64,000 bases of DNA from an uncultured Chloroflexia bacterium (GCA_963831745.1 CAWHRD010000008.1:73816-137815); one strand, 5' to 3'. Shown: positions 1-64,000, counted from the stretch's first letter. Notes: a model not told the origin generated them from the letters alone. Translations and numbers: made by a program.

Positions 1-552
1 CTGGCCGGGATCGCCGGCGTGTTCGTCGGCTTCGGGGCGCTCATCGCCGTGCGGGGCGGGGGCGCGAGCGGCCGGGAGGAGGTGGCGGGGGTGCGCGGCG
101 TCGTGTCGATGGGGGCGCTCACGATCGTGGCCGCGCTCGCCCCGGTGACTCTCAGCCGCTATGAGCTCACGGAGCACCAGGTCTGGGCGCTGAGCGCCAT
201 GCTCGTCCTCGTCGGCCTCGTCGTCATGATCGGCGCCATGGCCAGGACAGCCGAGTACCGGGCGAACTGGTCGGCGGAGGTCGAGGCGACACGAACGGCA
301 CAGCGCCCGCGATGGCTGGTGGCCGTCGAGGGCGCGGCCTACGTGCTCCTCATGCTCGCGTGGGTGGTCATCCCGATCATCGTCGTGCTGGGCGTGGCCC
401 CCGGCCTCGAAGCCGCGCTTTACTTCACGGTCGTCGTGCTGAGCCTGGCCATGGCCGGGTGGACCCTGCTCGGCCTGGTGTACTTGCAGCGAGGCCCGTC
501 GGCGGAGTCCGACCGGGCGGCGTTGCCCACGACGGGCGGCGCGAGCGCCTGA
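1..552 (+). CDS. membrane protein, 5' end probably outside window
   Basis: Frame is open from base 1 (the track starts it at GTG 19). Several hydrophobic helices (LSAMLVLVGLVVMIGAM, AAYVLLMLAWVVIPIIVVLGV). No family recognised. Confidence 0.5.
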   Translation: MAGIAGVFVGFGALIAVRGGGASGREEVAGVRGVVSMGALTIVAALAPVTLSRYELTEHQVWALSAMLVLVGLVVMIGAMARTAEYRANWSAEVEATRTAQRPRWLVAVEGAAYVLLMLAWVVIPIIVVLGVAPGLEAALYFTVVVLSLAMAGWTLLGLVYLQRGPSAESDRAALPTTGGASA

Positions 553-1100
553 TCCGACACCGAGCGGCCCCGGTCGCCCCGCTTCTCCGCGTGCGACGAG
601 ACCTGATCTGCCCACGGGTGACCACCTGGTCAGAGGGTTCTCTCCGACACGCCCCCCGGACCTGACCACGACCTGTCCGGGTCCTGTCAACCATCCACGC
701 TCCGCCACCTGACGGAGACGGATGCGGCCGCGCTCCACGGATGACCGTCGCCGCGACCCTGGCGCGAGAAGTGGCGATCATCCACACAGGGATCGGCCTC
801 ATACGCCACCGGCCCCTCAATCTGGGACACCGCCCCACCTCGTCGCCTTCCCGTGCGCGAAGTCTCGGGGTGCCGGACGCCCGGAACGCCGGATCGTGCC
901 ACCCCGGAGCGCAGCAAACGTCGACGTGGGGGCCGTTCGACTCTCGTCAGATCGGTGACGCGCCCCTACGGTCAGCGGTTGGCGGGAGGCTCTGACGCGC
1001 GGCCCGCAACCCGGCCGCCGGGACCGCGCCGAGCCACTGGCGAGACCGACCCGTGCGTTCTCGAGCGCGCCTGGACACGCCAGGAGAAGGGGGACGGTCC

Positions 1101-4100
1101 ATGCTCGGCTCTCGCCCGACCAGCCCACGCAGGTCGCGTCCTCACGCCGTTGCCCTGGTGGCCGCCGCGGGCCTGATCTCCGCGACGCTCCTCCCCGGCA
1201 GTCCCGCTCCCTTCACGGCGCCCGCGACCCGGGCCGGAGGGGCGAAGCCGGCCTGCACGGCCGAGCAGGTCAAGCCGAACCTGGGCGACTTCATGGTGAA
1301 CCAGGGCCTCAACTACCCGATCCTCAATCGCGGCAAGCAGACGCTCGTGCGGTTCTTCCTCCGGATGCCGACGACCTGCTCCACCTCCTCCGCGATCACG
1401 ATGGCGGGAGCGAGCCTCACCGTGACGCTGACGTACGGGTTGTCCACGATCACGTCGAGCCCCCTCGGCCCGATCCAGGTCGTTGCCGGCACCCTCACGT
1501 CGGGGCTCCAGTCGAACGCGGCGTCCGACCCGCTCTTCCTGGTGCCCGCCAGTGTCCTCACCCCGCCCGCCTCGTGGACGTCGTCGTTCAAGGCGAGCTT
1601 CACGGCGACGGTTGCCTACAAGGTCGGGACCGACACGACTCCGAGGAGCCTGGCGCTCACGACCGGGCCGACCGGCCTCCCGCTCGAGGCCCAGTTCGAG
1701 CCGAAGACGAGCGCCCTGCGGATTCTCGTCGTGCCGATGGGCGACGCGAGCTCGACCGCGACGCAGTTCTCGGGCGCCGCCCAGGCCGCCGTCCAGAACG
1801 CGCTGCTCGACCTGTCCCGAATGGGTCCGTTCCCCGATGGGACCGGCGATCTCGCTTCGATGGCGACCGGGGGTGTTCGGTTCAGCATCGACCCCGGCCT
1901 CATGGACATCGGCCCCAAGAGCCCCAGCCCGGCGATTCCGACTTCCGGGAAGTCCTTCTGCGGCTCCGCGTCGAACTTCGCGGCGATCAGCAGTGCCCTA
2001 GCCGCTCGCCTGCAGAACTACAACCTCCTGAACCCGAACGCCCAGGCCGACCGAGTCCTTGGCGTGGTTGACGCAGCGATCAGCACCGGCGCGACCGGCG
2101 GCTGCGACGAAGGCCGGGCGGCCGTGCCAAGCGGCGGCAAGTCGGCGGTCGCCGCCTGGGTCCGGGCCGTCCCGGACGGCACGTCACCCTCGCAGACCGG
2201 CTCGGTCCTCGCGCAGGAGTTCCTCCACACGTTCGGGGGGTGCGCTTCGGCGTCGTCGTCCGACTCGCGCTGCCGCCCCGGCACCTACCACTCCACGACG
2301 ACGACGGACTTCTCGAACCTGCGCGGCTACAACCTGGCCTCCCGGGCGTGGCTGAGCAAGCCCCCGACCATCATGCGGTTCAACTCGGTCGCGTCCGTCT
2401 GGAACCGGACGACGACGCTGTACGAGACGTCTGACTACCTGCTCTTCTCGTGCATCCTGACGCCAAACTTCATCCTCCCGGCCGGCTATTCGAGCATCCC
2501 CGGGTGCACGAGCACGACAACGGGCTCGGCCGGGACAAGCTCGGGGGTCCCGGCCGGCCCCACGTTCTTCCTGAGCGGCTCCACCGACGGGGTGGGCACC
2601 GAGACCGCGTGCCCCGTAACGCCGGGCGGGACGACCGCCAGGTACCAGGCTCCCGGGACGACAGTATTCGACTCCTTCTACGGGTCGACGAGCGCCGACC
2701 TCAACGGTCAGGTCGACCCCGGTAGCCAGTACCGGCTGCGCTACTACGACGCGAGCGGCGCCCAGCTCGCCGACTTCGGCGTACCCACCGGATCATCCAA
2801 CGCGCAGCTCGACATGGGGAGCACGACGGCATCCCCCGGCCGGACGACCTTCTCGGCCGCGTTCGAATGGGACGTGTCGACGACTGACGTCGAGCAGGTC
2901 CGCCTGGTCCGGACGGGCGCGGGCGGCTCCGCCGCGGTTCTCTGGTGCCGCAACCGCACGGATCCTCCGGAGATCACGAGCGTGCTCTCGACGGGCGCGG
3001 ACGTTTCGCCGTGCCCCGACATCGGCACCGGCGGCCTCATCGCCTTCATCGACACCGACGTTCCGGGCGGCGCCGGCCCGACGAGCATCTGGGCCACCCG
3101 GTGCGGTACCGATCGCCGCCTGATCTGGCACAACCCGGGGCCGCAGGACCTTGACTACCCGGTCTGGTCACCGGACGGCTCGCGCCTCGCCTACTACGAC
3201 TGGAACCACGAGTCCTGGCGCGTGATCGACGCCGACGGTTCCGGAGAGCACGGTGTCGGTGCCTCGCCGGGGCTGCCGCACTACCTGAGGCTGACGTGGT
3301 CCCCGGACGGAACGAAGGTCGCCTACCTCGCCAGCGTCGACGAGTCAGGCAGCACGGTCCGGATCGTCGACGGCGCGAGCGGGGCCGTCGTCACGGACGT
3401 CACCTTCCCGGGCGACCCCGCCTACTCGCTCGACTGGTCGCCCGACGGTACGGAGTTCGCCTACGCCCTCGTCTGGGTCGCGAATGTCGACGGGTCGGGG
3501 ATCCCCACGCAAGTCGCGAACCTGGACGAGCTGGGGCTCACGGTCGCCGGCTTCGACAAGTGGTCGCCCGACGGGCGGCAGATTGCCCTGGCCGGCAACG
3601 ACGCCGAGAACAGCTACATCGTGCTCGCGTCTGTCGACGATGGTTCGATCACGACGATCGCGTCCTCGGCGGCTCCGGCTGGTTACCCGGAGGGCTTCCA
3701 GCGCCCGACCTGGTCGGCCGACGGAGCGAACATCCTCGCCGGCCGATTGGTGGGATCGACGAACCAGATCGTCTCGCTGCAGCTCGACAACCCTGAGCAA
3801 GCCCCGCACATCGTGATCGACGGCGTGGCGTCGCCGTACGCCAGCTGGGGGCCCGTGACGGCCGGGGCCCTCGGGACGATCTCGACGCCGACTCCAGACG
3901 ACGTGACCATGACCCTCACGTACTCGTGCCCCGGTACCGGGCAGGTCTTCCCGGTCGCGATCGGGATCCCTTCGTCGAAGGTGGGTGAAACGGAGGCGCA
4001 GTTCAACGCGACGTTTGATCCCACGCAGGCCTGCGCCGGCGGAACGCTAGAGGTCATCGCGAAGGATGGCTTCTCGGCCTCGGAGCCGGCTCCGATCGGC

Positions 4101-5072
4101 GCGCTTGCGTTGACACCGTCTCCGCCGGTCGTCGCGATCGACAACCCGATCGGCGGCCGCGCCTACGGCCCGACCGAGACGGTGGCGCTCCAGGGCCGGG
4201 CCATCGATCCCGAGACCGGGAGCCTGTGCGAATCCACGCCGTCGCCTTGCGCCTGGCGGCTCAAGAGCGGCACTACCACCGTCGACCTCCCCGTGCCCGG
4301 CCCGGCCGTCGACCTGCTCCCCGGGGATCCGATCCTGGCGGCGTTCATGAACGGCTCGGAGTGGAAGCCAGGGGCATACACGGCGACCCTTTCGGTGACC
4401 GGCAGCTCTGGAGAGGCCACGGCGGCGTCCGCAGCGTTCACCGTTGCGTTCCCGCCACTCGTGACCGTCAGCGGGGTGACCGACGGCGCGGTTTATCGGC
4501 TCGGCGCCGTGCCAAGGGCCGGCTGTCGGACCACCGACGGCGGCTCAGGCTTCGCCGCGCGGGCGACCGTGGCCCAGACGGGGGGGAACGGCAACGGAGT
4601 CGGTCTCTACACGGCCACTTGCGCCGGTGCCACGTCGGCGACAAGGCCGCCGGTGACGGCAGCACCCGTCTCGGTCACCTTCGCGGTCCAGTACACCGGC
4701 GTGAGCGGCGTCCTGCAGCCGATCAACCCGGACAACACGAGCATCTTCAACCGGAACCGGGTCGTGCCGGTGCGGTTCCGGATCGACGGCAGCCCGCGGG
4801 CGACCGGCTTCGCCACGGCCACGTGGACCCTCGTGCCGCAGCAGGTGTCCTGCCAGGCATTCAACCAGGCCAGGGCCGTCGTCGAGCAGGTCCTGCCGAG
4901 CACGCCGTCGAACACCTTCCGCTGGTACACGTGCGGCCAGGAGTACATCCACAACGCCAAGATCGACACCCTGCCGGGCGGGACCTGCTGGGTGTTCAAG
5001 ATCACGCTCGACGACGGCTCGACGCTGTGGCCTCCGACCGTCGTCACATCCCCGATCTTCAAGACGAGATGA
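1101..5072 (+). CDS. large secreted multidomain protein with TolB-like beta-propeller repeats
   Basis: ATG 1101 follows GGAGAAGGGGGA. Signal-like HAVALVAAAGLISATLL. Five WSPDG/WSADG propeller blades mid-protein (WSPDGSRLAYY, WSPDGTKVAYL, WSPDGTEFAY, WSPDGRQIAL, WSADGANIL). Ig-like C-terminal part. The long N-terminal region is unrecognised. Confidence 0.75.
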   Translation: MLGSRPTSPRRSRPHAVALVAAAGLISATLLPGSPAPFTAPATRAGGAKPACTAEQVKPNLGDFMVNQGLNYPILNRGKQTLVRFFLRMPTTCSTSSAITMAGASLTVTLTYGLSTITSSPLGPIQVVAGTLTSGLQSNAASDPLFLVPASVLTPPASWTSSFKASFTATVAYKVGTDTTPRSLALTTGPTGLPLEAQFEPKTSALRILVVPMGDASSTATQFSGAAQAAVQNALLDLSRMGPFPDGTGDLASMATGGVRFSIDPGLMDIGPKSPSPAIPTSGKSFCGSASNFAAISSALAARLQNYNLLNPNAQADRVLGVVDAAISTGATGGCDEGRAAVPSGGKSAVAAWVRAVPDGTSPSQTGSVLAQEFLHTFGGCASASSSDSRCRPGTYHSTTTTDFSNLRGYNLASRAWLSKPPTIMRFNSVASVWNRTTTLYETSDYLLFSCILTPNFILPAGYSSIPGCTSTTTGSAGTSSGVPAGPTFFLSGSTDGVGTETACPVTPGGTTARYQAPGTTVFDSFYGSTSADLNGQVDPGSQYRLRYYDASGAQLADFGVPTGSSNAQLDMGSTTASPGRTTFSAAFEWDVSTTDVEQVRLVRTGAGGSAAVLWCRNRTDPPEITSVLSTGADVSPCPDIGTGGLIAFIDTDVPGGAGPTSIWATRCGTDRRLIWHNPGPQDLDYPVWSPDGSRLAYYDWNHESWRVIDADGSGEHGVGASPGLPHYLRLTWSPDGTKVAYLASVDESGSTVRIVDGASGAVVTDVTFPGDPAYSLDWSPDGTEFAYALVWVANVDGSGIPTQVANLDELGLTVAGFDKWSPDGRQIALAGNDAENSYIVLASVDDGSITTIASSAAPAGYPEGFQRPTWSADGANILAGRLVGSTNQIVSLQLDNPEQAPHIVIDGVASPYASWGPVTAGALGTISTPTPDDVTMTLTYSCPGTGQVFPVAIGIPSSKVGETEAQFNATFDPTQACAGGTLEVIAKDGFSASEPAPIGALALTPSPPVVAIDNPIGGRAYGPTETVALQGRAIDPETGSLCESTPSPCAWRLKSGTTTVDLPVPGPAVDLLPGDPILAAFMNGSEWKPGAYTATLSVTGSSGEATAASAAFTVAFPPLVTVSGVTDGAVYRLGAVPRAGCRTTDGGSGFAARATVAQTGGNGNGVGLYTATCAGATSATRPPVTAAPVSVTFAVQYTGVSGVLQPINPDNTSIFNRNRVVPVRFRIDGSPRATGFATATWTLVPQQVSCQAFNQARAVVEQVLPSTPSNTFRWYTCGQEYIHNAKIDTLPGGTCWVFKITLDDGSTLWPPTVVTSPIFKTR

Positions 5073-5115
5073 GGCGCGTCGTGATCAACCACCACCACTG
5101 CAGGGAGGTCCCCAG

Positions 5116-5679
5116 GTGAAGAGACGAATCATCGGGCTCGCGGTGAGCGTGGCTCTCGGCCTTTCGCTGACGGTGACGCCGGCCATCGCGCACGGCGCTC
5201 CGGTCGGGCCGCCGCTGGCTCACCACCCGGGGCTCGGTCACGACTGCCCCGGGATTGTCTGGGGAGACGGCGTCTACTACGATCAGTACTGGCCGCCCCC
5301 GTTCCCCGATGACAAGCTGACGGGGTCGACCACGTACGTCAACTTCTACATCCACGTGGGTGACCTGGCGACCGACACGCCGACGGCGAGCTGCCGCCAG
5401 GCCTGGTACACGATCGCCGTCCTCCCTACCGACGCGGCGGGTGAGGTTCTCTCGAACCGTCCGATCTTCAGCCGGACCTGGAAGGGCGACGGGCTGACGT
5501 ACGAATACACGGCGGAGCACTACTTCAGGGTCCGCCCACCGGCGGGCCTCTGCGTGTACGCGACCTCTCAGATCGGCTCGAACGTCATCCACTACGCACC
5601 GTCCGACGATCCGACCGCTCGGTGCATGTGGCTCCAGCTCGACCCACCGAGCAACCCGGGCCGCACCTTCCGGGGCTGA
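5116..5679 (+). CDS. small secreted protein, unknown function
   Basis: Clear signal peptide MKRRIIGLAVSVALGLSLTVTPAIAHG. Lies 44 nt after the large secreted protein gene. Coding-like composition. Confidence 0.6.
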   Translation: MKRRIIGLAVSVALGLSLTVTPAIAHGAPVGPPLAHHPGLGHDCPGIVWGDGVYYDQYWPPPFPDDKLTGSTTYVNFYIHVGDLATDTPTASCRQAWYTIAVLPTDAAGEVLSNRPIFSRTWKGDGLTYEYTAEHYFRVRPPAGLCVYATSQIGSNVIHYAPSDDPTARCMWLQLDPPSNPGRTFRG

Positions 5680-5682
5680 CAG

Positions 5683-8600
5683 CTAGTCGCGACGGGGCGG
5701 CAGGTCCGCCCCGCCCGGATCCTCGAGCGAACGGATCCGCGCCTCGAGCGCGCGGGTCCGTTCCTCGCTTCCGGAGGCTCGCGCCGCCTCTACCCCGAGC
5801 CGAAGGGCATCGGCGGCTGTGGACGGCTCGCCGAGCTCGAGGAACCTCCGGGCTGCGTCCTCGGCGCGCTCGATCGCCCCGACGTGGTCGCCGCGCCGGA
5901 GCCGCTCGCGGGCGATGGTGAGGGTGACGTCGGCGGTGGTGGTCGGGTCGTCCAGCTCGGCCGCCAGCCGGAGGGCGTCGTCGGCCGACGCGAGCGCCCC
6001 GTCCAGCTCTCCGGCGGCGACGAGCGCCTCGGCCATGTTCGCGGTGGCGATCATCCGGCCGGACGCGTGGCCGACACGCTCGAACTCGGCGATCGCCCGC
6101 CGGTCGGCCTCGAGGGCGAGCCCAGGCTGCCCGAGCGCGAGCCGGACCACGCCGAGGTCGATGAGCGTGCCCCCGATCTCCTCGACCCCTCCGGTCCGCT
6201 CGGCGAGCCGGAGCGCGCCCTCGAGGATGGTCGCGGCCTCCTCCGGCCGTCCCCTCAGCCACTCGGCGCTACCGGTCGTCCGCAACGCCACCACGATGCC
6301 GCGCACGTCGTCGAACCGTCGCAGGATGGCCTCGGCCGTGCGAGCGTTTCGCAGGGCTGCGTCCTGGCTCTCCGGGGCGCGACGCTGGTGCTCGGCCGCG
6401 GCGAGCTCGAGGATGAGGCGGCCCGTCGTCCGGTCCGCGGTCTCCGCCAGCGTGGCGGTGGCGCCGGATTCGGCGAGGCCGGTTTCGGTCACGCCGATGC
6501 CCGCGAGCGCGAGGCCGGCCTCGGCCGCCCGGGCCGCCTCCGCGAACCGGCCGGCGAACAGCAGGGTCGACGCTCGCTCGAGGTGGATCTCTCGCCGATC
6601 GGCCTCGGGCGGCAGCTCGCGCTCGGCCTCGTCGAGGAGCCCGAGCGCTTCCGCGTACGACCCCTGGCGCCGTCGGACGGTGGCCAGCCCTCGCCAGGCC
6701 CGGAGGTCGTTGGCCGAGGTCCGGACCTCGGCGTAGAGGACCGCCGCCTGCTCGTAGTCGCCGCGCAGGTCGTGGAGGTCGCCGAGCGAGAGCAGGATCT
6801 CGGGGAGCTGCTCGAATGCATCCGGCGTCGTCCGGGCGATCTCGACGGCCCGCGCGAAGCCGAGGATCGCCTCGTCGTTGGCGAAGAGGCCGCGGGCCTT
6901 TGCCGCCGACCGGACGAGGGCGACGATGGCCCGGGCTCCCGCGTGCGCCAGGTAGAGGTGCCGCGCGAGGAGGTCGATCGCGTCATCCCCCGAGCCGTAC
7001 AGGGCCTCGACGGCATCCGCGGTCCGAAGGTGGAGCTCCCGGCGCTGGCGCCGCAGGAGCCGCCCGTAGGCGACGTCCTGGACGAGCGCGTGGTGGAAGG
7101 CCAGGACCTCGCCCGCCTCCTCCTGCGGGCGATCGAGGAAGCCGCCCGCGACGAGCTCCACGATCCTCTCGTCGAGCGACTCCGGCTCGTCCGCGATGGC
7201 GCGCAGCAGCGGCCGCCGGATCCACCGGCCGATGATCGATGCCTCCTGCAGGAGGTGAGCGGTGCCGGGCGACAGCCGATCGATCCGCGCGCCGAGGATC
7301 TCCTCGATCGTCTCGGGGACCGCGTCGATCTCCCAGTCCCGGGCGAGGCGCCACCCACCGGCGTCAGCTGCCAGGGTGCCCGCCTCGCGGAGGGCACGCA
7401 CCGACTCGGTCACGAAGTAGGGGTTGCCGCCGGTCCGGTCGGCGAGAGCGCGCGCCAGGAGGTCCGGCGGCTCCCCGCCGAGGAGCCTGCGCACCAGGCC
7501 CTCCACGTCCGCCAACGGCAGCGGGGCCAGGGCGAGGTCGAGGCGTCGCGATCCCCCCGCCACGCCGCGAGCGATCACGGAGGCGGCGATCTCGACGCCT
7601 TCCGGGCGGGTGGTCAGGCAGAGCAGGAGCGGTGATCTCCCGGCCCGGCCGGCCACGTCACGGAGCAGATCCAGCGAGGCCGCATCGATCCACTGGACGT
7701 CCTCGACCAGCAGGGCGATCGACCGGCCGCGGCCCTGGCGCAGGAGCCAGTCACAGAACGCGTCGTGCAGAGCACGCTTCAACGCCTCCGGCTCCAGGCG
7801 CGCTGCCGCGTCGGTCGCGTCGTCGGAGCCGCCGGGAGCCGCAGGCACGCCGGCGAGCCGCGCGAGGTACGGAAGGATGCTCGCCCCCTCGCCGGCCAGT
7901 GACGCGGCGAGCGCCGCGCCCACCCGCCCCGGCGGGTCGTCGGGGTCGATCCCCGCCTCGGCGCGGACGAGGCCCGCCCACGGGTGGTAGGGAAGCGTCG
8001 CCCCGTATGACAGGCAGCGCGTCGAGAGGACCCGCAACGGGCCCGCCTTCAACCGTCGGCGAAACGCATCCAGGAGCGTCGTCTTCCCGGCTCCCGGCTC
8101 GCCCGAAACGACGGCCACCACGCCCGTCGGTGAGCCGAGCCGGACCACGAGCCCTTTCAGTGCCCGGAGCTCGGCGTCCCGCCCGACGAGCTCGGGTGGC
8201 CGGGCACCTGCGACGGTCGGGATGCCGGCCGCCCTGCCGAGCAGGCGCCACGCCGGCACCGGCGTGTCCCTGCCCTTGACCGCGAGGGGCGCGATGGGCT
8301 CGAAGACGAAGCGGTCCCGGGCAAGCGCGACGGTGGCCTCGCCGACGTAGGTCTCGCCGGGCGGCGCATGCGACTCGAGGCGCTGCGCCAGGATCACCGC
8401 GTCGCCGAGGACGCCGTAGTCCACCCGCGCCTCGCTGCCGATGATCCGGGCGATCCCGTGGCCCGAGCTGACCCCGATGTGGAGCCCGAGGTCACGGGCC
8501 GGCGACGGGAGCTCGTGGCGCACTCGGCCCAGCTCCTGGTGCATCTCCATCGCGGTGAGGAGCGCCCGTTCGGCGTCGTCCTCGTGCGCGGTCGGAGCCC

Positions 8601-9003
8601 CGAAGACCGCCAGGAGCGCGTCGCCGGCAAACTTCTCGACGTAGGCGCCGTTGCGGCCGGCGACGCTTGTGAGCCTCGCGACGATCGGGTCGACGATCTC
8701 CAGCAGGTCCTCGGCGTCGACCTGCTGGGCCAGGGCGGTGAACCCCGAAATGTCGGCGAAGAGCGCCGTGACGAGCCGACGCTCGTCGGGGAGGTCTCGG
8801 TCCGCCGTGGCGATCCCAGCAGGGACACGTGCGCCGACGAGGGTCCGAGGGCGCTCGGAATCCGCCTCGAGCCGCTCGCCGGCTTCTCCGGCCTCGACCG
8901 GTGGAACGGACGGAGGCTGCGCACGGGCCGCAAGCAGAGAGCCGCAGTCGCCGCAGAAACGCTTGTCGACCGGGTCGTCGGCCCCGCACACCGGACAGGT
9001 CAT
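5683..9003 (-). CDS. adenylate/guanylate cyclase fused to AAA ATPase and TPR-like region (STAND-type signalling protein)
   Basis: N-terminal zinc ribbon CPVCG..CGDCG. Class III cyclase motifs LVTALFADISGFTAL and YVEKFAGDALLAVFG. Walker A GEPGAGKTTLL. Long helical-repeat C-terminus. No LuxR HTH seen. Confidence 0.85.
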   Translation of the reverse strand: MTCPVCGADDPVDKRFCGDCGSLLAARAQPPSVPPVEAGEAGERLEADSERPRTLVGARVPAGIATADRDLPDERRLVTALFADISGFTALAQQVDAEDLLEIVDPIVARLTSVAGRNGAYVEKFAGDALLAVFGAPTAHEDDAERALLTAMEMHQELGRVRHELPSPARDLGLHIGVSSGHGIARIIGSEARVDYGVLGDAVILAQRLESHAPPGETYVGEATVALARDRFVFEPIAPLAVKGRDTPVPAWRLLGRAAGIPTVAGARPPELVGRDAELRALKGLVVRLGSPTGVVAVVSGEPGAGKTTLLDAFRRRLKAGPLRVLSTRCLSYGATLPYHPWAGLVRAEAGIDPDDPPGRVGAALAASLAGEGASILPYLARLAGVPAAPGGSDDATDAAARLEPEALKRALHDAFCDWLLRQGRGRSIALLVEDVQWIDAASLDLLRDVAGRAGRSPLLLCLTTRPEGVEIAASVIARGVAGGSRRLDLALAPLPLADVEGLVRRLLGGEPPDLLARALADRTGGNPYFVTESVRALREAGTLAADAGGWRLARDWEIDAVPETIEEILGARIDRLSPGTAHLLQEASIIGRWIRRPLLRAIADEPESLDERIVELVAGGFLDRPQEEAGEVLAFHHALVQDVAYGRLLRRQRRELHLRTADAVEALYGSGDDAIDLLARHLYLAHAGARAIVALVRSAAKARGLFANDEAILGFARAVEIARTTPDAFEQLPEILLSLGDLHDLRGDYEQAAVLYAEVRTSANDLRAWRGLATVRRRQGSYAEALGLLDEAERELPPEADRREIHLERASTLLFAGRFAEAARAAEAGLALAGIGVTETGLAESGATATLAETADRTTGRLILELAAAEHQRRAPESQDAALRNARTAEAILRRFDDVRGIVVALRTTGSAEWLRGRPEEAATILEGALRLAERTGGVEEIGGTLIDLGVVRLALGQPGLALEADRRAIAEFERVGHASGRMIATANMAEALVAAGELDGALASADDALRLAAELDDPTTTADVTLTIARERLRRGDHVGAIERAEDAARRFLELGEPSTAADALRLGVEAARASGSEERTRALEARIRSLEDPGGADLPPRRD

Positions 9004-9105
9004 GACAACGGCGCACCTCTGCGCTGGACGATACCTCTTCGTCTGCCCCTCCGGGACCCTGGCCCAGGTCGATGGCCGGACCCGAAGCCGCCGCGGCCGC
9101 GTCGG

Positions 9106-9723
9106 TCAGGCGCGGCCCGTCTCTGGATTCTCGCCGGCGGCCAGGACGAACGCCGCCACGCGGTCCAGCGCGTCGTCCAGGACCGAGGCCAGCCCGTGCC
9201 CCAGCCGGGGGTACGTGACCAGCTCGGCCGCCGGCAGCCGTTCCGCCACGGCGCGCTCCAGCAGGGCGGGAGTCGCGAAGGGGTCGGACGTCCCGGAGAG
9301 CAGGATCACGGGGCACGAGATCCGGGGCCAGTGGGCGGTCCGGGCGTCCCAGTCGTCGGCGCGACCGGGCGCGTGCAGCGGGTAGGACAGCAGGACGAGC
9401 GCCCGCGGTGGGCGCCCGGCGTCGCAGGCCTCGGCCGCGGCCAGGCTGGCGACCCGCCCGCCGAACGAGTGGCCGCCGAGCGCGATCCCCGGATCGGCCG
9501 CCAGGATCGCCGCGAAGACGGGGATCGCGCGCTCGGCGCGGCCGCGCGGCAGGTCGACGGCCCGGGCGTCGATCTCGCGGGCCCGCAGGCCGGCGACGTG
9601 GGGTGCCATCGTCGCCGCGCTCCCGGACGCGCCGTGCCCGAGCACGAGGACCGGGCCCGGATGTGCAGCCGGCGCGAGGTCCGGCTCGCCGGCGTGGGTC
9701 AGGTCGGCGCGCGGGCGACTCAT
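9106..9723 (-). CDS. alpha/beta hydrolase
   Basis: ATG at 9723 (MSRPRADL) forms an ATGA overlap with the upstream gene's stop. Motifs LVLGHGASG, GGHSFGG nucleophile elbow, LLSGTSDPF. The upstream part of the 348-aa track ORF is Arg-rich junk. Confidence 0.7.
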   Translation of the reverse strand: MSRPRADLTHAGEPDLAPAAHPGPVLVLGHGASGSAATMAPHVAGLRAREIDARAVDLPRGRAERAIPVFAAILAADPGIALGGHSFGGRVASLAAAEACDAGRPPRALVLLSYPLHAPGRADDWDARTAHWPRISCPVILLSGTSDPFATPALLERAVAERLPAAELVTYPRLGHGLASVLDDALDRVAAFVLAAGENPETGRA

Positions 9724-10613
9724 GCCGTGGGTGCGTCCGGCGAAGCCGGTGTCCCGCCGCCGCTCGCGAGTGGCTCGAGCGCGAGCGACTCGCCGCCGGC
9801 GGCCCGGACGGGCACAGCCGAGCCGGGAGCCGACCAGTACGCGCTGCCCGGGCCGACGACGCGCCACGCGGGCCGTCCATGGTCGTCGGTCGTGCGCAGG
9901 ACGCCGGTCCGCTCCTCGAGGCCGAGGCGCCCGATCGGCCCGGCCTCGGCGGGGACCTGATCGCCGAAGGTGCCCGCCCAGCCACCCCGCGCGACCCGCT
10001 CTGCGTGCGGCACCACGACGAGCCCCGGGACGAGGCCGAGCGCGCGGCGCCAGCCGGCCGGCGTCCACGTCCAGTCGGCGAGGACCATCGCGCCCGCGCT
10101 GGCACCGGCCACGACCGCCCCGCGCGCGAGGGCCGCGAGGATCGCGCGCCATGCCGCCGAGCCGTCGAGGATCGCGAGCAGCCGGCCGGGATCGCCGCCC
10201 GGGAGGTGGACGAGGTCGGCGCCGGCCAGGCGGCCCGCGAGGGCCGCGGAGCCGGCACTCGCCGCGTCGACGACCATCACCGCCTCTGGCCGGGCCGGGA
10301 TCCCGGCGTCGCGGGCGACGTCCCGGAAGGCCTCGACGCCGTGCCGGGCGGCGAGCTCCGGTCGCTGGCCCGCCGCGGCGGCGGGCACGATCGCGATCCG
10401 GAGGGCGAGCAGGTCGTCCGGCGGTAAGCCGCGACTCGCCGAGGCGTCCGGCGGTAAGCCGTCACGCGCCGGGGCGTGGGTCTGGGCGGCCGCGCAGGCC
10501 GCCGCGCGCGCGGCGGCCGCGGGTCGGTCGGCCTCCAGGCAGGCGCGCAGGAACGCCTCGTCGCCGGGCAGGAACTCGCCGCCGCCGTGGAGCGCGATCG
10601 TCCCGGGCGTCAA
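9720..10613 (-). CDS. peptidase S51 / cyanophycinase-like (type 1 glutamine amidotransferase-like fold)
   Basis: MTPGTIALHGGGEF start, VHLPGGDPGRLL, and GASAGAMVLADW are typical of the S51 family as I remember it. Confidence 0.6.
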   Translation of the reverse strand: MTPGTIALHGGGEFLPGDEAFLRACLEADRPAAAARAAACAAAQTHAPARDGLPPDASASRGLPPDDLLALRIAIVPAAAAGQRPELAARHGVEAFRDVARDAGIPARPEAVMVVDAASAGSAALAGRLAGADLVHLPGGDPGRLLAILDGSAAWRAILAALARGAVVAGASAGAMVLADWTWTPAGWRRALGLVPGLVVVPHAERVARGGWAGTFGDQVPAEAGPIGRLGLEERTGVLRTTDDHGRPAWRVVGPGSAYWSAPGSAVPVRAAGGESLALEPLASGGGTPASPDAPTA

Positions 10614-10623
10614 GGTCGCGGGC

Positions 10624-10953
10624 TCACGGCGCGGGGTGGTCGTCCGGCCCGACGTCGCGACCCGGGCCGGAGCCGACGTGCTTCGGCGGGCGCCGGCCGC
10701 GCCGGAGCCAGCGTGCGGTCCGATCCGGCGCCACGACCAGGGGACCCACGTACAGCACGACGAGGAAGGGGATCAGGAACCGCCCGACTCCCCGGCTCGC
10801 GACCACGACGACACCCAGCGCGACGAGCGTCAGCATGTAGGTCGCGAGCCACGACGGCCTGAGCCCGGCATCCGCGAGCCGCCGCGTCGGGATCGCGGCC
10901 AGCAGGATGCAGAGCAGGACGAGGCCGATCAGCCACGGCGCGGGGAACCCCAT
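10624..10953 (-). CDS. small membrane protein
   Basis: ATG at 10953 (MGFPAPWLIGLVLLCILLAAI). Three hydrophobic helices. The rest of the 283-aa track ORF upstream looks non-coding. Confidence 0.45.
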   Translation of the reverse strand: MGFPAPWLIGLVLLCILLAAIPTRRLADAGLRPSWLATYMLTLVALGVVVVASRGVGRFLIPFLVVLYVGPLVVAPDRTARWLRRGRRPPKHVGSGPGRDVGPDDHPAP

Positions 10954-11181
10954 CGGCCGATGATACGGCCCGGCCGCGACGCTGCCGAACGGCACGCCGG
11001 ACGCTGCCGGACGGCGGCCCGGCCCGGCGTCCGCGACAGAGCCCCGGAAGGGACCTCGGCCCGGACGTGGTAGTCTTGGGGTTCGCCGCCTCGTGCGACG
11101 AAGCGTCGCGTGGTCGATCCCCCTTCTCGAACGGACCGTGCGTTCCGCCCTCCCTGTTCGGGAAGAGTGTGGAGGTCCCTC

Positions 11182-11385
11182 GTGACCACCGGTACCATCA
11201 AGAAGGTCATCGCCGACCGCGGCTTCGGATTCATCGTCGCCGAGGATGAGAAGGAGTACTTCTTCCATCGCGGCGGCCTCGACTCCTCGCTCGACTTCGA
11301 TCGCCTCTCCGGCGGCGAGCGCGTCGAGTTCGACGTCGAGCAGAGCCCCAAGGGTCCTCGCGCCGCGCACGTGCGCTCCGCCTAG
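11182..11385 (+). CDS. cold-shock domain protein
   Basis: GTG 11182 lies 6 nt after GGAGG. Sequence TGTIKKVIADRGFGFIVAEDEKEYFFHRGG carries the RNP1-like GFGFI motif. 67 aa. Confidence 0.8.
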   Translation: MTTGTIKKVIADRGFGFIVAEDEKEYFFHRGGLDSSLDFDRLSGGERVEFDVEQSPKGPRAAHVRSA

Positions 11386-11393
11386 AGGAGGTC

Positions 11394-11419
11394 GCGGCCC
11401 GTCCACGCGGACGGGCCGC
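11394..11419 (+). terminator. stem-loop after the cold-shock gene
   Basis: GCGGCCCGTCC-ACGC-GGACGGGCCGC, a perfect 11-bp stem. It starts 9 nt after the stop codon and is followed by TT. Confidence 0.55.
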
Positions 11420-11546
11420 TTCCACAACCGGCACACGCCGGCCGCGCCGCCGCGCGGAGCCGCCGCGGACCGCAACCCCGCCGGCGTCCTCGCGGCCCGC
11501 GCCCTCCCAGGACCGTCGTTGCCGGCGCCCCGGAAGGAGCGACGTC

Positions 11547-12785
11547 ATCGTCCGCACCATCTTCGCCTCGACGTATCCGCCGCGGCACTGCGGGATCGCC
11601 CGGTTCACGCAGGCGCTCTCGAGCGCGACCGGCGAGCGCGAGATCGTCGCCCTCCACGGACCCGGCCCCAACCTCCTGTATCCCGCCGAGGTCCATCACC
11701 GGATCCGGTGCGACGAGCCGGGCGACTTCGCTCGGACTGCCCGCGACCTGGCGCGCTGCGCCGACGTGGTCTCGGTCCAGCACGCGCCCGGCATCTGGGG
11801 CGGCGACGACGGCGCGGGGGTGCTGGACTTCGTGCGCGCGGTGGACGCCCCGACGGTGGTCACGCTGCACAGCGTCCCGGGGCACCCGACCACCAACCAG
11901 CGGGCCATCCTCCTCGAGCTCGTCCGGCTCGCCAGCGCCAGCGTGGTCATGTCGCGGTCGGCGGCGCAGGTCCTCTCCGCGACGTGCGGCGTGGCCGCGC
12001 ACGAGGTCGAGATCATCCCCCACGGTGTGCCGAACCTGCCGCTGGTCGACTCCGCCACGATCAAGCCCGTGCTCGAGCTGGCCGGCCGCGAGGTCATCCT
12101 GGGCTTCGGCCTGCTCGGGCCGGGCAAGGGCTACGAACTCGTCGTCGACGCCCTCCCGGCGGTCGTCGCCGCGCGACCGACTGCCTGCTTCGTGATGCTC
12201 GGCGCCACCCACCCGGATGTGCTGGCGGTCGAGGGCGAGGCGTACCGTCGCTCGCTCGAGGAGCGCGTCGCGGGGCTGGGCATGGGGGGCCACGTGAGGT
12301 TCGTCGATCGCTTCGTCGGGCGGGTGGAGCTCACCCGCTGGCTCGAGGCCGCCGACGTCTTCGTCACGCCGTACCGGGACCTCGACCAGGACGTGGCCGG
12401 GACCCTGGCGTACGCGATGGGCGCGGGGCGCGCCATTGTCTCGACGCCGTACGCCCACGCCCTCGAGCTTCTCGACGGCGATCGGGGCCTGCTGGTGCCG
12501 CCCGGCTCGCCGGCGGCATGGGCGGACGCGCTGGTCGGCCTGCTCGAGAGCGACGAGCGTCGGGCCGCGCTGGGCCGACGCGCCCACGAGCACACCCGGA
12601 CGATGATCTGGTCGACCGTCGCGACGCAGTACCGATCGCTCTTCGCGCGGGTCGTCGCCGGCAAACGGGTGCTGCCGGGTCCGCTGTCGCTGGCCGCCGG
12701 CGGTGGTCGGCCGGCCGATGTGCTCGCCGGGCGCGCGCTGGCGTCGCAGCCCCCCCGGGCCTCAGCTATCGTGGAGGTCGGCTGA
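11547..12785 (+). CDS. glycosyltransferase family 4 (GT-B); start codon uncertain
   Basis: The conserved N-terminus IFASTYPPRHCGIARF lies upstream of the first canonical start (GTG 11766). GGAAGGAG at 11532-11539 is followed by GTC ATC GTC. C-terminal GT1-like region VTPYRDLDQDVAGTLAYAMGAGRAIVSTP. Confidence 0.75.
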   Translation: MVRTIFASTYPPRHCGIARFTQALSSATGEREIVALHGPGPNLLYPAEVHHRIRCDEPGDFARTARDLARCADVVSVQHAPGIWGGDDGAGVLDFVRAVDAPTVVTLHSVPGHPTTNQRAILLELVRLASASVVMSRSAAQVLSATCGVAAHEVEIIPHGVPNLPLVDSATIKPVLELAGREVILGFGLLGPGKGYELVVDALPAVVAARPTACFVMLGATHPDVLAVEGEAYRRSLEERVAGLGMGGHVRFVDRFVGRVELTRWLEAADVFVTPYRDLDQDVAGTLAYAMGAGRAIVSTPYAHALELLDGDRGLLVPPGSPAAWADALVGLLESDERRAALGRRAHEHTRTMIWSTVATQYRSLFARVVAGKRVLPGPLSLAAGGGRPADVLAGRALASQPPRASAIVEVG

Positions 12786-12831
12786 CCGGGCCCGCGCCGC
12801 TGCTCGCACCGGTCCGGACTGGAGCGTGGAC

Positions 12832-13110
12832 ATGGCGACCTTCGACGCGCGGGAGTGGCTGGCGGGCCTGATGGGCTGCGCCCGGGACGAGCTCGAGGTG
12901 CGCAGCACCGATCGCTACGGGGAGCGCGAGACCCAGGTCCGGTATGACCGGGGCGGATCGTCGGTGGCGCGCGTCATCGTGACCGGGCCCAACTACGAGA
13001 TGGGCGAACGCGCGGGAGCCGGCCACTGGCTGGTCTCCGCCCAGGTCGGCTGGGAGGCGAAGGACGCCCACAGCATCCTGGTTCCGGAGTCCGACGAGAT
13101 CGTCTACTAG
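12832..13110 (+). CDS. hypothetical small protein
   Basis: ATG 12832 after GGAG. 92 aa with balanced composition (MATFDAREWLAGLMG...). No family recognised. Confidence 0.45.
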   Translation: MATFDAREWLAGLMGCARDELEVRSTDRYGERETQVRYDRGGSSVARVIVTGPNYEMGERAGAGHWLVSAQVGWEAKDAHSILVPESDEIVY

Positions 13111-13134
13111 CGCTCGCACCTCGGCGCCGCAGCC

Positions 13135-13181
13135 GGCCGCGCCGGGCCCTGGCCCTCGGCCGCGCCGGGCCCGTGGCCCTC
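13135..13181. repeat. 23-24 bp tandem repeat x2 (intergenic)
   Basis: GGCCGCGCCGGGCCCTGGCCCTC followed directly by GGCCGCGCCGGGCCCGTGGCCCTC. Confidence 0.8.
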
Positions 13182-13195
13182 GGCCGCCCGCTACG

Positions 13196-14485
13196 ATGGC
13201 GACGATGACCGACGTGCGCGCCGGGGGCGTCCGCGGGCGGCTCGCCCGGACGCTGCCGATCCTCCCCGTCCTCGTGGCCGAGGCGATCCTCTGGCTCGGC
13301 TTCGGCGCGCTCCTGCCGGTGCTCCCGCTGTACATCACGGAGCAGGGGATCGACACGGCGACGCTCGGCTGGATCGTGGCGGCCTGGCCCGCCGCGCGCC
13401 TCCTGGGCGAGCCCCTGTTCGGCTGGCTGGGCGACCGCGGCGACAAGCGCGTGCTGATGCTCGGCGGGCTCCTCGCCACCGCGGTCGTGGTCCCGCTGCC
13501 GCTCGTCTTCACCGGGGCCCCGGCCTTCTTCCTGGCACGTGCCCTCGCCGGCCTCTCGACGGCCGCCTACGACCCCGCGGCCCGCGCCTACATCCTCGAT
13601 GCCACGCCCCCGGAGGAGCGCGGCGCCGCCTTCGGGCTCTACAGCTCGGCCCAGATGGGCGGCCTGCTCCTGGGTCCCGCGTTCGGCGGGATCGGCGCCG
13701 CGCTCGGCGGCGGGTACGCCTTCCCGTTCATCTTCTGCAGCGCGGCCCTGGTGGGGGCGGCCATCCTCCTGGGGCTGACGGTCTGTCGCCGCCCGGCGCC
13801 CTTCCACGTCGCCGGCGACGAGGACGCCGCGCTGGCCGCCGCCGCCGCGCCGTCGCGGCTCTGGAACCGCCTCCTGCTGGCGGCGATCGTGATCAACGTC
13901 GGCAGCTTCTTCGCCTCCGGCACCTACGAGGTGATCTGGAGCCTGTGGATGACGCAGCTGGGGGCGGATCTTGGGCTGATCGGGCTGACGTTCGCCGCGT
14001 TCGGGCTCGGCGTCGTCGTGGTGTCGCCCCTCGCCGGCCGCTGGGCCGACCGACGCGGCCCCGTGCGCTTCATCGTGCTCGGCAGCCTGGGCGCGGCGCT
14101 GGCCGGGATGCTCTACGCCCTGCTGCAGGACCCGCTCCTGGTGGTGCCGGTGGTCTTCTTCGAGGGTGTCTCGTTCGCGCTCCTCGGGCCGGCCCTGTAC
14201 GCGGTCGTCGCCCGCGGCACGCCCGCCGGCCGCTCGGCCACGACGCAGGGCGTCTACGGCGCGGCGGGCACGATCGGCACGATCGTGGCCTCGATCACCG
14301 CGGGGATCCTCTTCGCGATCGACGTCCACCTCCCGTTCTACACGTTCGCCGTGACGATGGTCGCCTCGCTGATCCTGGGCCTTGCCGTCGGGGGTCGCGA
14401 GCTCCGGGACCTGCGTCCCGCGGGCACCCCGGAGACGCCGCTCCTCCCATCCCCCGGGCCCCGCGGCGCGAAGGAGGCAGCGTGA
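13196..14485 (+). CDS. MFS transporter
   Basis: About 12 hydrophobic helices. MFS loop motif GWLGDRGDKRVLMLG. Confidence 0.85.
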   Translation: MATMTDVRAGGVRGRLARTLPILPVLVAEAILWLGFGALLPVLPLYITEQGIDTATLGWIVAAWPAARLLGEPLFGWLGDRGDKRVLMLGGLLATAVVVPLPLVFTGAPAFFLARALAGLSTAAYDPAARAYILDATPPEERGAAFGLYSSAQMGGLLLGPAFGGIGAALGGGYAFPFIFCSAALVGAAILLGLTVCRRPAPFHVAGDEDAALAAAAAPSRLWNRLLLAAIVINVGSFFASGTYEVIWSLWMTQLGADLGLIGLTFAAFGLGVVVVSPLAGRWADRRGPVRFIVLGSLGAALAGMLYALLQDPLLVVPVVFFEGVSFALLGPALYAVVARGTPAGRSATTQGVYGAAGTIGTIVASITAGILFAIDVHLPFYTFAVTMVASLILGLAVGGRELRDLRPAGTPETPLLPSPGPRGAKEAA

Positions 14486-15426
14486 GCACCCCGCCCTGGC
14501 TCGACGCCGACCCGTCCGAGATCGCGCCGGTCGTCCTCGTGGCCGGCGGCTTCCTGACGACGCCGGGATGGTACCGGCCGATGACCGCGTCGCTCCTTGC
14601 CCGCGGGGCGGCCGACGTCGTCGTGGCCCGGGTCTACCCGCCCGACTGGGTTCTCTGCACCGTGCGCGGCCTGGGGCCCGTGACCACCCGCGTCGGCCGG
14701 GCGCTGCTCGAGGCCACCGATCGCAGCCGCGACAACGCGGCCAGCCGTGGCGCCCCGATCCTGTACGTGGGGCACAGCGCCGGCGGGATCGTTGGCCGGC
14801 TGCTCACCTCGCCGGTGGCGTTCGAGGGCCGGCACCTCAACGCGAGCGGACGCATCGGGGCGCTGGTCACGCTCGGCGCGCCGCACCTGGTGGGCGATGA
14901 GGCGCGCTGGGGAAGCCGGGTGGGGGACGCGGGCGCCCGCTTCGCGAACCGCCACGTGCCCGGGGCCTTCTTCGCCCCGACGACCGGCTACCTCGCCGTC
15001 GCCTCCCGCTTCATCGTCGGCCACGACCAGGCGGAGGATGGCCGGTCGCGCTTCATGCGGCGGCTCTACGAGGACGTCCACCCGGCGCCGGACCAGCCGA
15101 TCGTCGCCGGCGACGGCCTCGTCCCGGTCGCCTCCGCGCTGTTGCCCGGCGCGCGCCACCTGGTCCTCGAGGACGCGGTCCACGGGCCGGGGGTCCGCGA
15201 CCCGTGGTACGGGCAGGAGGCCCAGCTCGATGCCTGGTGGCCGACCGCGCTGGAGATATGGCGAGAGCGCGCTCCGCGCGCGCCGGTCGCTGCGGTCCGG
15301 GAGCAGCGGGGATCCTCCTACCGGGTGATCGCCACCGCGCGCGCCGTCACTCGCCTCCGAAGGCGACGTCGAGGGCGCTGCGCAGCATCTTCACGACCCG
15401 TTCGCGGGATAGCTCGTCCGGGGTGA
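14482..15426 (+). CDS. alpha/beta hydrolase (lipase/PGAP1-like)
   Basis: GTG 14482 follows AAGGAGG and forms a GTGA overlap with the MFS stop. Nucleophile elbow YVGHSAGGIVG. The 3' end overlaps the convergent NUDIX gene. Confidence 0.65.
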   Translation: MSTPPWLDADPSEIAPVVLVAGGFLTTPGWYRPMTASLLARGAADVVVARVYPPDWVLCTVRGLGPVTTRVGRALLEATDRSRDNAASRGAPILYVGHSAGGIVGRLLTSPVAFEGRHLNASGRIGALVTLGAPHLVGDEARWGSRVGDAGARFANRHVPGAFFAPTTGYLAVASRFIVGHDQAEDGRSRFMRRLYEDVHPAPDQPIVAGDGLVPVASALLPGARHLVLEDAVHGPGVRDPWYGQEAQLDAWWPTALEIWRERAPRAPVAAVREQRGSSYRVIATARAVTRLRRRRRGRCAASSRPVRGIARPG

Positions 15427-15826
15427 GCCAGGCCGCCCGGTCGGTGGAACCGTCGGGCTCGTCGCGGAGCACGCCCCCGGTCACGGTCACCCGGAACAGG
15501 AGCGCGATCGCGTGCATCTCGCGGGGCCGGCCGTCGGGAAGCCGCCCGGGGTAGACGTGCGAGCGGTGGCCGATGATCCCTTCCACCCGCCCGACGAGCC
15601 CCGTCTCCTCCTCCAGCTCGCGCAGCACGGCGGCCGCGGGATCCTCGCCGAAGTCGATCCCGCCGCCGGGGAGCGTCCACGATCCGGGTGACGGCTCGCC
15701 CGGCGCCAGCCGGCAGCAGAGCAGCCGGTCGCCGTCGCCGCAGACGGCATAGGCGGCGACCCGCACGAGGCGGACGACGCCGTCCTCGCCGGCCGCGGCA
15801 CGGGTGCGCTCGGACCAGGGGGTCAT
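15347..15826 (-). CDS. NUDIX hydrolase
   Basis: Nudix box GGGIDFGEDPAAAVLRELEEETGL. Confidence 0.85.
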   Translation of the reverse strand: MTPWSERTRAAAGEDGVVRLVRVAAYAVCGDGDRLLCCRLAPGEPSPGSWTLPGGGIDFGEDPAAAVLRELEEETGLVGRVEGIIGHRSHVYPGRLPDGRPREMHAIALLFRVTVTGGVLRDEPDGSTDRAAWLTPDELSRERVVKMLRSALDVAFGGE

Positions 15827-15902
15827 GACGGCGAAGTATCGCCATCCGCGGCGGACTGCGCGAGCCCCAGCTCGCGGCGTCGCCTGGTGCCACGCGGTTG
15901 GA

Positions 15903-16695
15903 TCATGCCGCCGGGTGTTGCGCGTCGATCGCGAGCACGGCCTCGGCCGCGAGGTGGAGGAGAAGAGCGCGTCCCTCGGCGTGATGGGGCCATCCGCGTG
16001 GATCCCAGGCCGCGCCTGAGAGGTCGTCCCCCGCGTAGAGCATCTGGCCGAAGGAGACGCCCCGGAACCGCGCGACGGCGAAGAACGCGGCCGCCTCCAT
16101 CTCGACGGTTAGGCAGCCCTCCGCCACCCTGCGGCTCGATCTTCGCCCGCGTCTCACGGTAGAACCCGTCGGTCGTCCAGGTCTTGCCCGTCACGTGAGG
16201 GATGGCATGCCGCTCGAGGGTGGCCAGGATGGCGGCGACGGCGTCGTCCGTCGGTGCCACCTCCCGCGACGGCGGCGCGTAGTGGTAGCTCGTCCCCTCG
16301 TCGCGAACGGCCGCCGTCGGCACGACGATGTGACCGAGAGCGAGCTCCGGAACGAGCACGCCGGCGCCGCCGACCGCCACGAATGCTCGGCAGCCGAGGG
16401 CGATCAGCTCGTCCAGCCACCCGGCCGCCAGCGGCGCGCCGACGCCGGCCTGGGCGATCGCCAGGCGTCGCCCGCCGTAGTCGACCTCGTAGATCGGATG
16501 CGGGCCCATCTCGGACGCGAGCGCCCCGATCTCGCGACCGCCGAGCTCGGCGACGGCAGACGCGATCACGTCCCGAAAGAAGCAGAGAACGGCGTGCCGC
16601 GGCATGTCGAACGGCGCGTGGGCGAGCGCCGGCTCGATCACGGCCAATGGCGTCGGATCGAACTCGAGGATCGGAGCGTCGGGGAGGTCGGACAA
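15903..16695 (-). pseudogene. nucleoside phosphorylase (PNP_UDP_1 family) with a +1 frame break near 16129-16135
   Basis: The N-terminal two-thirds are in the frame of track ORF 15823..16965 (..GVGAPLAAGWLDELIALGCRAF..TWTTDGFYRETRAKIE). The C-terminus is in the frame of ORF 15903..16157 (RRVAEGCLTVEMEAAAFFAVA..). Start is TTG 16695 after AGGAAG, or GTG 16713. Confidence 0.7.
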
Positions 16696-16954
16696 TGGAC
16701 TTCCTGGTCGCACGCGGCAGGTGGGGGATCGACGCCGCGATCGTCGTCGCCCGACGTCGCGAGCGCAAGGCCCGGCGCGTTTCGACGGCCCCGGCAGGAC
16801 CACGGACGAGGCGATCGAGCTGCTCGTGCGACGGCCAGACCCGACGCCCGCCCAGGCTCCGGCCGCGCAAGGCTCACGGTCACGTCCCGGCGTAAGCGCA
16901 ACAGCGCGCTCGTCGCCGCGCCGCGTCCCGCGATCCGCGCAACTGATGGCGTCC

Positions 16955-17162
16955 GATCCTGTCAAATGCTGGCGGAGCGATCCTTACGGCATGTGGCCGG
17001 AGCCCGCGCGTCGCCGGAGCCCCTCCAGGAGGCGCGCGATCCTGTCACCGGTGCCGCGGGGCAGGCACCTGATCAACCTCCGCCCCGTCGCGGGACGGCT
17101 CGTCCTTGAGCGGGCAGGGGCCTTCGCACATACGGCTCGCGTGACGCGCATTTGACAGGATC
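16955..17162. mobile_element. MITE-like 208-bp interspersed element, copy 1
   Basis: 15-bp terminal inverted repeats GATCCTGTCAAATGC (16955-16969) and GCATTTGACAGGATC (17148-17162). An internal third copy of GATCCTGTCA sits near 17037. It is clearly homologous, in reverse orientation, to 63140-63347. Confidence 0.5.
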
Positions 17163-17197
17163 GCCGGGCGGCCCATGGCGAGAGCCGCGTGGCCGCG

Positions 17198-17302
17198 GCG
17201 CGATGCCGCCACGCTGCGGCGCGATGCCGCCACGCTGGGGCGCGATGCCGCCACGGCGCGGCGCGATGCCGCCACGGCGCGGCGCGATGCCGCCACGCTG
17301 CG
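17198..17302. repeat. 21-bp tandem repeat x5
   Basis: GCGCGATGCCGCCACGCTGCG units at 17198, 17219, 17240, 17261 and 17282, with 2-3 variable bases at the unit end. Confidence 0.9.
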
Positions 17303-17334
17303 GCACCACATCCTGGGACTTGACCACCCCAACC

Positions 17335-17350
17335 TTCACGCGAACGTGAA
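17335..17350 (+). promoter_or_regulatory. perfect dyad TTCACG-CGAA-CGTGAA at the 5' end of the MerR gene
   Basis: Inverted repeat read directly from the sequence. TTGACC lies at 17320-17325 just upstream. Function is not established. Confidence 0.3.
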
Positions 17351-18063
17351 TGTTGTGGGATCATCCGCACATGTCGTCCCCAGCTTCCCCGCGCGTCGCG
17401 CCCGCGGTCCGCCCCGCTTCGGCGGATCCGGCGGCGGCCGATCGCGCGGCGGTAGATCCGGCGGCGGCCGATCCGGCGGCGGCCGATCGCGCGGCGGTAG
17501 ATCCGGCGGCGGCCGATCCGGCTGCCGATCCGGCGGCGGCCGGTCGCGCGTCGCCGACCAGGTCCGAGCCCGCCCCGGCTCCCGTTCCGCCACGGCTGCT
17601 TCGCATCCAGGAGGTCGCGTCGGAGACCGGCCTGACGCCCCGCTCGATCCGCTACTACGAGGAGATCGGGCTCCTCCGCCCGGCCGCCCGCTCGCAGGGG
17701 TCCTATCGCCTGTACGACGCGTCGGACCTGGAGCGGCTGCGGTTCATCCGCGAGCTGCGCGACAACGCCGGCTTCAGCCTCGGCGAGATCTCGCGCCTGC
17801 TCGAGGACGAGGAGGCGCGCATCCGCGACCGCGAGCGCTTCCGGGCTGCCGGCGACGAGGCCGAGAAGCGCGCGATCCTGCGCGACCTCATCTCCCGGAT
17901 GGACCGCCAGGTCGCGACGCTCACCGAGAAGGCCGATCGCCTGCGCGAGATGATCGAGGCGGCCGAGTCGCGCCGCGAGCACCTGCGGGCCCACCTCGCC
18001 GAGCTCGAGGGCGGGTCGCCCGCCCACGCGGCCGGCGCGCCGCACGCGGAGACCGGGCCGTGA
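17350..18063 (+). CDS. MerR family transcriptional regulator with repetitive Ala/Asp/Pro N-terminus
   Basis: HTH region LLRIQEVASETGLTPRSIRYYEEIGLLRP..YRLYDASDLERLRFIRELR, then a C-terminal coiled-coil region. Start could be ATG 17350 or ATG 17371. Confidence 0.8.
   Translation: MLWDHPHMSSPASPRVAPAVRPASADPAAADRAAVDPAAADPAAADRAAVDPAAADPAADPAAAGRASPTRSEPAPAPVPPRLLRIQEVASETGLTPRSIRYYEEIGLLRPAARSQGSYRLYDASDLERLRFIRELRDNAGFSLGEISRLLEDEEARIRDRERFRAAGDEAEKRAILRDLISRMDRQVATLTEKADRLREMIEAAESRREHLRAHLAELEGGSPAHAAGAPHAETGP
17425..17541. repeat. 15-bp GATC-phased tandem repeat (~8 units) inside the MerR 5' coding region
   Basis: Alternating GATCCGGCGGCGGCC and GATCGCGCGGCGGTA units, encoding ADPAAADRAAVDPAA... 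Confidence 0.85.
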
Positions 18064-19349
18064 CGATCCGTCCGCTCGGCAGCGCCGGCGCCCTCCGCTC
18101 GATGCGCCATCGCAACTTCCGCCTCTTCTTCGGCGGACAGGCGATCTCGCTCGTCGGCTCCTGGATGCAGGCGGTGGCGCAGTCGTGGCTGATCCTCACG
18201 CTCACGAACGACCCGCTGATGCTGGGCGTGGTCGCGGCGGCCCAGTGGACTCCCGTCCTGCTGCTGGGGCTCTTCGGCGGCCTCATCGCCGACGCCCTCC
18301 CCAAGCGCCCGACCCTCGTGATCCTCGAGGGCGTGATGGCGACGCTGGCGATCGTGCTGGGCCTCCTGACCCTGGCCGGCGTCGTCCAGGTCTGGATGAT
18401 CCTCGTCCTCGCCGTCCTGCTCGGCTGCGTGAACGCCATCGAGATGCCGGTCCGCCAGTCGTTCGCCGTCGAGATGGTGGGCCGCGAGGACGTGGTTAAC
18501 GCGGTGGCCCTCAACTCGGCGACGTTCAACGCCGCCCGGGTGGTCGGCCCGGCCGTCGCCGGGATCACGATCGCGGTCTTCGACATCTCGATCGCCTTCT
18601 TCATCAACGGCCTCAGCTTCCTTGCCGTCATCGCCGCCCTGCTCGCGATGCGCGCCGAGGAGCTCCGCACGCCCCCGCCGATCCCGCGTCCGCGCACCGT
18701 GCGTGCCGTCGTCGCGTCGGTCGGGGAGGGGCTCGGCTACACGCGACGGACGCCGTCCGTCCTGCTGCCCGTCGTGGTCGTCGGCCTCGCGGCGACGATC
18801 GGCATGAACTTCCAGGTGACGATCCCGCCGTTCGCGCGCGACGTTCTGGGGGGCGACTCGACGACCTTCGGGTTCCTCATGACGGCCAGCGGCCTCGGGT
18901 CCGTGGCCGCCGCGCTCCTGCTTGCGACGCGGCGGCACCCGAGCCCGTGGGCGATTGCGGGAGGCGCGACGATGCTGGGCGCCGGCCTGCTCGCCATGGC
19001 GGCGTTCCCGGTGTTCGCGGTCGCCCTCGCGGCGCTCGCGTTCGCCGGGTTCGGCGCGATCTGGATGGCCGCGAACGGCAACACGCTCATCCAGGCGACG
19101 GTCCCGGATGAGCTGCGCGGCCGTGTGCTCAGCGTCTACACCACGGTCTTCGCCGGATCGACGCCGATCGGGGCGCTCTTTGCGGGGGTGATCGCCTCGC
19201 GCTGGGGCGCCGTCGCCGCGCTCGCGGTGGGTGGCGTCCTCACCGTGGCGATCGGTGGCGCGGCCATTGCCTGGCTGCGACGACACCGCGACGTGGGCCT
19301 GCCGGCGCCGGCTCGCGCGGCGCTCGGCGGCCGCCGGACGGCGCCGTAG
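18060..19349 (+). CDS. MFS transporter (EntS / MFS_3-like)
   Basis: GTG 18060 forms a GTGA overlap with the MerR stop. FRLFFGGQAISLVGSWMQAVAQSWL is typical of this MFS subfamily. About 12 helices. Confidence 0.8.
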   Translation: MTIRPLGSAGALRSMRHRNFRLFFGGQAISLVGSWMQAVAQSWLILTLTNDPLMLGVVAAAQWTPVLLLGLFGGLIADALPKRPTLVILEGVMATLAIVLGLLTLAGVVQVWMILVLAVLLGCVNAIEMPVRQSFAVEMVGREDVVNAVALNSATFNAARVVGPAVAGITIAVFDISIAFFINGLSFLAVIAALLAMRAEELRTPPPIPRPRTVRAVVASVGEGLGYTRRTPSVLLPVVVVGLAATIGMNFQVTIPPFARDVLGGDSTTFGFLMTASGLGSVAAALLLATRRHPSPWAIAGGATMLGAGLLAMAAFPVFAVALAALAFAGFGAIWMAANGNTLIQATVPDELRGRVLSVYTTVFAGSTPIGALFAGVIASRWGAVAALAVGGVLTVAIGGAAIAWLRRHRDVGLPAPARAALGGRRTAP

Positions 19350-19397
19350 GGGGATCGGCCCCATAGGGGGATCGGCGCCGTAGGGGGATCGGCCCCG
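19347..19397. repeat. 17-bp tandem repeat x3 that begins with the MFS stop codon
   Basis: TAGGGGGATCGGCCCCA / TAGGGGGATCGGCGCCG / TAGGGGGATCGGCCCCG. Confidence 0.85.
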
Positions 19398-19470
19398 GCG
19401 CTCGCCGGGCGCGCGCGGCTTCCCTCCGGGCGGGCCCGGATCTCCCCTCCGGTCGGAGCCCCGCATCTCC

Positions 19471-19499
19471 TTGACATGGTGCGCCCACGCGCGTAGGCT
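19471..19499 (+). promoter_or_regulatory. candidate housekeeping-sigma promoter of the BMC operon
   Basis: TTGACA (19471-19476), a 17-nt spacer, then TAGGCT (19494-19499). This lies ~30 nt upstream of the regulator start. Confidence 0.45.
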
Positions 19500-19526
19500 G
19501 GCACAAATGAGCAGCTGGCTGCGCAG

Positions 19527-20526
19527 TTGAGCATGTCGACGAGTCCCGCGACCCTCCGCCGCGACGAGGCAGGGTCCGGCGAGACCCGCCTGATGCTCCG
19601 CGCCGCCCAGCTCTACTACCGCCTGAACCTGACCCAGGACGAGGTCGGCAAGCGGCTCGGGGTGAGCCGCTTCAAGGTCGGCCGGCTCCTGGACCGGGCG
19701 CTGCGCGAGGATGCCGTCCGGATCGAGATCGTCCACCCGGCCGCCCGGCTGGTGGCCCTCGAGGACGCCCTCGTCGAGCGCTTCGGGCTCGCCGGCGCGG
19801 TCGTGGTCGACGTGCCGGCCACGGGCTCGCCGGCCGACGACGAGCTCCTCGCGCGCGAGCGGGTCGCCGCCGCGGCCGCCCTCCACCTGGCCACGATCCG
19901 GCCGCAGGGCGCGATCGGCGTCTCCTGGGGGCGCACGATGCTGCAGCTCGCGGCCCACCTGCAGCCCGGCTGGACGTCCGCGACGGAGATCGTGCAGCTC
20001 AACGGGGCGATCTCGCGGTCGGCGCTCCCGACGCGGGCCCAGGAGGTCGTCGAGCGGTTCGGGACCACGACCGGGGCCGCCATCCGGCTGATGGCGGCGC
20101 CCGCGATCGTCGGCTCGCCCGACCTGCGCCGGGCCCTGGAGGACGACGCGGCGGTCGGGGAGACGCTCGCCGCGGCGCGCACCGCACGGACGGCCATCTT
20201 CGGGATGGGCGTCCATGGGCCGGACAGCGTCCACGTCGCGTCGGGCTACCTCGACGAGGCCGAGCTCGGCGGCGCTGTCCGAGGCCGGCGCCGTCGGCGA
20301 CGTCCTGGGTCGGTTCCTGGCCCAGGACGGCCGCATCGCGCTTCCCTCGCTCGACGCCCGGACCGTGGGGCTGCCGCTGGATGACCTGCGGGCGAAGCCG
20401 CTGACCGTCGGGCTCGCCGCGGGCGCGGGACGCGGCCCGATCGCGCTGGCGGCCCTGCGCGCCGGCATCGTCACCGTCCTCGTCGCCGACGAGGCGACCG
20501 CCGCGTGGGTGCTGGCCCATGGCTGA
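19527..20526 (+). pseudogene. SorC/DeoR-type sugar-phosphate-binding transcriptional regulator, +1 frame break near 20268
   Basis: N-terminal HTH RLMLRAAQLYYRLNLTQDEVGKRLGVSRFKVGRLL plus sugar-binding domain in frame 0. The C-terminus ALSEAGAVGDVLGRFLAQDGRI..VLVADEATAAWVL continues in frame +1 (track ORF 20215..20526). Start is TTG 19527 or ATG 19533. Confidence 0.75.
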
Positions 20527-21161
20527 CCCGCGCACGCCATCGGCCGACGAGGTCCGGGCGCTGGTCCGGAGGATCGTCGACGCCACGCTCGACGGCGGCA
20601 CTCCGGGACCGTCCGCACCCCCGACGCCGGCCGCGCCCGCCCCTGCGCCCGCGCCCGCCCCTGCTCCCGCACGTGCCGCGGGATCCATCGCCATCGCGAT
20701 CGGCGCCGACCACGGCGGCTGGCAGCTCAAGGACGTCATCGGCCGGGTCCTGGCCGAGGCCGGCTACGCGGTCACCGACTGCGGCACCAACGGGCCCGAC
20801 GCGGTGGACTACCCCGACATCGCGCACGCGGTGGCGCGCCTGGTCGCCGACGGGAGCCTGCCGCTACGGCATCGTCCTCGACGGCGCCGGGATCGGCTCG
20901 TGCATGGTCGCCAACAAGGTGCCGGGCATCCGCGCTGCCAACTGCCATGATCTCTCGTCGGCCCGCAACAGCCGCGAGCACAACCACGCCAACGTCCTGG
21001 CGCTCGGCGCCCGCTTCCTCGGCGAGGGGCTGGCGATCGAGATCGTGCGGGCCTGGCTCGGGACCGACTGGGCGCCCGGCCGCCACGCCGCCCGCGTGGC
21101 CAAGATCACGGACGTCGAACGCCGCTACACGAACCCAACCGGTGAGGGTCGACCACGATGA
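20519..21161 (+). pseudogene. rpiB: ribose-5-phosphate isomerase B with ~57-aa N-terminal targeting-peptide-like extension; +1 frame break near 20857
   Basis: [35 protein letters not shown] is in one frame. [42 protein letters not shown] continues in the +1 frame (track ORF 20505..21161). The N-terminus is [17 protein letters not shown] followed by a Pro/Ala linker. Confidence 0.75.
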
Positions 21162-21307
21162 GCGAAGCGATCAACCAGCGGAACGACCTCGTCGAGGCGA
21201 TCACCCACGAGGTCCTCGCCGCGCTGGGCCACGGCGGCCAGGCCGGCGGCGCGCCCCGGATCCCTGCGCCGCCTGCGTCCGCGGCTGCGCCGCCCAGTGC
21301 GCGGTGA
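21158..21307 (+). CDS. 49-aa ORF: amphipathic helix plus Pro/Ala linker (targeting-peptide-like, no enzyme domain)
   Basis: ATG 21158 forms an ATGA overlap with the RpiB stop. TGA 21305-21307 forms a GTGA overlap with GTG 21304 of DeoC. Sequence: [49 protein letters not shown]. Too short to appear in the ORF track. Confidence 0.45.
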
Positions 21308-22047
21308 AGGTCCGCGACATCGTGGCCGGCGGCGCCTCGCGCGTGGAGTACCACGGCCCGGGCGCGGAGGTGCCGCGCGACCTCGCCCGCTACATCGACC
21401 ACACGCTGCTGCGGCCCGACGCCGCGGCCGCCGACATCGACCGCCTGTGCGACGAGGCCGCCGAGCACGGCTTCGCCGCCGTCTGCGTGAACCCCGCCTG
21501 GGTCCGCCGCGCCGCCGATCGACTCCGCGGGACCGGTGTCGCCGTCGCCTCGGTCGTCGGGTTCCCGTTCGGCGCCACCCCGCCCGACGTCAAGGCCTTC
21601 GAGGCCCGCCGGGTCATCCGCGACGGGGCCCGCGAGGTCGACATGGTGATCAACATCGGGGCCCTCAAGAGCGGGATGCACGACCTCGTCCGCGAGGACA
21701 TCGCCCGCGTCTCGGACGCCTGCCACGAGGGCGGCGCGGCGAACAAGGTGATCATCGAGGCCGCCCTCCTGACCGACGCGGAGAAGGTCGTCGTCTGTCG
21801 TCTTGCCCAGCAGGCCAAGGCCGACATGGTCAAGACCTCGACCGGCTACGCGAAGGGCGGCGCGACGGTCTTCGACGTGGCGCTGATGCGGGAGACGGTC
21901 GGACCGAAGATGGGCGTCAAGGCGGCCGGCGGGATCCGGACGGCGGACGACGTGCAGGACATGATCGCGGCCGGCGCGACCCGCATCGGGGCCTCGGCCG
22001 GGGTCAGCATCGTCAGCGGGGAGAAGGGTGCGCATGGGCAGTACTGA
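21304..22047 (+). CDS. deoC: deoxyribose-phosphate aldolase, paralog 1
   Basis: [80 protein letters not shown] 21304 is taken as the start. It could instead be fused to the upstream 49-aa ORF if an indel is present. Confidence 0.85.
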
Positions 22048-22738
22048 GCACATCGCCGAAGTCCCCGCCGACCTCGCCCCCTACATCGACCACACGCTCC
22101 TCGACCCGGCCGCGACCCGGGCCGACATCGACGCCCTGTGCGCCGAGGCGAAGCGCTACGGCTTCGCGGCCGTCTGCGTGAACCCCGCCTGGGTGCGCCG
22201 CGCCTACGAGAACCTCGCCGGGACCAGGGTCGCGGTCGCCTCGGTCATCGGCTTCCCGCTCGGGGCCGCCACGACCGAGGTGAAGGTCCTCGAGACGCGC
22301 CGGGCTCTCCGCGACGGAGCCCGCGAGATCGACATGGTCATCAACGTCGGGCGGCTCAAGAGCGGGATGAACGAGTGGGTCGGCGACGAGATCCGCAAGA
22401 TCGCCGAGGTCTGCCACGAGGCCGGAGCGATCACGAAGGTCATCATCGAGACGTCGCTCCTGACCGACGCCGAGAAGGTGACCGCCTGTCGCCTCGCGAA
22501 GGAGGCCAGGGCCGACATGGTCAAGACGTCGACCGGCTGGGGGACCGGCGGCGCCACCGTCGCCGACGTGGCGCTGATGCGCGCGACGGTCGGCCCGGAG
22601 ATGGGCGTCAAGGCGTCCGGCGGCATCCGCACCGCCCAGGACGTGCAGGACATGATCGCCGCCGGCGCGACCCGCATCGGGGCCTCGGCCGGCGTCAAGA
22701 TCGTCACGGGAGAGAAGGGCGCAGATGGGCAATATTGA
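22034..22738 (+). CDS. deoC: deoxyribose-phosphate aldolase, paralog 2
   Basis: Same motifs as paralog 1 ([38 protein letters not shown]). ATG 22034 lies 5 nt after GAAGGG (the track starts it at GTG 22028). Overlaps paralog 1 by 14 nt. Confidence 0.85.
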
Positions 22739-23354
22739 CCTCCGGGCATACGTCTTCCTGGACAGCCTCCAGGCCCAGTACGCGGCGTTCCTCGGCACGG
22801 TTGCCCAGGGCTTCCTGCCCCTCGCCGGCGACGCCTCGCTGTCGATCGAGATCTCGCCCGGCATCGAGATCAACCGCCTCACCGACATCGCCCTCAAGTC
22901 CACGGCGGTCAAGCCCGGGATGCAGATCATCGAGCGCTACTACGGCATGCTCGAGATCCACTCGCCGTCGCAGGCCGAGGTGCGCGCCGCCGGCGCTGCG
23001 ATCCTCGGCGAGATCGGCCTGGCGGAGACCGACCGGATCAAGCCGCGGGTCCTGTCCTCCCAGATCATCCGCCGCATCGACGACCACCAGGCGCAGCTCA
23101 TCAACCGCACGCGCCACGGCCAGATGCTGATCCCGGGTCAGACGCTCTACGTCCTGGAGCTGGAGCCGGCGGCCTACGCTGCCCTGGCCGCCAACGAGGC
23201 GGAGAAGGCGGCCCACATCAACATCCTCGAGGTCCGGTCCTTCGGATCGATGGGCCGCATCTACCTGGGCGGCGAGGAGCGCGACATCGACGTCGGCTGG
23301 CGCGCGGCGCTCGCGGCGATCGAGGGCCTCGAGGGACGGGACGCCAAGGCGTAG
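22725..23354 (+). CDS. BMC shell protein, tandem-domain (BMC-T)
   Basis: [25 protein letters not shown] start, then two BMC-like halves (..[23 protein letters not shown] and ..[34 protein letters not shown]). It resembles the double-domain shell proteins of actinobacterial/myxobacterial BMC loci as I remember them. Confidence 0.8.
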
Positions 23355-23478
23355 GGCCCACGGGGCCGCCGACGCGCCGGCCGGGGGCCGGAACGCACGG
23401 ACCGCCGCCGGTTCGTCAGTACGCACGAACGGATACACAGGCGAACAGAAGAGCAAGGTCGAGAAGGAGAACGGATCG

Positions 23479-23787
23479 ATGGCAGAAGCGCTCGGGATGA
23501 TCGAGGCCCGCGGGTTCGCGGCGGTGGTCGAGGCCGCCGACGCGATGGTGAAGGCGGCGAAGGTCGAGCTCGTGAGCTACGAGAAGACCGGCGGCGGGTA
23601 CGTGACCGCGGTGGTCCGCGGCGACGTCGCCGCGGTCAAGGCCGCGGTCGAGGCCGGCGTGCGCAACGCCGGCAAGGTCGGCGAGGTCGTCGCCAGCCAC
23701 GTCATCGCCCGGCCGCACGTCAACGTCGACCTCGTGCTGCCGCTCGGCCGCCTCGACGAGGCGAAGGCCGAGTCCGGCCAGGGCTAG
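23479..23787 (+). CDS. BMC shell protein, hexamer type (BMC-H, PduA/EutM-like)
   Basis: Canonical [57 protein letters not shown]. Strong RBS GAGAAGGAGA. Confidence 0.95.
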
Positions 23788-23798
23788 GACGCGGGATC

Positions 23799-23827
23799 GG
23801 GCGCGCCGGCCGCCGGCCGGCGCGCCC
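23799..23827 (+). terminator. very strong intra-operon stem-loop directly after the BMC-H gene
   Basis: GGGCGCGCCGGCC-GCC-GGCCGGCGCGCCC, a perfect 13-bp GC stem with a 3-nt loop. It starts 12 nt after the BMC-H stop. No U-tract follows. Confidence 0.5.
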
Positions 23828-23851
23828 TCCCTGCCAGCAGGCGGTGATCAG

Positions 23852-24139
23852 ATGCTGCTTGGACGAGTGACCGGGACCGTGGTCGCGAGCCGCAAAGAGC
23901 CGCTCATGGAGGGCTGGAAGCTCCTCGTGGTGCGCCAGCTCGACGCGGAGAACCACGTGGCCGGCGGATACGTCGTGGCCGCGGACGCGGTCGGCGCGGG
24001 CGTCGGGGAGGTCGTGCTGTACGCGACCGGCAGCTCGGCGCGGAACACCGAGGCGACGAAGGACCGTCCCTGCGACGCGGTGATCGTGGCGATCGTCGAC
24101 ACGTGGGAGATCGGCGGGACGGAGGTCTACCGCAAGTAG
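23852..24139 (+). CDS. BMC vertex protein (BMC-P, EutN/CcmL family), paralog 1
   Basis: [56 protein letters not shown]. Confidence 0.9.
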
Positions 24140-24174
24140 CCGGCCGCTCGTCGACGGCGGGCAGGCGGAGGACG

Positions 24175-25629
24175 ATGGACGAGCGCGAGATCCAGGAGAT
24201 CATCGAGCGGGTGCGGCGCCGCGTGTCGGCAGCGGGCGACCCCCGCCCGGGCGCCACGCTGCGCGCCGAGGCGGAGCTGTCGGCGGCCGCCGCGAGCGAG
24301 CTGGGCGACGGCATCCACGCCACGATCGACGAGGCGGTGGCCGCGGCGACGCGCGCCTTCGTCGCGTTCCAGGCGCAGGGCCTGGCCGGCCGGAAGGTCA
24401 TCATCGACGCGGTGCGCCGCTCGATGCTCGACCACGCCGAGCAGCTGGCCCGGATGGCCCACCAGGAGACCCATCTCGGGCGCGTCGATGACAAGGTCGT
24501 CAAGAACCGCCTCGTCGCCTCCCGGGCGCCGGGGCCGGAGGACCTCGAGGTCCAGGCGGTCACCGGCGACGCCGGGATGATGGTCACCGAGTTCGCCCCG
24601 TTCGGCATCGTCGCGGCGATCACCCCGGTGACGAACCCGACGTCGACGATCATCAACAACACGATCAGCATCGTGTCGGCGGGGAACGCGGTCGTCTTCA
24701 ACGCCCACCCCAGCGCGCGGCGCTGCTCGGCCGAGACGGTCCGCCTCATCAACCGGGCGATCGTCGGGGCCGGTGGGCCGCCCGACCTCGTGACGGCCGT
24801 CGCGACGCCGACGATCGACACCGCGCGGGCCCTCATGGGCCATCCCGGCGTCCGGGTGCTGCTCGTGACCGGCGGGCCGGCCGTCGTGCGCGAGGCGCTC
24901 AAGTCGGACAAGCGGGCGATCACCGCCGGCCCCGGCAACCCGCCGGCGGTCGTCGACCAGACCGCCGACGTGGAACGCGCCGCCCGCGACATCGTGCGCG
25001 GAGCGTCCTTCGACAACAACATCGTGTGCATCGACGAGAAGGTCGTCCTGGTCGTCGACTCGGTCGCCGACCGCCTGGTCCGGGCGATGACCCAGAACGG
25101 CGCCTACCTGCTCAAGGAGCACGAGCTGCGCCGCCTCGAGCGCGTCATCTTCAAGGAGCTGGGTCAGCCGGGCAAGCCGGGCGTCATGAACCCGGCCTGG
25201 ATCGGCAAGGACGCCGTGAAGATCCTGGCCGAGATCGGCGTGCAGGCGGAGCCGGCTCCGCGCCTGCTGATCGCCGACGTCCCGCGCGACCACAGCTTGG
25301 CCTGGACCGAGCAGATGATGCCGGTCCTCCCGGTCGTGCGCGTCGGCACGGTGGACCAGGCGATCGACCTCGCGGTGCGCATGGAGCACGGCTTCCGCCA
25401 CACCGCCTCGATCCACTCCACGAACGTCGAGACGATCACGAAGATGGCCCGGGCGATGAACTGCAGCATCTTCGTCACGAACGGCCCCAACGTTGCGGGC
25501 CTGGGCGAGGGCGGCGAGGGCTTCACCTCGTTCTCCATCGCCAGCCCGTCCGGGGACGGCCTCACGCGGCCGCGGACGTTCTCGCGCGAGCGGCGCATCA
25601 CCGTCGTCGGCGCGCTGCGGATCGTCTGA
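24175..25629 (+). CDS. CoA-acylating aldehyde dehydrogenase (PduP/EutE-like) with N-terminal targeting helix
   Basis: ATG 24175 after GGCGGAGGA. N-terminus MDEREIQEIIERVRRRV then a linker. Aldehyde dehydrogenase core with FDNNIVCIDEKVVLV (catalytic Cys context typical of PduP/EutE). Confidence 0.9.
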   Translation: MDEREIQEIIERVRRRVSAAGDPRPGATLRAEAELSAAAASELGDGIHATIDEAVAAATRAFVAFQAQGLAGRKVIIDAVRRSMLDHAEQLARMAHQETHLGRVDDKVVKNRLVASRAPGPEDLEVQAVTGDAGMMVTEFAPFGIVAAITPVTNPTSTIINNTISIVSAGNAVVFNAHPSARRCSAETVRLINRAIVGAGGPPDLVTAVATPTIDTARALMGHPGVRVLLVTGGPAVVREALKSDKRAITAGPGNPPAVVDQTADVERAARDIVRGASFDNNIVCIDEKVVLVVDSVADRLVRAMTQNGAYLLKEHELRRLERVIFKELGQPGKPGVMNPAWIGKDAVKILAEIGVQAEPAPRLLIADVPRDHSLAWTEQMMPVLPVVRVGTVDQAIDLAVRMEHGFRHTASIHSTNVETITKMARAMNCSIFVTNGPNVAGLGEGGEGFTSFSIASPSGDGLTRPRTFSRERRITVVGALRIV

Positions 25630-25631
25630 CG

Positions 25632-26300
25632 ATGACCCCTCGGCCGGTGTCGGACGCTCGCCCGCCGATCGAGCCGGCCCTCGCGCTCCTCGAGCTCGAC
25701 TCGATCGCGGCCGGCATCGAGGCGGGCGACGCGATGGCGAAGCGCGCCCCGATCGACGTCCTCCGGGCCGGCACGGTCCACCCCGGCAAGTACCTGGTCC
25801 TCGTCGGCGGTGCCGTGGCGGACGTGGAGGAGGCCCTGGAGGCGGGCCGCGACGTGGCGGCGTCCTCGGTCCTCGACGTCGTCTTCCTGCCCAACGTCCA
25901 CCCGGCCGTCGTGGCGGCCATGCGCGGCATCCGCCGCGAGGCCGCCGGCGAGGCCCTCGGCATCATCGAGACCGCCACCGTCGCCGCGATCATCGAGGCG
26001 GCCGACGCAGGGCTCAAGGGTGCCCGGGTGGTCCTTCTGGAGCTGCGTCTCGCCGACGACCTCGGCGGCAAGGGCTACCTGCTCTTCGACGGGCCGGTCG
26101 CCGAGGTGGAGGCCGCGGTCGAGCTCGGGAGCGCGCGGATCGCCGGGTCGCCCGGTCTGGTCCGGCGGGTCATCCCGCAGCTCCACGCGGAGATGGCGGA
26201 GAACCTGGCCGCCGACGCGCGGTTCGCGGCGCGCATGCGCGAAGCCAGCGGGCCGGCGGGGTCGATCCCGCGGCCGCACCCCGCGAAGCCGGCGAGGTAG
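25632..26300 (+). CDS. BMC shell protein, tandem-domain (BMC-T), second type
   Basis: Two BMC domains: ALALLELDSIAAGIEAGDAMAKRAPIDVL..GKYLVLVGG and ALGIIETATVAAIIEAADAGLKGARVVLLELRL..GKGYLLFDG. Confidence 0.85.
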   Translation: MTPRPVSDARPPIEPALALLELDSIAAGIEAGDAMAKRAPIDVLRAGTVHPGKYLVLVGGAVADVEEALEAGRDVAASSVLDVVFLPNVHPAVVAAMRGIRREAAGEALGIIETATVAAIIEAADAGLKGARVVLLELRLADDLGGKGYLLFDGPVAEVEAAVELGSARIAGSPGLVRRVIPQLHAEMAENLAADARFAARMREASGPAGSIPRPHPAKPAR

Positions 26301-26303
26301 GCG

Positions 26304-26693
26304 ATGCAGCTCGCACGTGTCACCGGCACCGTCGTCGCCACGGTCAAGGTCCCGGGCCTGACCGGGATCAAGCTCCTCCTGGTCCAGCCGCTGGACCGCC
26401 AGCTGCTCCCCGTTGGCGGTCAGGTCGTCGCGGCCGATGCCGTCCACATGGCCGGACCGGGCGAGCTGGTGTACATCGTCGCCGCGCGCGAGGCGGCCCA
26501 GGCGATGCCCGATCCGTTCGTCCCGATTGACCATGCGATCGTCGGGATCGTGGACGCGGTTCGGTCACTGGCGGGTGACGATCCCGCTGCGTCCACCCCG
26601 GCCGAGCCGGTCGCCCCGGCCGTGCCTGACGCCCCCGGCGCCCCCGCCGCGCCTCCCGCCTCGAGGAGCCGCTCCCGGAAGGCGACGCCGTGA
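26304..26693 (+). CDS. BMC vertex protein (BMC-P), paralog 2, with Pro/Ala-rich basic C-terminal tail
   Basis: [55 protein letters not shown], then a ~40-aa tail ..PAEPVAPAVPDAPGAPAAPPASRSRSRKATP. Confidence 0.85.
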   Translation: MQLARVTGTVVATVKVPGLTGIKLLLVQPLDRQLLPVGGQVVAADAVHMAGPGELVYIVAAREAAQAMPDPFVPIDHAIVGIVDAVRSLAGDDPAASTPAEPVAPAVPDAPGAPAAPPASRSRSRKATP

Positions 26694-26971
26694 AGCTCGC
26701 CCGGGTCGTCGGGACCGTCGTCTCGACGATCGACCACCCCGCCTTCGACGGCCGGACCCTGCTGCTCTGCGACCTCCTCGACGCGGCCGGGCGCCCGGCC
26801 GGCGGCTACATGATCGCCGTCGATTCCGTCGGCGCGGGCGCCGGCGAGACAGTCCTCCTCCTCGACGAAGGCAACTCCGCGCGCCAGGTCCTCGCGGCGC
26901 CGGGCGCGCCGATCCGGACCGTCGTCGTCGGCATCGTCGACGAGGTGACCGCGGATGCCGATCACGCCTGA
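26690..26971 (+). CDS. BMC vertex protein (BMC-P), paralog 3
   Basis: GTG 26690 forms a GTGA overlap with the previous gene's stop. MKLARVVGTVVSTID..LLLCDLLD..MIAVDSVGAGAGETVLLLDEGNSAR..VVVGIVD. Confidence 0.9.
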   Translation: MKLARVVGTVVSTIDHPAFDGRTLLLCDLLDAAGRPAGGYMIAVDSVGAGAGETVLLLDEGNSARQVLAAPGAPIRTVVVGIVDEVTADADHA

Positions 26972-27416
26972 CGACGCCCGGGCCGTCCTCGCCCGCTGGC
27001 AGCCGGTGCTCCGGCTCGCCGACTGGGACATCGATCTCCGGCTCGTCACCACGGCGTGGCGCAAGCGCGGGGACGTCAAGGTGGACCTCGACGACCGCAA
27101 GGCCGTCCTGCTGCTGTGGGCCGGACAGCCCACGGAACACCTCGAGGAGGTGGTCGTCCACGAGCTGGTCCACCTGCGCCTCTACGCCATGGACCAGATG
27201 CTCGTCGAGCTGCTGGACGCGGTCTTCGGCACCGACGCCGCGGAGCCGCGGCGGGCCTTCGCCGAGACGCAGTTCATGACCCTGCTGGAATCGACCACCG
27301 AGGATCTGGCGAAGGCGCTGCTCGCGGCGAGTGGCAGCACCGCGCCCCTCACGTTCGAGCGCCTCCGCGACGAGGTCGAGCGCGAGATCGCGCCCGGGCC
27401 GACGACGGGCGAGTAG
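26955..27416 (+). CDS. hypothetical protein with HExxH motif, last gene of the BMC operon
   Basis: ATG 26955 overlaps the third BMC-P gene by 17 nt. VVVHELVHLRLY contains HELVH. 153 aa. No family recognised. Confidence 0.6.
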   Translation: MPITPDDARAVLARWQPVLRLADWDIDLRLVTTAWRKRGDVKVDLDDRKAVLLLWAGQPTEHLEEVVVHELVHLRLYAMDQMLVELLDAVFGTDAAEPRRAFAETQFMTLLESTTEDLAKALLAASGSTAPLTFERLRDEVEREIAPGPTTGE

Positions 27417-27417
27417 C

Positions 27418-27468
27418 GCCGGCCCGCGCCACGCGGGCGAGTCACAGCCGGCCCGCGCCACGCGGGCG
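27418..27468 (+). terminator. duplicated hairpin pair after the BMC operon
   Basis: GCCGGCCCGCGCCACGCGGGCG occurs twice at a 29-nt period. Each copy holds GCCCGCG-CCA-CGCGGGC (7-bp stem) at 27422-27438 and 27451-27467. The first copy starts 2 nt after the stop. No U-tract. Confidence 0.45.
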
Positions 27469-27494
27469 TCTCCCGGCGCGTCGATACTGCGACC

Positions 27495-28205
27495 ATGCTG
27501 CCGACACCCGCCCTCGACCCGGCGCCGCGCGGCGCCGGGTTCTTCGCCACCGCCGTCGCCGTGATCGCCTACGGCGTCGCGATGGCGTTCCTCGAGTCGG
27601 CCGTCGTCGTCTACCTCCAGCGGGCCCTCGAGATCCAGGTCGGTGTCCTCTTCCCCCTCCAGGATCCGGCCGGGGTGAGGGACCTGGCGGCCATCGAGGT
27701 CGGGCGTGAGGCGGCAACGCTCGTCATGCTGGCCGCCGTGGGCTGGCTGGCCGGGCGGAGCGCCCTCGAGCGGCTGGCCTGGACCGCCGTCGCGTTCGGC
27801 ACCTGGGACATCCTGTACTACGCCTGGCTGTGGGTCTTCCTCGGCTGGCCGCCGTCGCCGTCGACGTGGGACCTGCTCTTCCTCATCCCGGTGCCGTGGG
27901 CGGGGCCGGTCTGGTCGCCCGTCGCGGTGAGCCTGGCGCTCGTCGGCTTCGGGCTGGCCGCCGCGGCTCGCCTGCGGGCCGGCCGTGCCGTGCGGGTCGG
28001 ACGCCCCCAGCTCGCGGCGGGCCTGCTCGGCGGCCTGGTCGTGATCGTGGCATTCTGCTGGAACGCGCCGCTCCTGGTGGACGGCGGCGTCCCGACCGAC
28101 TTCCCGTGGCCGGTCTTCGCGGCGGGCATGGCCCTGGCGGCCTGGGGCGCGGCCACGGCGCTGCGCGGTGCGGCAGAGCCTACGCTCTCGCCAGGACGAC
28201 CCTGA
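27495..28205 (+). CDS. integral membrane protein, unknown function
   Basis: Six to seven hydrophobic helices (FFATAVAVIAYGVAMAFLESAVVVYL, WDILYYAWLWVFLGW...). Confidence 0.6.
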   Translation: MLPTPALDPAPRGAGFFATAVAVIAYGVAMAFLESAVVVYLQRALEIQVGVLFPLQDPAGVRDLAAIEVGREAATLVMLAAVGWLAGRSALERLAWTAVAFGTWDILYYAWLWVFLGWPPSPSTWDLLFLIPVPWAGPVWSPVAVSLALVGFGLAAAARLRAGRAVRVGRPQLAAGLLGGLVVIVAFCWNAPLLVDGGVPTDFPWPVFAAGMALAAWGAATALRGAAEPTLSPGRP

Positions 28206-28953
28206 ACTCCACGCTGCCGTTGTCCTGGACCGAGATGAGGCCGGCGATGCTCGGGGCCTCGATGCCGTAGTCGGAGAAGAGGATCGGCAGCGAGCCGGCC
28301 ACGACGACCGTGCCGTCAGGCTGTAGGCGGGCCTGGGCGGCGATCTCGACGTCCTTCGTCACGCCGTGGAGCATCAGCTTCCCGGGGAGCGTGACCGCCA
28401 CGTCGGCGCTGCCGAAGTCCGCGGGGAGCGCGACCGGCCCCGCCAGCAGGAACGTCGAGGTCGGGAAGGTGTCGGTCTGGATCCCGCGACCGCGGAGCTG
28501 GTTGTCGCGCCGGCCCTCGTCGCTCTGGAGGGTCGTCATGTCGACCTCAGTCGAGCCGGCCGCGAGCGCGAGCGCGCCGGGCGTCCCCTCGACGGTGAGG
28601 GTCCCGGTAACGCCGCTACTCCTCCCGACCGCGTCCGAGTCGGCCTGCCGCTGGAGGAACGTCTCGCGGACGCGGTAGCCGGCCTCGCCCTCCGCGATGT
28701 TCCACGTGCCCGCGAGATCGCCCGAAGCTGCCGACGGCACGCCGGAGGCAGCCGCGGCGTCGCTGGATACCGGGGTCGCGACCGGGGAACTCGAGGGCTC
28801 CTCCGAGGCGACCGCGGCGGACGGCGCGGGCGTGTCCAACCCGAGCTCGGGCACCCGGTCCCCGCGCAGGAAGGCCTGCGAGGCAACGATTCCGCCGATC
28901 GCCGCGACGGCGATGACGGCGACGACGAGAACGGCGATGCGGCGGCTGTTCAT
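28180..28953 (-). CDS. YceI family protein, membrane-anchored/secreted
   Basis: ATG at 28953 after GGGAGGA. Anchor MNSRRIAVLVVAVIAVAAIGGIVA. YceI-like core WNIAEGEAGYRVRETF..TGTLTVEG..LMLHGVTKDVEI. Confidence 0.8.
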   Translation of the reverse strand: MNSRRIAVLVVAVIAVAAIGGIVASQAFLRGDRVPELGLDTPAPSAAVASEEPSSSPVATPVSSDAAAASGVPSAASGDLAGTWNIAEGEAGYRVRETFLQRQADSDAVGRSSGVTGTLTVEGTPGALALAAGSTEVDMTTLQSDEGRRDNQLRGRGIQTDTFPTSTFLLAGPVALPADFGSADVAVTLPGKLMLHGVTKDVEIAAQARLQPDGTVVVAGSLPILFSDYGIEAPSIAGLISVQDNGSVEFRVVLARA

Positions 28954-29067
28954 GTCCTCCCATTCGTTGGGGCCCGGCGTTCCGATGCAGGAGGGCGGAG
29001 TGTCGCGGCCGTCCTGAAGCCGGGCTGAAGGCGCCTGCTCGCGGCGGCACCCTGCCCGCGGCGACGC

Positions 29068-29118
29068 GCTCGCAGATCCCGGCCGCTCGCAGATCCCGGC
29101 CGCTCGCACATCCCGGCG
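29068..29118. repeat. 17-bp tandem repeat x3 (intergenic)
   Basis: GCTCGCAGATCCCGGCC x2, then GCTCGCACATCCCGGCG. Confidence 0.85.
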
Positions 29119-29410
29119 CGCATCCTATCGGACGCTTGCGTCGCGGACCGTATGACGGGTCAGCCGGGTGGCGAGGCGCCGGCGGATGCTCGCAGGACCC
29201 TCGTCGAGGGCTTCACTGCGGCCCGATGCTGCCAGCGGTATGGAAGCGGAGACGCGTGACAGGATCGGCGGCCGGTCCGGGCTCGGCGACCGCGGCGCGA
29301 CAGCCGGCGACCGCGCATACGGTTCGCCCGCTGCACTTCTGATAGGACCGTGCGAGGCCGAGGCAGGCGCCCGATGCCGGCTCTGCGCCAGGCCCTGCGC
29401 GCAGTCGGCG

Positions 29411-30742
29411 CTACCCGGCGAGACGCTCCAGGACCACCGGCGCGGGCGCCGGCGGGGCGTCGGCGATCGTGACCGCGGCCCGGACCTCGGCGGCAGCCGT
29501 CTCGGCCTGGGCGACCGACCGGGCATGGACCATGCAGATCGGTCGGGCCGGCCCGACCTCCGCCCCGATCGGCGCGAACCGCGTGAAGCCGACGGCGTGG
29601 TCGATCGTCTGGTCCGCACGGACGCGTCCGCCGCCCATCCCGACGATCGCCAGGCCGATCGCCCGAGCGTCCTCGGCGGCGATGAAACCGGCGCGTGCCG
29701 GAGGCACGGCGAGCGTCACCCCGGGAAGTGGCAGGTAGGTGTCGGGGCGCTCGAGCAGGTCCGCCGGCCCGCCGAGCGCGGCGACCATGCGCGCGAACCG
29801 CTCTGCGGCTTCGCCCGACGCGAGCGCGCGCTCGCAGGCGGCCCGGGCATCGGCGACGGTCCCGAAGATCCCGCCGATGACGAGCAGCTCGGCCGAGAGA
29901 GCCATCGTCACCTCGTGCTGGCGCGGCTCGCGGCCGCCGTGCCCGCCCTCGCCGACCAGGTAGGCGATCGCCTCGCGGACCTCGACGGCGTTCCCGGCCG
30001 TGGTGCCCAGCACCTCGTTCATGTCGGTCAGGATCGCCGTCGTGCGGCAGCCGGCCCCGTTCGCGACCGCCACGATGCTCTCGGCCAACTCCCGGGCGCC
30101 GTCCACGGTCGTCATGAAGGCGCCGGTGCCGAACGTCACGTCCTGCACGAGGCCAGCCAGGCCGGCGGCGAGCTTCTTCGACAGGATCGATGACGTGATC
30201 AGGGGGATGCTCTCGACCGTCGAGGTCACGTCACGGATGGCGTAGAGCCGCCGGTCCGCAGGGGCGAGCTCGCCTGTCTGGCCGATGATCGCGCAGCCGA
30301 CCTCCCGCACGACCCGACGGAAGTGGGCGTTGTTGGGCGCCGTCGTGTAGCCGTCGATCGCGTCCATCTTGTCCAGCGTGCCGCCGGAGTGGCCCAGGCC
30401 TCGCCCGGAGATCATCGGGATGGTGGCTCCGCAGGCCGCCACGATGGGGGCCAGCATGAGCGAGACCTTGTCCCCGACGCCGCCGGTGGAGTGCTTGTCG
30501 AGCGGCGGACCCGGGAGGTCCGCGTCGGACCAGTCGAGGACCGTGCCGGAATCGCGCATTGCGCGGGTGAAGGCAACGAGCTCGGCGCGGGTCATCCCCC
30601 GGAAGAAGACCGCCATCGCGAATGCGGCGGCCTGGCCCTCGGTGATCGTCCCGTCGGTCAGCCCGCCGACGAAGAAGGCGACCTCCTCGTCCGTTAGCGA
30701 GCGACCGTCGCGCTTGTGGCGGATGACCTCCTGCGGCAGCAC
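29411..30742 (-). CDS. deoA: thymidine / pyrimidine-nucleoside phosphorylase
   Basis: GTG start. [59 protein letters not shown]. Confidence 0.9.
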
Positions 30743-30745
30743 GGC

Positions 30746-31621
30746 TCAGGCCTCCCCATCGCCGGCGCGGCCGGCCGACCCGTCGCCATCGCCGGCGAAC
30801 GACCCCACGAAGGCCCGCACGAGCCGCGTCAGGTCGGCCGCGGCCAGGGCAGCGCCCCGCAGCGTCTGCTCGTGGTCGATCGGCTCGTCGCTCATCCCGA
30901 CGGCGAGGTTCGTGATCGCGCTGATCGCGGCGACGCGGATCCCCGCGTGGCGCGCCACGATCACCTCGGGCACGGTGGACATCCCGACCGCGTCGGCGCC
31001 CAGCACCCGGTATGCCCGGATCTCGGCCGGCGTCTCGAAGAGCGGTCCGAGGAGCGCGCAGTAGACGCCCTCGTGGAGCCGGATCCCGAGCGCGCCGGCG
31101 GTGCGCAGCAGCCGGGCCCGGAGGGCCGGGTCATAGGCATCCTCGAGGCCGACGAAGCGCTCGCCCCACTCGTCGTCGTTCGCGCCGACGAGGGGATTGG
31201 TCCACATCGCGTTGATGTGGTCGGTGATGAGCATGAGGCTGCCGGGCTTCGCCTCGGCGCGGAGCGAGCCCGCGGCGTTGGTGAGGAGGAGGGCCTCGAC
31301 GCCGAGCGCCGCGAAGGTCCGGATCGGGAGCTTGATGACGGCCGGGGGGTGGCCCTCGTAGAGGTGGAAGCGGCCCTGCATGCAGGCGACGGGGACACCC
31401 TCGAGGGTGCCGAGGACGAATCGACCGGCGTGGCCGGCCACGGTCGACGGCGGGAAGCCGGGGATCTCCGCGTAGGGGACGGCGACGGCGTCGTCGAGCG
31501 TCTCGGCGAGGCCGCCGAGACCGGAGCCCAGCACGATCCCCAGCCGAGGCACGAAGCCCGGGGCCCGCTCGCGCAGGACGTCGGCGGCCAGGCGCGCGGG
31601 ATCGACGGACGGGTGCGTCAT
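30746..31621 (-). CDS. punA: purine nucleoside phosphorylase (trimeric PNP / inosine-guanosine family)
   Basis: LGIVLGSGLG..IPGFPPSTVAGHAGRFVLG..MQGRFHLYEG..LLLTNAAGSL..GPLFETPAE..GADAVGMSTVPEV. Its ATG forms an ATGA overlap with the cdd stop. Confidence 0.9.
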   Translation of the reverse strand: MTHPSVDPARLAADVLRERAPGFVPRLGIVLGSGLGGLAETLDDAVAVPYAEIPGFPPSTVAGHAGRFVLGTLEGVPVACMQGRFHLYEGHPPAVIKLPIRTFAALGVEALLLTNAAGSLRAEAKPGSLMLITDHINAMWTNPLVGANDDEWGERFVGLEDAYDPALRARLLRTAGALGIRLHEGVYCALLGPLFETPAEIRAYRVLGADAVGMSTVPEVIVARHAGIRVAAISAITNLAVGMSDEPIDHEQTLRGAALAAADLTRLVRAFVGSFAGDGDGSAGRAGDGEA

Positions 31622-32031
31622 CGAACGGCCTCCCTGCCGAGGTACTCGGGCCCGAAGCTGTAGGGGAGCAGCTCGCCCAGCGTAACGCTGCGGATCACGC
31701 CCGCCAGGCCGGCCAGGTGCACCGGCGTGTCGAGGGTCGCGAACTCGCGCAGCCGCTGGCGGCAGGCGCCGCACGGCGAGGGAATCCCCGGCCGCTCGTC
31801 GGCGACGACGAGGATCTCGGTGATCTTGCGGCTCCCCGCCGCCACCAGGACGCCGATGGCCGATGCTTCGGCGCACTGGCTCTGCGGGTAGGCCACGTTC
31901 TCCACGTTGGCTGCGACGTGGACGCGCCCATGCTCGTCGCGCAGCGCGGCACCGACGAGGTACTCGGAATAGGGGGCGTAGGCGCGCTCGCGGACCGCGA
32001 AGGCGGCGGCGTAGAGGTCGTCGGCGGACAT
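31618..32031 (-). CDS. cdd: cytidine deaminase
   Basis: YAPYSEYLVGAAL..CAEASAI..PCGACRQRLREF zinc-ligand motifs. ATG at 32031. Confidence 0.9.
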   Translation of the reverse strand: MSADDLYAAAFAVRERAYAPYSEYLVGAALRDEHGRVHVAANVENVAYPQSQCAEASAIGVLVAAGSRKITEILVVADERPGIPSPCGACRQRLREFATLDTPVHLAGLAGVIRSVTLGELLPYSFGPEYLGREAVR

Positions 32032-32196
32032 CGGCAGGTGGCTCCAGGTTCGCTCGCGGCGCATCGGCCCGACGAGGGCCCTCACTGTAGCGCGCCGCCA
32101 CCCGCGCGCGAAGCTCCACGCTGGCTCGCAGGCCATTACGCCCGGAAGGGTGGACGATCGTTTGACGGAAGTGGCCAAGGCGAGGCATACTTCGCA

Positions 32197-32271
32197 TGCG
32201 GGGTGGAGCAGCGGCAGCTCGTCGGGCTCATAACCCGAAGGTCAAGGGTTCGAATCCCTTCCCCGCAACCA
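32197..32271 (+). tRNA. tRNA-Met (CAU), initiator-type features
   Basis: Hand-folded cloverleaf of 75 nt with encoded CCA. Anticodon loop CTCATAA. GGG/CCC run closes the anticodon stem and 11:24 is A:U, both initiator hallmarks. Position 1 is U, pairing with A72. Confidence 0.9.
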
Positions 32272-32288
32272 AGCCGCATACCGACGTC

Positions 32289-32322
32289 GAGAACCCCGGT
32301 CCGCCCGCCGGGGTTCTTGCTT
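32289..32322 (+). terminator. stem-loop after the tRNA
   Basis: AGAACCCCGG-TCCGCCCG-CCGGGGTTCT (10-bp stem), followed by the T-rich TGCTTGTGT. Confidence 0.55.
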
Positions 32323-32435
32323 GTGTGGATCGCTCGCCCGGGGAGCGTGGGCTCGCGGCGGGGTCCCGGCGGTCAACGAGGCTACACTTCGCCGCGGAAC
32401 GCGGCCGCGGGCCGTGCGCTTCGCCGGGAGGCACC

Positions 32436-33155
32436 GTGCTCGATCGCCTCAAGCGCTGGCTTCACCCCCTCCGTCCCGTCCTCCTGCCGATCTGGCGGCC
32501 GATCCGGCCGTACATCGTGCGGTCGCCCAGGCTTCCGCCGCGCCGCGCCGTCGTCACCCGGCGGATCGCCGCCGCCCGGCGCCGGTGGGAGGCGAGGCGC
32601 GGTCGGATCCGGCCGATCAACGCGGCGGAGTTCGCCGACCTCGCGAAGCGCTACCCCTACTACCGCGCCCGCTGGGAGTACACGTCGGCCGCCGCCCAGG
32701 AAGCCGCGGACCTCATCGCCCGGCACGACCTGCACCGGGCGCTCGAGCTGGGGCCGCACATCCGGCCCCTGATCGTGGGGGCGGACGTCATGGTCCTCTC
32801 GCGGAGCGAGGAGCTCGACGCGGAAGGGCGGGTGATCGTCCACGACGCGCGGGTGGCGCCCTGGCCCATCCCCGACGGCGGGTACGACCTGTTCGTCGCG
32901 CTCCAGGTCTTCGAGCACCTCGTCGACCACCAGCAGGCGGCGTTCCGGGAGGTCTGCCGGGTGGCGCGCCACGCGATCATCTCGCTGCCGATCGACTGGG
33001 TGATGGACGACCCGGGCAACTGCCACCACATGATCAGCCACGAGCGCGCGCTGAGTTGGTTCGCGCCGCAGGTGCCGACGCGCGTGGTCGAGGGCAACGG
33101 CGGGCCTCGCCGCCGCCTGATCTACGTCTTCGAGGATCTCGCGCCGGAGCCGTAG
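32436..33155 (+). CDS. putative class I SAM-dependent methyltransferase-like protein
   Basis: GTG 32436 after GGGAGG. YDLFVALQVFEHL resembles a methyltransferase post-motif. Assignment is weak. Confidence 0.45.
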   Translation: MLDRLKRWLHPLRPVLLPIWRPIRPYIVRSPRLPPRRAVVTRRIAAARRRWEARRGRIRPINAAEFADLAKRYPYYRARWEYTSAAAQEAADLIARHDLHRALELGPHIRPLIVGADVMVLSRSEELDAEGRVIVHDARVAPWPIPDGGYDLFVALQVFEHLVDHQQAAFREVCRVARHAIISLPIDWVMDDPGNCHHMISHERALSWFAPQVPTRVVEGNGGPRRRLIYVFEDLAPEP

Positions 33156-33175
33156 CCGCCGCGTGCCCGCCGCGG

Positions 33176-34900
33176 TCAGGGCCGCCGGATACGGACGTCG
33201 TCCACGGCGGCCTCGACCAGGTTGCCCCGTCCGCCGTCGGCGGCGCCGATCACGATGCGCACCGCCTGGCCGGCCCAGGGCGCCATCGAGATGCTCGCCG
33301 ACGCCCAGGCCGCGTCGTCGTCGCGCGGCGCCCCGAGCTCCTCGAAGGCGAGCGTGCGGCTCCCGTCCGCGGCTTCCACCCAGACCCGCAGCCAGTCGTC
33401 CGCGGAGCTCTGCGCGTCGTGGGCCAGGTAGTAGCGGAACGTCAGCGGGCCGACCGCGTCCGGCAGGGTCACCTGCGGCGAGCGGATCGTCGACGCCCCG
33501 CCGTCCAGGTCCCTCGCGCTGGCGCGGGATCCCGCGAGCCGGCCCGTCACCAGCGCGCGCGAGCCGGATGTGGTGGAGCCCAGCTGCTTCGGCCCCCGCC
33601 ACTTCGTGGGCTGAGGATCGCCTCGCTCCCAGCGCCCCGACGTCGCCGTGTCGGTGCCGTCGGGGTTCGTCCGCCAGCCGCGGGCGCCCTCGAAGTCGTC
33701 GAAAAGCGGCCCGCAATTGGCGCGCTCCCTGCCGATCGCGGCGTAGGGGCAGTCGGCGATGCCGAGGGTGTACAGGAACGCCGAGCGGTTGCGCGCCGTC
33801 TCGCGGGCGATGATCTCGTCGGGCGAGTAGTGGTCCTTCGCCGCCGACGACTGCTCGGGTGGGTAGAGCTCCCAGGTGAACGAGAAGATCCGGTGGCGGC
33901 CGTACATCCAGTCGATCTCGTCGCCGTCGGTGACGTACAGGTCGCTCGACTGCATCGGCCGGTAGCCGTTCCGGGCGGCCATCGCCCGACCGAGGGCCAC
34001 GAACGTCCGGTGGTCGTCGACGGTCATGTCAGCGGGCACGTCCGCCGTCGTGTAGCCGTACGGCCAGAGGACCTGCTCCCCGTTCGTGTGGAGCGTCACG
34101 TGGACCCGGATCTGCTGGCGCCCGCCGACCACCCGGCTGTTCACGAAGTCGCGGACCACGCGCGCCTCGGGGGTCGAGAACGCCCGCGGTCCCCGGTAGT
34201 TCCAGGCCGCCGGGCTGCTCGACGAGCCGTCGCAGCAGCCCCACCGGTAGCCGTAGTTGCGGTTGATGTCGGTGCCGATCGAGGACGAGCGCGGCGTCGG
34301 CTGCCGGTTCTTGCGCCACAGGCGATACGGCGAGCCGGACAGGTCGTAGACGTGGCCGTCCGGGTTGACCGAGAAGATGATCCACGTCTCGCGGGTGTCG
34401 ACGACCGAGCGGACCGCCGCGTCCGTCGCGTAGTCGGCGGTGAGGGTCTTCAGGAAGAAGAGCGCCTGCTCGAGGCTCAGGCGCTCGCGCGCGTGATGGA
34501 GCGCGTCCACGAGGACCTCGGGCTCGTCCTCGTCCACGCCGACGTTGTCGGAGACCTTCGCGACCCAGATGTCGCGACCCTGGTAACTCCTGCCGATCGA
34601 CATCACGCGGACGAGGTCCGGGTACGCGGCCTCGGCGGCGTGGATCTCGTCGACCATCTCGGCGTTCGAGTGATAGCGGCTGTCGTAGCTGGGGTAGCTC
34701 GGCTCTGCCGCGGCGACGGGCGGGGGCCCGGCGAAGGGAACGATCCCGGCGACGAGCGCGACCAGGAGCGCGAAGGCCGACGCGGGCCGTGACAGGCGGG
34801 TCGGCGCGAAGTGTGGCACACGGGCGGCGCTCGGGCGGCGTGCGATGGTCCGTATGGGGCCGGGCGCCTGCGTGACGAGGTGGAGGTGCTGCGTCGGCAT
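33176..34900 (-). CDS. M14 family zinc carboxypeptidase with extra C-terminal domain
   Basis: YHSNAEMVDEIHAAEAAYPDLVRVMSIGRSYQGRDIWVAKVS..EPEVLVDALHHARERLS (M14 HxxE region). N-terminal anchor ASAFALLVALVAGIVPFAG. Confidence 0.8.
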   Translation of the reverse strand: MPTQHLHLVTQAPGPIRTIARRPSAARVPHFAPTRLSRPASAFALLVALVAGIVPFAGPPPVAAAEPSYPSYDSRYHSNAEMVDEIHAAEAAYPDLVRVMSIGRSYQGRDIWVAKVSDNVGVDEDEPEVLVDALHHARERLSLEQALFFLKTLTADYATDAAVRSVVDTRETWIIFSVNPDGHVYDLSGSPYRLWRKNRQPTPRSSSIGTDINRNYGYRWGCCDGSSSSPAAWNYRGPRAFSTPEARVVRDFVNSRVVGGRQQIRVHVTLHTNGEQVLWPYGYTTADVPADMTVDDHRTFVALGRAMAARNGYRPMQSSDLYVTDGDEIDWMYGRHRIFSFTWELYPPEQSSAAKDHYSPDEIIARETARNRSAFLYTLGIADCPYAAIGRERANCGPLFDDFEGARGWRTNPDGTDTATSGRWERGDPQPTKWRGPKQLGSTTSGSRALVTGRLAGSRASARDLDGGASTIRSPQVTLPDAVGPLTFRYYLAHDAQSSADDWLRVWVEAADGSRTLAFEELGAPRDDDAAWASASISMAPWAGQAVRIVIGAADGGRGNLVEAAVDDVRIRRP

Positions 34901-35005
34901 GCCGGCAAGGGTGCCCGCCCACCGGTCCCGAGCGCAAGCGCCCGATCAGCGGGCCCCACCTGGGACGAAGGGGCCAGACGGGAAACGGGCAGACGGGCCT
35001 TCGCC

Positions 35006-35695
35006 TCAGATGATGGAGCGCCCTTTGACCATGCCTGGCTGCATCTCGGTCGCCGCCACGATGTGGTGGCGGTTGAGGAGGGCGAACTCATAGCGGGAGA
35101 TGACCCTCCGGTCGGCGAGCGAGCGAGTCCGCACGTCGGTCATCGGGATCCATTGGGGCGACGGAGACTCGATGAACGCCGCCAGCTGCGCTTCCAGATT
35201 GAGGTGCACGTCGCCGCTCAGCGTGTGACCGGAGGTGACCACGATGAGGGTATGAGCACGCTTCTCGAGGAGCCACTCCTTCGGCGTCTCGCGCAGCGTC
35301 GGGTCGGTCTGCTGGCCGATGAGGGTCACCTCCTCGGGGCTCACCCAGATGTTCGGCGCGGTGACCTTCGTCGGGTCACCGTTGCGGCGCAGGATCGTGA
35401 CGCCGCTGAGGTGGATCAGACCCTCATGGTTGTTGATGAAGTCCGACAGCCGGCGGTGGAATCCGATCAGGACGGAGCCAGAGAGGCGCAGGTGCTGCCC
35501 GACCAGCTCGATTGGCAACCCTTCCTCGGTAGCCGTCAGCGACGGAGTCTGCGAGTCGTCGAAGACGAGTGCCTCGAGGTATGTCGCCGCGTCGCCGTCG
35601 ACCATCCCCGCCTCGCCGTCGGGGATGGGGAACGTGGGCTGGTCGGGGTTGTTCGTCACGAGCCGAGAGTACACGGTCCCGCCCGGAGGGGTCAC
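35006..35695 (-). CDS. hypothetical protein (two similar halves), visibly less GC-rich than neighbours
   Basis: 229 aa with balanced composition, including many N, I, K, F residues that are rare elsewhere in the window. No family recognised. Confidence 0.5.
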   Translation of the reverse strand: MTPPGGTVYSRLVTNNPDQPTFPIPDGEAGMVDGDAATYLEALVFDDSQTPSLTATEEGLPIELVGQHLRLSGSVLIGFHRRLSDFINNHEGLIHLSGVTILRRNGDPTKVTAPNIWVSPEEVTLIGQQTDPTLRETPKEWLLEKRAHTLIVVTSGHTLSGDVHLNLEAQLAAFIESPSPQWIPMTDVRTRSLADRRVISRYEFALLNRHHIVAATEMQPGMVKGRSII

Positions 35696-35820
35696 CGGGT
35701 CGGACGCCTCTCTCGCACCGATCGTATGATGTGGCGCCGCCCCCCGCTCTCTAGTATCTCGATACCGCGGCCGGCGATGCCGCGCGCCTGCGGCACCGAC
35801 GTCGCGAAGGAGGCCAGGAC

Positions 35821-38028
35821 ATGACAGCTCTACGGCGTGGGCGCGCGGCTGCGCGGACGCTGCTGGCCCTCGTGGCGGTCGCGGCGCTGACGGTGCCGCT
35901 CGTTCCCTCCAGCCTCGCCGCGCCGTCGGGGACGGTGAGCGGCGCCCTGGCGTTGCCGGAGGGCCAGGCGTTGACCGCCAACGCCGTCGCCGTGGTCACG
36001 ATCTTCGACCAGGGAGCGGGGGCGTCCGAGCCGCTCATCGTCGGCCAGCAGCGCGGGCCGGCGACCGCCGCCGGCAGCATCCCCTTCGCCGTGCGCTATG
36101 ACCCGGCGCGGATCAACCCGCAGCGGCCGTACGTCCTGTACGCCGCGATCGTCGACGGGGACGCGGTCCTCCTGAGCACGACCCCGGTCCCCGTCATCAC
36201 CGGGGGCCCGGAATCCGGCCTGACCGTTCCCATGGTGCTGCGACCGAATGGCCCGGCGACGCTGAGCGTCACGGTGGTGAAGTTGGACACGACCGGCCTG
36301 AGCCCGACCGCGGTCGTCCAGGCGGGCGTGGTCAAGGTCGGGAGCGGGCGCATCGCCAGCCGCGATCTCTCGGTCACCTCGGGCCAGGTGCCGGTGGCGC
36401 TGGAGATCCCCTACGACCCCGCCCTCGTCGACCCGACGGCCCAGTACGTGATGAAGGCGGCCATCGTCGACGGCTCGTCCGTGTGGGAGAGCCTCGTTGC
36501 GGTCCCGGTCGTGCCGGGATCGACCGAGCCCATCACGGTCGAGGTGACATCCCTGCCGGTGGGGCTCCCCGTCATCGAGCCCAGCCCCGCGCCCTCCGGC
36601 AGTCCGGTCGCCTCGGCGGCCCCGACGGCCGCTCCCACGGCTGTGCCGACCCCGAAACCAACGGCTGCGCCGACCCCGGCCTCGACGCCCACGCCGAAGC
36701 CGACCGCGGCCCCGACGCCGACGCCCGCGCCGACGGCCACCGCGGCCCCGACGCCGACGCCCGCGCCGACGGCCACCGCGGCCCCGACGGCCACGCCGAA
36801 GCCGACGGCGGCCCCGACGCCGACGCCCGCGCCGACGGCCACCGCGGCCCCGACGGCCACGCCGACCCCGACCGCCACGCCAACCCCTGCGCCGACCGCC
36901 ACGGAGTCCGCCAGCGCTTCCCCGACGCCGAGCCTGACCCCGAGCCCGACCTCGGGCACCGTCGAGGGCACGCTCGTGTACCGCGAGCCGGCCAAGCTCT
37001 CGGGTGGCGCGCGGGCCGTCGTCGCGCTCCTCGACGAGGGCAACCGCTCGGCGGTCTCCGTCCTGGCGAGCCAGACGATCACCACGCCGGGCCAGCAGCC
37101 GGTCGCCTTCTCGCTGACCTTCGCGACGGCCGACATCGACCCGAGCCGCGCCTACACGATCCGTGCCGCGATCGTCGACGGCGAGAATGCCTGGATCTCC
37201 GCGGAGGGCGTTCCGGTCATCACGAATGGAGCCCCGACGAGCGGCGTCGTCGTCCCCTTGACGTACCGCCCGGACCTCCTCCTCGGAGAGGTGACCGGCA
37301 CGCTTTCCGGCATCGATGGGGCGCTGGGGGACGGGGCATCGTCCGTGACGATGGTGGTCGACCCTGCCACGGGTATCGTCCTGGGGTTCGACGCGCGCCC
37401 CCAGGCGGGAGCGACGTCGCCGATCGCGTTCTCGGTCCCCTTCAACGTTGCCGACGTCGACCCTGAAGCTGCTTACGTCGTGACCAGCGAGGTGACCGAC
37501 GGCGACCGCACGTGGGAGACCACGACGCCGCCGCGGGTGATCACGGGCGGAAACCCGTTCGCCGGGGTGGAGGTGTCGCTGGCCGCGGTCCCCGTCCCGA
37601 CACCGGTGCCGACACCCACGCCGTCGCCGGCCCCCTCGCCGTCGCCGGCCCCGACCCCGGGAGAGGGCGACGAGGGAGGCCCGCCGTGGCTCCTCCTGCT
37701 CGCGCTCGCGGCGCTGGTGGCCGCGGGCATCGCAGCCCTTCTCTACGCTCGCCGGGCGCCGACCCCACCGGTCGACCCGGTTGCCGTGGCATCGGCCGAG
37801 GCCGTGACGCCGGGGACACCGGATGTGGCCGGAACGGCCGCCGAGCCCGCCGGGGAGACGACGACCGGCACATCTCCGACGGAGCCCGTGACGGAGCCGG
37901 GGCTTGCGGCGTCGGAGTCGGTCGAGTCGGCCACCACGGCGGCAGAGTCGGTCGAGCCGACCGAGCCGGGGCTTGCGGCGGCGGAGTCGGTCGACCCCGG
38001 CGCGGCCGCGCCCACGGACGAGGCCTGA
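35821..38028 (+). CDS. cell-surface protein with four YbaY-like repeats, Pro/Thr/Ala linker and C-terminal membrane anchor
   Basis: Signal RTLLALVAVAALTVPLVPSSLAAP. Repeats follow the pattern SGTV..ALP....V.V.L.D......P..F...YD...I.....Y.L.A.IVDG......T..PVIT.G. C-terminal helix PPWLLLLALAALVAAGIAALLYA. Confidence 0.75.
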   Translation: MTALRRGRAAARTLLALVAVAALTVPLVPSSLAAPSGTVSGALALPEGQALTANAVAVVTIFDQGAGASEPLIVGQQRGPATAAGSIPFAVRYDPARINPQRPYVLYAAIVDGDAVLLSTTPVPVITGGPESGLTVPMVLRPNGPATLSVTVVKLDTTGLSPTAVVQAGVVKVGSGRIASRDLSVTSGQVPVALEIPYDPALVDPTAQYVMKAAIVDGSSVWESLVAVPVVPGSTEPITVEVTSLPVGLPVIEPSPAPSGSPVASAAPTAAPTAVPTPKPTAAPTPASTPTPKPTAAPTPTPAPTATAAPTPTPAPTATAAPTATPKPTAAPTPTPAPTATAAPTATPTPTATPTPAPTATESASASPTPSLTPSPTSGTVEGTLVYREPAKLSGGARAVVALLDEGNRSAVSVLASQTITTPGQQPVAFSLTFATADIDPSRAYTIRAAIVDGENAWISAEGVPVITNGAPTSGVVVPLTYRPDLLLGEVTGTLSGIDGALGDGASSVTMVVDPATGIVLGFDARPQAGATSPIAFSVPFNVADVDPEAAYVVTSEVTDGDRTWETTTPPRVITGGNPFAGVEVSLAAVPVPTPVPTPTPSPAPSPSPAPTPGEGDEGGPPWLLLLALAALVAAGIAALLYARRAPTPPVDPVAVASAEAVTPGTPDVAGTAAEPAGETTTGTSPTEPVTEPGLAASESVESATTAAESVEPTEPGLAAAESVDPGAAAPTDEA
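36709..36870. repeat. 36-bp tandem repeats inside the Pro/Thr/Ala linker
   Basis: GCCCCGACGCCGACGCCCGCGCCGACGGCCACCGCG is identical at 36709-36744 and 36745-36780, and occurs again at 36811-36846, with related 30-bp units between. Confidence 0.85.
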
Positions 38029-38041
38029 TCGGGCCGGAAGG

Positions 38042-38848
38042 CTACTCCCAGCGGAACGTCCGGGCGGTCAGGACGCCGAGCCCGACCGCCCAGGCGGCCA
38101 GGAGCGCGAGGGGCTCCACGAGGTCCCCGGTGCTCGCCCCCAGGCCGATGCGCAGCGCGTCGGCCAGGGCCGCCGTCGGCAGGAGCGACGCGAGGGCGCC
38201 CAGGAGGCCCGGCAGCTGGTGGCCCGGGACGAGGAGGCCGCCGACGAGGAGGGCGAGCAGGAAGAGCGCGTTCGTCAGGGCCATCGTGGCCTCGGCCCGC
38301 AGCGTGCCCGCGAAGAAGAGCCCCATCGCGCTGAACACGGCCGTGCCGAGCAGCACGGCCGCAACGACCGCCGCCGGGTTCCATCCCGGCCCCGGGCCCC
38401 AGCCGAAAAGGACCACCGCCAGCCCGACCAGCAGGACGGCCTGGACGGCTTCGACCACGACGATCGTTCCGACCTTCCCGGCCATCAGCTGGCCGCGCGT
38501 GAGGGGCGAGGCGCCGAGGCGCTTGAGGACGCCGTAGGAGCGCTCGAAGCCGGTCGAGATCCCGAGGTTGACGAGGCCGGCGGCGACGATCGCGGTCGCG
38601 AGGATCGCCGGCAGGACGCCGTCGACCGGCTGGGCGCCGGGCAGCGCGGTGTCCGCCTTGGGAAGGACCGAGATCGACCCGAAGAAGACGAGCAGGACGG
38701 CGGGCATCACCAGCGTCACGAAGAGGTTCTCGAGGCGGCGTGACGTCAGGCGGAGCTCCATCTCGAGGATTGCCGCGACACGCGCCGGCACCGACGACGG
38801 GCGCCCGTCGCCCGCCTGCAGGATGTCGGCGGAGAGCGGCGTCGTCAC
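38042..38848 (-). CDS. ABC-2 type transporter permease
   Basis: GTG 38848 forms a GTGA overlap with the ATPase stop. Six helices, ABC-2-like (LENLFVTLVMPAVLLVFFG). Confidence 0.8.
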   Translation of the reverse strand: MTTPLSADILQAGDGRPSSVPARVAAILEMELRLTSRRLENLFVTLVMPAVLLVFFGSISVLPKADTALPGAQPVDGVLPAILATAIVAAGLVNLGISTGFERSYGVLKRLGASPLTRGQLMAGKVGTIVVVEAVQAVLLVGLAVVLFGWGPGPGWNPAAVVAAVLLGTAVFSAMGLFFAGTLRAEATMALTNALFLLALLVGGLLVPGHQLPGLLGALASLLPTAALADALRIGLGASTGDLVEPLALLAAWAVGLGVLTARTFRWE

Positions 38849-39930
38849 GCGTCGCCTCCCGCGCGAGCCGCCGCGTCGGGCTCTGGGCCGCCCGGCTCGG
38901 CTTCGTCCGGCTCCGCGATCAGCTCCAGGAAGCGCTCCTCCAGCGTCCCGCCCGTCGTGCGCAGCTCGGCGAGCAGGAGGCCGCGCCCGGCGCACCAGGC
39001 CGCCAGGGCGGCGATCGTCGCGGGATCGGGCGTGCGCCCGGCAAGCCGGTGCCGTCCGCCCGACCCGTCCGCCTCGATGTCGCCGCCGAGGACGGCTCCC
39101 AGCGCGACGAGGTCTGCGGCATCGACGTGGGCGCCGCTCCCGTCCGCCATCGCCAGGCGGAAGCGGAGCGCAAGCCCGGCACCGGCCACGAGCTCGGCGG
39201 GGGTCCCGGCCGCGAGGACCCGTCCACGGTCGATGACGACGACGTGGTCGGCCAGGCGCTCGACGTCGGCCAGCTCGTGGGTCGTCAGGAGAACCGTCCG
39301 GCCGGCCGCGCGCAGGTCGGCGATGAGCGCGCGCACGGCCCCCTTCGCGGCCGGGTCCATGCCGGCGGTCGGCTCGTCGAGCACCAACAGCTCCGGACGT
39401 CCGACGAGCGCGAGGGCCAGCGCGAGCCGCTGCTTCTCCCCGCCCGACAGGAGCTTGTAGCGCCGGTCGGCGGCCCGGTCGAGACCGAGGAGGTCGAGCA
39501 GGGCGTCGGGGTCGGCCGGGTTCGCGAAGAGGCGGGCGTGGAGGCGGACCAGCTCCCGCGGCCGCCCCTGCGGCGCGATGCCGCCCTGCTGGAGCATCAC
39601 CCCGACGCGGGGCCGCAGGGCCGCGCCGTCGCGCTGCGGGTCGAGCCCGAGCACCCGGATCTTACCGGCGTCGGGACGCCGGTAGCCCTCGAGGATCTCG
39701 ACGGTCGTCGTCTTGCCGGCTCCGTTCGGCCCGAGCAGCGCCACGAGCTGCCCGCGGGCCACGTCCAGGTCGAGGCCGTCGAGGACGGTCAGCTCGCCGT
39801 AGCGTTTGCGGAGGCCGCGGACGGTGATCGCCGCGGTTCCGTCGGCCGCGGCTCTGTCGGCCGCGGTTCCGTCGGCCGCGGTCGCGTCGCCCTGGCCGGC
39901 GGGGCGCGGGACGGCCCCGGCGGCCGTCAC
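38845..39930 (-). CDS. ABC transporter ATP-binding protein (DrrA-like)
   Basis: Walker A GPNGAGKTTT, signature LSGGEKQRLALA, Walker B LLVLDEPT. GTG 39930 forms a GTGA overlap with the thioredoxin-like gene's stop. Confidence 0.85.
   Translation of the reverse strand: MTAAGAVPRPAGQGDATAADGTAADRAAADGTAAITVRGLRKRYGELTVLDGLDLDVARGQLVALLGPNGAGKTTTVEILEGYRRPDAGKIRVLGLDPQRDGAALRPRVGVMLQQGGIAPQGRPRELVRLHARLFANPADPDALLDLLGLDRAADRRYKLLSGGEKQRLALALALVGRPELLVLDEPTAGMDPAAKGAVRALIADLRAAGRTVLLTTHELADVERLADHVVVIDRGRVLAAGTPAELVAGAGLALRFRLAMADGSGAHVDAADLVALGAVLGGDIEADGSGGRHRLAGRTPDPATIAALAAWCAGRGLLLAELRTTGGTLEERFLELIAEPDEAEPGGPEPDAAARAGGDA
39831..39890. repeat. 15-bp tandem repeat x4 in the 5' end of the ABC ATPase gene
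   Basis: CCGCGGTTCCGTCGG / CCGCGGCTCTGTCGG / CCGCGGTTCCGTCGG / CCGCGGTCGCGTCGC on the + strand. Confidence 0.8.
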
Positions 39931-40496
39931 GGCAGGATCGAGGCGAGGAGCCGGTCCAGCTCGGCGGCGTCGCGCACCTGCCCGATCTGCACGTCGCGGA
40001 TGACGCCCTCCGCGTCGACGAAGAACGTCTGGGGCGGCGCCAGGACCTTCCAGGTCGGGCCGATCGCGCGCTCCGGGTCTGTCACCGTCTGCCACGTGGC
40101 GGCCTGTTCCTCCACGAAAGCCCGGGCCGGCTCGGGGTCGTCCTTGTAGAGCACCCCGACGACCTCGAGACCGTCGGCGGCATGGCGGGCGGCCGCGTCC
40201 TCGAGGATGGGGAACTCATCGCGGCACGGCCCGCACCAGCTGGCCCAGAAGTTGACGAGCACGGGCTTGCCCCGAAGCGCGGCGAGGTCGAAGGCGGCAC
40301 CGTCGAGCGTCGTCCCGACGAGCGTCGGGGCCGGTGTCCCGATGAGCGGCGACCCGATGATGATGGTGCTCGCGCCGGGGCTGGCGGAGGTGGGCGCGCC
40401 GCCACAGGCCGTGAGGACGAGGGCCAGGGCGGCCAGCAGCGGAAGGAGGCGCCGGGCGCCGGCTCGGGGGGCGGTGGGAGTCATGGAGGCCGACAT
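39927..40496 (-). CDS. TlpA/ResA-like thiol:disulfide oxidoreductase lipoprotein
   Basis: Lipobox LVLTACGG. Thioredoxin motif LVNFWASWCGPCRDEFP. Confidence 0.85.
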   Translation of the reverse strand: MSASMTPTAPRAGARRLLPLLAALALVLTACGGAPTSASPGASTIIIGSPLIGTPAPTLVGTTLDGAAFDLAALRGKPVLVNFWASWCGPCRDEFPILEDAAARHAADGLEVVGVLYKDDPEPARAFVEEQAATWQTVTDPERAIGPTWKVLAPPQTFFVDAEGVIRDVQIGQVRDAAELDRLLASILP

Positions 40497-40552
40497 TCTA
40501 GGCCGGACCTCGATCTGGTGCCGCCGGGCCGGCGAGGGCGCGCCGAAACCCG

Positions 40553-40857
40553 CCTACTTCACCGTGAGCGTGCCGGTCATGTTCGGGTGGACCGTGCAGA
40601 CGAAGCCGTAGGTCCCGGCGGGGAGCGCCGGCACGTCGTAGGTCCGGGTGTCGACGCCGCTGAAGATCTCGCCCTGCCAGACCTCGCGCCCGGTGGGCGA
40701 ACCCTCGTGGATCGCGACGTTGTGGGGGATCCCGGCGTCGTTGTTGGTGAACACGATCTTGAAGGGCGTGTTCGCCGGCGCTTCCAGGGTCGCCGTGTCG
40801 TACGCGATCCCCTGGGCGCTCAGCGTGAGGGTCGCCCCGGCACCCGGCGCCTGGCTG
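40553..40857. repeat. ~305-bp near-identical direct repeat, copy A (cupredoxin-coding)
   Basis: Aligned by eye to 44295-44599. Only two substitutions were seen (at 40763 and 40845 in copy A), and both are synonymous. Confidence 0.85.
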
Positions 40858-41756
40858 CCGCCCGGCGCGGCGCTGCCGCCCGGCGCGGCGCTGCCGGAGG
40901 GGGCGGGGGCCGTCCCGCCCGACGCGGCCGGCGCCTGGGACGCCGTCCCGCCCGACGGGGCTCCGCCGGCGCCTCCGGACGCGGTCTCGGCGCGGGGCGG
41001 GATCACCCCGCCGGCGATGAGCAGCGAGCCCACGAACAGGACGAGGAAGGTGATGAGCGTTCCCGTCGGGAAGCGCGGCGCGGGGATGTTCTCCAGGTGG
41101 CCCGTGGCGTCGGCCTTCTCGACCTCCCGGTACTCCTTGCGGGCGTCGTTGAGCCAGCCGAGGAGACCGATGACCGTCATCAGGATCCCGGCCACGAAGA
41201 TGACGGGGTCGATGACCAGCCCGAGGAGCAGCGCAGCGGAGGCGATCGCCGCGAGGAGCGGCCGGAACGACGGGCCGGGGATGTGGACCCCCGGCGGCGG
41301 TCCCTCGCCGACGACCGCCGGCAGCGCCGTGGGCGGCTCAAGGGCGTCGTACTCGCGGTTGGCCTCGCGGCCCCAGTAGAGCAGCGACCCGGCCATCGCC
41401 AGGACGCCGACCGCGAGGGCCACCACGCCGAACGGCTCGACGACGACGGTCGTACCGGTGCCGCCCGCGCCCGGCTCGATCTTGATGAAGAGCGTCGAGA
41501 GGACGAGGGAGAAGGCGCCGGCCGCCGCCAGGAACGGGGCCAGGCTGGGCCCCGGCATGTGGATCCCCTCGGGAACCGGAGCGGCCGGCAGGGGTCGCGA
41601 CACCAGAGGCCCGGCGGCGGCGTAGCGCCGGACCAGCCAGACGAGATAGAGGCCGACGGCGGCGAGCACCGCGAGCGGGATCAGGAGGATGAGCGCGTTC
41701 CAGTCGGGCGAGACCAGCGAGCCGACGATCTCGAGGATCTTGTCCCAGAGCGACAT
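40554..41756 (-). CDS. polytopic membrane protein with C-terminal amicyanin-like cupredoxin domain
   Basis: N-terminal helices with a duplicated motif (GIHMPGPSLAPFLAAAG / GVHIPGPSFRPLLAAIA), then a Gly/Ala/Pro linker. Type-1 Cu ligands IPHNVAIH ... FVCTVHPNM. Confidence 0.75.
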   Translation of the reverse strand: MSLWDKILEIVGSLVSPDWNALILLIPLAVLAAVGLYLVWLVRRYAAAGPLVSRPLPAAPVPEGIHMPGPSLAPFLAAAGAFSLVLSTLFIKIEPGAGGTGTTVVVEPFGVVALAVGVLAMAGSLLYWGREANREYDALEPPTALPAVVGEGPPPGVHIPGPSFRPLLAAIASAALLLGLVIDPVIFVAGILMTVIGLLGWLNDARKEYREVEKADATGHLENIPAPRFPTGTLITFLVLFVGSLLIAGGVIPPRAETASGGAGGAPSGGTASQAPAASGGTAPAPSGSAAPGGSAAPGGSQAPGAGATLTLSAQGIAYDTATLEAPANTPFKIVFTNNDAGIPHNVAIHEGSPTGREVWQGEIFSGVDTRTYDVPALPAGTYGFVCTVHPNMTGTLTVK

Positions 41757-41778
41757 GGGGTCGGGCCCGGCCTCCGGG

Positions 41779-41958
41779 CTACTGCTCGTCGCCGCGGGGC
41801 GAGCCTGCGGCGAGGACGTACGACATCAGGCCCATCGCGACGCCCAGCGCCACGAGCATCGTGACGCCCCCGGGGTCGTGGCTGAGCAGCCCGTAGACGA
41901 TCCCGACGACGATGAACAGGAGTCCCGCGAGGAGCGTGTACCGGGGCTTGATGATCAT
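41779..41958 (-). CDS. 59-aa two-helix membrane protein, possibly the N-terminal half of oxidase subunit IV (CtaF-like)
   Basis: ATG 41958 after GGAGGG. MIIKPRYTLLAGLLFIVVGIVYGLLSHDPGGVTMLVALGVAMGLMSYVLAAG. Lies 15 nt after the subunit III gene. Too short for the ORF track. Confidence 0.5.
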   Translation of the reverse strand: MIIKPRYTLLAGLLFIVVGIVYGLLSHDPGGVTMLVALGVAMGLMSYVLAAGSPRGDEQ

Positions 41959-41973
41959 CGGACCCTCCGGGCG

Positions 41974-42615
41974 CTACAGCAGGTAGAGCGTCGAGAAGAG
42001 GACGATCCAGACGACGTCCACGAAGTGCCAGTACAGGGACGTCGCCTCGACCATGTCATGGTGCCGCGCCGAGAACTGGCCCGCGAGGCCGCGGTAGAGG
42101 ACCACCGACAGCATGATCGCACCGCCGGCGACGTGCGCGCCGTGGAAGCCGGTCAGCGTGTAGAAGGTGCTCCCGAAGGCCGTGTCGGTGATCCCGAAGC
42201 CGAGCTGGGTGTAGTCCCAGACCTGGCCGGTGAGGAAGATGACGCCCAGGACGAGGGTGACCCCGGTGGCCCGCAGGAAGGCCGTTCGATCGCCGCGACG
42301 GATCGCCCACACGCCGAGCTGCATGGTGACCGAGCTCAGGACGAGGATCGCCGTCAGCGTGCCGGCGACGGCGAGATGCTCCGTCGTATGGAGGTTGAAC
42401 GCCTCGTACTCCTGCTCGTTGACCAGGGGCGGCCAGTGCGGCGAGGTGAGGCGGACGTTGAAGTAGGCCGCGAACAGCCCGGCGAAGAACATCACCTCGG
42501 AGGCGATGAACAGGATCATCCCCAGGATCGGGTTGCTGATCCCCCGCTGGGCGTGGGCGTGCCACTCGCCGATCCCCGTGTCGTGGACCGCGACGGGCGG
42601 GGTGGTCGTGGCCAT
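41974..42615 (-). CDS. ctaE: cytochrome c oxidase subunit III
   Basis: MATTTPP start at 42615. ILGMILFIASEVMFFAGLFAAYF..FYTLTGFHGAHVAGG..SLYWHFVDVVWIVLF. Only the last 213 aa of track ORF 41974..44232 are real. Confidence 0.9.
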   Translation of the reverse strand: MATTTPPVAVHDTGIGEWHAHAQRGISNPILGMILFIASEVMFFAGLFAAYFNVRLTSPHWPPLVNEQEYEAFNLHTTEHLAVAGTLTAILVLSSVTMQLGVWAIRRGDRTAFLRATGVTLVLGVIFLTGQVWDYTQLGFGITDTAFGSTFYTLTGFHGAHVAGGAIMLSVVLYRGLAGQFSARHHDMVEATSLYWHFVDVVWIVLFSTLYLL

Positions 42616-42617
42616 CG

Positions 42618-44285
42618 TCAGTGCCCCGCCGTGATCTGCGGCGCGTCCGCCACGGCCGCCGCGTGCGCCAAGGCCGCCACGGCCTGGCGCTGGTCGAAGA
42701 GCGGGCGCTCGGAGCGGATCGGCGGCAGGTGGTCGAAGTTCCAGGCCGGCGGCGGCGACGAGGTCGCCCACTCCAGCGTGCTGCCCTCCCACGGGTTGTC
42801 GCCCGCGGGCTGTCCGCCGCGCAACGAGACGAAGATGTTCCACAGGAAGGGCAGCATCCCGACGGCGATCGTGAAGCCGCCGATCGTCGCGAGCAGGTTC
42901 AGGTCGTTCCACCCCGCGGTCGCACTGTAGTCGGCGATCCGGCGGGCCATCCCGGACGTGCCGAGGAGGTGCATCGGGAAGAACGTCAGGTTCATGCCGA
43001 TGAAGATCAGCACGAAGTGGATCTTGCCCAGCGTCTCGTTGAGCATCCGCCCGAACATCTTCGGGAACCAGTAGTAGATCCCGGCGAAGACGCCCATGAT
43101 CGAGCCGCCGAAGAGCACGTAGTGGATGTGGGCGACGATGAAGTAGGTCGCGTGGACGTGGTAGTCCACGGGCACCGAGGCGAGGAAGGCGCCGTTGATC
43201 CCGCCGATGAGGAACATCGTCAGGAAGCCGACCGCGAAGAGCATCGCGGTCGAGAAGGAGAGCTTGCCGCGGTACATCGTCGCGGTCCAGTTGAACATCT
43301 TCACCCCGGTGGGGACCGCGATGAGGAACGTCATGAAGCTGAAGAACGGCAGGTAGACCGAGCCGGTCGTGAACATGTGGTGGGCCCAGACCGAGAACCC
43401 GAGGGCGCCGATCGCGGCGGTGGCGAAGACGAACGCCTTGTAGCCGAAGAGCGGCTTCCGGCTGAACGTCGGGAGGACCTCGCTGACGATCCCCATGGCC
43501 GGCAGGATCATGATGTAGACCGCCGGGTGGCTGTAGAACCAGAAGACGTTCTGCCAGAGGATGGCGTTGCCGCCCTCCAGCGCCGTGTTGAAGAAGCTCC
43601 CGCCCAGGTTGCGGTCGATGTAGAGCATCATCAGCGCCGCGGTCAGGACCGGCGTCCCCATCAGCACCAGCACGCTGGTGACGAGGATCGTCCAGACGAA
43701 GATCGGCATGCGGAAGAGGGTCATCCCCGGCGCCCGCATCTTGAAGATCGTGACCAGGAAGTTGACCGCTCCGAGGATGGAGCTCGTGCCCACCAGGAGC
43801 AGGGCGATGATCCACAGGTCGGTGCCCACGCCGGGGGCGTACTTCTCCTGCGCCAGCGGGCTGTAGCTGGTCCAGCCGTTGTCGGCGGCGCCGCCGAGTG
43901 GGAACCCCAGCATCGCGATCGCGGCCGAGAGCGGCAGCAGCCAGAACGACAGCGCGTTGATGCGCGGGAACGCCATGTCCGGCGCCCCGATCATGAGCGG
44001 CGTGAGGTAGTTCCCGAAGCCCGCCAGGAACGGGATGACGACCCAGAAGATCATCACCGAGGCGTGCATCGTGAACATCTGGTTGTAGGTGGCCTCGTCC
44101 ATCACCTGGAGGCCCGGCTGGGCCAGCTCGGTGCGAACGGCGAGGGCGAGGGCTCCGGCGATGAGGAAGAGCAGGAGCGAGTTGAAGAAGTACATGATCC
44201 CGATCTTCTTGTGATCGGTCGTCGTCAGCCACTCGTAGAGCCCCGAGCGGTAGGTCGCCGCGGGGCGGAGCGCGGTGGTCGCCAT
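42618..44285 (-). CDS. ctaD: cytochrome c oxidase subunit I
   Basis: TTDHKKIGIMYF, WFYSHPAVYIMILPAMGIVSE, VWAHHMFTTG, HYVLFGGSIMG. Confidence 0.95.
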   Translation of the reverse strand: MATTALRPAATYRSGLYEWLTTTDHKKIGIMYFFNSLLLFLIAGALALAVRTELAQPGLQVMDEATYNQMFTMHASVMIFWVVIPFLAGFGNYLTPLMIGAPDMAFPRINALSFWLLPLSAAIAMLGFPLGGAADNGWTSYSPLAQEKYAPGVGTDLWIIALLLVGTSSILGAVNFLVTIFKMRAPGMTLFRMPIFVWTILVTSVLVLMGTPVLTAALMMLYIDRNLGGSFFNTALEGGNAILWQNVFWFYSHPAVYIMILPAMGIVSEVLPTFSRKPLFGYKAFVFATAAIGALGFSVWAHHMFTTGSVYLPFFSFMTFLIAVPTGVKMFNWTATMYRGKLSFSTAMLFAVGFLTMFLIGGINGAFLASVPVDYHVHATYFIVAHIHYVLFGGSIMGVFAGIYYWFPKMFGRMLNETLGKIHFVLIFIGMNLTFFPMHLLGTSGMARRIADYSATAGWNDLNLLATIGGFTIAVGMLPFLWNIFVSLRGGQPAGDNPWEGSTLEWATSSPPPAWNFDHLPPIRSERPLFDQRQAVAALAHAAAVADAPQITAGH

Positions 44286-44294
44286 CGGGGCTCT

Positions 44295-44599
44295 CCTACT
44301 TCACCGTGAGCGTGCCGGTCATGTTCGGGTGGACCGTGCAGACGAAGCCGTAGGTCCCGGCGGGGAGCGCCGGCACGTCGTAGGTCCGGGTGTCGACGCC
44401 GCTGAAGATCTCGCCCTGCCAGACCTCGCGCCCGGTGGGCGAACCCTCGTGGATCGCGACGTTGTGGGGGATCCCGGCGTCGTTGTTGGTGAACACGATC
44501 TTGAACGGCGTGTTCGCCGGCGCTTCCAGGGTCGCCGTGTCGTACGCGATCCCCTGGGCGCTCAGCGTGAGGGTCGCCCCGGCACCGGGCGCCTGGCTG
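44295..44599. repeat. ~305-bp near-identical direct repeat, copy B
   Basis: See copy A at 40553-40857. The two copies are offset by 3742 bp. Confidence 0.85.
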
Positions 44600-45504
44600 G
44601 CACCCGGCGCGGCGCTGCCGCCCGGCGCGGCGCTGGCGGAGGGGGCGGCGCTGCCGGAGGGGGCGGGCGACGGCGTCGGCGGAGGCGCCAGGGACTCGGC
44701 GAGCCAGGCGTTGAAGGCGTCCCGGCTCTGCACCACGACCTCGAACTCCATCGCCTGGTGGAGCAGCCCGCAGAACTGGGTGCACTGGCCGCGGTACGTC
44801 CCCTCGCGATCGGCGAGGAACTGGATCACCTGGTCCTTGCGGGGGGTGATGTCACGCTGGTAGAGGAAGGCCGGAACGTAGAACGAGTGGATCACGTCGT
44901 TGGAGTGCATCTGCAGCTCGACGGTCTCGCCCACCGGGACGTGCATCTGGGGGGGCGTCCAGTTGGTGCGGTCGCCGCCGGGCGGCGGGATGCCGATGAC
45001 CGTGACGCACTTGCCCTTGTTGGCGGGCGCCCCGCAGTCCTCCCAGCGGACGTCCTGCGGCGCGTAGACGAACTGCCACTGCCACTGGTAGGCGACCACG
45101 CCGATCCGGACCGGCGGGTTCTCCTTGCGGGCGTCGATCGTGTTCAGCGTCTGCCACGAGACGACGAACAGGGCGAGGACGATCATGATCGGGATCGCCG
45201 TCCAGATGATCTCGAGCTTGTTGCTGCCGTGGATCTGGGGCGGCAGCTCGTCGTCGCCCTTGCGGCGGCGATAGCGCAGCACGGCGAAGAGGATCAGCCC
45301 CTCGACGAGGAAGAAGACCCCGATCCCGATCAGGAAGACGATGGTGTAGAGGTTGCGGACGGCCTGCCCCTGCACCGTCGCGGCGTCCGGCGGGAGTGCC
45401 GTCCGGGGATCGAAGTCCGTGCAGCCCGTCACGAGGAGGGCGGACGCAGCGAGCAGGAGAACGAGCACCGCCCGGCGTAGCGGTCTCCCCTGGGTGAACC
45501 TCAT
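44296..45504 (-). CDS. ctaC: cytochrome c oxidase subunit II fused to a C-terminal amicyanin-like cupredoxin domain
   Basis: ATG 45504 after GGGAGG. Lipobox LLVTGC and two helices. CuA site HSFYVP..CTQFCGLLHQAM. Pro/Ala/Ser linker, then a cupredoxin identical to that of the 40554..41756 product. Confidence 0.9.
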   Translation of the reverse strand: MRFTQGRPLRRAVLVLLLAASALLVTGCTDFDPRTALPPDAATVQGQAVRNLYTIVFLIGIGVFFLVEGLILFAVLRYRRRKGDDELPPQIHGSNKLEIIWTAIPIMIVLALFVVSWQTLNTIDARKENPPVRIGVVAYQWQWQFVYAPQDVRWEDCGAPANKGKCVTVIGIPPPGGDRTNWTPPQMHVPVGETVELQMHSNDVIHSFYVPAFLYQRDITPRKDQVIQFLADREGTYRGQCTQFCGLLHQAMEFEVVVQSRDAFNAWLAESLAPPPTPSPAPSGSAAPSASAAPGGSAAPGASQAPGAGATLTLSAQGIAYDTATLEAPANTPFKIVFTNNDAGIPHNVAIHEGSPTGREVWQGEIFSGVDTRTYDVPALPAGTYGFVCTVHPNMTGTLTVK

Positions 45505-45617
45505 CAGCCTCCCTCGACAGTGCATGCTGCCGTGCTCCGCCCGCGCGGGCGGCCTTCTCCCGGCCGCTCTCCGCCGGGACGCTGCGGACGGGAGCCCGCG
45601 CATGATACCCGAAGTGC

Positions 45618-46808
45618 GTGCGGAGATGCGCATACGTGCCATGCGTTGCTGAGCACGCGACAGCCGGGCGGCCGAAGACGCGCGAGAATGCGCGCGTGAC
45701 CGACCGCCCGAGGCTGCGCCGCCTCGCCTCCGCACCCTCGCTCCGCGCTCGGCGCGTGCGCCCGGTCGCGGGCCGCGCGCTCCGGGCCGGCGATCGCGAG
45801 GCGACCCGGCCCGCCGCCCGTCCTGCGCCCGCCGCACGGCTGCTGGCGGCGCTCCCCGTGGTGGCGCTCCTGGCGTTCGTCGGGGTGCCCGCGGCCCTGG
45901 CCCACGGGTCGGAGGTGCCGCCGCCGCCCGACCTGAACGCGTTCCTGTTCGGCTGGTCGTTCTATCCGCAGGTCGTGATCCCGCTCCTCGCGGCGGCCGC
46001 CGCGTACCTGTGGGCGGTCCGGCGGGTCAACGCGGCCCACCCGGCCAACCCCGTCCCGATCGACCGACCCGTCTTCTTCCTGGTCGGGCTGGCGTGCATC
46101 GGGGTTGCGCTCCTGTCGGGGATCGAGCGCTACGACACCGAGCTATTCGCCGTCCACATGGTCCAGCACCTGCTCCTCGTCTTCGGGGCGGCGCCGGCGA
46201 TCGTGCTGGCCGCGCCGATCACGCTGCTGCTGCGCGTCGCGACGCCCGACGTGCGCAGCCGCTGGATCCTGCCGGTGCTCCGCTCGCGGGTCGTCAAGGT
46301 GATCGCCCACCCGCTCGTCGCCTGGCTCCTCTTCACCTTCATCATGTGGGGCAGCCACGTCTCGCCCCTGTTCGACGCGGCGCTCGAGGACCCGCTGGTC
46401 CACGACCTGGAGCACGGGCTCTACCTCGCGAGCGCCCTGCTGTTCTGGATGCCCGTGATCGGGCGCGACCCCAGCCCGTATCGCCTCCCGTACCCGGTCC
46501 GGGTCTTCTACCTGTTCCTGCAGATGCCCCTCAACTCGCTCCTGGGGGTGGCGATCCTGTTCTCCGGGCAGGTCCTCTATCCGCACTACGCCACGACGGG
46601 CCGGCCGTGGCCGCCGTCGCCGCTGGAGGACCAGCAGCTCGCCGGGGCGCTGATGTGGGGCATCGGCGACGCGGGCTTCATCGTCGCGATCCTGCTCGTC
46701 ATCGCCGCGTGGATGCGCGATGAGGAGGCGACGACGCGGCGGCGCGAGGCGGCCGAGGACGAAGTGGCCGCGAGGCGGGCGGCCCGCGAGGGGACCGGGA
46801 CGGCCTGA
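45618..46808 (+). CDS. ctaG: cytochrome c oxidase assembly factor CtaG (Bacillus/caa3 type)
   Basis: FLFGWSFYPQVV, HMVQHLLLVFGAAPAIVLAAP, WGSHVSPLFDAALEDPLVHDLEH, LFWMPVIG. Start uncertain (GTG 45696 is possible). Confidence 0.8.
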   Translation: MRRCAYVPCVAEHATAGRPKTRENARVTDRPRLRRLASAPSLRARRVRPVAGRALRAGDREATRPAARPAPAARLLAALPVVALLAFVGVPAALAHGSEVPPPPDLNAFLFGWSFYPQVVIPLLAAAAAYLWAVRRVNAAHPANPVPIDRPVFFLVGLACIGVALLSGIERYDTELFAVHMVQHLLLVFGAAPAIVLAAPITLLLRVATPDVRSRWILPVLRSRVVKVIAHPLVAWLLFTFIMWGSHVSPLFDAALEDPLVHDLEHGLYLASALLFWMPVIGRDPSPYRLPYPVRVFYLFLQMPLNSLLGVAILFSGQVLYPHYATTGRPWPPSPLEDQQLAGALMWGIGDAGFIVAILLVIAAWMRDEEATTRRREAAEDEVAARRAAREGTGTA

Positions 46809-46818
46809 CGCCCGCCGG

Positions 46819-47886
46819 TCAGCGGGCCGGGATCGGCGCCACCAGGTACTCGAGGTAGCGGGCGGGGTCCACGTTGCCGCCCGACACCACGCAGACCACC
46901 CGGCCGGCGACGCCTGCGACACCGGCCTCCGCGGCGTGGAAGCGCAGGGCGGCGATCGGGAGGGCGCCGGACGGCTCGACGACCAGCCGCGCCTCCTCGG
47001 CCGCGATCCGGACGCCGGCCGCGATCTCGTCCTCGCGAACCGTGAGGATGCCGTCGAGCAGCGCGCGCAGGTGGGCGAACGTCCGGACGCCCAGCGCCTG
47101 CGTCCGCGTGCCGTCGGCGATCGTGCGCGAGACGTCGGCCGCCGACCACTCCACGATCTCGCCGCGCGCCAGCGAGTCGCGGGCGTCGGCCGCCAGCTCC
47201 GGTTCGACGCCGATCACCCGCGCCGCCGGCCGGAGCGCCTTCACCGCGGCGGCCACGCCCGAGGCGAGGCCGCCGCCGCCCACCGGCACGAGCACCGCGG
47301 CGAGGTCGGGAACGTCCTCGGCGATCTCGAGGCCGCAGGTGCCCTGGCCGGCGATGATCCGGTCGTCGTCGTAGGGCGGGATCATCGCAAGCCCGCGCTC
47401 CGCGGCGAGCCGCTCGGCGACCGCCTGGCGCTCGGCGCTGGCGTTGCCGACCGTGACCACCTCGGCGCCGTCGGCCAGGACGCGGGCGCGCTTGACGGCC
47501 GGGGCGTTCTCGGGCATGACGATGACCGCCGGGACGCCCAGCAGGCGCGCGGCGCGGGCGACCCCCTGGGCATGGTTGCCCGATGAGTAGGTGATGAGCC
47601 CGCGGGCACGCTCCGCCGCGGTCAACGACGCGGCCGCGTTGTACGCGCCGCGGATCTTGAAGGCGCCGATCGGCTGGAGCGACTCGGCCTTGAGCAGGTG
47701 GCCGCGCGCCGGGTCGCCCAGCGCCACCAGCGGCGTGCGGGCGGCGACGCCGCGCAGGGTGGCGGCCGCGGCCCGGATGCGGGCGAGGTCGACGAGGGGC
47801 GCCGCGGGATCGGCGGGCGCGGCGGGATCGACGGCCGGAGGACGCCCCGGCATGCCGTCCGGGGCCGCGGGATCCGGGGCGCTCAC
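46819..47886 (-). CDS. threonine/serine dehydratase (PLP-dependent)
   Basis: LKAESLQPIGAFKIRGAYN (PLP lysine), SSGNHAQGVA, PVGGGGLASG. Start is GTG 47886 or ATG 47853. Confidence 0.8.
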   Translation of the reverse strand: MSAPDPAAPDGMPGRPPAVDPAAPADPAAPLVDLARIRAAAATLRGVAARTPLVALGDPARGHLLKAESLQPIGAFKIRGAYNAAASLTAAERARGLITYSSGNHAQGVARAARLLGVPAVIVMPENAPAVKRARVLADGAEVVTVGNASAERQAVAERLAAERGLAMIPPYDDDRIIAGQGTCGLEIAEDVPDLAAVLVPVGGGGLASGVAAAVKALRPAARVIGVEPELAADARDSLARGEIVEWSAADVSRTIADGTRTQALGVRTFAHLRALLDGILTVREDEIAAGVRIAAEEARLVVEPSGALPIAALRFHAAEAGVAGVAGRVVCVVSGGNVDPARYLEYLVAPIPAR

Positions 47887-47905
47887 GGCGCGATCGACGG
47901 GGGCG

Positions 47906-48241
47906 TCAGCGATGCGTCCTGCCGCACTCGACGCAGGTGGTGGCCCACGGGACGACCTCGTGGCGCTCCGCGGAGATCGGTCCGCCGCAGATCTCGCAGA
48001 CCGTGTACGTGCCGGCATCGATCCGGGCGAGCGCGTGGTCGATGGCCTTGAAGCGGCGCTCGGACTGCTCGCGGAAGGCGAGGTCGCGCTGCTGGGCGAA
48101 GACCTGTGCCGCCGCCGCGGCCTGGGACCCGTACGTCATCTGGCCGGGCGCCTCGATCTCCTCGCCGAGCTCGGCGCGCAGCCGGGCCTGCTCCTCGAGG
48201 AGGCGCGCCCGGGCGGCGACGAGGTCGGTGACCGTTTCCAT
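47906..48241 (-). CDS. TraR/DksA family zinc-finger protein
   Basis: C-terminal CEICGGPISAERHEVVPWATTCVECG. N-terminal coiled coil. Confidence 0.8.
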   Translation of the reverse strand: METVTDLVAARARLLEEQARLRAELGEEIEAPGQMTYGSQAAAAAQVFAQQRDLAFREQSERRFKAIDHALARIDAGTYTVCEICGGPISAERHEVVPWATTCVECGRTHR

Positions 48242-48393
48242 CCGCTCATCCTAGCGGTCCCGTCGATGCGCGGAGCAGCGTTCCGTCCGTCGCGTGGCGC
48301 CGGCCGCCGGGCTGCGCGGCCCCGCGGGCACGGTCGTCGGGCGGCGCGGCCCCGTGGCGCGGCCGCAGCGCCTCGGCCGCGCCGCCGCGGCCG

Positions 48394-49179
48394 TCAGGCG
48401 CGGCCCTCGTTCGCCGACCCGCCCGCCAGTCGCTGGGAGAGGTAGACGGGGATGATCGAGAGCAGGATCAGGAAGACGGCCACGACGTTCACGATCGCGC
48501 GCTGGTTGGGCAGCTTCAGGTTGTTGTAGATCCAGAGCGGGATCGTCTCCTGCGTGCCGGCCGTGAAGGTGGTGACGATCACCTCGTCGAACGAGAGCGC
48601 GAAGGCGAGCAGGCCGCCGGCCACGAGCGCCGTCCGCAGGACGGGCATCGTCACGTGGCGGAACGTCTGCCACGTGGTGGCCCCGAGGTCCATCGAGGCC
48701 TCCTCGAGCGACCGCGACGAGCGCCGCATCCGGGCGATCGCGTTGTTGTAGACGGTGACCACGCAGAACGTCGCGTGGCCGATGATGATCGTCCAGAGCG
48801 CGAACGGGACGTGCAGCGTGTTGAAGGTCGCGTTGAGGGCCATGCCGGTCACGATGCCCGGCAGCGCGATCGGCAGGATCACGATGTAGGAGATCGTCTC
48901 GCGGCCGAAGAACTTGAAGCGGTAGACGACGAGCGCGGCCAGGGTTCCGAGCACGAGGGCGATGAGCGTGGCGCCGACGGCCGCCTCGATCGACAGGATC
49001 AGCGCCGCGTGGAGGTCCGGGTTCCCGATGGCGGCGCCGAACCACTCGGTCGTCCATTCCGTGATCGGCCAGGTCTGGCCGCGGGACCCGTTGAACGCGT
49101 AGAGCACGATGAAGGCGATCGGGACGTACAGGAAGAGGAGGACCCCTCCCGTCGCGATCCGCAGCAGCCAGCGTGCCAT
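48394..49179 (-). CDS. ABC transporter permease (PotC-like)
   Basis: Six helices with EAA-type loop SLEEASMDLGATTWQTFRHVTMP. Confidence 0.85.
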   Translation of the reverse strand: MARWLLRIATGGVLLFLYVPIAFIVLYAFNGSRGQTWPITEWTTEWFGAAIGNPDLHAALILSIEAAVGATLIALVLGTLAALVVYRFKFFGRETISYIVILPIALPGIVTGMALNATFNTLHVPFALWTIIIGHATFCVVTVYNNAIARMRRSSRSLEEASMDLGATTWQTFRHVTMPVLRTALVAGGLLAFALSFDEVIVTTFTAGTQETIPLWIYNNLKLPNQRAIVNVVAVFLILLSIIPVYLSQRLAGGSANEGRA

Positions 49180-49187
49180 GGCCGCCC

Positions 49188-50099
49188 CTACAGCGCGTCG
49201 AAGGCGCCGAGGCGGCGCATCAGCAGCAGGTAGATCCCCATGATGAGGACGGGGATCGTGGCGAACGCCGCGGCGAACGGGATGTTGCCTGCGACACCCT
49301 GGCTGTCATAGACGACGTTGCCGATGAACTGCGTGTTCGAGACGAGCTGCGGCGCGATGTAGTCGCCGAGCGTCAGCGAGAAGGTGAAGATCGAGCCCGC
49401 CGCGACCGAGGGCAGGGCCAGCGGCCAGACGACCCTCCGGAACGTCATGGCGTTCTTCGCCCCCAGGTCGGCCGAGGCCTCCAGCAGCGACGCCGGGATC
49501 CGCTCCAGGCCGGCGTAGATCGGCAGGACCATGTACGGCAGCCAGAGGTAGGTGAACACGATCACCAGCGCGATCTCGGTGTTGTAGAGGCTGACGTCGG
49601 GCAGGCCGATCTGGTCGAAGAACCAGTCCACGGGACCGCCCACCGACAGGATCGTCCGCCACGCGAAGACGCGGACGAGGTAGCTGGTCCAGAGCGGCAG
49701 CAGCACCGCCGCGAAGAGCAGCGCCCGCGCGCGCGGGCGGGCGACGCGGGCCATGAAGTAGGCGATCGGGTACGCCAGCGCGACGTCGAGCAGCGTGACG
49801 ATGGCCGCCACGATGATGGTCCGCAGGATGATCGTGCGGTAGACCGGCACGGTCAGGATCTGCTCGAAGTTCTTGAGCGTGAGTTCGTGGGTGATCGCCG
49901 ACGTCAGCGGGTCGAGGTACCAGAACGCCGAGATGAACAGGATGACGAGCGAGCCCAGGTAGACCACGCCGAACCACCCCGCCGGGGGGGCGAGGAGCAG
50001 CAGGACCTGGGTCGCCCGGTGCCGGTAGAGCGACGCCTGGAGGCGGCGCAGCGGCGTCGCGACGGGCGCCGGGGGCGGCGTGCGGGTGGCCGACGTCAT
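49188..50099 (-). CDS. ABC transporter permease (PotB-like)
   Basis: EAA loop LLEASADLGAKNAMTFRRVVWP. Six helices. Confidence 0.85.
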   Translation of the reverse strand: MTSATRTPPPAPVATPLRRLQASLYRHRATQVLLLLAPPAGWFGVVYLGSLVILFISAFWYLDPLTSAITHELTLKNFEQILTVPVYRTIILRTIIVAAIVTLLDVALAYPIAYFMARVARPRARALLFAAVLLPLWTSYLVRVFAWRTILSVGGPVDWFFDQIGLPDVSLYNTEIALVIVFTYLWLPYMVLPIYAGLERIPASLLEASADLGAKNAMTFRRVVWPLALPSVAAGSIFTFSLTLGDYIAPQLVSNTQFIGNVVYDSQGVAGNIPFAAAFATIPVLIMGIYLLLMRRLGAFDAL

Positions 50100-50194
50100 G
50101 GTGCTGGGACCCTGTGTGTGGCAGGGCCCGGCCTCGGCGGCGACCGACGCGACGCCGAGGCCGGGATGGACGCGCGCTCAGGCCGCCGCGAGGG

Positions 50195-51514
50195 TCATCC
50201 CTTGACCTCGGTCCACTTCTGGGTCCAGATCGAGTAGTCGGTGCAGGTCTGGCCGCGGTCGTCGCCGCAGTCCGGCAGCGGGGTCTTCCAGAAGGCGATC
50301 TTGCCGTAGTAGGCGGGATCGTTGACCGAGTAGGCCGTGCAGAAGTTCGTGAGCGCGTACGGCCCGTAGCCCGCGTCCAGGTACTTGCAGGCCTTCGGGT
50401 TGGCCGGCGACTCGCCGAAGTTCTCGGCCACCTGGGCCTGGACCTCGGGCGTGATCATCCAGGCCATCCACTTCAGCATGCAATTGGGGTGCTGGGCCTT
50501 GGACGACATCATCCACGTGTCGGCCCAGCCGGTCATCCCCTCGGTGGGCACCACGGCCTCGACCGGCACGCTCTCACCCTTGAGGGCGTTGGTCTGGTAG
50601 GGCCAGGTCGTGCCCACCACGGTGGCGCCGCTCTTGAAGTTGTCGATCTCGTCGGAGAAGAGAGCCCAGTACTTGCCGACCCACGGGCGCTGCTGCTTGA
50701 GCAGGGTCACGGCGGCGTCCAGCTGCTCCTGGGTGAGCTCGTAGGGATCGGTGATGCCGAGGCTCGGGTTGGTCGCCTTCAGGTACAGCGCGGCGTCGGC
50801 GATGTAGATCGGGCTGTCGTAGGCCGTGATCTTGCCCTGGTACGGCTGCGAGGCCGTCGGGTCGAACACCACGTTCCAGCTCGTGGGGGCCGGCGTCACG
50901 ATGTCCGTGCGATACATGAGGCTGTTGCCGCCCCAGCCGTGCGGGACGCCGTAGTGCTTCCCGTCGACGACGTAGTGGGGGGCGTCCTGCAGGAACGGCG
51001 CGATGTCGCCGAAGCCCGGGATCTGCGCCGGGTCGACGGCCGCGACGTCGCCGTTGGCGATGAGGCGGTTCGAGGCGTCGCCGGAAGCCGACACGCCGTC
51101 GTAGACGCTGCCGCCGCCCTGCCGGAGGAGCGTCACCATCTCGTCGGACGTGTTGCCGATCTTCGTTTCGACCTTGCAGCCGGTGGCGTCCTCGAAGGGC
51201 GTGACCCAGTTGTACTCCTTCACGTTCGAGCCGTCCTCGGCGTAGCCGGCCCAGATGATGAGGTTGAGGGCGCCCTCGCCCGGCCCCCCGACCGTGCTGA
51301 GGTCGACGGCCGGCTTGAGCGGGCTGATCGTCCCGTACGTCGAGCCCGTCAGGCTCGGGGCGGGGGTCGCGGCGGCCGCGCTCGCGGAGGGAGCCGACGA
51401 CGCAGGTGCCGAAGCGGGAGCCGACGCGGCCGGCGTCCCCGTGGCGCCGCCGCCGCAGGCCCCGGCGACCAGCGCGATGGTCGCCGCCGCCGCGGCGAGT
51501 CTGTGGGTCTTCAT
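50195..51514 (-). CDS. ABC transporter substrate-binding lipoprotein (polyamine PotD/PotF-like family)
   Basis: ATG 51514 after GGAGGAGGA, in an ATGA overlap with the ATPase stop. Lipobox LVAGACGG. LNLIIWAGYAEDG. Only the last 439 aa of the 835-aa track ORF are real. Confidence 0.85.
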   Translation of the reverse strand: MKTHRLAAAAATIALVAGACGGGATGTPAASAPASAPASSAPSASAAAATPAPSLTGSTYGTISPLKPAVDLSTVGGPGEGALNLIIWAGYAEDGSNVKEYNWVTPFEDATGCKVETKIGNTSDEMVTLLRQGGGSVYDGVSASGDASNRLIANGDVAAVDPAQIPGFGDIAPFLQDAPHYVVDGKHYGVPHGWGGNSLMYRTDIVTPAPTSWNVVFDPTASQPYQGKITAYDSPIYIADAALYLKATNPSLGITDPYELTQEQLDAAVTLLKQQRPWVGKYWALFSDEIDNFKSGATVVGTTWPYQTNALKGESVPVEAVVPTEGMTGWADTWMMSSKAQHPNCMLKWMAWMITPEVQAQVAENFGESPANPKACKYLDAGYGPYALTNFCTAYSVNDPAYYGKIAFWKTPLPDCGDDRGQTCTDYSIWTQKWTEVKG

Positions 51515-52623
51515 GGGGGTCCTCCTCCTGTGCGGTCCCCGTCGGCTGCCACGGGGAGGCTGTGCTGGCGCTGCCAGGCGAGACGAACCGGGCGGCCCTG
51601 CTGGGCGAGCGCCTCGGTCGACGACGTGGAGAGGTTCTGCTGGGTGACGACGAGCGTCGCCCCGGCGTCCAGGTGGACGATGTAGCGCGTGTCGGCGCCG
51701 AGATAGACGACCTCGGCGATGCGGCCCAGGGCGGTCGTCTCGTCGGGGCCGACCGGCCCGTCGGGCGCCGCCAGCCTGATCTTCTCGGGGCGAACCGTGA
51801 ACGTGCCCTCCCGGCCGACGATGGCCTCGGCCGCCGATCCCGCCAGGAGGTTGCTCGTCCCGACAAAACCGGCGACGAAGCGGGTGGCCGGCTTCTCGTA
51901 GACGTCCGCGGGGGTTCCGACCTGCTCGATCCGGCCGCGGCTGAAGACGGCGATGCGGTCGCTCATCGTCAAGGCCTCCTCCTGGTCGTGGGTCACGTAG
52001 ATGAACGTGATCCCGACCTCCCGCTGGATCGCCTTGAGCTCGATCTGCATCTCCTCGCGGAGCTTCAGGTCGAGAGCTCCCAGGGGCTCGTCGAGGAGGA
52101 GCACCCGGGGGCGGTTCACGAGCGCGCGGGCGAGCGCGACCCGCTGGCGCTGCCCACCCGACAGCTGCCCCGGCTTGCGCTTCTCGTAGCCGGCCAGGCG
52201 GACCATCGCCAGCGCGTCGGCCGCCAGGTGCTCGCGCTCCTTCCGCGGCACCTTCCGGATCATCGGCCCGTAAGCGACGTTGTCCCCAACGGTCATGTGC
52301 GGGAAGAGCGCGTAGTCCTGGAACACGGTGTTGACGTCGCGCTCGAACGGCGCGAGGTCGGTGACCTCCTGACCGTGGAGCTCGACGCGCCCGGCGGTCG
52401 GCGTCTCGAAGCCGGCGATCATCCGCAGGGTGGTCGTCTTCCCGGAGCCCGACGGCCCCAGCATCGAGAAGAACTCGCCCTCGGCGATCTCGAGGTCCAC
52501 GCCCGCCACCGCGACGACGTCGCCGTAGTGCTTCTGGAGGCCGACCAGCCGGATGGCCGGGATGCCGTCGTCGCCGCGCAGCTTCGGGTCGGGGCGGGGG
52601 CGTACGGAGGTGTCGATCGCCAC
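51511..52623 (-). CDS. ABC transporter ATP-binding protein (PotA-like)
   Basis: GTG 52623 after GAGAGGAGAGG. GPSGSGKTTTLRMIAG, LSGGQRQRVALARAL, LLLDEPLGALD. Confidence 0.85.
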   Translation of the reverse strand: MAIDTSVRPRPDPKLRGDDGIPAIRLVGLQKHYGDVVAVAGVDLEIAEGEFFSMLGPSGSGKTTTLRMIAGFETPTAGRVELHGQEVTDLAPFERDVNTVFQDYALFPHMTVGDNVAYGPMIRKVPRKEREHLAADALAMVRLAGYEKRKPGQLSGGQRQRVALARALVNRPRVLLLDEPLGALDLKLREEMQIELKAIQREVGITFIYVTHDQEEALTMSDRIAVFSRGRIEQVGTPADVYEKPATRFVAGFVGTSNLLAGSAAEAIVGREGTFTVRPEKIRLAAPDGPVGPDETTALGRIAEVVYLGADTRYIVHLDAGATLVVTQQNLSTSSTEALAQQGRPVRLAWQRQHSLPVAADGDRTGGGPP

Positions 52624-52818
52624 GCCTCTCCTCTCGTGGGCGGCGTCGCCCGCCGACGACGCGACTGGCCCCCGGACGCCGGGGCTGCGGAAGATTGAGC
52701 ACGACCGATGCGGGGTGTCAAGGTCTGGCGCCGCATCGGAGGACACGTCCCGGGGCGCGGCACGATCGCCTCGCCGAGCCGCTCGCCGAGCCGCGTGCAG
52801 GCCCGCTCGCGGGCGGCG

Positions 52819-52858
52819 GCGAGACCTCTCCGGCGGCTGCGAGACCTCTCCGGCGGCG
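52819..52858. repeat. 20-bp tandem repeat x2 in a divergent intergenic region
   Basis: GCGAGACCTCTCCGGCGGCT / GCGAGACCTCTCCGGCGGCG. Confidence 0.8.
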
Positions 52859-52888
52859 GCCGGTTCGCGCCGGGGCTAGACTCCCGCC

Positions 52889-53437
52889 GTGCCAACGCTC
52901 CCCGGTCGACCGCAGGCGCTCGCGCTCATGCTCCTGGGCCTCCTGTCCGCCCCGCTCGCCGCCTGCGAGGGATCGGCGGTGCCCGCGACCCCGGCGATCA
53001 CGCCCGGCACCTCGGCGGCGCCGCGCCAGGTCAACGTCATCCTGAAGGACTACGCCTTCGTGCCGGGGATCGTGGACATCGTCCCGGGGGAGACGATCAC
53101 CCTCAACGTGGTGAACGGTGGCCTCGACGTCCACGAGCTCGTCCTGGGGCCCGCGGCGGTCCAGCAGGCGTGGGAGGCGGCCGAGGAGCCCGCCGCCAAT
53201 CCCCCGCCGGGCCCGACACCCGACGTCTCAGTGTCGCCCGCCCTCGCGGGCCTGCGCGTGGTCGTCGGCTCCGGCGCGACCGAGACCGTCACGTACACCG
53301 TGCCCGCGGAGGTCGGGGAGCAGCTCCTGCTCGGCTGCCACATCTCCGATCACTGGGAGCGCGCGATGGCCGGCGCGGTGCGCCTGGTCGGGCCCGGGGG
53401 CGTGCCCCTGCCGACCCCGGGCGCCGGCCGCTCCTGA
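52889..53437 (+). CDS. cupredoxin-like lipoprotein
   Basis: GTG start. Lipobox LSAPLAACEG. Cupredoxin pattern INVILKDYAFVPG..GETITLNVVNGGLDVHELV..LLLGCHISDHWERAM (candidate His/Cys/His/Met ligands). Confidence 0.65.
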   Translation: MPTLPGRPQALALMLLGLLSAPLAACEGSAVPATPAITPGTSAAPRQVNVILKDYAFVPGIVDIVPGETITLNVVNGGLDVHELVLGPAAVQQAWEAAEEPAANPPPGPTPDVSVSPALAGLRVVVGSGATETVTYTVPAEVGEQLLLGCHISDHWERAMAGAVRLVGPGGVPLPTPGAGRS

Positions 53438-53596
53438 CGGTCGCGCCGGCGTGCGCGCGACACCACCACCACCACCCGCGGGACCGCGCCGCCCGAGTTC
53501 GCAAGTGGTACCCTCGCCCTGCGGGCACACGCGGGCCCGCCGCCGGGAGCGGTGCGGCCCGGGAATGCGACGACCCGATACGGAGGACCTCCAGAC

Positions 53597-53884
53597 ATGA
53601 CCTACGTGATCGCCGAACCGTGCGTCGACACGATGGACCAGGCGTGCGTGGCGGTCTGCCCCGTCGATTGCATCCACTTCGAGCAGGGCGTCGACCGGAC
53701 GCTCTACATCGACCCCAACGAGTGCATCGACTGCGGCGCCTGTGAGCCCGAGTGCCCGGTGAGCGCGATCTTCCCCGAGGAGTCCCTGCCGCCGGAGTGG
53801 GCCGGGTACACCCAGATCAACGCTGTCTGGTTCACCGACAAGGACGCCGCGCGCGCCATGGTCGAGGCCGCCAAGCCCGCCTGA
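53597..53884 (+). CDS. fdxA: 7Fe-type ferredoxin
   Basis: [43 protein letters not shown]. Confidence 0.9.
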
Positions 53885-53990
53885 CCCGCGCCGGGCGCCC
53901 GCGGGCGCCGCGCCCTCGGCATTCGACGACCGGTCCCCGGCATCGGACGGCCGGTCGATCCAATTCCCGGCCCGGAGCCGCTTCGCCGCC

Positions 53991-54911
53991 ATGCGCATCG
54001 TCTCGCTCCTGCCCGCCGCGACCGAGATCGTCTGGGCTCTCGGCCTGTCCGACGAGCTCGTGGGGATCTCGCATGCCTGCGACTACCCGCCGGCGGTCAG
54101 GCGCCGCCGGGTCGTCACGAGCGTCGCGGCCGCCGTCGAGGGTGCGCACGCACACCGCGTCCACGAGCTGGCGGCGGCCGCGGCGGCCGATTCCGCCCCC
54201 GCCCTGGTGACGGTCAACGGCGAGGCGCTGGCTGCGCTTCGGCCGGACCTCCTCTTCGTCGGTCCCCGCGGTCGCGATGGGCGGGACGACGAACCCGGTC
54301 TGCGCGAGGCCGTCGGGCCGGACGCCAGCATCGTCACTCTCGCGCCCACGAGCCTGGAGGGAATCTTCCACGCGATCGCCACCGTCGGCGCCATGACCGA
54401 CGCCGAGGACGAGGCGGTCGGCCTGGTCGAGATCCTGCGGGAGCGGCTCGCCGACGTCGAGGAGATCGTGCAGGAGCGGCGTGACGAGGGCCACCACGCG
54501 CCGCGGGTCGTGGCGCTCGACTGGCTGGACCCGCTCTCCTCGGCCGGGCTCTGGGTCCCGGAGCAGGTCCGTCGCGCCGGCGGCTGGGAGGTGCTCGCCG
54601 GCGACGGCGAGCCCAGTCGCGCCACCACGTGGGAGGCCGTCGCCGAGGTCGACCCGGAGATGCTGCTGCTCGCCCCGTGCGGGATGCACCTGGCCGACAC
54701 GCTGCGCGCCTGGCGGGCCACGCCCCGTCCGCGCTCCTGGTCGGAGATCTCGGCGGTTCGCCTGGGCCAGGTGTTCGCCCTCGACGGGTCGGCCTACTTC
54801 AGCCGGCCCGGCCCGCGCGTCATCGACGGGATCGAGCTCCTGGCGGAGATCTTCGACCCGTCCGCCTTCGTCGACCTTGCTCCCGCCGGAAGCTGGGTGC
54901 CGGTCCAGTGA
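53991..54911 (+). CDS. BtuF-like cobalamin/siderophore-type binding protein without signal peptide
   Basis: MRIVSLLPAATEIVWALGLSDELVGISHACDYP..VVALDWLDPL..DPEMLLLAPCG. No N-terminal hydrophobic signal. Confidence 0.7.
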   Translation: MRIVSLLPAATEIVWALGLSDELVGISHACDYPPAVRRRRVVTSVAAAVEGAHAHRVHELAAAAAADSAPALVTVNGEALAALRPDLLFVGPRGRDGRDDEPGLREAVGPDASIVTLAPTSLEGIFHAIATVGAMTDAEDEAVGLVEILRERLADVEEIVQERRDEGHHAPRVVALDWLDPLSSAGLWVPEQVRRAGGWEVLAGDGEPSRATTWEAVAEVDPEMLLLAPCGMHLADTLRAWRATPRPRSWSEISAVRLGQVFALDGSAYFSRPGPRVIDGIELLAEIFDPSAFVDLAPAGSWVPVQ

Positions 54912-55945
54912 CGGGGACGCCCGAGAAGGGTCGGCCCGGCGAGCGCCGGCCCGGGGAGCATCGGCCCGGGACGGGCCGGCCCGGCGACCTGCTCCGCCCG
55001 TTTGACTGCCTGTGGTGCGGGCGGAGCTGGCAGCCGCGCGATCCGGACGACCTCGAGGCACGGGCGCGGCTCTGCCCGGACTGTCTCGGCAAGGCCGGTG
55101 ACAACCCGTTCCTCCGGTTCCGGCTCCGCAGCGCGCTGGAGGGGCGCGCGGCCGCGAGCGTGGATCGCCTCGCGCCCGCCACGCCGCCCGACGCGGGGAT
55201 CGCCGGGGTCCCCGGTGCCGCGGCGCCCTCCGCCGCGGCGTCTACCGCGCCCGCTACGCCGGCCGCCGACCCTGAGGCGCAGCTGGTCCCGTACTACGAG
55301 GCTCGGGCCGCCGAGTACGACGACTGGTACCTCCGGCGCGGGCGCTACGCCCACGGCCCGGTCCACGACCTGGCCTGGCAGATGGAGCTCGACGCGGCTA
55401 CGACCTGGCTCGATGGGCTGCCGCTGCGAGGCGAGATCGTGGAGCTGGCGGCCGGGACTGGCTGGTGGTCGGCGCTCCTGGCGACGAAGGGCGAGCTGCA
55501 CGCCTACGACGCCGCGGCCGCCCCCCTGGACCGTGCCCGGGACCGGATGCTGGCCCACCGGCTGCGGGCGCACCTCCATGTGCGCGACGCGTGGGCGCCG
55601 CCCGACCGCAGCGTGGACGCGCTCTTCGCCGGGTTCTGGCTGAGCCACGTCCAGAAGCCGCGCCTCGGGGAGTTCCTGGTGATCGCCCGGGCGTGGCTGA
55701 CGCCGGGGGCGACGTTCGCCGCGATCGACTCCCTGCCGGATCCTGCGTCGGGCACCCTCGACCGGCTCCCCGCGCCGGGCCCGGACCTCTCCCGGCGACG
55801 GCTTGCCGACGGCCGCGAGTTCACGATCCCGAAGGTGCACCACACCCCGGCCGAGCTCCGCTCCGCCCTGGCCGCCGGCTTCGACACCATCGACGTCCGC
55901 ACGACCGGGCGCTTCTTCCTGCTCGCGAGCGCCACGGCTCGCTGA
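54908..55945 (+). CDS. class I SAM-dependent methyltransferase with N-terminal Cys4 zinc-ribbon-like segment
   Basis: GTG 54908 forms a GTGA overlap with the previous stop. CLWCG..CPDC. Methyltransferase motif I IVELAAGTGWWS. Confidence 0.7.
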   Translation: MTGTPEKGRPGERRPGEHRPGTGRPGDLLRPFDCLWCGRSWQPRDPDDLEARARLCPDCLGKAGDNPFLRFRLRSALEGRAAASVDRLAPATPPDAGIAGVPGAAAPSAAASTAPATPAADPEAQLVPYYEARAAEYDDWYLRRGRYAHGPVHDLAWQMELDAATTWLDGLPLRGEIVELAAGTGWWSALLATKGELHAYDAAAAPLDRARDRMLAHRLRAHLHVRDAWAPPDRSVDALFAGFWLSHVQKPRLGEFLVIARAWLTPGATFAAIDSLPDPASGTLDRLPAPGPDLSRRRLADGREFTIPKVHHTPAELRSALAAGFDTIDVRTTGRFFLLASATAR

Positions 55946-55983
55946 GGGGCGCTCGTCCGGCGGGGTGGGATACACTCGCGGCC

Positions 55984-56847
55984 ATGTCGCCCCTTGCCGG
56001 CCGCACCCTCGCCACCGTCGGGACCGGGGTCATGGCCGAGTCCATGATCGCGGGCCTGCTTCGCGGCAAGCTCATCGAGGCCGGGCAGGTCGTCGCCAGC
56101 CACCCGCGCGCCGAGCGGCGCGAGCACCTCGCCCACGAGCACGGGATCCGCGTCACGGCCAGCAACGTCGAGGCCGTGCAGGGCGCCGATGTCGTCCTGC
56201 TCGCCGTGAAACCCCAGATGCTGGCCCGCGTGGGCCGCGAGATCGGGCCCCACCTGGCGCCCGGCCAGCTCGTCCTCAGCGTGATCGCCGGCGCGACGAC
56301 GACGGCCCTCGAGGGGTTCCTGGGCCACCGCGAGCTCGTCCGGAGCATGCCGAATACCCCGGCCCAGATCGGGCGCGGGATGACGGTCTGGTACGCCACG
56401 CCGGAGACGACCGACGAGCAGCGCGCCCAGGCGAAGGCGCTCCTGTCGGCCCTGGGCGCCGAGATCCAGGTCGACGACGAGAAGTTCGTGGCGATGGCGA
56501 CCGCCGTGTCCGGCACCGGGCCGACCTACGTCTTCCTGTTCATGGAGGCGCTCATCGACGCCGCCGTCCACCTCGGCTTCCCGCGCCACGTCGCCCACGA
56601 CCTCGTCGTCGAGACGCTGGAGGGCGGCACCCTGTTCGCCAAGCAGTCGGGCGATCACCCCGCCGTCCTCCGGAACATGGTCACCTCGCCCGGCGGCACC
56701 AGCGCGGCGGCCCTCCACGAGCTGGAGTCGGGTCGCCTCCGGACGGTCCTCTCCGAGGCGGTCTGGGCGGCCTACCGGCGGACCGTCGAGCTTGGCGACC
56801 AGCTGGAGGCGGCCGTCACGGCGCCGCCCGAGCCCCGCCGTCGGTGA
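55984..56847 (+). CDS. proC: pyrroline-5-carboxylate reductase
   Basis: LATVGTGVMAESMIAGLL, VVLLAVKPQ, MPNTPAQIGRGMTV, VTSPGGTSAAAL. Confidence 0.9.
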   Translation: MSPLAGRTLATVGTGVMAESMIAGLLRGKLIEAGQVVASHPRAERREHLAHEHGIRVTASNVEAVQGADVVLLAVKPQMLARVGREIGPHLAPGQLVLSVIAGATTTALEGFLGHRELVRSMPNTPAQIGRGMTVWYATPETTDEQRAQAKALLSALGAEIQVDDEKFVAMATAVSGTGPTYVFLFMEALIDAAVHLGFPRHVAHDLVVETLEGGTLFAKQSGDHPAVLRNMVTSPGGTSAAALHELESGRLRTVLSEAVWAAYRRTVELGDQLEAAVTAPPEPRRR

Positions 56848-56878
56848 CCGGCGCCCAGATCCCGGCAGCCACGACGTC

Positions 56879-57718
56879 GTGACCGACGCGGCCCCGCGCG
56901 GGCTCCTCGCGATCTTCGCCCACCCGGACGACGAGACCTTCGGCGCTGGCGGCGCGCTCGCGCTCGCCGCCGCGGCCGGTGTCCCGACGTGGCTCGTGTG
57001 CGCGACCGACGGCGATCTCGGCGGCGTGGAGGGCGCCCGCGAGCTGGATCGCGACCTCCGGCGCCGCGAGCTCCGCTGCGCCATGGCGGCGCTCGGCGTC
57101 GCCGAGCCGATCTTCCTGGGCTACGGCGATTCGGGGATGGAAGGCTGGGCCAAGCCGCCCGGCTGCCTGGCCCTCGCAGACGAGGAGGAGGTCGTCGGCC
57201 GGCTGGTCGAGATCATCCGTGAGCTGCGCCCGGCGACGGTCGTGACCTTCGATCCGGGCGGGATCTACGGCCATCCCGACCACGTCGCGATCTCGGCGCG
57301 GGCGACCGAGGCCTTCCGCCGCGCCGCGGGCGAGCCCGGCGGACCCACGACCCTGTACCACCAGGCGCTCTCGCGCGGCGACCTCGCAGGCTGGGACGAG
57401 ATGCAGGCGGAGATGGCGGCGCTCCGCGGTGACGAGGCGGCGGAGCCGCAGGAGCCGTCGGCCGACGACCTGCTCCAGCAGAGGCGGTTCGTCGAGCTGG
57501 CGCGTCCCGACGACGACATGACGACCCACCTGGACGTTCGGTCGGTGATCGACCGCAAGCTCGCGGCGTTCGCCTGCCACGCCAGCCAGATCCGCGACGA
57601 CTGGTCCGCTGCGCCGCGCGAGATGCTCGAGCGCTGGCTGGGGCGCGAGACGTTCATCCGCGTCGAGCCCCCGCCGCTGCCGGGGGAGCGAGAGACGGCC
57701 CTCCGCGGCGTGGTATAA
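56879..57718 (+). CDS. PIG-L/LmbE family deacetylase
   Basis: LLAIFAHPDDETFGAGG, TFDPGGIYGHPDHVA. Confidence 0.85.
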   Translation: MTDAAPRGLLAIFAHPDDETFGAGGALALAAAAGVPTWLVCATDGDLGGVEGARELDRDLRRRELRCAMAALGVAEPIFLGYGDSGMEGWAKPPGCLALADEEEVVGRLVEIIRELRPATVVTFDPGGIYGHPDHVAISARATEAFRRAAGEPGGPTTLYHQALSRGDLAGWDEMQAEMAALRGDEAAEPQEPSADDLLQQRRFVELARPDDDMTTHLDVRSVIDRKLAAFACHASQIRDDWSAAPREMLERWLGRETFIRVEPPPLPGERETALRGVV

Positions 57719-57726
57719 CGCCGGCG

Positions 57727-60183
57727 ATGTCGCGCTCCCCTCGCCAACTCCGCGCCGACGAGGCCGACGACGCCCTCCTCCCGAACGCCGAGACGGCGCT
57801 CGACGCAGCCGTCCCGCCCGAGGCCGCTCCACCGGCCGCGGCCGTCCCGCCCGAGGCCGCTCCGCCGGCCGCGGCCGTCCCGCCCGAGGCCGCTCCGCCG
57901 GACGCACCGGGCGACGGGGAGGCGCTCCCCTCACCGGACGCCACCCCGGCGCCGCGCCGCCGCGGCCGCCCGCCGGGGTCGAAGAACCGCCCGAAGCCGG
58001 GGCCCGCCGCGCCCGCGGCGGCTGCTTCGTCTCCCGCGGAGACTGCTTCGTCCCCCGTGGAGGCCGCCGGCTCGTCCCCGCCGGTCCCCGCTCCCGCCGG
58101 CGTGGCCACCACCGGCGCGCCGGCCCCGCCGCGCCGTCGCGACCGCTCGCCCGGACGCGCAGCGCGCCCCACGACCCCCGCGGTCGCTCGCCGCGACCGC
58201 CTGACGGTCGAGCAGATCGTCGCCGTCGAGTCACCGCGCGAGCCACGCCTGGCCCCGGACGGCCGGCGCGTCGCCTACACGGCCGAGGCCGGCGGCGCAC
58301 GCCAGGTCTTCGTGCTCGACCTTCGCTCCGGACAGGCCCGCCAGGTCACGGCGTCCGAGCACGCGGTCGGCGATCCCCAGTGGTCACCGGACGGGTCGCG
58401 GCTCGCCTTCGTGCGCGAGAAGGCCGTCTGGATCGTCGGCGTGGATGGGTCACGGCCGACCGTCGTCGCCAATCATCCGGCCGGCGGCCGCGCGCCTCGC
58501 TGGGCTCCCGACGGCCGCCGCATTGCCTTGGTCTCGCGTCGCCGCGGATGGGGCCAGGTCTGGGTGGTCGACGCGCCACTGCCCCGCCGGGGCCGCCCGC
58601 CGGCCCGCGAGGCGCGGCCGGAGCCGCGGGCGCTCACGCCGATCGGGATCGACGTCGAGGATTTCGCATGGTCGCCCGACGGCTCGCGCCTCGCCGTGGT
58701 CGCCCAGCGCGACCCTGATCTCACGACGATGCAGGTCACCGTCGTCGACGTCGCCACCGGGCAGGAGCGGATCATCGCGGGCTCGGGTGCCTGGGAGACG
58801 ACCCCGCGCTGGCTGCCGGACGGCAGCGGACTGCTGCTGGTCTCTGATCGCGACGGCTGGTTCCAGGTCGTCCGCGTGCCGCTCGACGGTGGTGAGAGGA
58901 CCGTCCTGACCGCCGGGCCCGCCGACCACGGCGACTACAACGGCGGCTTCGGGGCGGCGCCGCTTCCGTCGCCGGACGGCACCCGGTTCGTCCACGTCCT
59001 CGTCCGCCACGGGCTGCTCGACCTGTACGTCGCCCCGCTGGCCGGCGCGGCTCGCCCGAAGCGTCGGCCGGGCCGCCCGCCGAAGAGCCGTCCGCCCGAG
59101 CTCGCGGCCGGCGCTGCGACCCGGATCAACCCGGTCGACGGCGTCTGGCTGGCGGTGGACTGGCTGCCCGACGGTGGCGGCATCCTCGCCGTGGGCGAGA
59201 CGGAGCGCGACCCGGAGGACTTCTGGATCCTGCCCGTGCCGCCGGCCGGCGCCCAGCCCGCGGCCGGCGCCCAGCCCGCGGCCGGCACCCAGCCCGCGGC
59301 CGGCGCCCTGCCCGCGAGCCGGCCGCGCCGCCTGACGCGCTCGCTGCCCGCGGTCGTGCCGGTGCGGGGCTTCGTCGAGCCCGAGCGGCTGACGATCCAG
59401 GCGCGCGACGGCCTGGCGGTCCCGGTCACGCTGTGGCGCCCGGCGACGGCGACCGGGAAGCGCGGCGGGACGACCGTCCCGACTGTGGTCCACGCCCACG
59501 GCGGCCCCTCGTGGCACGTGCTGCGGGACTTCCAGCCGCTGCGCCAGCTGCTCGTCCAGGAGGGCTTCGCCTTCCTGTCGGTCGACTTCCGGGGCTCGAC
59601 CGGCTACGGGCGCGAGTTCCGCCTGGCCAACCGCAACGAGTGGGGCCACGCCGACGTCCACGACGTGATCGACGCGGCGCGCTGGGCGGCCGGCCAGCCC
59701 TGGTCGAACGGGAAGCTCGCGATGTACGGCGGCTCGTACGGCGGCTACCTGACCCTGTGTGCGCTCGTCGAGGAGCCCGGGATGTGGGCGGCCGGCGTCG
59801 ACCTCTTCGGCGACTCGGAGATCGCGGAGAGCTACCGGCACGGCGACCGGATGGGCCGCATCGACCTCCAGCGGATGATGGGCTCGCCCGACGATCCCAC
59901 CCAGGCGGAGCTCTTCCGGCGCGGCTCCCCGCTCTACCGCGCCGAGCGGATCGAGGCGCCGCTGCTGATCCTCCACGGTCGCAAGGACCGTCGCGTCGTG
60001 CCGCTCATGACCGAGAAGATGGTCGAGGCGCTGGAGATCGAGGGCAAGTTCCACGAGGTCCACTGGTACGCGGACGAGAGCCACGGCTGGGAACGGCGCG
60101 AGAACCGCCGCGACGCCTTCGAGCGCATCGTCGCCTGGCTGCGGCGGCATGTCCTGCAGGAGCCCGCTCCGCCGGAGCGCTGA
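57727..60183 (+). CDS. S9 family serine peptidase (beta-propeller + alpha/beta hydrolase) with disordered N-terminus carrying AT-hook-like motifs
   Basis: WSPDGSRLAF / WAPDGRRIAL / WSPDGSRLAV propeller blades. Catalytic MYGGSYGGYL, HGRKDRRV, ADESHGW. N-terminal PRRRGRPPGSKNRPKPG. Confidence 0.85.
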   Translation: MSRSPRQLRADEADDALLPNAETALDAAVPPEAAPPAAAVPPEAAPPAAAVPPEAAPPDAPGDGEALPSPDATPAPRRRGRPPGSKNRPKPGPAAPAAAASSPAETASSPVEAAGSSPPVPAPAGVATTGAPAPPRRRDRSPGRAARPTTPAVARRDRLTVEQIVAVESPREPRLAPDGRRVAYTAEAGGARQVFVLDLRSGQARQVTASEHAVGDPQWSPDGSRLAFVREKAVWIVGVDGSRPTVVANHPAGGRAPRWAPDGRRIALVSRRRGWGQVWVVDAPLPRRGRPPAREARPEPRALTPIGIDVEDFAWSPDGSRLAVVAQRDPDLTTMQVTVVDVATGQERIIAGSGAWETTPRWLPDGSGLLLVSDRDGWFQVVRVPLDGGERTVLTAGPADHGDYNGGFGAAPLPSPDGTRFVHVLVRHGLLDLYVAPLAGAARPKRRPGRPPKSRPPELAAGAATRINPVDGVWLAVDWLPDGGGILAVGETERDPEDFWILPVPPAGAQPAAGAQPAAGTQPAAGALPASRPRRLTRSLPAVVPVRGFVEPERLTIQARDGLAVPVTLWRPATATGKRGGTTVPTVVHAHGGPSWHVLRDFQPLRQLLVQEGFAFLSVDFRGSTGYGREFRLANRNEWGHADVHDVIDAARWAAGQPWSNGKLAMYGGSYGGYLTLCALVEEPGMWAAGVDLFGDSEIAESYRHGDRMGRIDLQRMMGSPDDPTQAELFRRGSPLYRAERIEAPLLILHGRKDRRVVPLMTEKMVEALEIEGKFHEVHWYADESHGWERRENRRDAFERIVAWLRRHVLQEPAPPER
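57808..57900. repeat. 33-bp tandem repeat x2.8 in the peptidase 5' region
   Basis: GCCGTCCCGCCCGAGGCCGCTCC(A/G)CCGGCCGCG units, encoding AVPPEAAPPAA. Confidence 0.85.
59245..59316. repeat. 18-bp tandem repeat x4 inside the peptidase gene
   Basis: GCCGGCGCCCAGCCCGCG units, encoding AGAQPA. Confidence 0.85.
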
Positions 60184-60188
60184 GCGGC

Positions 60189-60650
60189 GTGGAGGTCGTC
60201 GCCCGGCTCGCCGTCCTCCTCGCCTGCGGCGTTGCCGGCGCCACGCTGTTCGTGCTGGTGGCTGCCCCCGCGCCCGTCCGATCTCCCGCCGACCCGCCCC
60301 GTCCTGCGCCGCTGGCGGGGCTGGCGCCGGCCGCGCTTTCCGCCTTCATCCTGCTCGCCGGCGGGACCGCGCTCACGGGCGCGGCGACCATCGACGCGGG
60401 CGGCTTCTCCGGCGTGCTCGTGATGGCCGGCATCGCCATGCTCGCGATCGCCGGGATCGTCGCGGGCCGGGCCGCGGTGCGGATCCTCCGGGCGTCGTCG
60501 GCCGCGAACTCGGCCGTCGCACCGTCCCCGACGCTCATCGTGCTGGCCTGGGCCGGCGCGGCGCTCGCGCTGACGTCGTGGCTGCTCGCCCTGGGAGCTG
60601 CGGTCGTGGCGCTGCTCGCGAGCGTGCGCGTGGACGACGTCCGGCGCTGA
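60189..60650 (+). CDS. putative membrane protein
   Basis: GTG 60189. Four hydrophobic helices. Ala/Leu/Gly composition overlaps the GC-bias artefact range, so this is tentative. Confidence 0.4.
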   Translation: MEVVARLAVLLACGVAGATLFVLVAAPAPVRSPADPPRPAPLAGLAPAALSAFILLAGGTALTGAATIDAGGFSGVLVMAGIAMLAIAGIVAGRAAVRILRASSAANSAVAPSPTLIVLAWAGAALALTSWLLALGAAVVALLASVRVDDVRR

Positions 60651-60751
60651 CGCGCCGACCCCGCGCGGATCGACCGGGCAGCCGGCTCGCCCCGGATCGA
60701 CCGACCCGGCCCCGCCGGGATCGACCGCGCAGACGCAACCCGCGTCGCCGG

Positions 60752-61228
60752 TCAGGCGTTCGCCATGATCACGCTGATCGTGCCGTCCGTCTCGAGCATG
60801 GCCAGGCTGACGCGCGACGCGTCCCGCGCGCCGTTCTTGCGCAGGGCGCGCTCGAGGTCCCGCATGTCGAGGTCCGCCCGGCGCAGCCCATCGTCGAGGA
60901 CCGCACCGTCGCGCACGAGCTCGATCTCCGTCCCCTCCAGGAATGAGTCGAGTGCGTCGAAGCGCCGTTCGGCACGCTCGATGGCGAGGCTGATGCCGAG
61001 CAGGGTGACGGCAGCGACGAGCCCGCCGAGGATCGACGAGTTGCTGCCGACCATGGCGTTCTGGACGCCGTTCGAGATCAGGAGGAGGACCGTGAAGTCG
61101 GCCGGGTTGAGCTGCGCGATCTGGCGCTTCCCGAAGAAGCGGAAGAGGGTGTAGACGGCAACGTAGATGACCGCCGAGCGGATGGCGACCTCCGCGAGGT
61201 CCCAGCTCAGGCCCACGACGTCGTGCAT
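60752..61228 (-). CDS. DUF421 (YetF-like) membrane protein
   Basis: ATG after GGAGGAG. AVYTLFRFFGKRQIAQLNPADFTVLLLISNGVQNAM and a C-terminal soluble domain. Confidence 0.7.
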   Translation of the reverse strand: MHDVVGLSWDLAEVAIRSAVIYVAVYTLFRFFGKRQIAQLNPADFTVLLLISNGVQNAMVGSNSSILGGLVAAVTLLGISLAIERAERRFDALDSFLEGTEIELVRDGAVLDDGLRRADLDMRDLERALRKNGARDASRVSLAMLETDGTISVIMANA

Positions 61229-61352
61229 GGCTCCTCCGGGCGGCGGGTCGGATGTGCCCGCCCCACGACCGTCCAGCGCGGTCGCCCCGAATCTACGGCT
61301 TCGCGGGAGTAGGATCGGGGCCCTGTCCGTCGAACCGTCCGGAGCCTCAGCA

Positions 61353-62126
61353 ATGCCCCGTCCCCCAGACCGCGCAGGGCCGCGCTCCCCCGGGAGCCCG
61401 GTCGACGAGCTCGCGGACCTGCGTCTCCTCGAGGCCCAGCTCGAGCGGATGCGCGGGATGCTGTTCGGCTACTCGAGCCTCTTCTTCGCCACGATCCGCA
61501 ACTGGACGTTCCTGTCCATCGGGCTGCTGGTCCTCGGCTGGAGCGGCGTCCTCCCGGCCGCGGTCGTCCCGGTCCCGTTCATCGTGCCGTTCGCGTTCCT
61601 CGAGACCGGCTACCTGTTCTGGTACACGGTGTTCGCCCGCCGCCACGCCGAGCGCCTGGAGCAGGCGATCAACACCCGCGTCGGTGCCGACGTCCTCGTC
61701 GCCCACCGCCTGGAGGCCGCCTACTTCTACCCGCCCGACGCGCCGAAGATCGCCGGCCTCTCGTTGGGCAACCCGCTCGGCTTCATGAGCGCCATGACCG
61801 TCGGCTACTCGGTCGGCGCCGCGCTCATCTGGGCGGCCGGGCTCGTCTCCACCGCCGCCTACGTCGCGTCGCAGGGGGGCGGCATCTTCGAGGGCGGCCT
61901 CGTCGGTCTCGTCATCCCCGCGGCGATCGCCTGGACCGCGGTCATCGCCGCCTACCTGGTGTGGGCGTCGCTCGCCCGGACCGACGAGGAGCGGCTGCTG
62001 GTCGCGCTCGACGCGGGCTACCCGCGACCGGCACCCGACCGGGCGACGACCGCGCTCGACCCCGGTGATCCGTCGCCGGCCCAGGACCTCGCACGCTCCG
62101 GCCCGACCCCCGAGGAGGATCGATGA
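61353..62126 (+). CDS. integral membrane protein, unknown function
   Basis: ATG 61353. Helices FLSIGLLVLGWSGVLPAAVVPVPFIVPFAFL etc. Its stop forms an ATGA overlap with the proline dehydrogenase start. Confidence 0.55.
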   Translation: MPRPPDRAGPRSPGSPVDELADLRLLEAQLERMRGMLFGYSSLFFATIRNWTFLSIGLLVLGWSGVLPAAVVPVPFIVPFAFLETGYLFWYTVFARRHAERLEQAINTRVGADVLVAHRLEAAYFYPPDAPKIAGLSLGNPLGFMSAMTVGYSVGAALIWAAGLVSTAAYVASQGGGIFEGGLVGLVIPAAIAWTAVIAAYLVWASLARTDEERLLVALDAGYPRPAPDRATTALDPGDPSPAQDLARSGPTPEEDR

Positions 62127-63097
62127 TCACGCACCCGGCCCACGGGTCCATCCCCGAGCGATCGCTGCGCGCCACGTTCATCTGGCTCTCGCACCGCAAG
62201 GCGCTCGGGCAGCTCTCGACCCGGGTCCCGATCACGCGGCCGATGGTCCGCCGCTTCATCGCCGGCGAGTCGCTCGACGAGGTCCTCCCGGCGCTGGAGG
62301 CGTTGCGGGACGGCGGCTACCTGACGACCGTCGATGTTCTCGGCGAGTCGGTGGACTCCGCCGACGCCTGTGGGGCGGCCGCCGGCCGCTACGAGGAGAC
62401 GCTCGACGCGCTTGCCGCCGGCGGGCTGGAGCGGAACGTCAGCCTGAAGCTGACCCAGATGGGCCTCGACATCGACCGCGACCTGTGCCGGGACACTGTC
62501 GCCACCGTCTTTCGCAGGGCGGCCGAGCACGGCGCCTTCGTCCGGATCGACATGGAGGACCACACGAAGACGGACGCCACGCTCGACCTCTGGCGCGAGC
62601 TGCGCGCGGTCAACCCGAACAGCGGGGTCGTGATCCAGGCCGCGCTTCGCCGCTCGTCGGGGGACGTCGAGACGCTCATCGTCGAAGGTGCCCGGGTCCG
62701 CCTCTGCAAGGGCGCCTACAACGAGCCGGCGTCCGTGGCGCTGCGCGATCGCGAGGAGATCGACGCCGCGTACGAGAGGCAAGCCCGGCGGCTCATGGCC
62801 GACGGGAGCTACCCGGCGCTCGCCACCCACGACGGGCGGCTGATCGGCCGGCTGATCCGCTGGGCCGAGGCGGAGGGGATCGCCCGCGACCGCTACGAGT
62901 TCCAGATGCTCCACGGCATTCGCCGCGACCTGCAGGCGCAGCTGCTGCAGAAGGGGTTCCGCGTCCGCGTCTACGTCCCGTACGGCACGCAGTGGTACCC
63001 GTACTTCATGCGGCGCCTGGCGGAGAAGCCCGCGAACGTCATGTTCATGCTCCGCTCGCTGGCGAAGGAGGGGACGGGGGGCTCGTCGCAGGGCTGA
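62123..63097 (+). CDS. proline dehydrogenase (monofunctional PutA-like)
   Basis: FIAGESLDEVL, VSLKLTQMGL, VRIDMEDH, RLCKGAY, EFQMLHGIRRD, VYVPYG..YFMRRLAE. Confidence 0.9.
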   Translation: MITHPAHGSIPERSLRATFIWLSHRKALGQLSTRVPITRPMVRRFIAGESLDEVLPALEALRDGGYLTTVDVLGESVDSADACGAAAGRYEETLDALAAGGLERNVSLKLTQMGLDIDRDLCRDTVATVFRRAAEHGAFVRIDMEDHTKTDATLDLWRELRAVNPNSGVVIQAALRRSSGDVETLIVEGARVRLCKGAYNEPASVALRDREEIDAAYERQARRLMADGSYPALATHDGRLIGRLIRWAEAEGIARDRYEFQMLHGIRRDLQAQLLQKGFRVRVYVPYGTQWYPYFMRRLAEKPANVMFMLRSLAKEGTGGSSQG

Positions 63098-63139
63098 TCG
63101 CGGCCCGCGGCGGCCTCGCGGCTGGCGGGGCCGCGTGGC

Positions 63140-63347
63140 GACCCTGTCAAATGCGCGTCACGTGAGCCGTATGTGCGATGGGCACTGCCCGCTGAGCGAC
63201 GATCCGTCCCGCGGCTGGGCGGAGGTTGATCAGATGCCTCCCCCGCGCTACCGGTGACAGGATCGCAGGCCCGCTGGACGGGCCCCGGCCAGGCGCGGGC
63301 ACCGGCCACGTGCCGTAAGGATCGCTCCGCCAGCAATTGAGAGGATC
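63140..63347. mobile_element. MITE-like 208-bp interspersed element, copy 2 (inverted relative to copy 1)
   Basis: GACCCTGTCAAATGC at the left end, degenerate GCAATTGAGAGGATC at the right end, and an internal GGTGACAGGATCGC. Same length as copy 1, with roughly 80-85% identity to its reverse complement by eye. Confidence 0.5.
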
Positions 63348-63583
63348 GGACCATCAGCGGCGCGGCTGGCGGGCAGACGGCGCGGCTCGCGGGAAGCGGC
63401 GTCGTACGGGCAGCGGCGCAGTGGTGAAGCGGCGCGGTGGGGAAGCGGCGCGCCGCCGAGGCGCCGACGCCGTCGCGCTCGCGCCGCCGCGGGCGTCCGC
63501 CGGTGGCAGCGTCGCGCCGCGGGCCGGCACCCCCCCCGCGTCGCCGCCGTCGCGCCGGCTGCTGGGCCGGCCACCCGGCCCGC

Positions 63584-64000
63584 TTACCGGACCGCGAACG
63601 AGCGCTTCGCCAGGCCCATCCAGTAGCCGTCGATCCGGAAGTCGGGCGCCTCGTCGGCAACCGTCGCGGCGCCCAGGGTGACGAAGAGCGGCGCGAGGTG
63701 CTCCAGGGTCGGATGCGCGTACGGCATCCCCGGGGCGCGGTTCCGGAAGTCGAAGAGGGCATCGACGTCGCCCGCCGCCAGGGCCTCGGTGGCCCAGCGA
63801 TCGAAGTCGATCGACCACGCCGGGGCGCCCGGCCGCCCGCCCATGTACTCGCGAACGTACGGGAGCCCGTGCGTCAGGAAGCCGCTGCCCACCACCAGGA
63901 CTCCCTCGTCGCGGAGCGGCGCGAGGCGCCGCCCGATGCGGAAAAGGTGCTCGGGGTCGAGGTCCGGCATCGACATCTGGAGCACCGGGACGTCGGCCTC
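63584..64000 (-). CDS. class III extradiol dioxygenase (LigB / 4,5-DOPA dioxygenase-like), 5' end outside window
   Basis: VVGSGFLTHGL, FDFRNRAPGMPYAHPTLEHLAPLFV. The ORF runs off the window end. Confidence 0.75.
   Translation of the reverse strand, partial: EADVPVLQMSMPDLDPEHLFRIGRRLAPLRDEGVLVVGSGFLTHGLPYVREYMGGRPGAPAWSIDFDRWATEALAAGDVDALFDFRNRAPGMPYAHPTLEHLAPLFVTLGAATVADEAPDFRIDGYWMGLAKRSFAVR

Follow-up and report, generated by a model that had tools for sequence, protein, structure and literature searches.

Amicyanin-like, predicted copper domains fused to the aa3 oxidase of a Limnocylindria bacterium, and gene conversion among the copies

Cells with a single membrane cannot retain soluble electron carriers, and single-membrane bacteria tether theirs: examples are the caa3 oxidases, the dihaem QcrC of Actinobacteria and, in Bacillus, cytochromes c that are membrane-anchored or lipoproteins. 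In the caa3 oxidases of Thermus thermophilus and Bacillus (PDB 2yev) a haem c domain forms a fused C-terminal extension of subunit II, and the donor to CuA is thereby tethered. The actinobacterial bcc-aa3 system (dihaem QcrC, CtaC, CtaF; PDB 6hwh, 8hcr, 7q21) is a physical III2-IV2 supercomplex that has no free soluble carrier. Copper proteins can serve in the same position: the accounts of sulfocyanin (SoxE, in the SoxM supercomplex of Sulfolobus), halocyanin, auracyanin and AcoP describe anchored type-1 copper proteins, separate polypeptides in each case, that bind a haem-copper oxidase or connect it with a quinol-oxidising complex (PMC10654088; PMC4059628; PMC10873879). Finally, long-lasting gene conversion at the level of a single domain has been described for mtrA-1 and mtrA-2 in the mtr operons of methanogens (PMC4632066).

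The DNA analysed here (the window, 64,000 nt) spans positions 73816-137815 of contig C8 in a 3.86-Mb genome of 10 contigs with 73% G+C. The host is a Limnocylindria bacterium (Chloroflexota, soil), and the nearest relatives of its genome are metagenome-assembled genomes (MAGs) labelled Chloroflexota / Candidatus Limnocylindrales. Limnocylindria are reported to be abundant in soils and lakes, and to our knowledge the class has no cultured representative. On the minus strand the window carries, in this order, ctaC, ctaD, ctaE, a 59-aa open reading frame, a gene for a 400-aa membrane protein and a gene for a ResA/TlpA-like lipoprotein (Table 1). A genome-wide search returned one COX1 gene, the ctaD of this operon, and the operon encodes the single aa3-type (A-family) haem-copper oxidase of the genome. 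The 59-aa product is possibly a small oxidase subunit corresponding to an N-terminal CtaF-like piece, and the ResA/TlpA-like lipoprotein is a candidate reductant in the assembly of copper-site cysteines.

Table 1. Features of the oxidase operon and its flanks (positions counted from the first nucleotide of the window)
Feature	Position	Strand	Length, evidence and remarks
ctaC::cupredoxin	44296-45504	-	402 aa; Pfam, NCBIfam
CtaC subunit II part (lipobox, 2 TM, CuA domain)	44695-45504	-	residues 1-270
CtaC Pro/Ala/Ser linker, disordered	44575-44694	-	about residues 271-310
CtaC type-1 Cu cupredoxin (predicted)	44299-44574	-	residues 311-402; stop 44296-44298
ctaD, haem-copper oxidase subunit I	42618-44285	-	PF00115 E 5.5e-165; TIGR02891 712.9 bits, above cut-off
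ctaE, oxidase subunit III	41974-42615	-	PF00510 E 2.5e-41
59-aa two-helix ORF	41779-41958	-	translation; weak PF12270 match, E 0.0098
ctaF-like::cupredoxin	40554-41756	-	400 aa; membrane part residues 1-250; cupredoxin about 40557-40832
ResA/TlpA-like lipoprotein thiol-disulfide oxidoreductase, downstream of operon	39927-40496	-	Redoxin/AhpC-TSA E 1e-23; DsbE/ResA subfamily matches
CtaG, caa3-type oxidase assembly factor, divergent	45618-46808	+	PF09678 E 7.9e-75; start codon uncertain
Repeat copy A (conversion tract)	40553-40906		354 nt: linker end, cupredoxin and stop
Repeat copy B (conversion tract)	44295-44648		direct orientation, 3742 nt from copy A

A preliminary description of the window had read CtaC as a subunit II with a normal lipobox, two helices and a CuA site, extended by a linker and a blue-copper domain with an H and C-x2-H-x2-M ligand pattern, and domain searches bore out each of these elements. 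The lipobox is LLVTGC, PF02790 and PF00116 were both matched, and Pfam placed COX2_TM at residues 39-117, COX2 at 185-254 and Cupredoxin_1 at 312-401 (E 1e-17); TIGR02866 scored 170 bits, above its cut-off of 147.7. The cupredoxin was matched by PF13473 (64.5 bits) as well as by PF00127 (Copper-bind, 26.6 bits), both above cut-off. The five CuA ligands (H206, C241, C245, H249 and M252) and the four type-1 copper ligands (H347, C389, H392 and M395) held up in homologues, being invariant in 26 CtaC sequences down to 51% identity. CtaC is thus an A-family haem-copper oxidase subunit II with a transmembrane hairpin and the full CuA ligand set, and its C-terminal domain is, by fold and ligand pattern, a type-1 (blue) copper cupredoxin for which copper binding is predicted. 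In the AF2 model of CtaC the core (pLDDT 80-93) and an all-beta cupredoxin (86-94) are separated by 34 residues, 275-308, with values below 50. A Foldseek search with this model returned, as top chains, subunit II of mycobacterial bcc-aa3 supercomplexes and of Thermus caa3 (E 1e-17).

The PDB sequences nearest to the cupredoxin module were amicyanins (1id2, E 6e-6), and its similarity to auracyanin was marginal (E about 0.01). Its short ligand loop, CTVHPNM, resembles the CTPHPFM of Paracoccus amicyanin (PDB 1id2, 1aac); however, the module is fused rather than soluble and sits in respiratory-chain subunits, and we saw no link to a methylamine dehydrogenase. Because the amicyanin equivalog model TIGR02657 gave 31.2 bits, far under its cut-off of 110.2, we class the module by its C-x2-H-x2-M loop as amicyanin-like and not as an amicyanin. 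The arrangement is like that of caa3 in that subunit II ends in a fused carrier domain and the putative CuA donor is tethered, and Thermus subunit II ranks among the chains structurally nearest to the CtaC core. Unlike in caa3, the fused carrier would be a type-1 copper cupredoxin and not a haem c: motif and Pfam searches of CtaC found no CXXCH and no cytochrome c domain, so that CtaC falls outside the caa3 definition, and a second copy of the module sits on a subunit-IV-like protein. Given the amicyanin-like type-1 copper domain, its conserved ligands and the flexible tether, the fused cupredoxin is a plausible point of electron entry to CuA, and by analogy the oxidase may work like caa3 but with copper.

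The 400-aa membrane protein has six predicted helices and a Pro/Ala/Ser/Gly linker, and a domain search agreed with the preliminary description that it ends in the same cupredoxin as CtaC. Its membrane part consists of two repeated modules with the pattern HxPGPS ... W-x-x-EA/DAR-x-EY. PF12270 (Cyt_c_ox_IV) scored 22 bits on this protein, below the cut-off of 26.9, and was matched at E <= 0.01 by 32 of the 33 members of the protein's family (best E 1.8e-11). Foldseek with an AF2 model of the N-terminal membrane part retrieved nothing significant (best E 0.075); the fourth and twelfth entries of its list were CtaF chains of mycobacteria (E >0.1). On these weak profile matches we assign the protein, with moderate confidence, as CtaF-like (subunit IV-like), and it would then be a tandem-duplicated protein of that type.

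The two cupredoxin segments of the operon are nearly the same DNA. Positions 40553-40852 and 44295-44594 form direct repeats with 99% identity and a spacing of 3742 nt. Over the 305-nt segments 40553-40857 and 44295-44599, for which two synonymous differences had been counted by eye, exact alignment gave the same number: exactly 2 mismatches, both in proline codons (CCC/CCG at 40764 and CCG/CCC at 40845). Near-identity extends to 40906/44648, for 354 nt with 5 mismatches (98.6%), a match that cannot be due to chance, and ends on the other side one base beyond the TAG stop codon. As had been noted from the sequence, the repeats are direct and bracket ctaD, ctaE and the small ORF; they also enclose the membrane part of the CtaF-like protein. 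Each copy lies in a different gene and a different reading context, with unique flanks.

The preliminary description had seen no cytochrome c domain or gene in the oxidase operon and had proposed that electrons enter via tethered cupredoxins rather than cytochrome c. We likewise found no cytochrome c gene in the operon, and the conserved ligands and flexible tether favour the first half of the proposal. The second half did not stand, as the one class-I cytochrome c domain of the genome (at 68.4 kb on contig C8, the single match of PF13442 and also of PF00034) is joined to a third cupredoxin copy. Encoded 46 kb from the oxidase operon, the 351-aa protein is held in the membrane by a transmembrane anchor; its monohaem cytochrome c (CARCH) is followed by a Pro/Ala/Ser linker and then by the cupredoxin, in which all four ligands are present. 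Its gene closes an operon that also encodes cytochrome b6, subunit IV and a Rieske protein, together with a GltD-like FAD/FeS protein. Consecutive genes there match PF00033 (E 8.5e-44), PF00032 (E 6.9e-7) and PF00355 (E 3.9e-7), and the operon encodes a cytochrome b6-type Rieske/b complex with a split b (b6 and subunit IV) and a Rieske 2Fe-2S protein. Because the sole class-I cytochrome c is joined to a cupredoxin within the bc operon, cytochrome c would be part of the chain and not replaced in it. We also rejected the view that the organism has no cytochrome c at all, since this class-I domain is accompanied by multihaem cytochromes c, encoded by ORFs with 10 and 8 CXXCH motifs, which could supply the cupredoxins from other donors. 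The genome further encodes one cytochrome bd.

A fourth copy, which tblastn located on contig C5, forms a lipoprotein of its own with a long linker; its identity is 96.7% at the protein level and, over 348 nt, 88.8% at the DNA level. Adjacent to it is a second, more distant cupredoxin lipoprotein. The lipoprotein copy has the same design as sulfocyanin, halocyanin, auracyanin and AcoP as described in the accounts above, whereas the module is in addition covalently fused to three respiratory subunits (PMC10654088; PMC4059628; PMC10873879).

There is also a likeness to the actinobacterial bcc-aa3 system. In both, a free soluble carrier is lacking; CtaC, CtaD and CtaE score best on actinobacterial NCBIfam models; a putative CtaF-type (PF12270) subunit is present; the cytochrome c part of the bc protein is weakly similar to QcrC; and mycobacterial chains head the CtaC fold matches. 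There are differences as well. All three subunits fall below the cut-offs of those models (aa3_CtaC/CtaD/CtaE_Actin, 210 vs 250, 711 vs 880 and 155 vs 190 bits). The cytochrome of complex III has one CXXCH and one cytochrome c domain followed by a cupredoxin at the place of the second haem domain of QcrC, the b subunit is split into b6 and subunit IV, and the oxidase subunits carry cupredoxins. The actinobacterial supercomplex is a physical assembly; in the present system such an assembly would be hypothetical.

A survey of relatives for the fusion, all of them MAGs, found CtaC and CtaF-like proteins with C-terminal cupredoxins at the same 3.7-kb spacing in 22 related loci. Among 151 Chloroflexota genomes, CtaC matches reaching through the cupredoxin came only from the window's class, and the nearest CoxB relatives of other phyla end at about residue 270-320. 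Of 30 relatives, 26 from two families showed the cytochrome c-cupredoxin fusion complete or nearly so, and in two others it fell into two adjacent matches. The distance between the bc and cox operons is 35-50 kb, on a single contig, in the window's genus and 4-5 kb in a family with small genomes (f2). One relative, L026, has a CtaC with the linker and without the cupredoxin, while its CtaF-like protein retains the domain; the CtaC copy is therefore dispensable at least in L026, which suggests that the two oxidase-borne cupredoxins are redundant. The full-text literature searched, which subscription journals lay outside, described no fusion of a cupredoxin to CoxB or to cytochrome c.

The relatives also show how the two oxidase copies came to be so alike. 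Over the last 273 nt, the copies were 96.7-100% identical within 16 of 23 genomes, and their best match in any other genome was typically 85-94%. Within the oxidase pair we counted 0-1 synonymous codon differences in 13 of 19 relatives; between genomes, the medians were 17 synonymous and 21 non-synonymous differences among 91 codons (about 38). In deep lineages the copies of a pair are only about 51-60% identical in ungapped comparison. A maximum-likelihood tree pairs the copies by genome, on stems of 0.05-0.14 with tips near zero, and places those of the deepest lineage (L031/L032) in separate CtaC and CtaF-like orthologous groups. Enforcing a single CtaC clade cost 639 log-likelihood units, and separate CtaC and CtaF clades were rejected (AU test, p 9e-126). 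In near-identical pairs the tracts measure 270-390 nt, start at variable linker positions and stop no more than 10 nt from the last sense codon. The conversion tracts are thus discrete, with unrelated flanks and homogenised synonymous sites, and the oxidase copies reflect an ancient duplication followed by ongoing gene conversion. GC3 was 0.96-0.99, saturated alike in converted and unconverted parts, with no readable signal of GC-biased conversion.

Recent duplication and ongoing gene conversion had both been offered as explanations of the near-identity, and the second is the one that the tree, the AU test and the near-absence of synonymous differences within pairs uphold. A duplication within this genome, with no gene conversion, would account for the 2 differences in 305 nt, as this is how a very young duplicate is expected to look. 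However, the same two-copy architecture, at the same spacing, occurs in 22 relatives, among them those with the deeply diverged pairs, and the tree groups the copies genome by genome, with long stems and tips close to zero; class-wide architecture, tree and AU test together refute this explanation, to which we give practically no credence. It is also very improbable that the identity was produced by a collapsed or cross-polished repeat in the assembly, or by purifying selection combined with extreme codon bias. The data are from MAGs throughout, some assemblies contain long-read frameshift errors (L017), and so high a GC3 narrows synonymous choice. Against a collapsed or cross-polished repeat, each copy has its own flanks in a different gene and residual synonymous differences persist between copies; the same MFD set of MAGs yielded diverged pairs (L002, 87%; L007, 81%; L016, 82%), and independent short-read contigs stop where the repeat begins (L019-L025), as expected of a real repeat. 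An artefact of assembly or polishing is in this way excluded, if only indirectly. Codon bias, for its part, cannot account for zero synonymous differences within genomes, since between genomes the orthologous copies show a median of 17.

Gene conversion is not confined to the oxidase operon. We compared all four copies in this genome (G000) and in five more genomes of the genus. In G007 and G015, all four have 98.9-100% nucleotide identity. In G011, the cytochrome c, CtaF-like and lipoprotein copies are 100% identical and the CtaC copy stands at 87%. The oxidase pair of G006 is 100% identical and its cytochrome c and lipoprotein copies 99.3%, with 82-83% between the two pairs, whereas in G004 the oxidase pair and the lipoprotein copy share 99.3-100% and the cytochrome c copy 72%. 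In G000 the oxidase pair shows 99.6%, the lipoprotein copy 95-96% and the cytochrome c copy 78-79%. Copies of one kind taken from different genomes share 72-89%. In several genomes, conversion has therefore also involved, as donor or recipient, the bc-complex gene at a distance of 35-50 kb and the lipoprotein gene, which is unlinked. There are two sequence types of the module, and the direction of overwriting differs among lineages. RecA-type gene conversion has repeatedly copied one module and part of its linker over the others, and overwriting in either direction without loss of a gene implies that the modules are functionally interchangeable among the four host proteins. The likeness to mtrA-1 and mtrA-2 is close: paralogous domains on two proteins of one membrane-complex operon, duplicated long ago, have been homogenised while the membrane parts are still different (PMC4632066). 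The present case differs from it in having up to four copies, including unlinked loci, a variable direction of overwriting and a domain that would carry electrons.

We take the host envelope to be single-membrane (monoderm), as assumed for the phylum Chloroflexota; a monoderm cell being unable to retain soluble carriers, all carriers would be tethered. Under the scheme we propose, electrons would pass from menaquinol through the Rieske/b6 complex and haem c to the complex's own cupredoxin, and from there, via the lipoprotein cupredoxin, by direct contact or both, to the oxidase-tethered cupredoxins. CtaC and the CtaF-like protein would each present the same extracytoplasmic amicyanin-like domain on a disordered leash of 35-55 residues, and these domains would feed CuA, haem a, a3/CuB and finally O2. 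The cupredoxin would in this way stand in for both the second haem domain of QcrC and the fused cytochrome c of caa3. Copper binding, redox potential and electron transfer by the modules are presumed here from their sequences, and delivery to CuA is presumably by the fused domains rather than by the lipoprotein copy alone. Taken whole, we regard it as probable that the genome's single aa3 oxidase bears tethered cupredoxins, that the module is shared with the bc cytochrome c and a lipoprotein and evolves in concert, and that a chain of tethered cupredoxins leads from bc to aa3.

Two other views of the cupredoxins deserve weighing against this one. The fused domains may lie off the path from bc to oxidase, either as an entry for other donors (hydrogenase-linked or multihaem cytochromes, or metal oxidation as with rusticyanin and AcoP) or as modules for copper handling and CuA assembly. 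The multihaem cytochromes c of the genome, the TlpA/ResA-like protein and CtaG that flank the operon, and the one CtaC that lacks the domain (L026) fit such roles, yet we consider them unlikely: the H/C/H/M electron-transfer ligand set is complete and invariant, the same module is fused to the bc cytochrome c and can be exchanged for the oxidase copies, family f2 has its bc and cox operons side by side, and the known CuA chaperones, PCuAC and Sco, have other folds and motifs. A stronger form of the tethered-chain proposal would have the bc and aa3 complexes in an obligate assembly, with electrons hopping from haem c to CuA among identical tethered cupredoxins (homotypic self-exchange), a copper 'wire' in place of both the second QcrC haem and a free carrier; docking of the modules with one another and with CuA would then select for homogenisation across the four loci. 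We hold this to be a tentative possibility, and rather doubtful as it stands.

The tethered-chain design, with one presumptive copper carrier module joined covalently to complex III and to two subunits of complex IV and placed on a lipid anchor as well, appears to be new in that we did not find it described in the literature searched. If true, it would be a third solution, after caa3 and dihaem QcrC, to transfer from complex III to complex IV without a periplasm, and part of the metal demand of the chain would move from iron to copper. Concerted evolution at four loci is a clean natural experiment that shows the modules to be interchangeable, and it lets one ask whether gene conversion persists through selection on docking surfaces that the modules share; the case is thus of interest for both bioenergetics and bacterial genome evolution. 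At the level of the locus, it is plausible that recombination between the direct repeats could, in principle, delete the oxidase core, as had been suggested at the outset. The 350-nt repeats also interrupt short-read assemblies at the oxidase operon.

The CtaC of one relative (L026:8001-9000) retains the Pro/Ala/Ser linker and terminates without a cupredoxin (...PAAGIAPAVTAQ, followed by the stop codon), and is thus a natural loss variant of the cupredoxin module. Unlike this CtaC, the CtaF-like protein of the same relative still carries a cupredoxin. This pattern suggests that the two oxidase-borne modules are redundant.

The periplasmic domain of CtaC in the window contains an insertion of ~35 residues with two cysteines (RWEDCGAPANKGKCVTV...GGDRTNWTPP; window 44950-45070, CtaC residues ~148-183). 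In the alignment of CtaC homologues, this insertion is found in the closer homologues (at least ~70% identity) and is missing in more distant ones. It may be a loop close to the CuA domain that is held by a disulfide bond.

Among the loci of relatives L019-L025, several short-read MAG contigs end at approximately CtaC residue 272-323, just past the ctaC core. These ends coincide with the start of the repeat in ctaC, and it seems that the repeat has broken the short-read assemblies at the oxidase operon. In another relative, the cupredoxin of the CtaF-like protein is split over two frames by an apparent frameshift (L017:12575-12872), which probably reflects an error in the long-read assembly and not a pseudogene.

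Directly downstream of the lipoprotein copy of the module, the source genome encodes a second lipoprotein cupredoxin (see table) that is 42% identical to the module and shares its ligand motif. A search of the representative library additionally retrieved a 665 aa Ser/Thr protein kinase (P0279) that has a TM segment and, on the extracytoplasmic side, a cupredoxin sharing 70% identity with the module; this kinase may sense how far the cupredoxin pool is oxidised or reduced. Related cupredoxins from the same search occur as 2-4 tandem copies in many proteins (P0241-P0246).

The first gene of the Rieske/b operon encodes a GltD-like oxidoreductase, which is unusual in this position; it lies directly ahead of cytochrome b6, whose ORF starts at L084:7874. 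Within the window, long Pro/Thr/Ala runs separate the four repeats of the YscW-like protein, and a Pfam search with the 185 aa putative lipoprotein gave zero matches.

Features of the source genome (G000; L083 and L084 are stretches of it)
Feature	Location	Strand	Characteristics
Second lipoprotein cupredoxin	L083:8435-8896 (G000 C5)	minus	ligand motif CPVHPNM
GltD-like FAD/NAD(P) oxidoreductase	L084:5954-7873 = G000 C8:63953-65872		639 aa; several 4Fe-4S motifs
YscW-like lipoprotein-chaperone repeat protein	window 35821-38028	+	735 aa; four repeats, C-terminal TM segment
Putative lipoprotein	window 52880-53437	+	185 aa; LAAC lipobox
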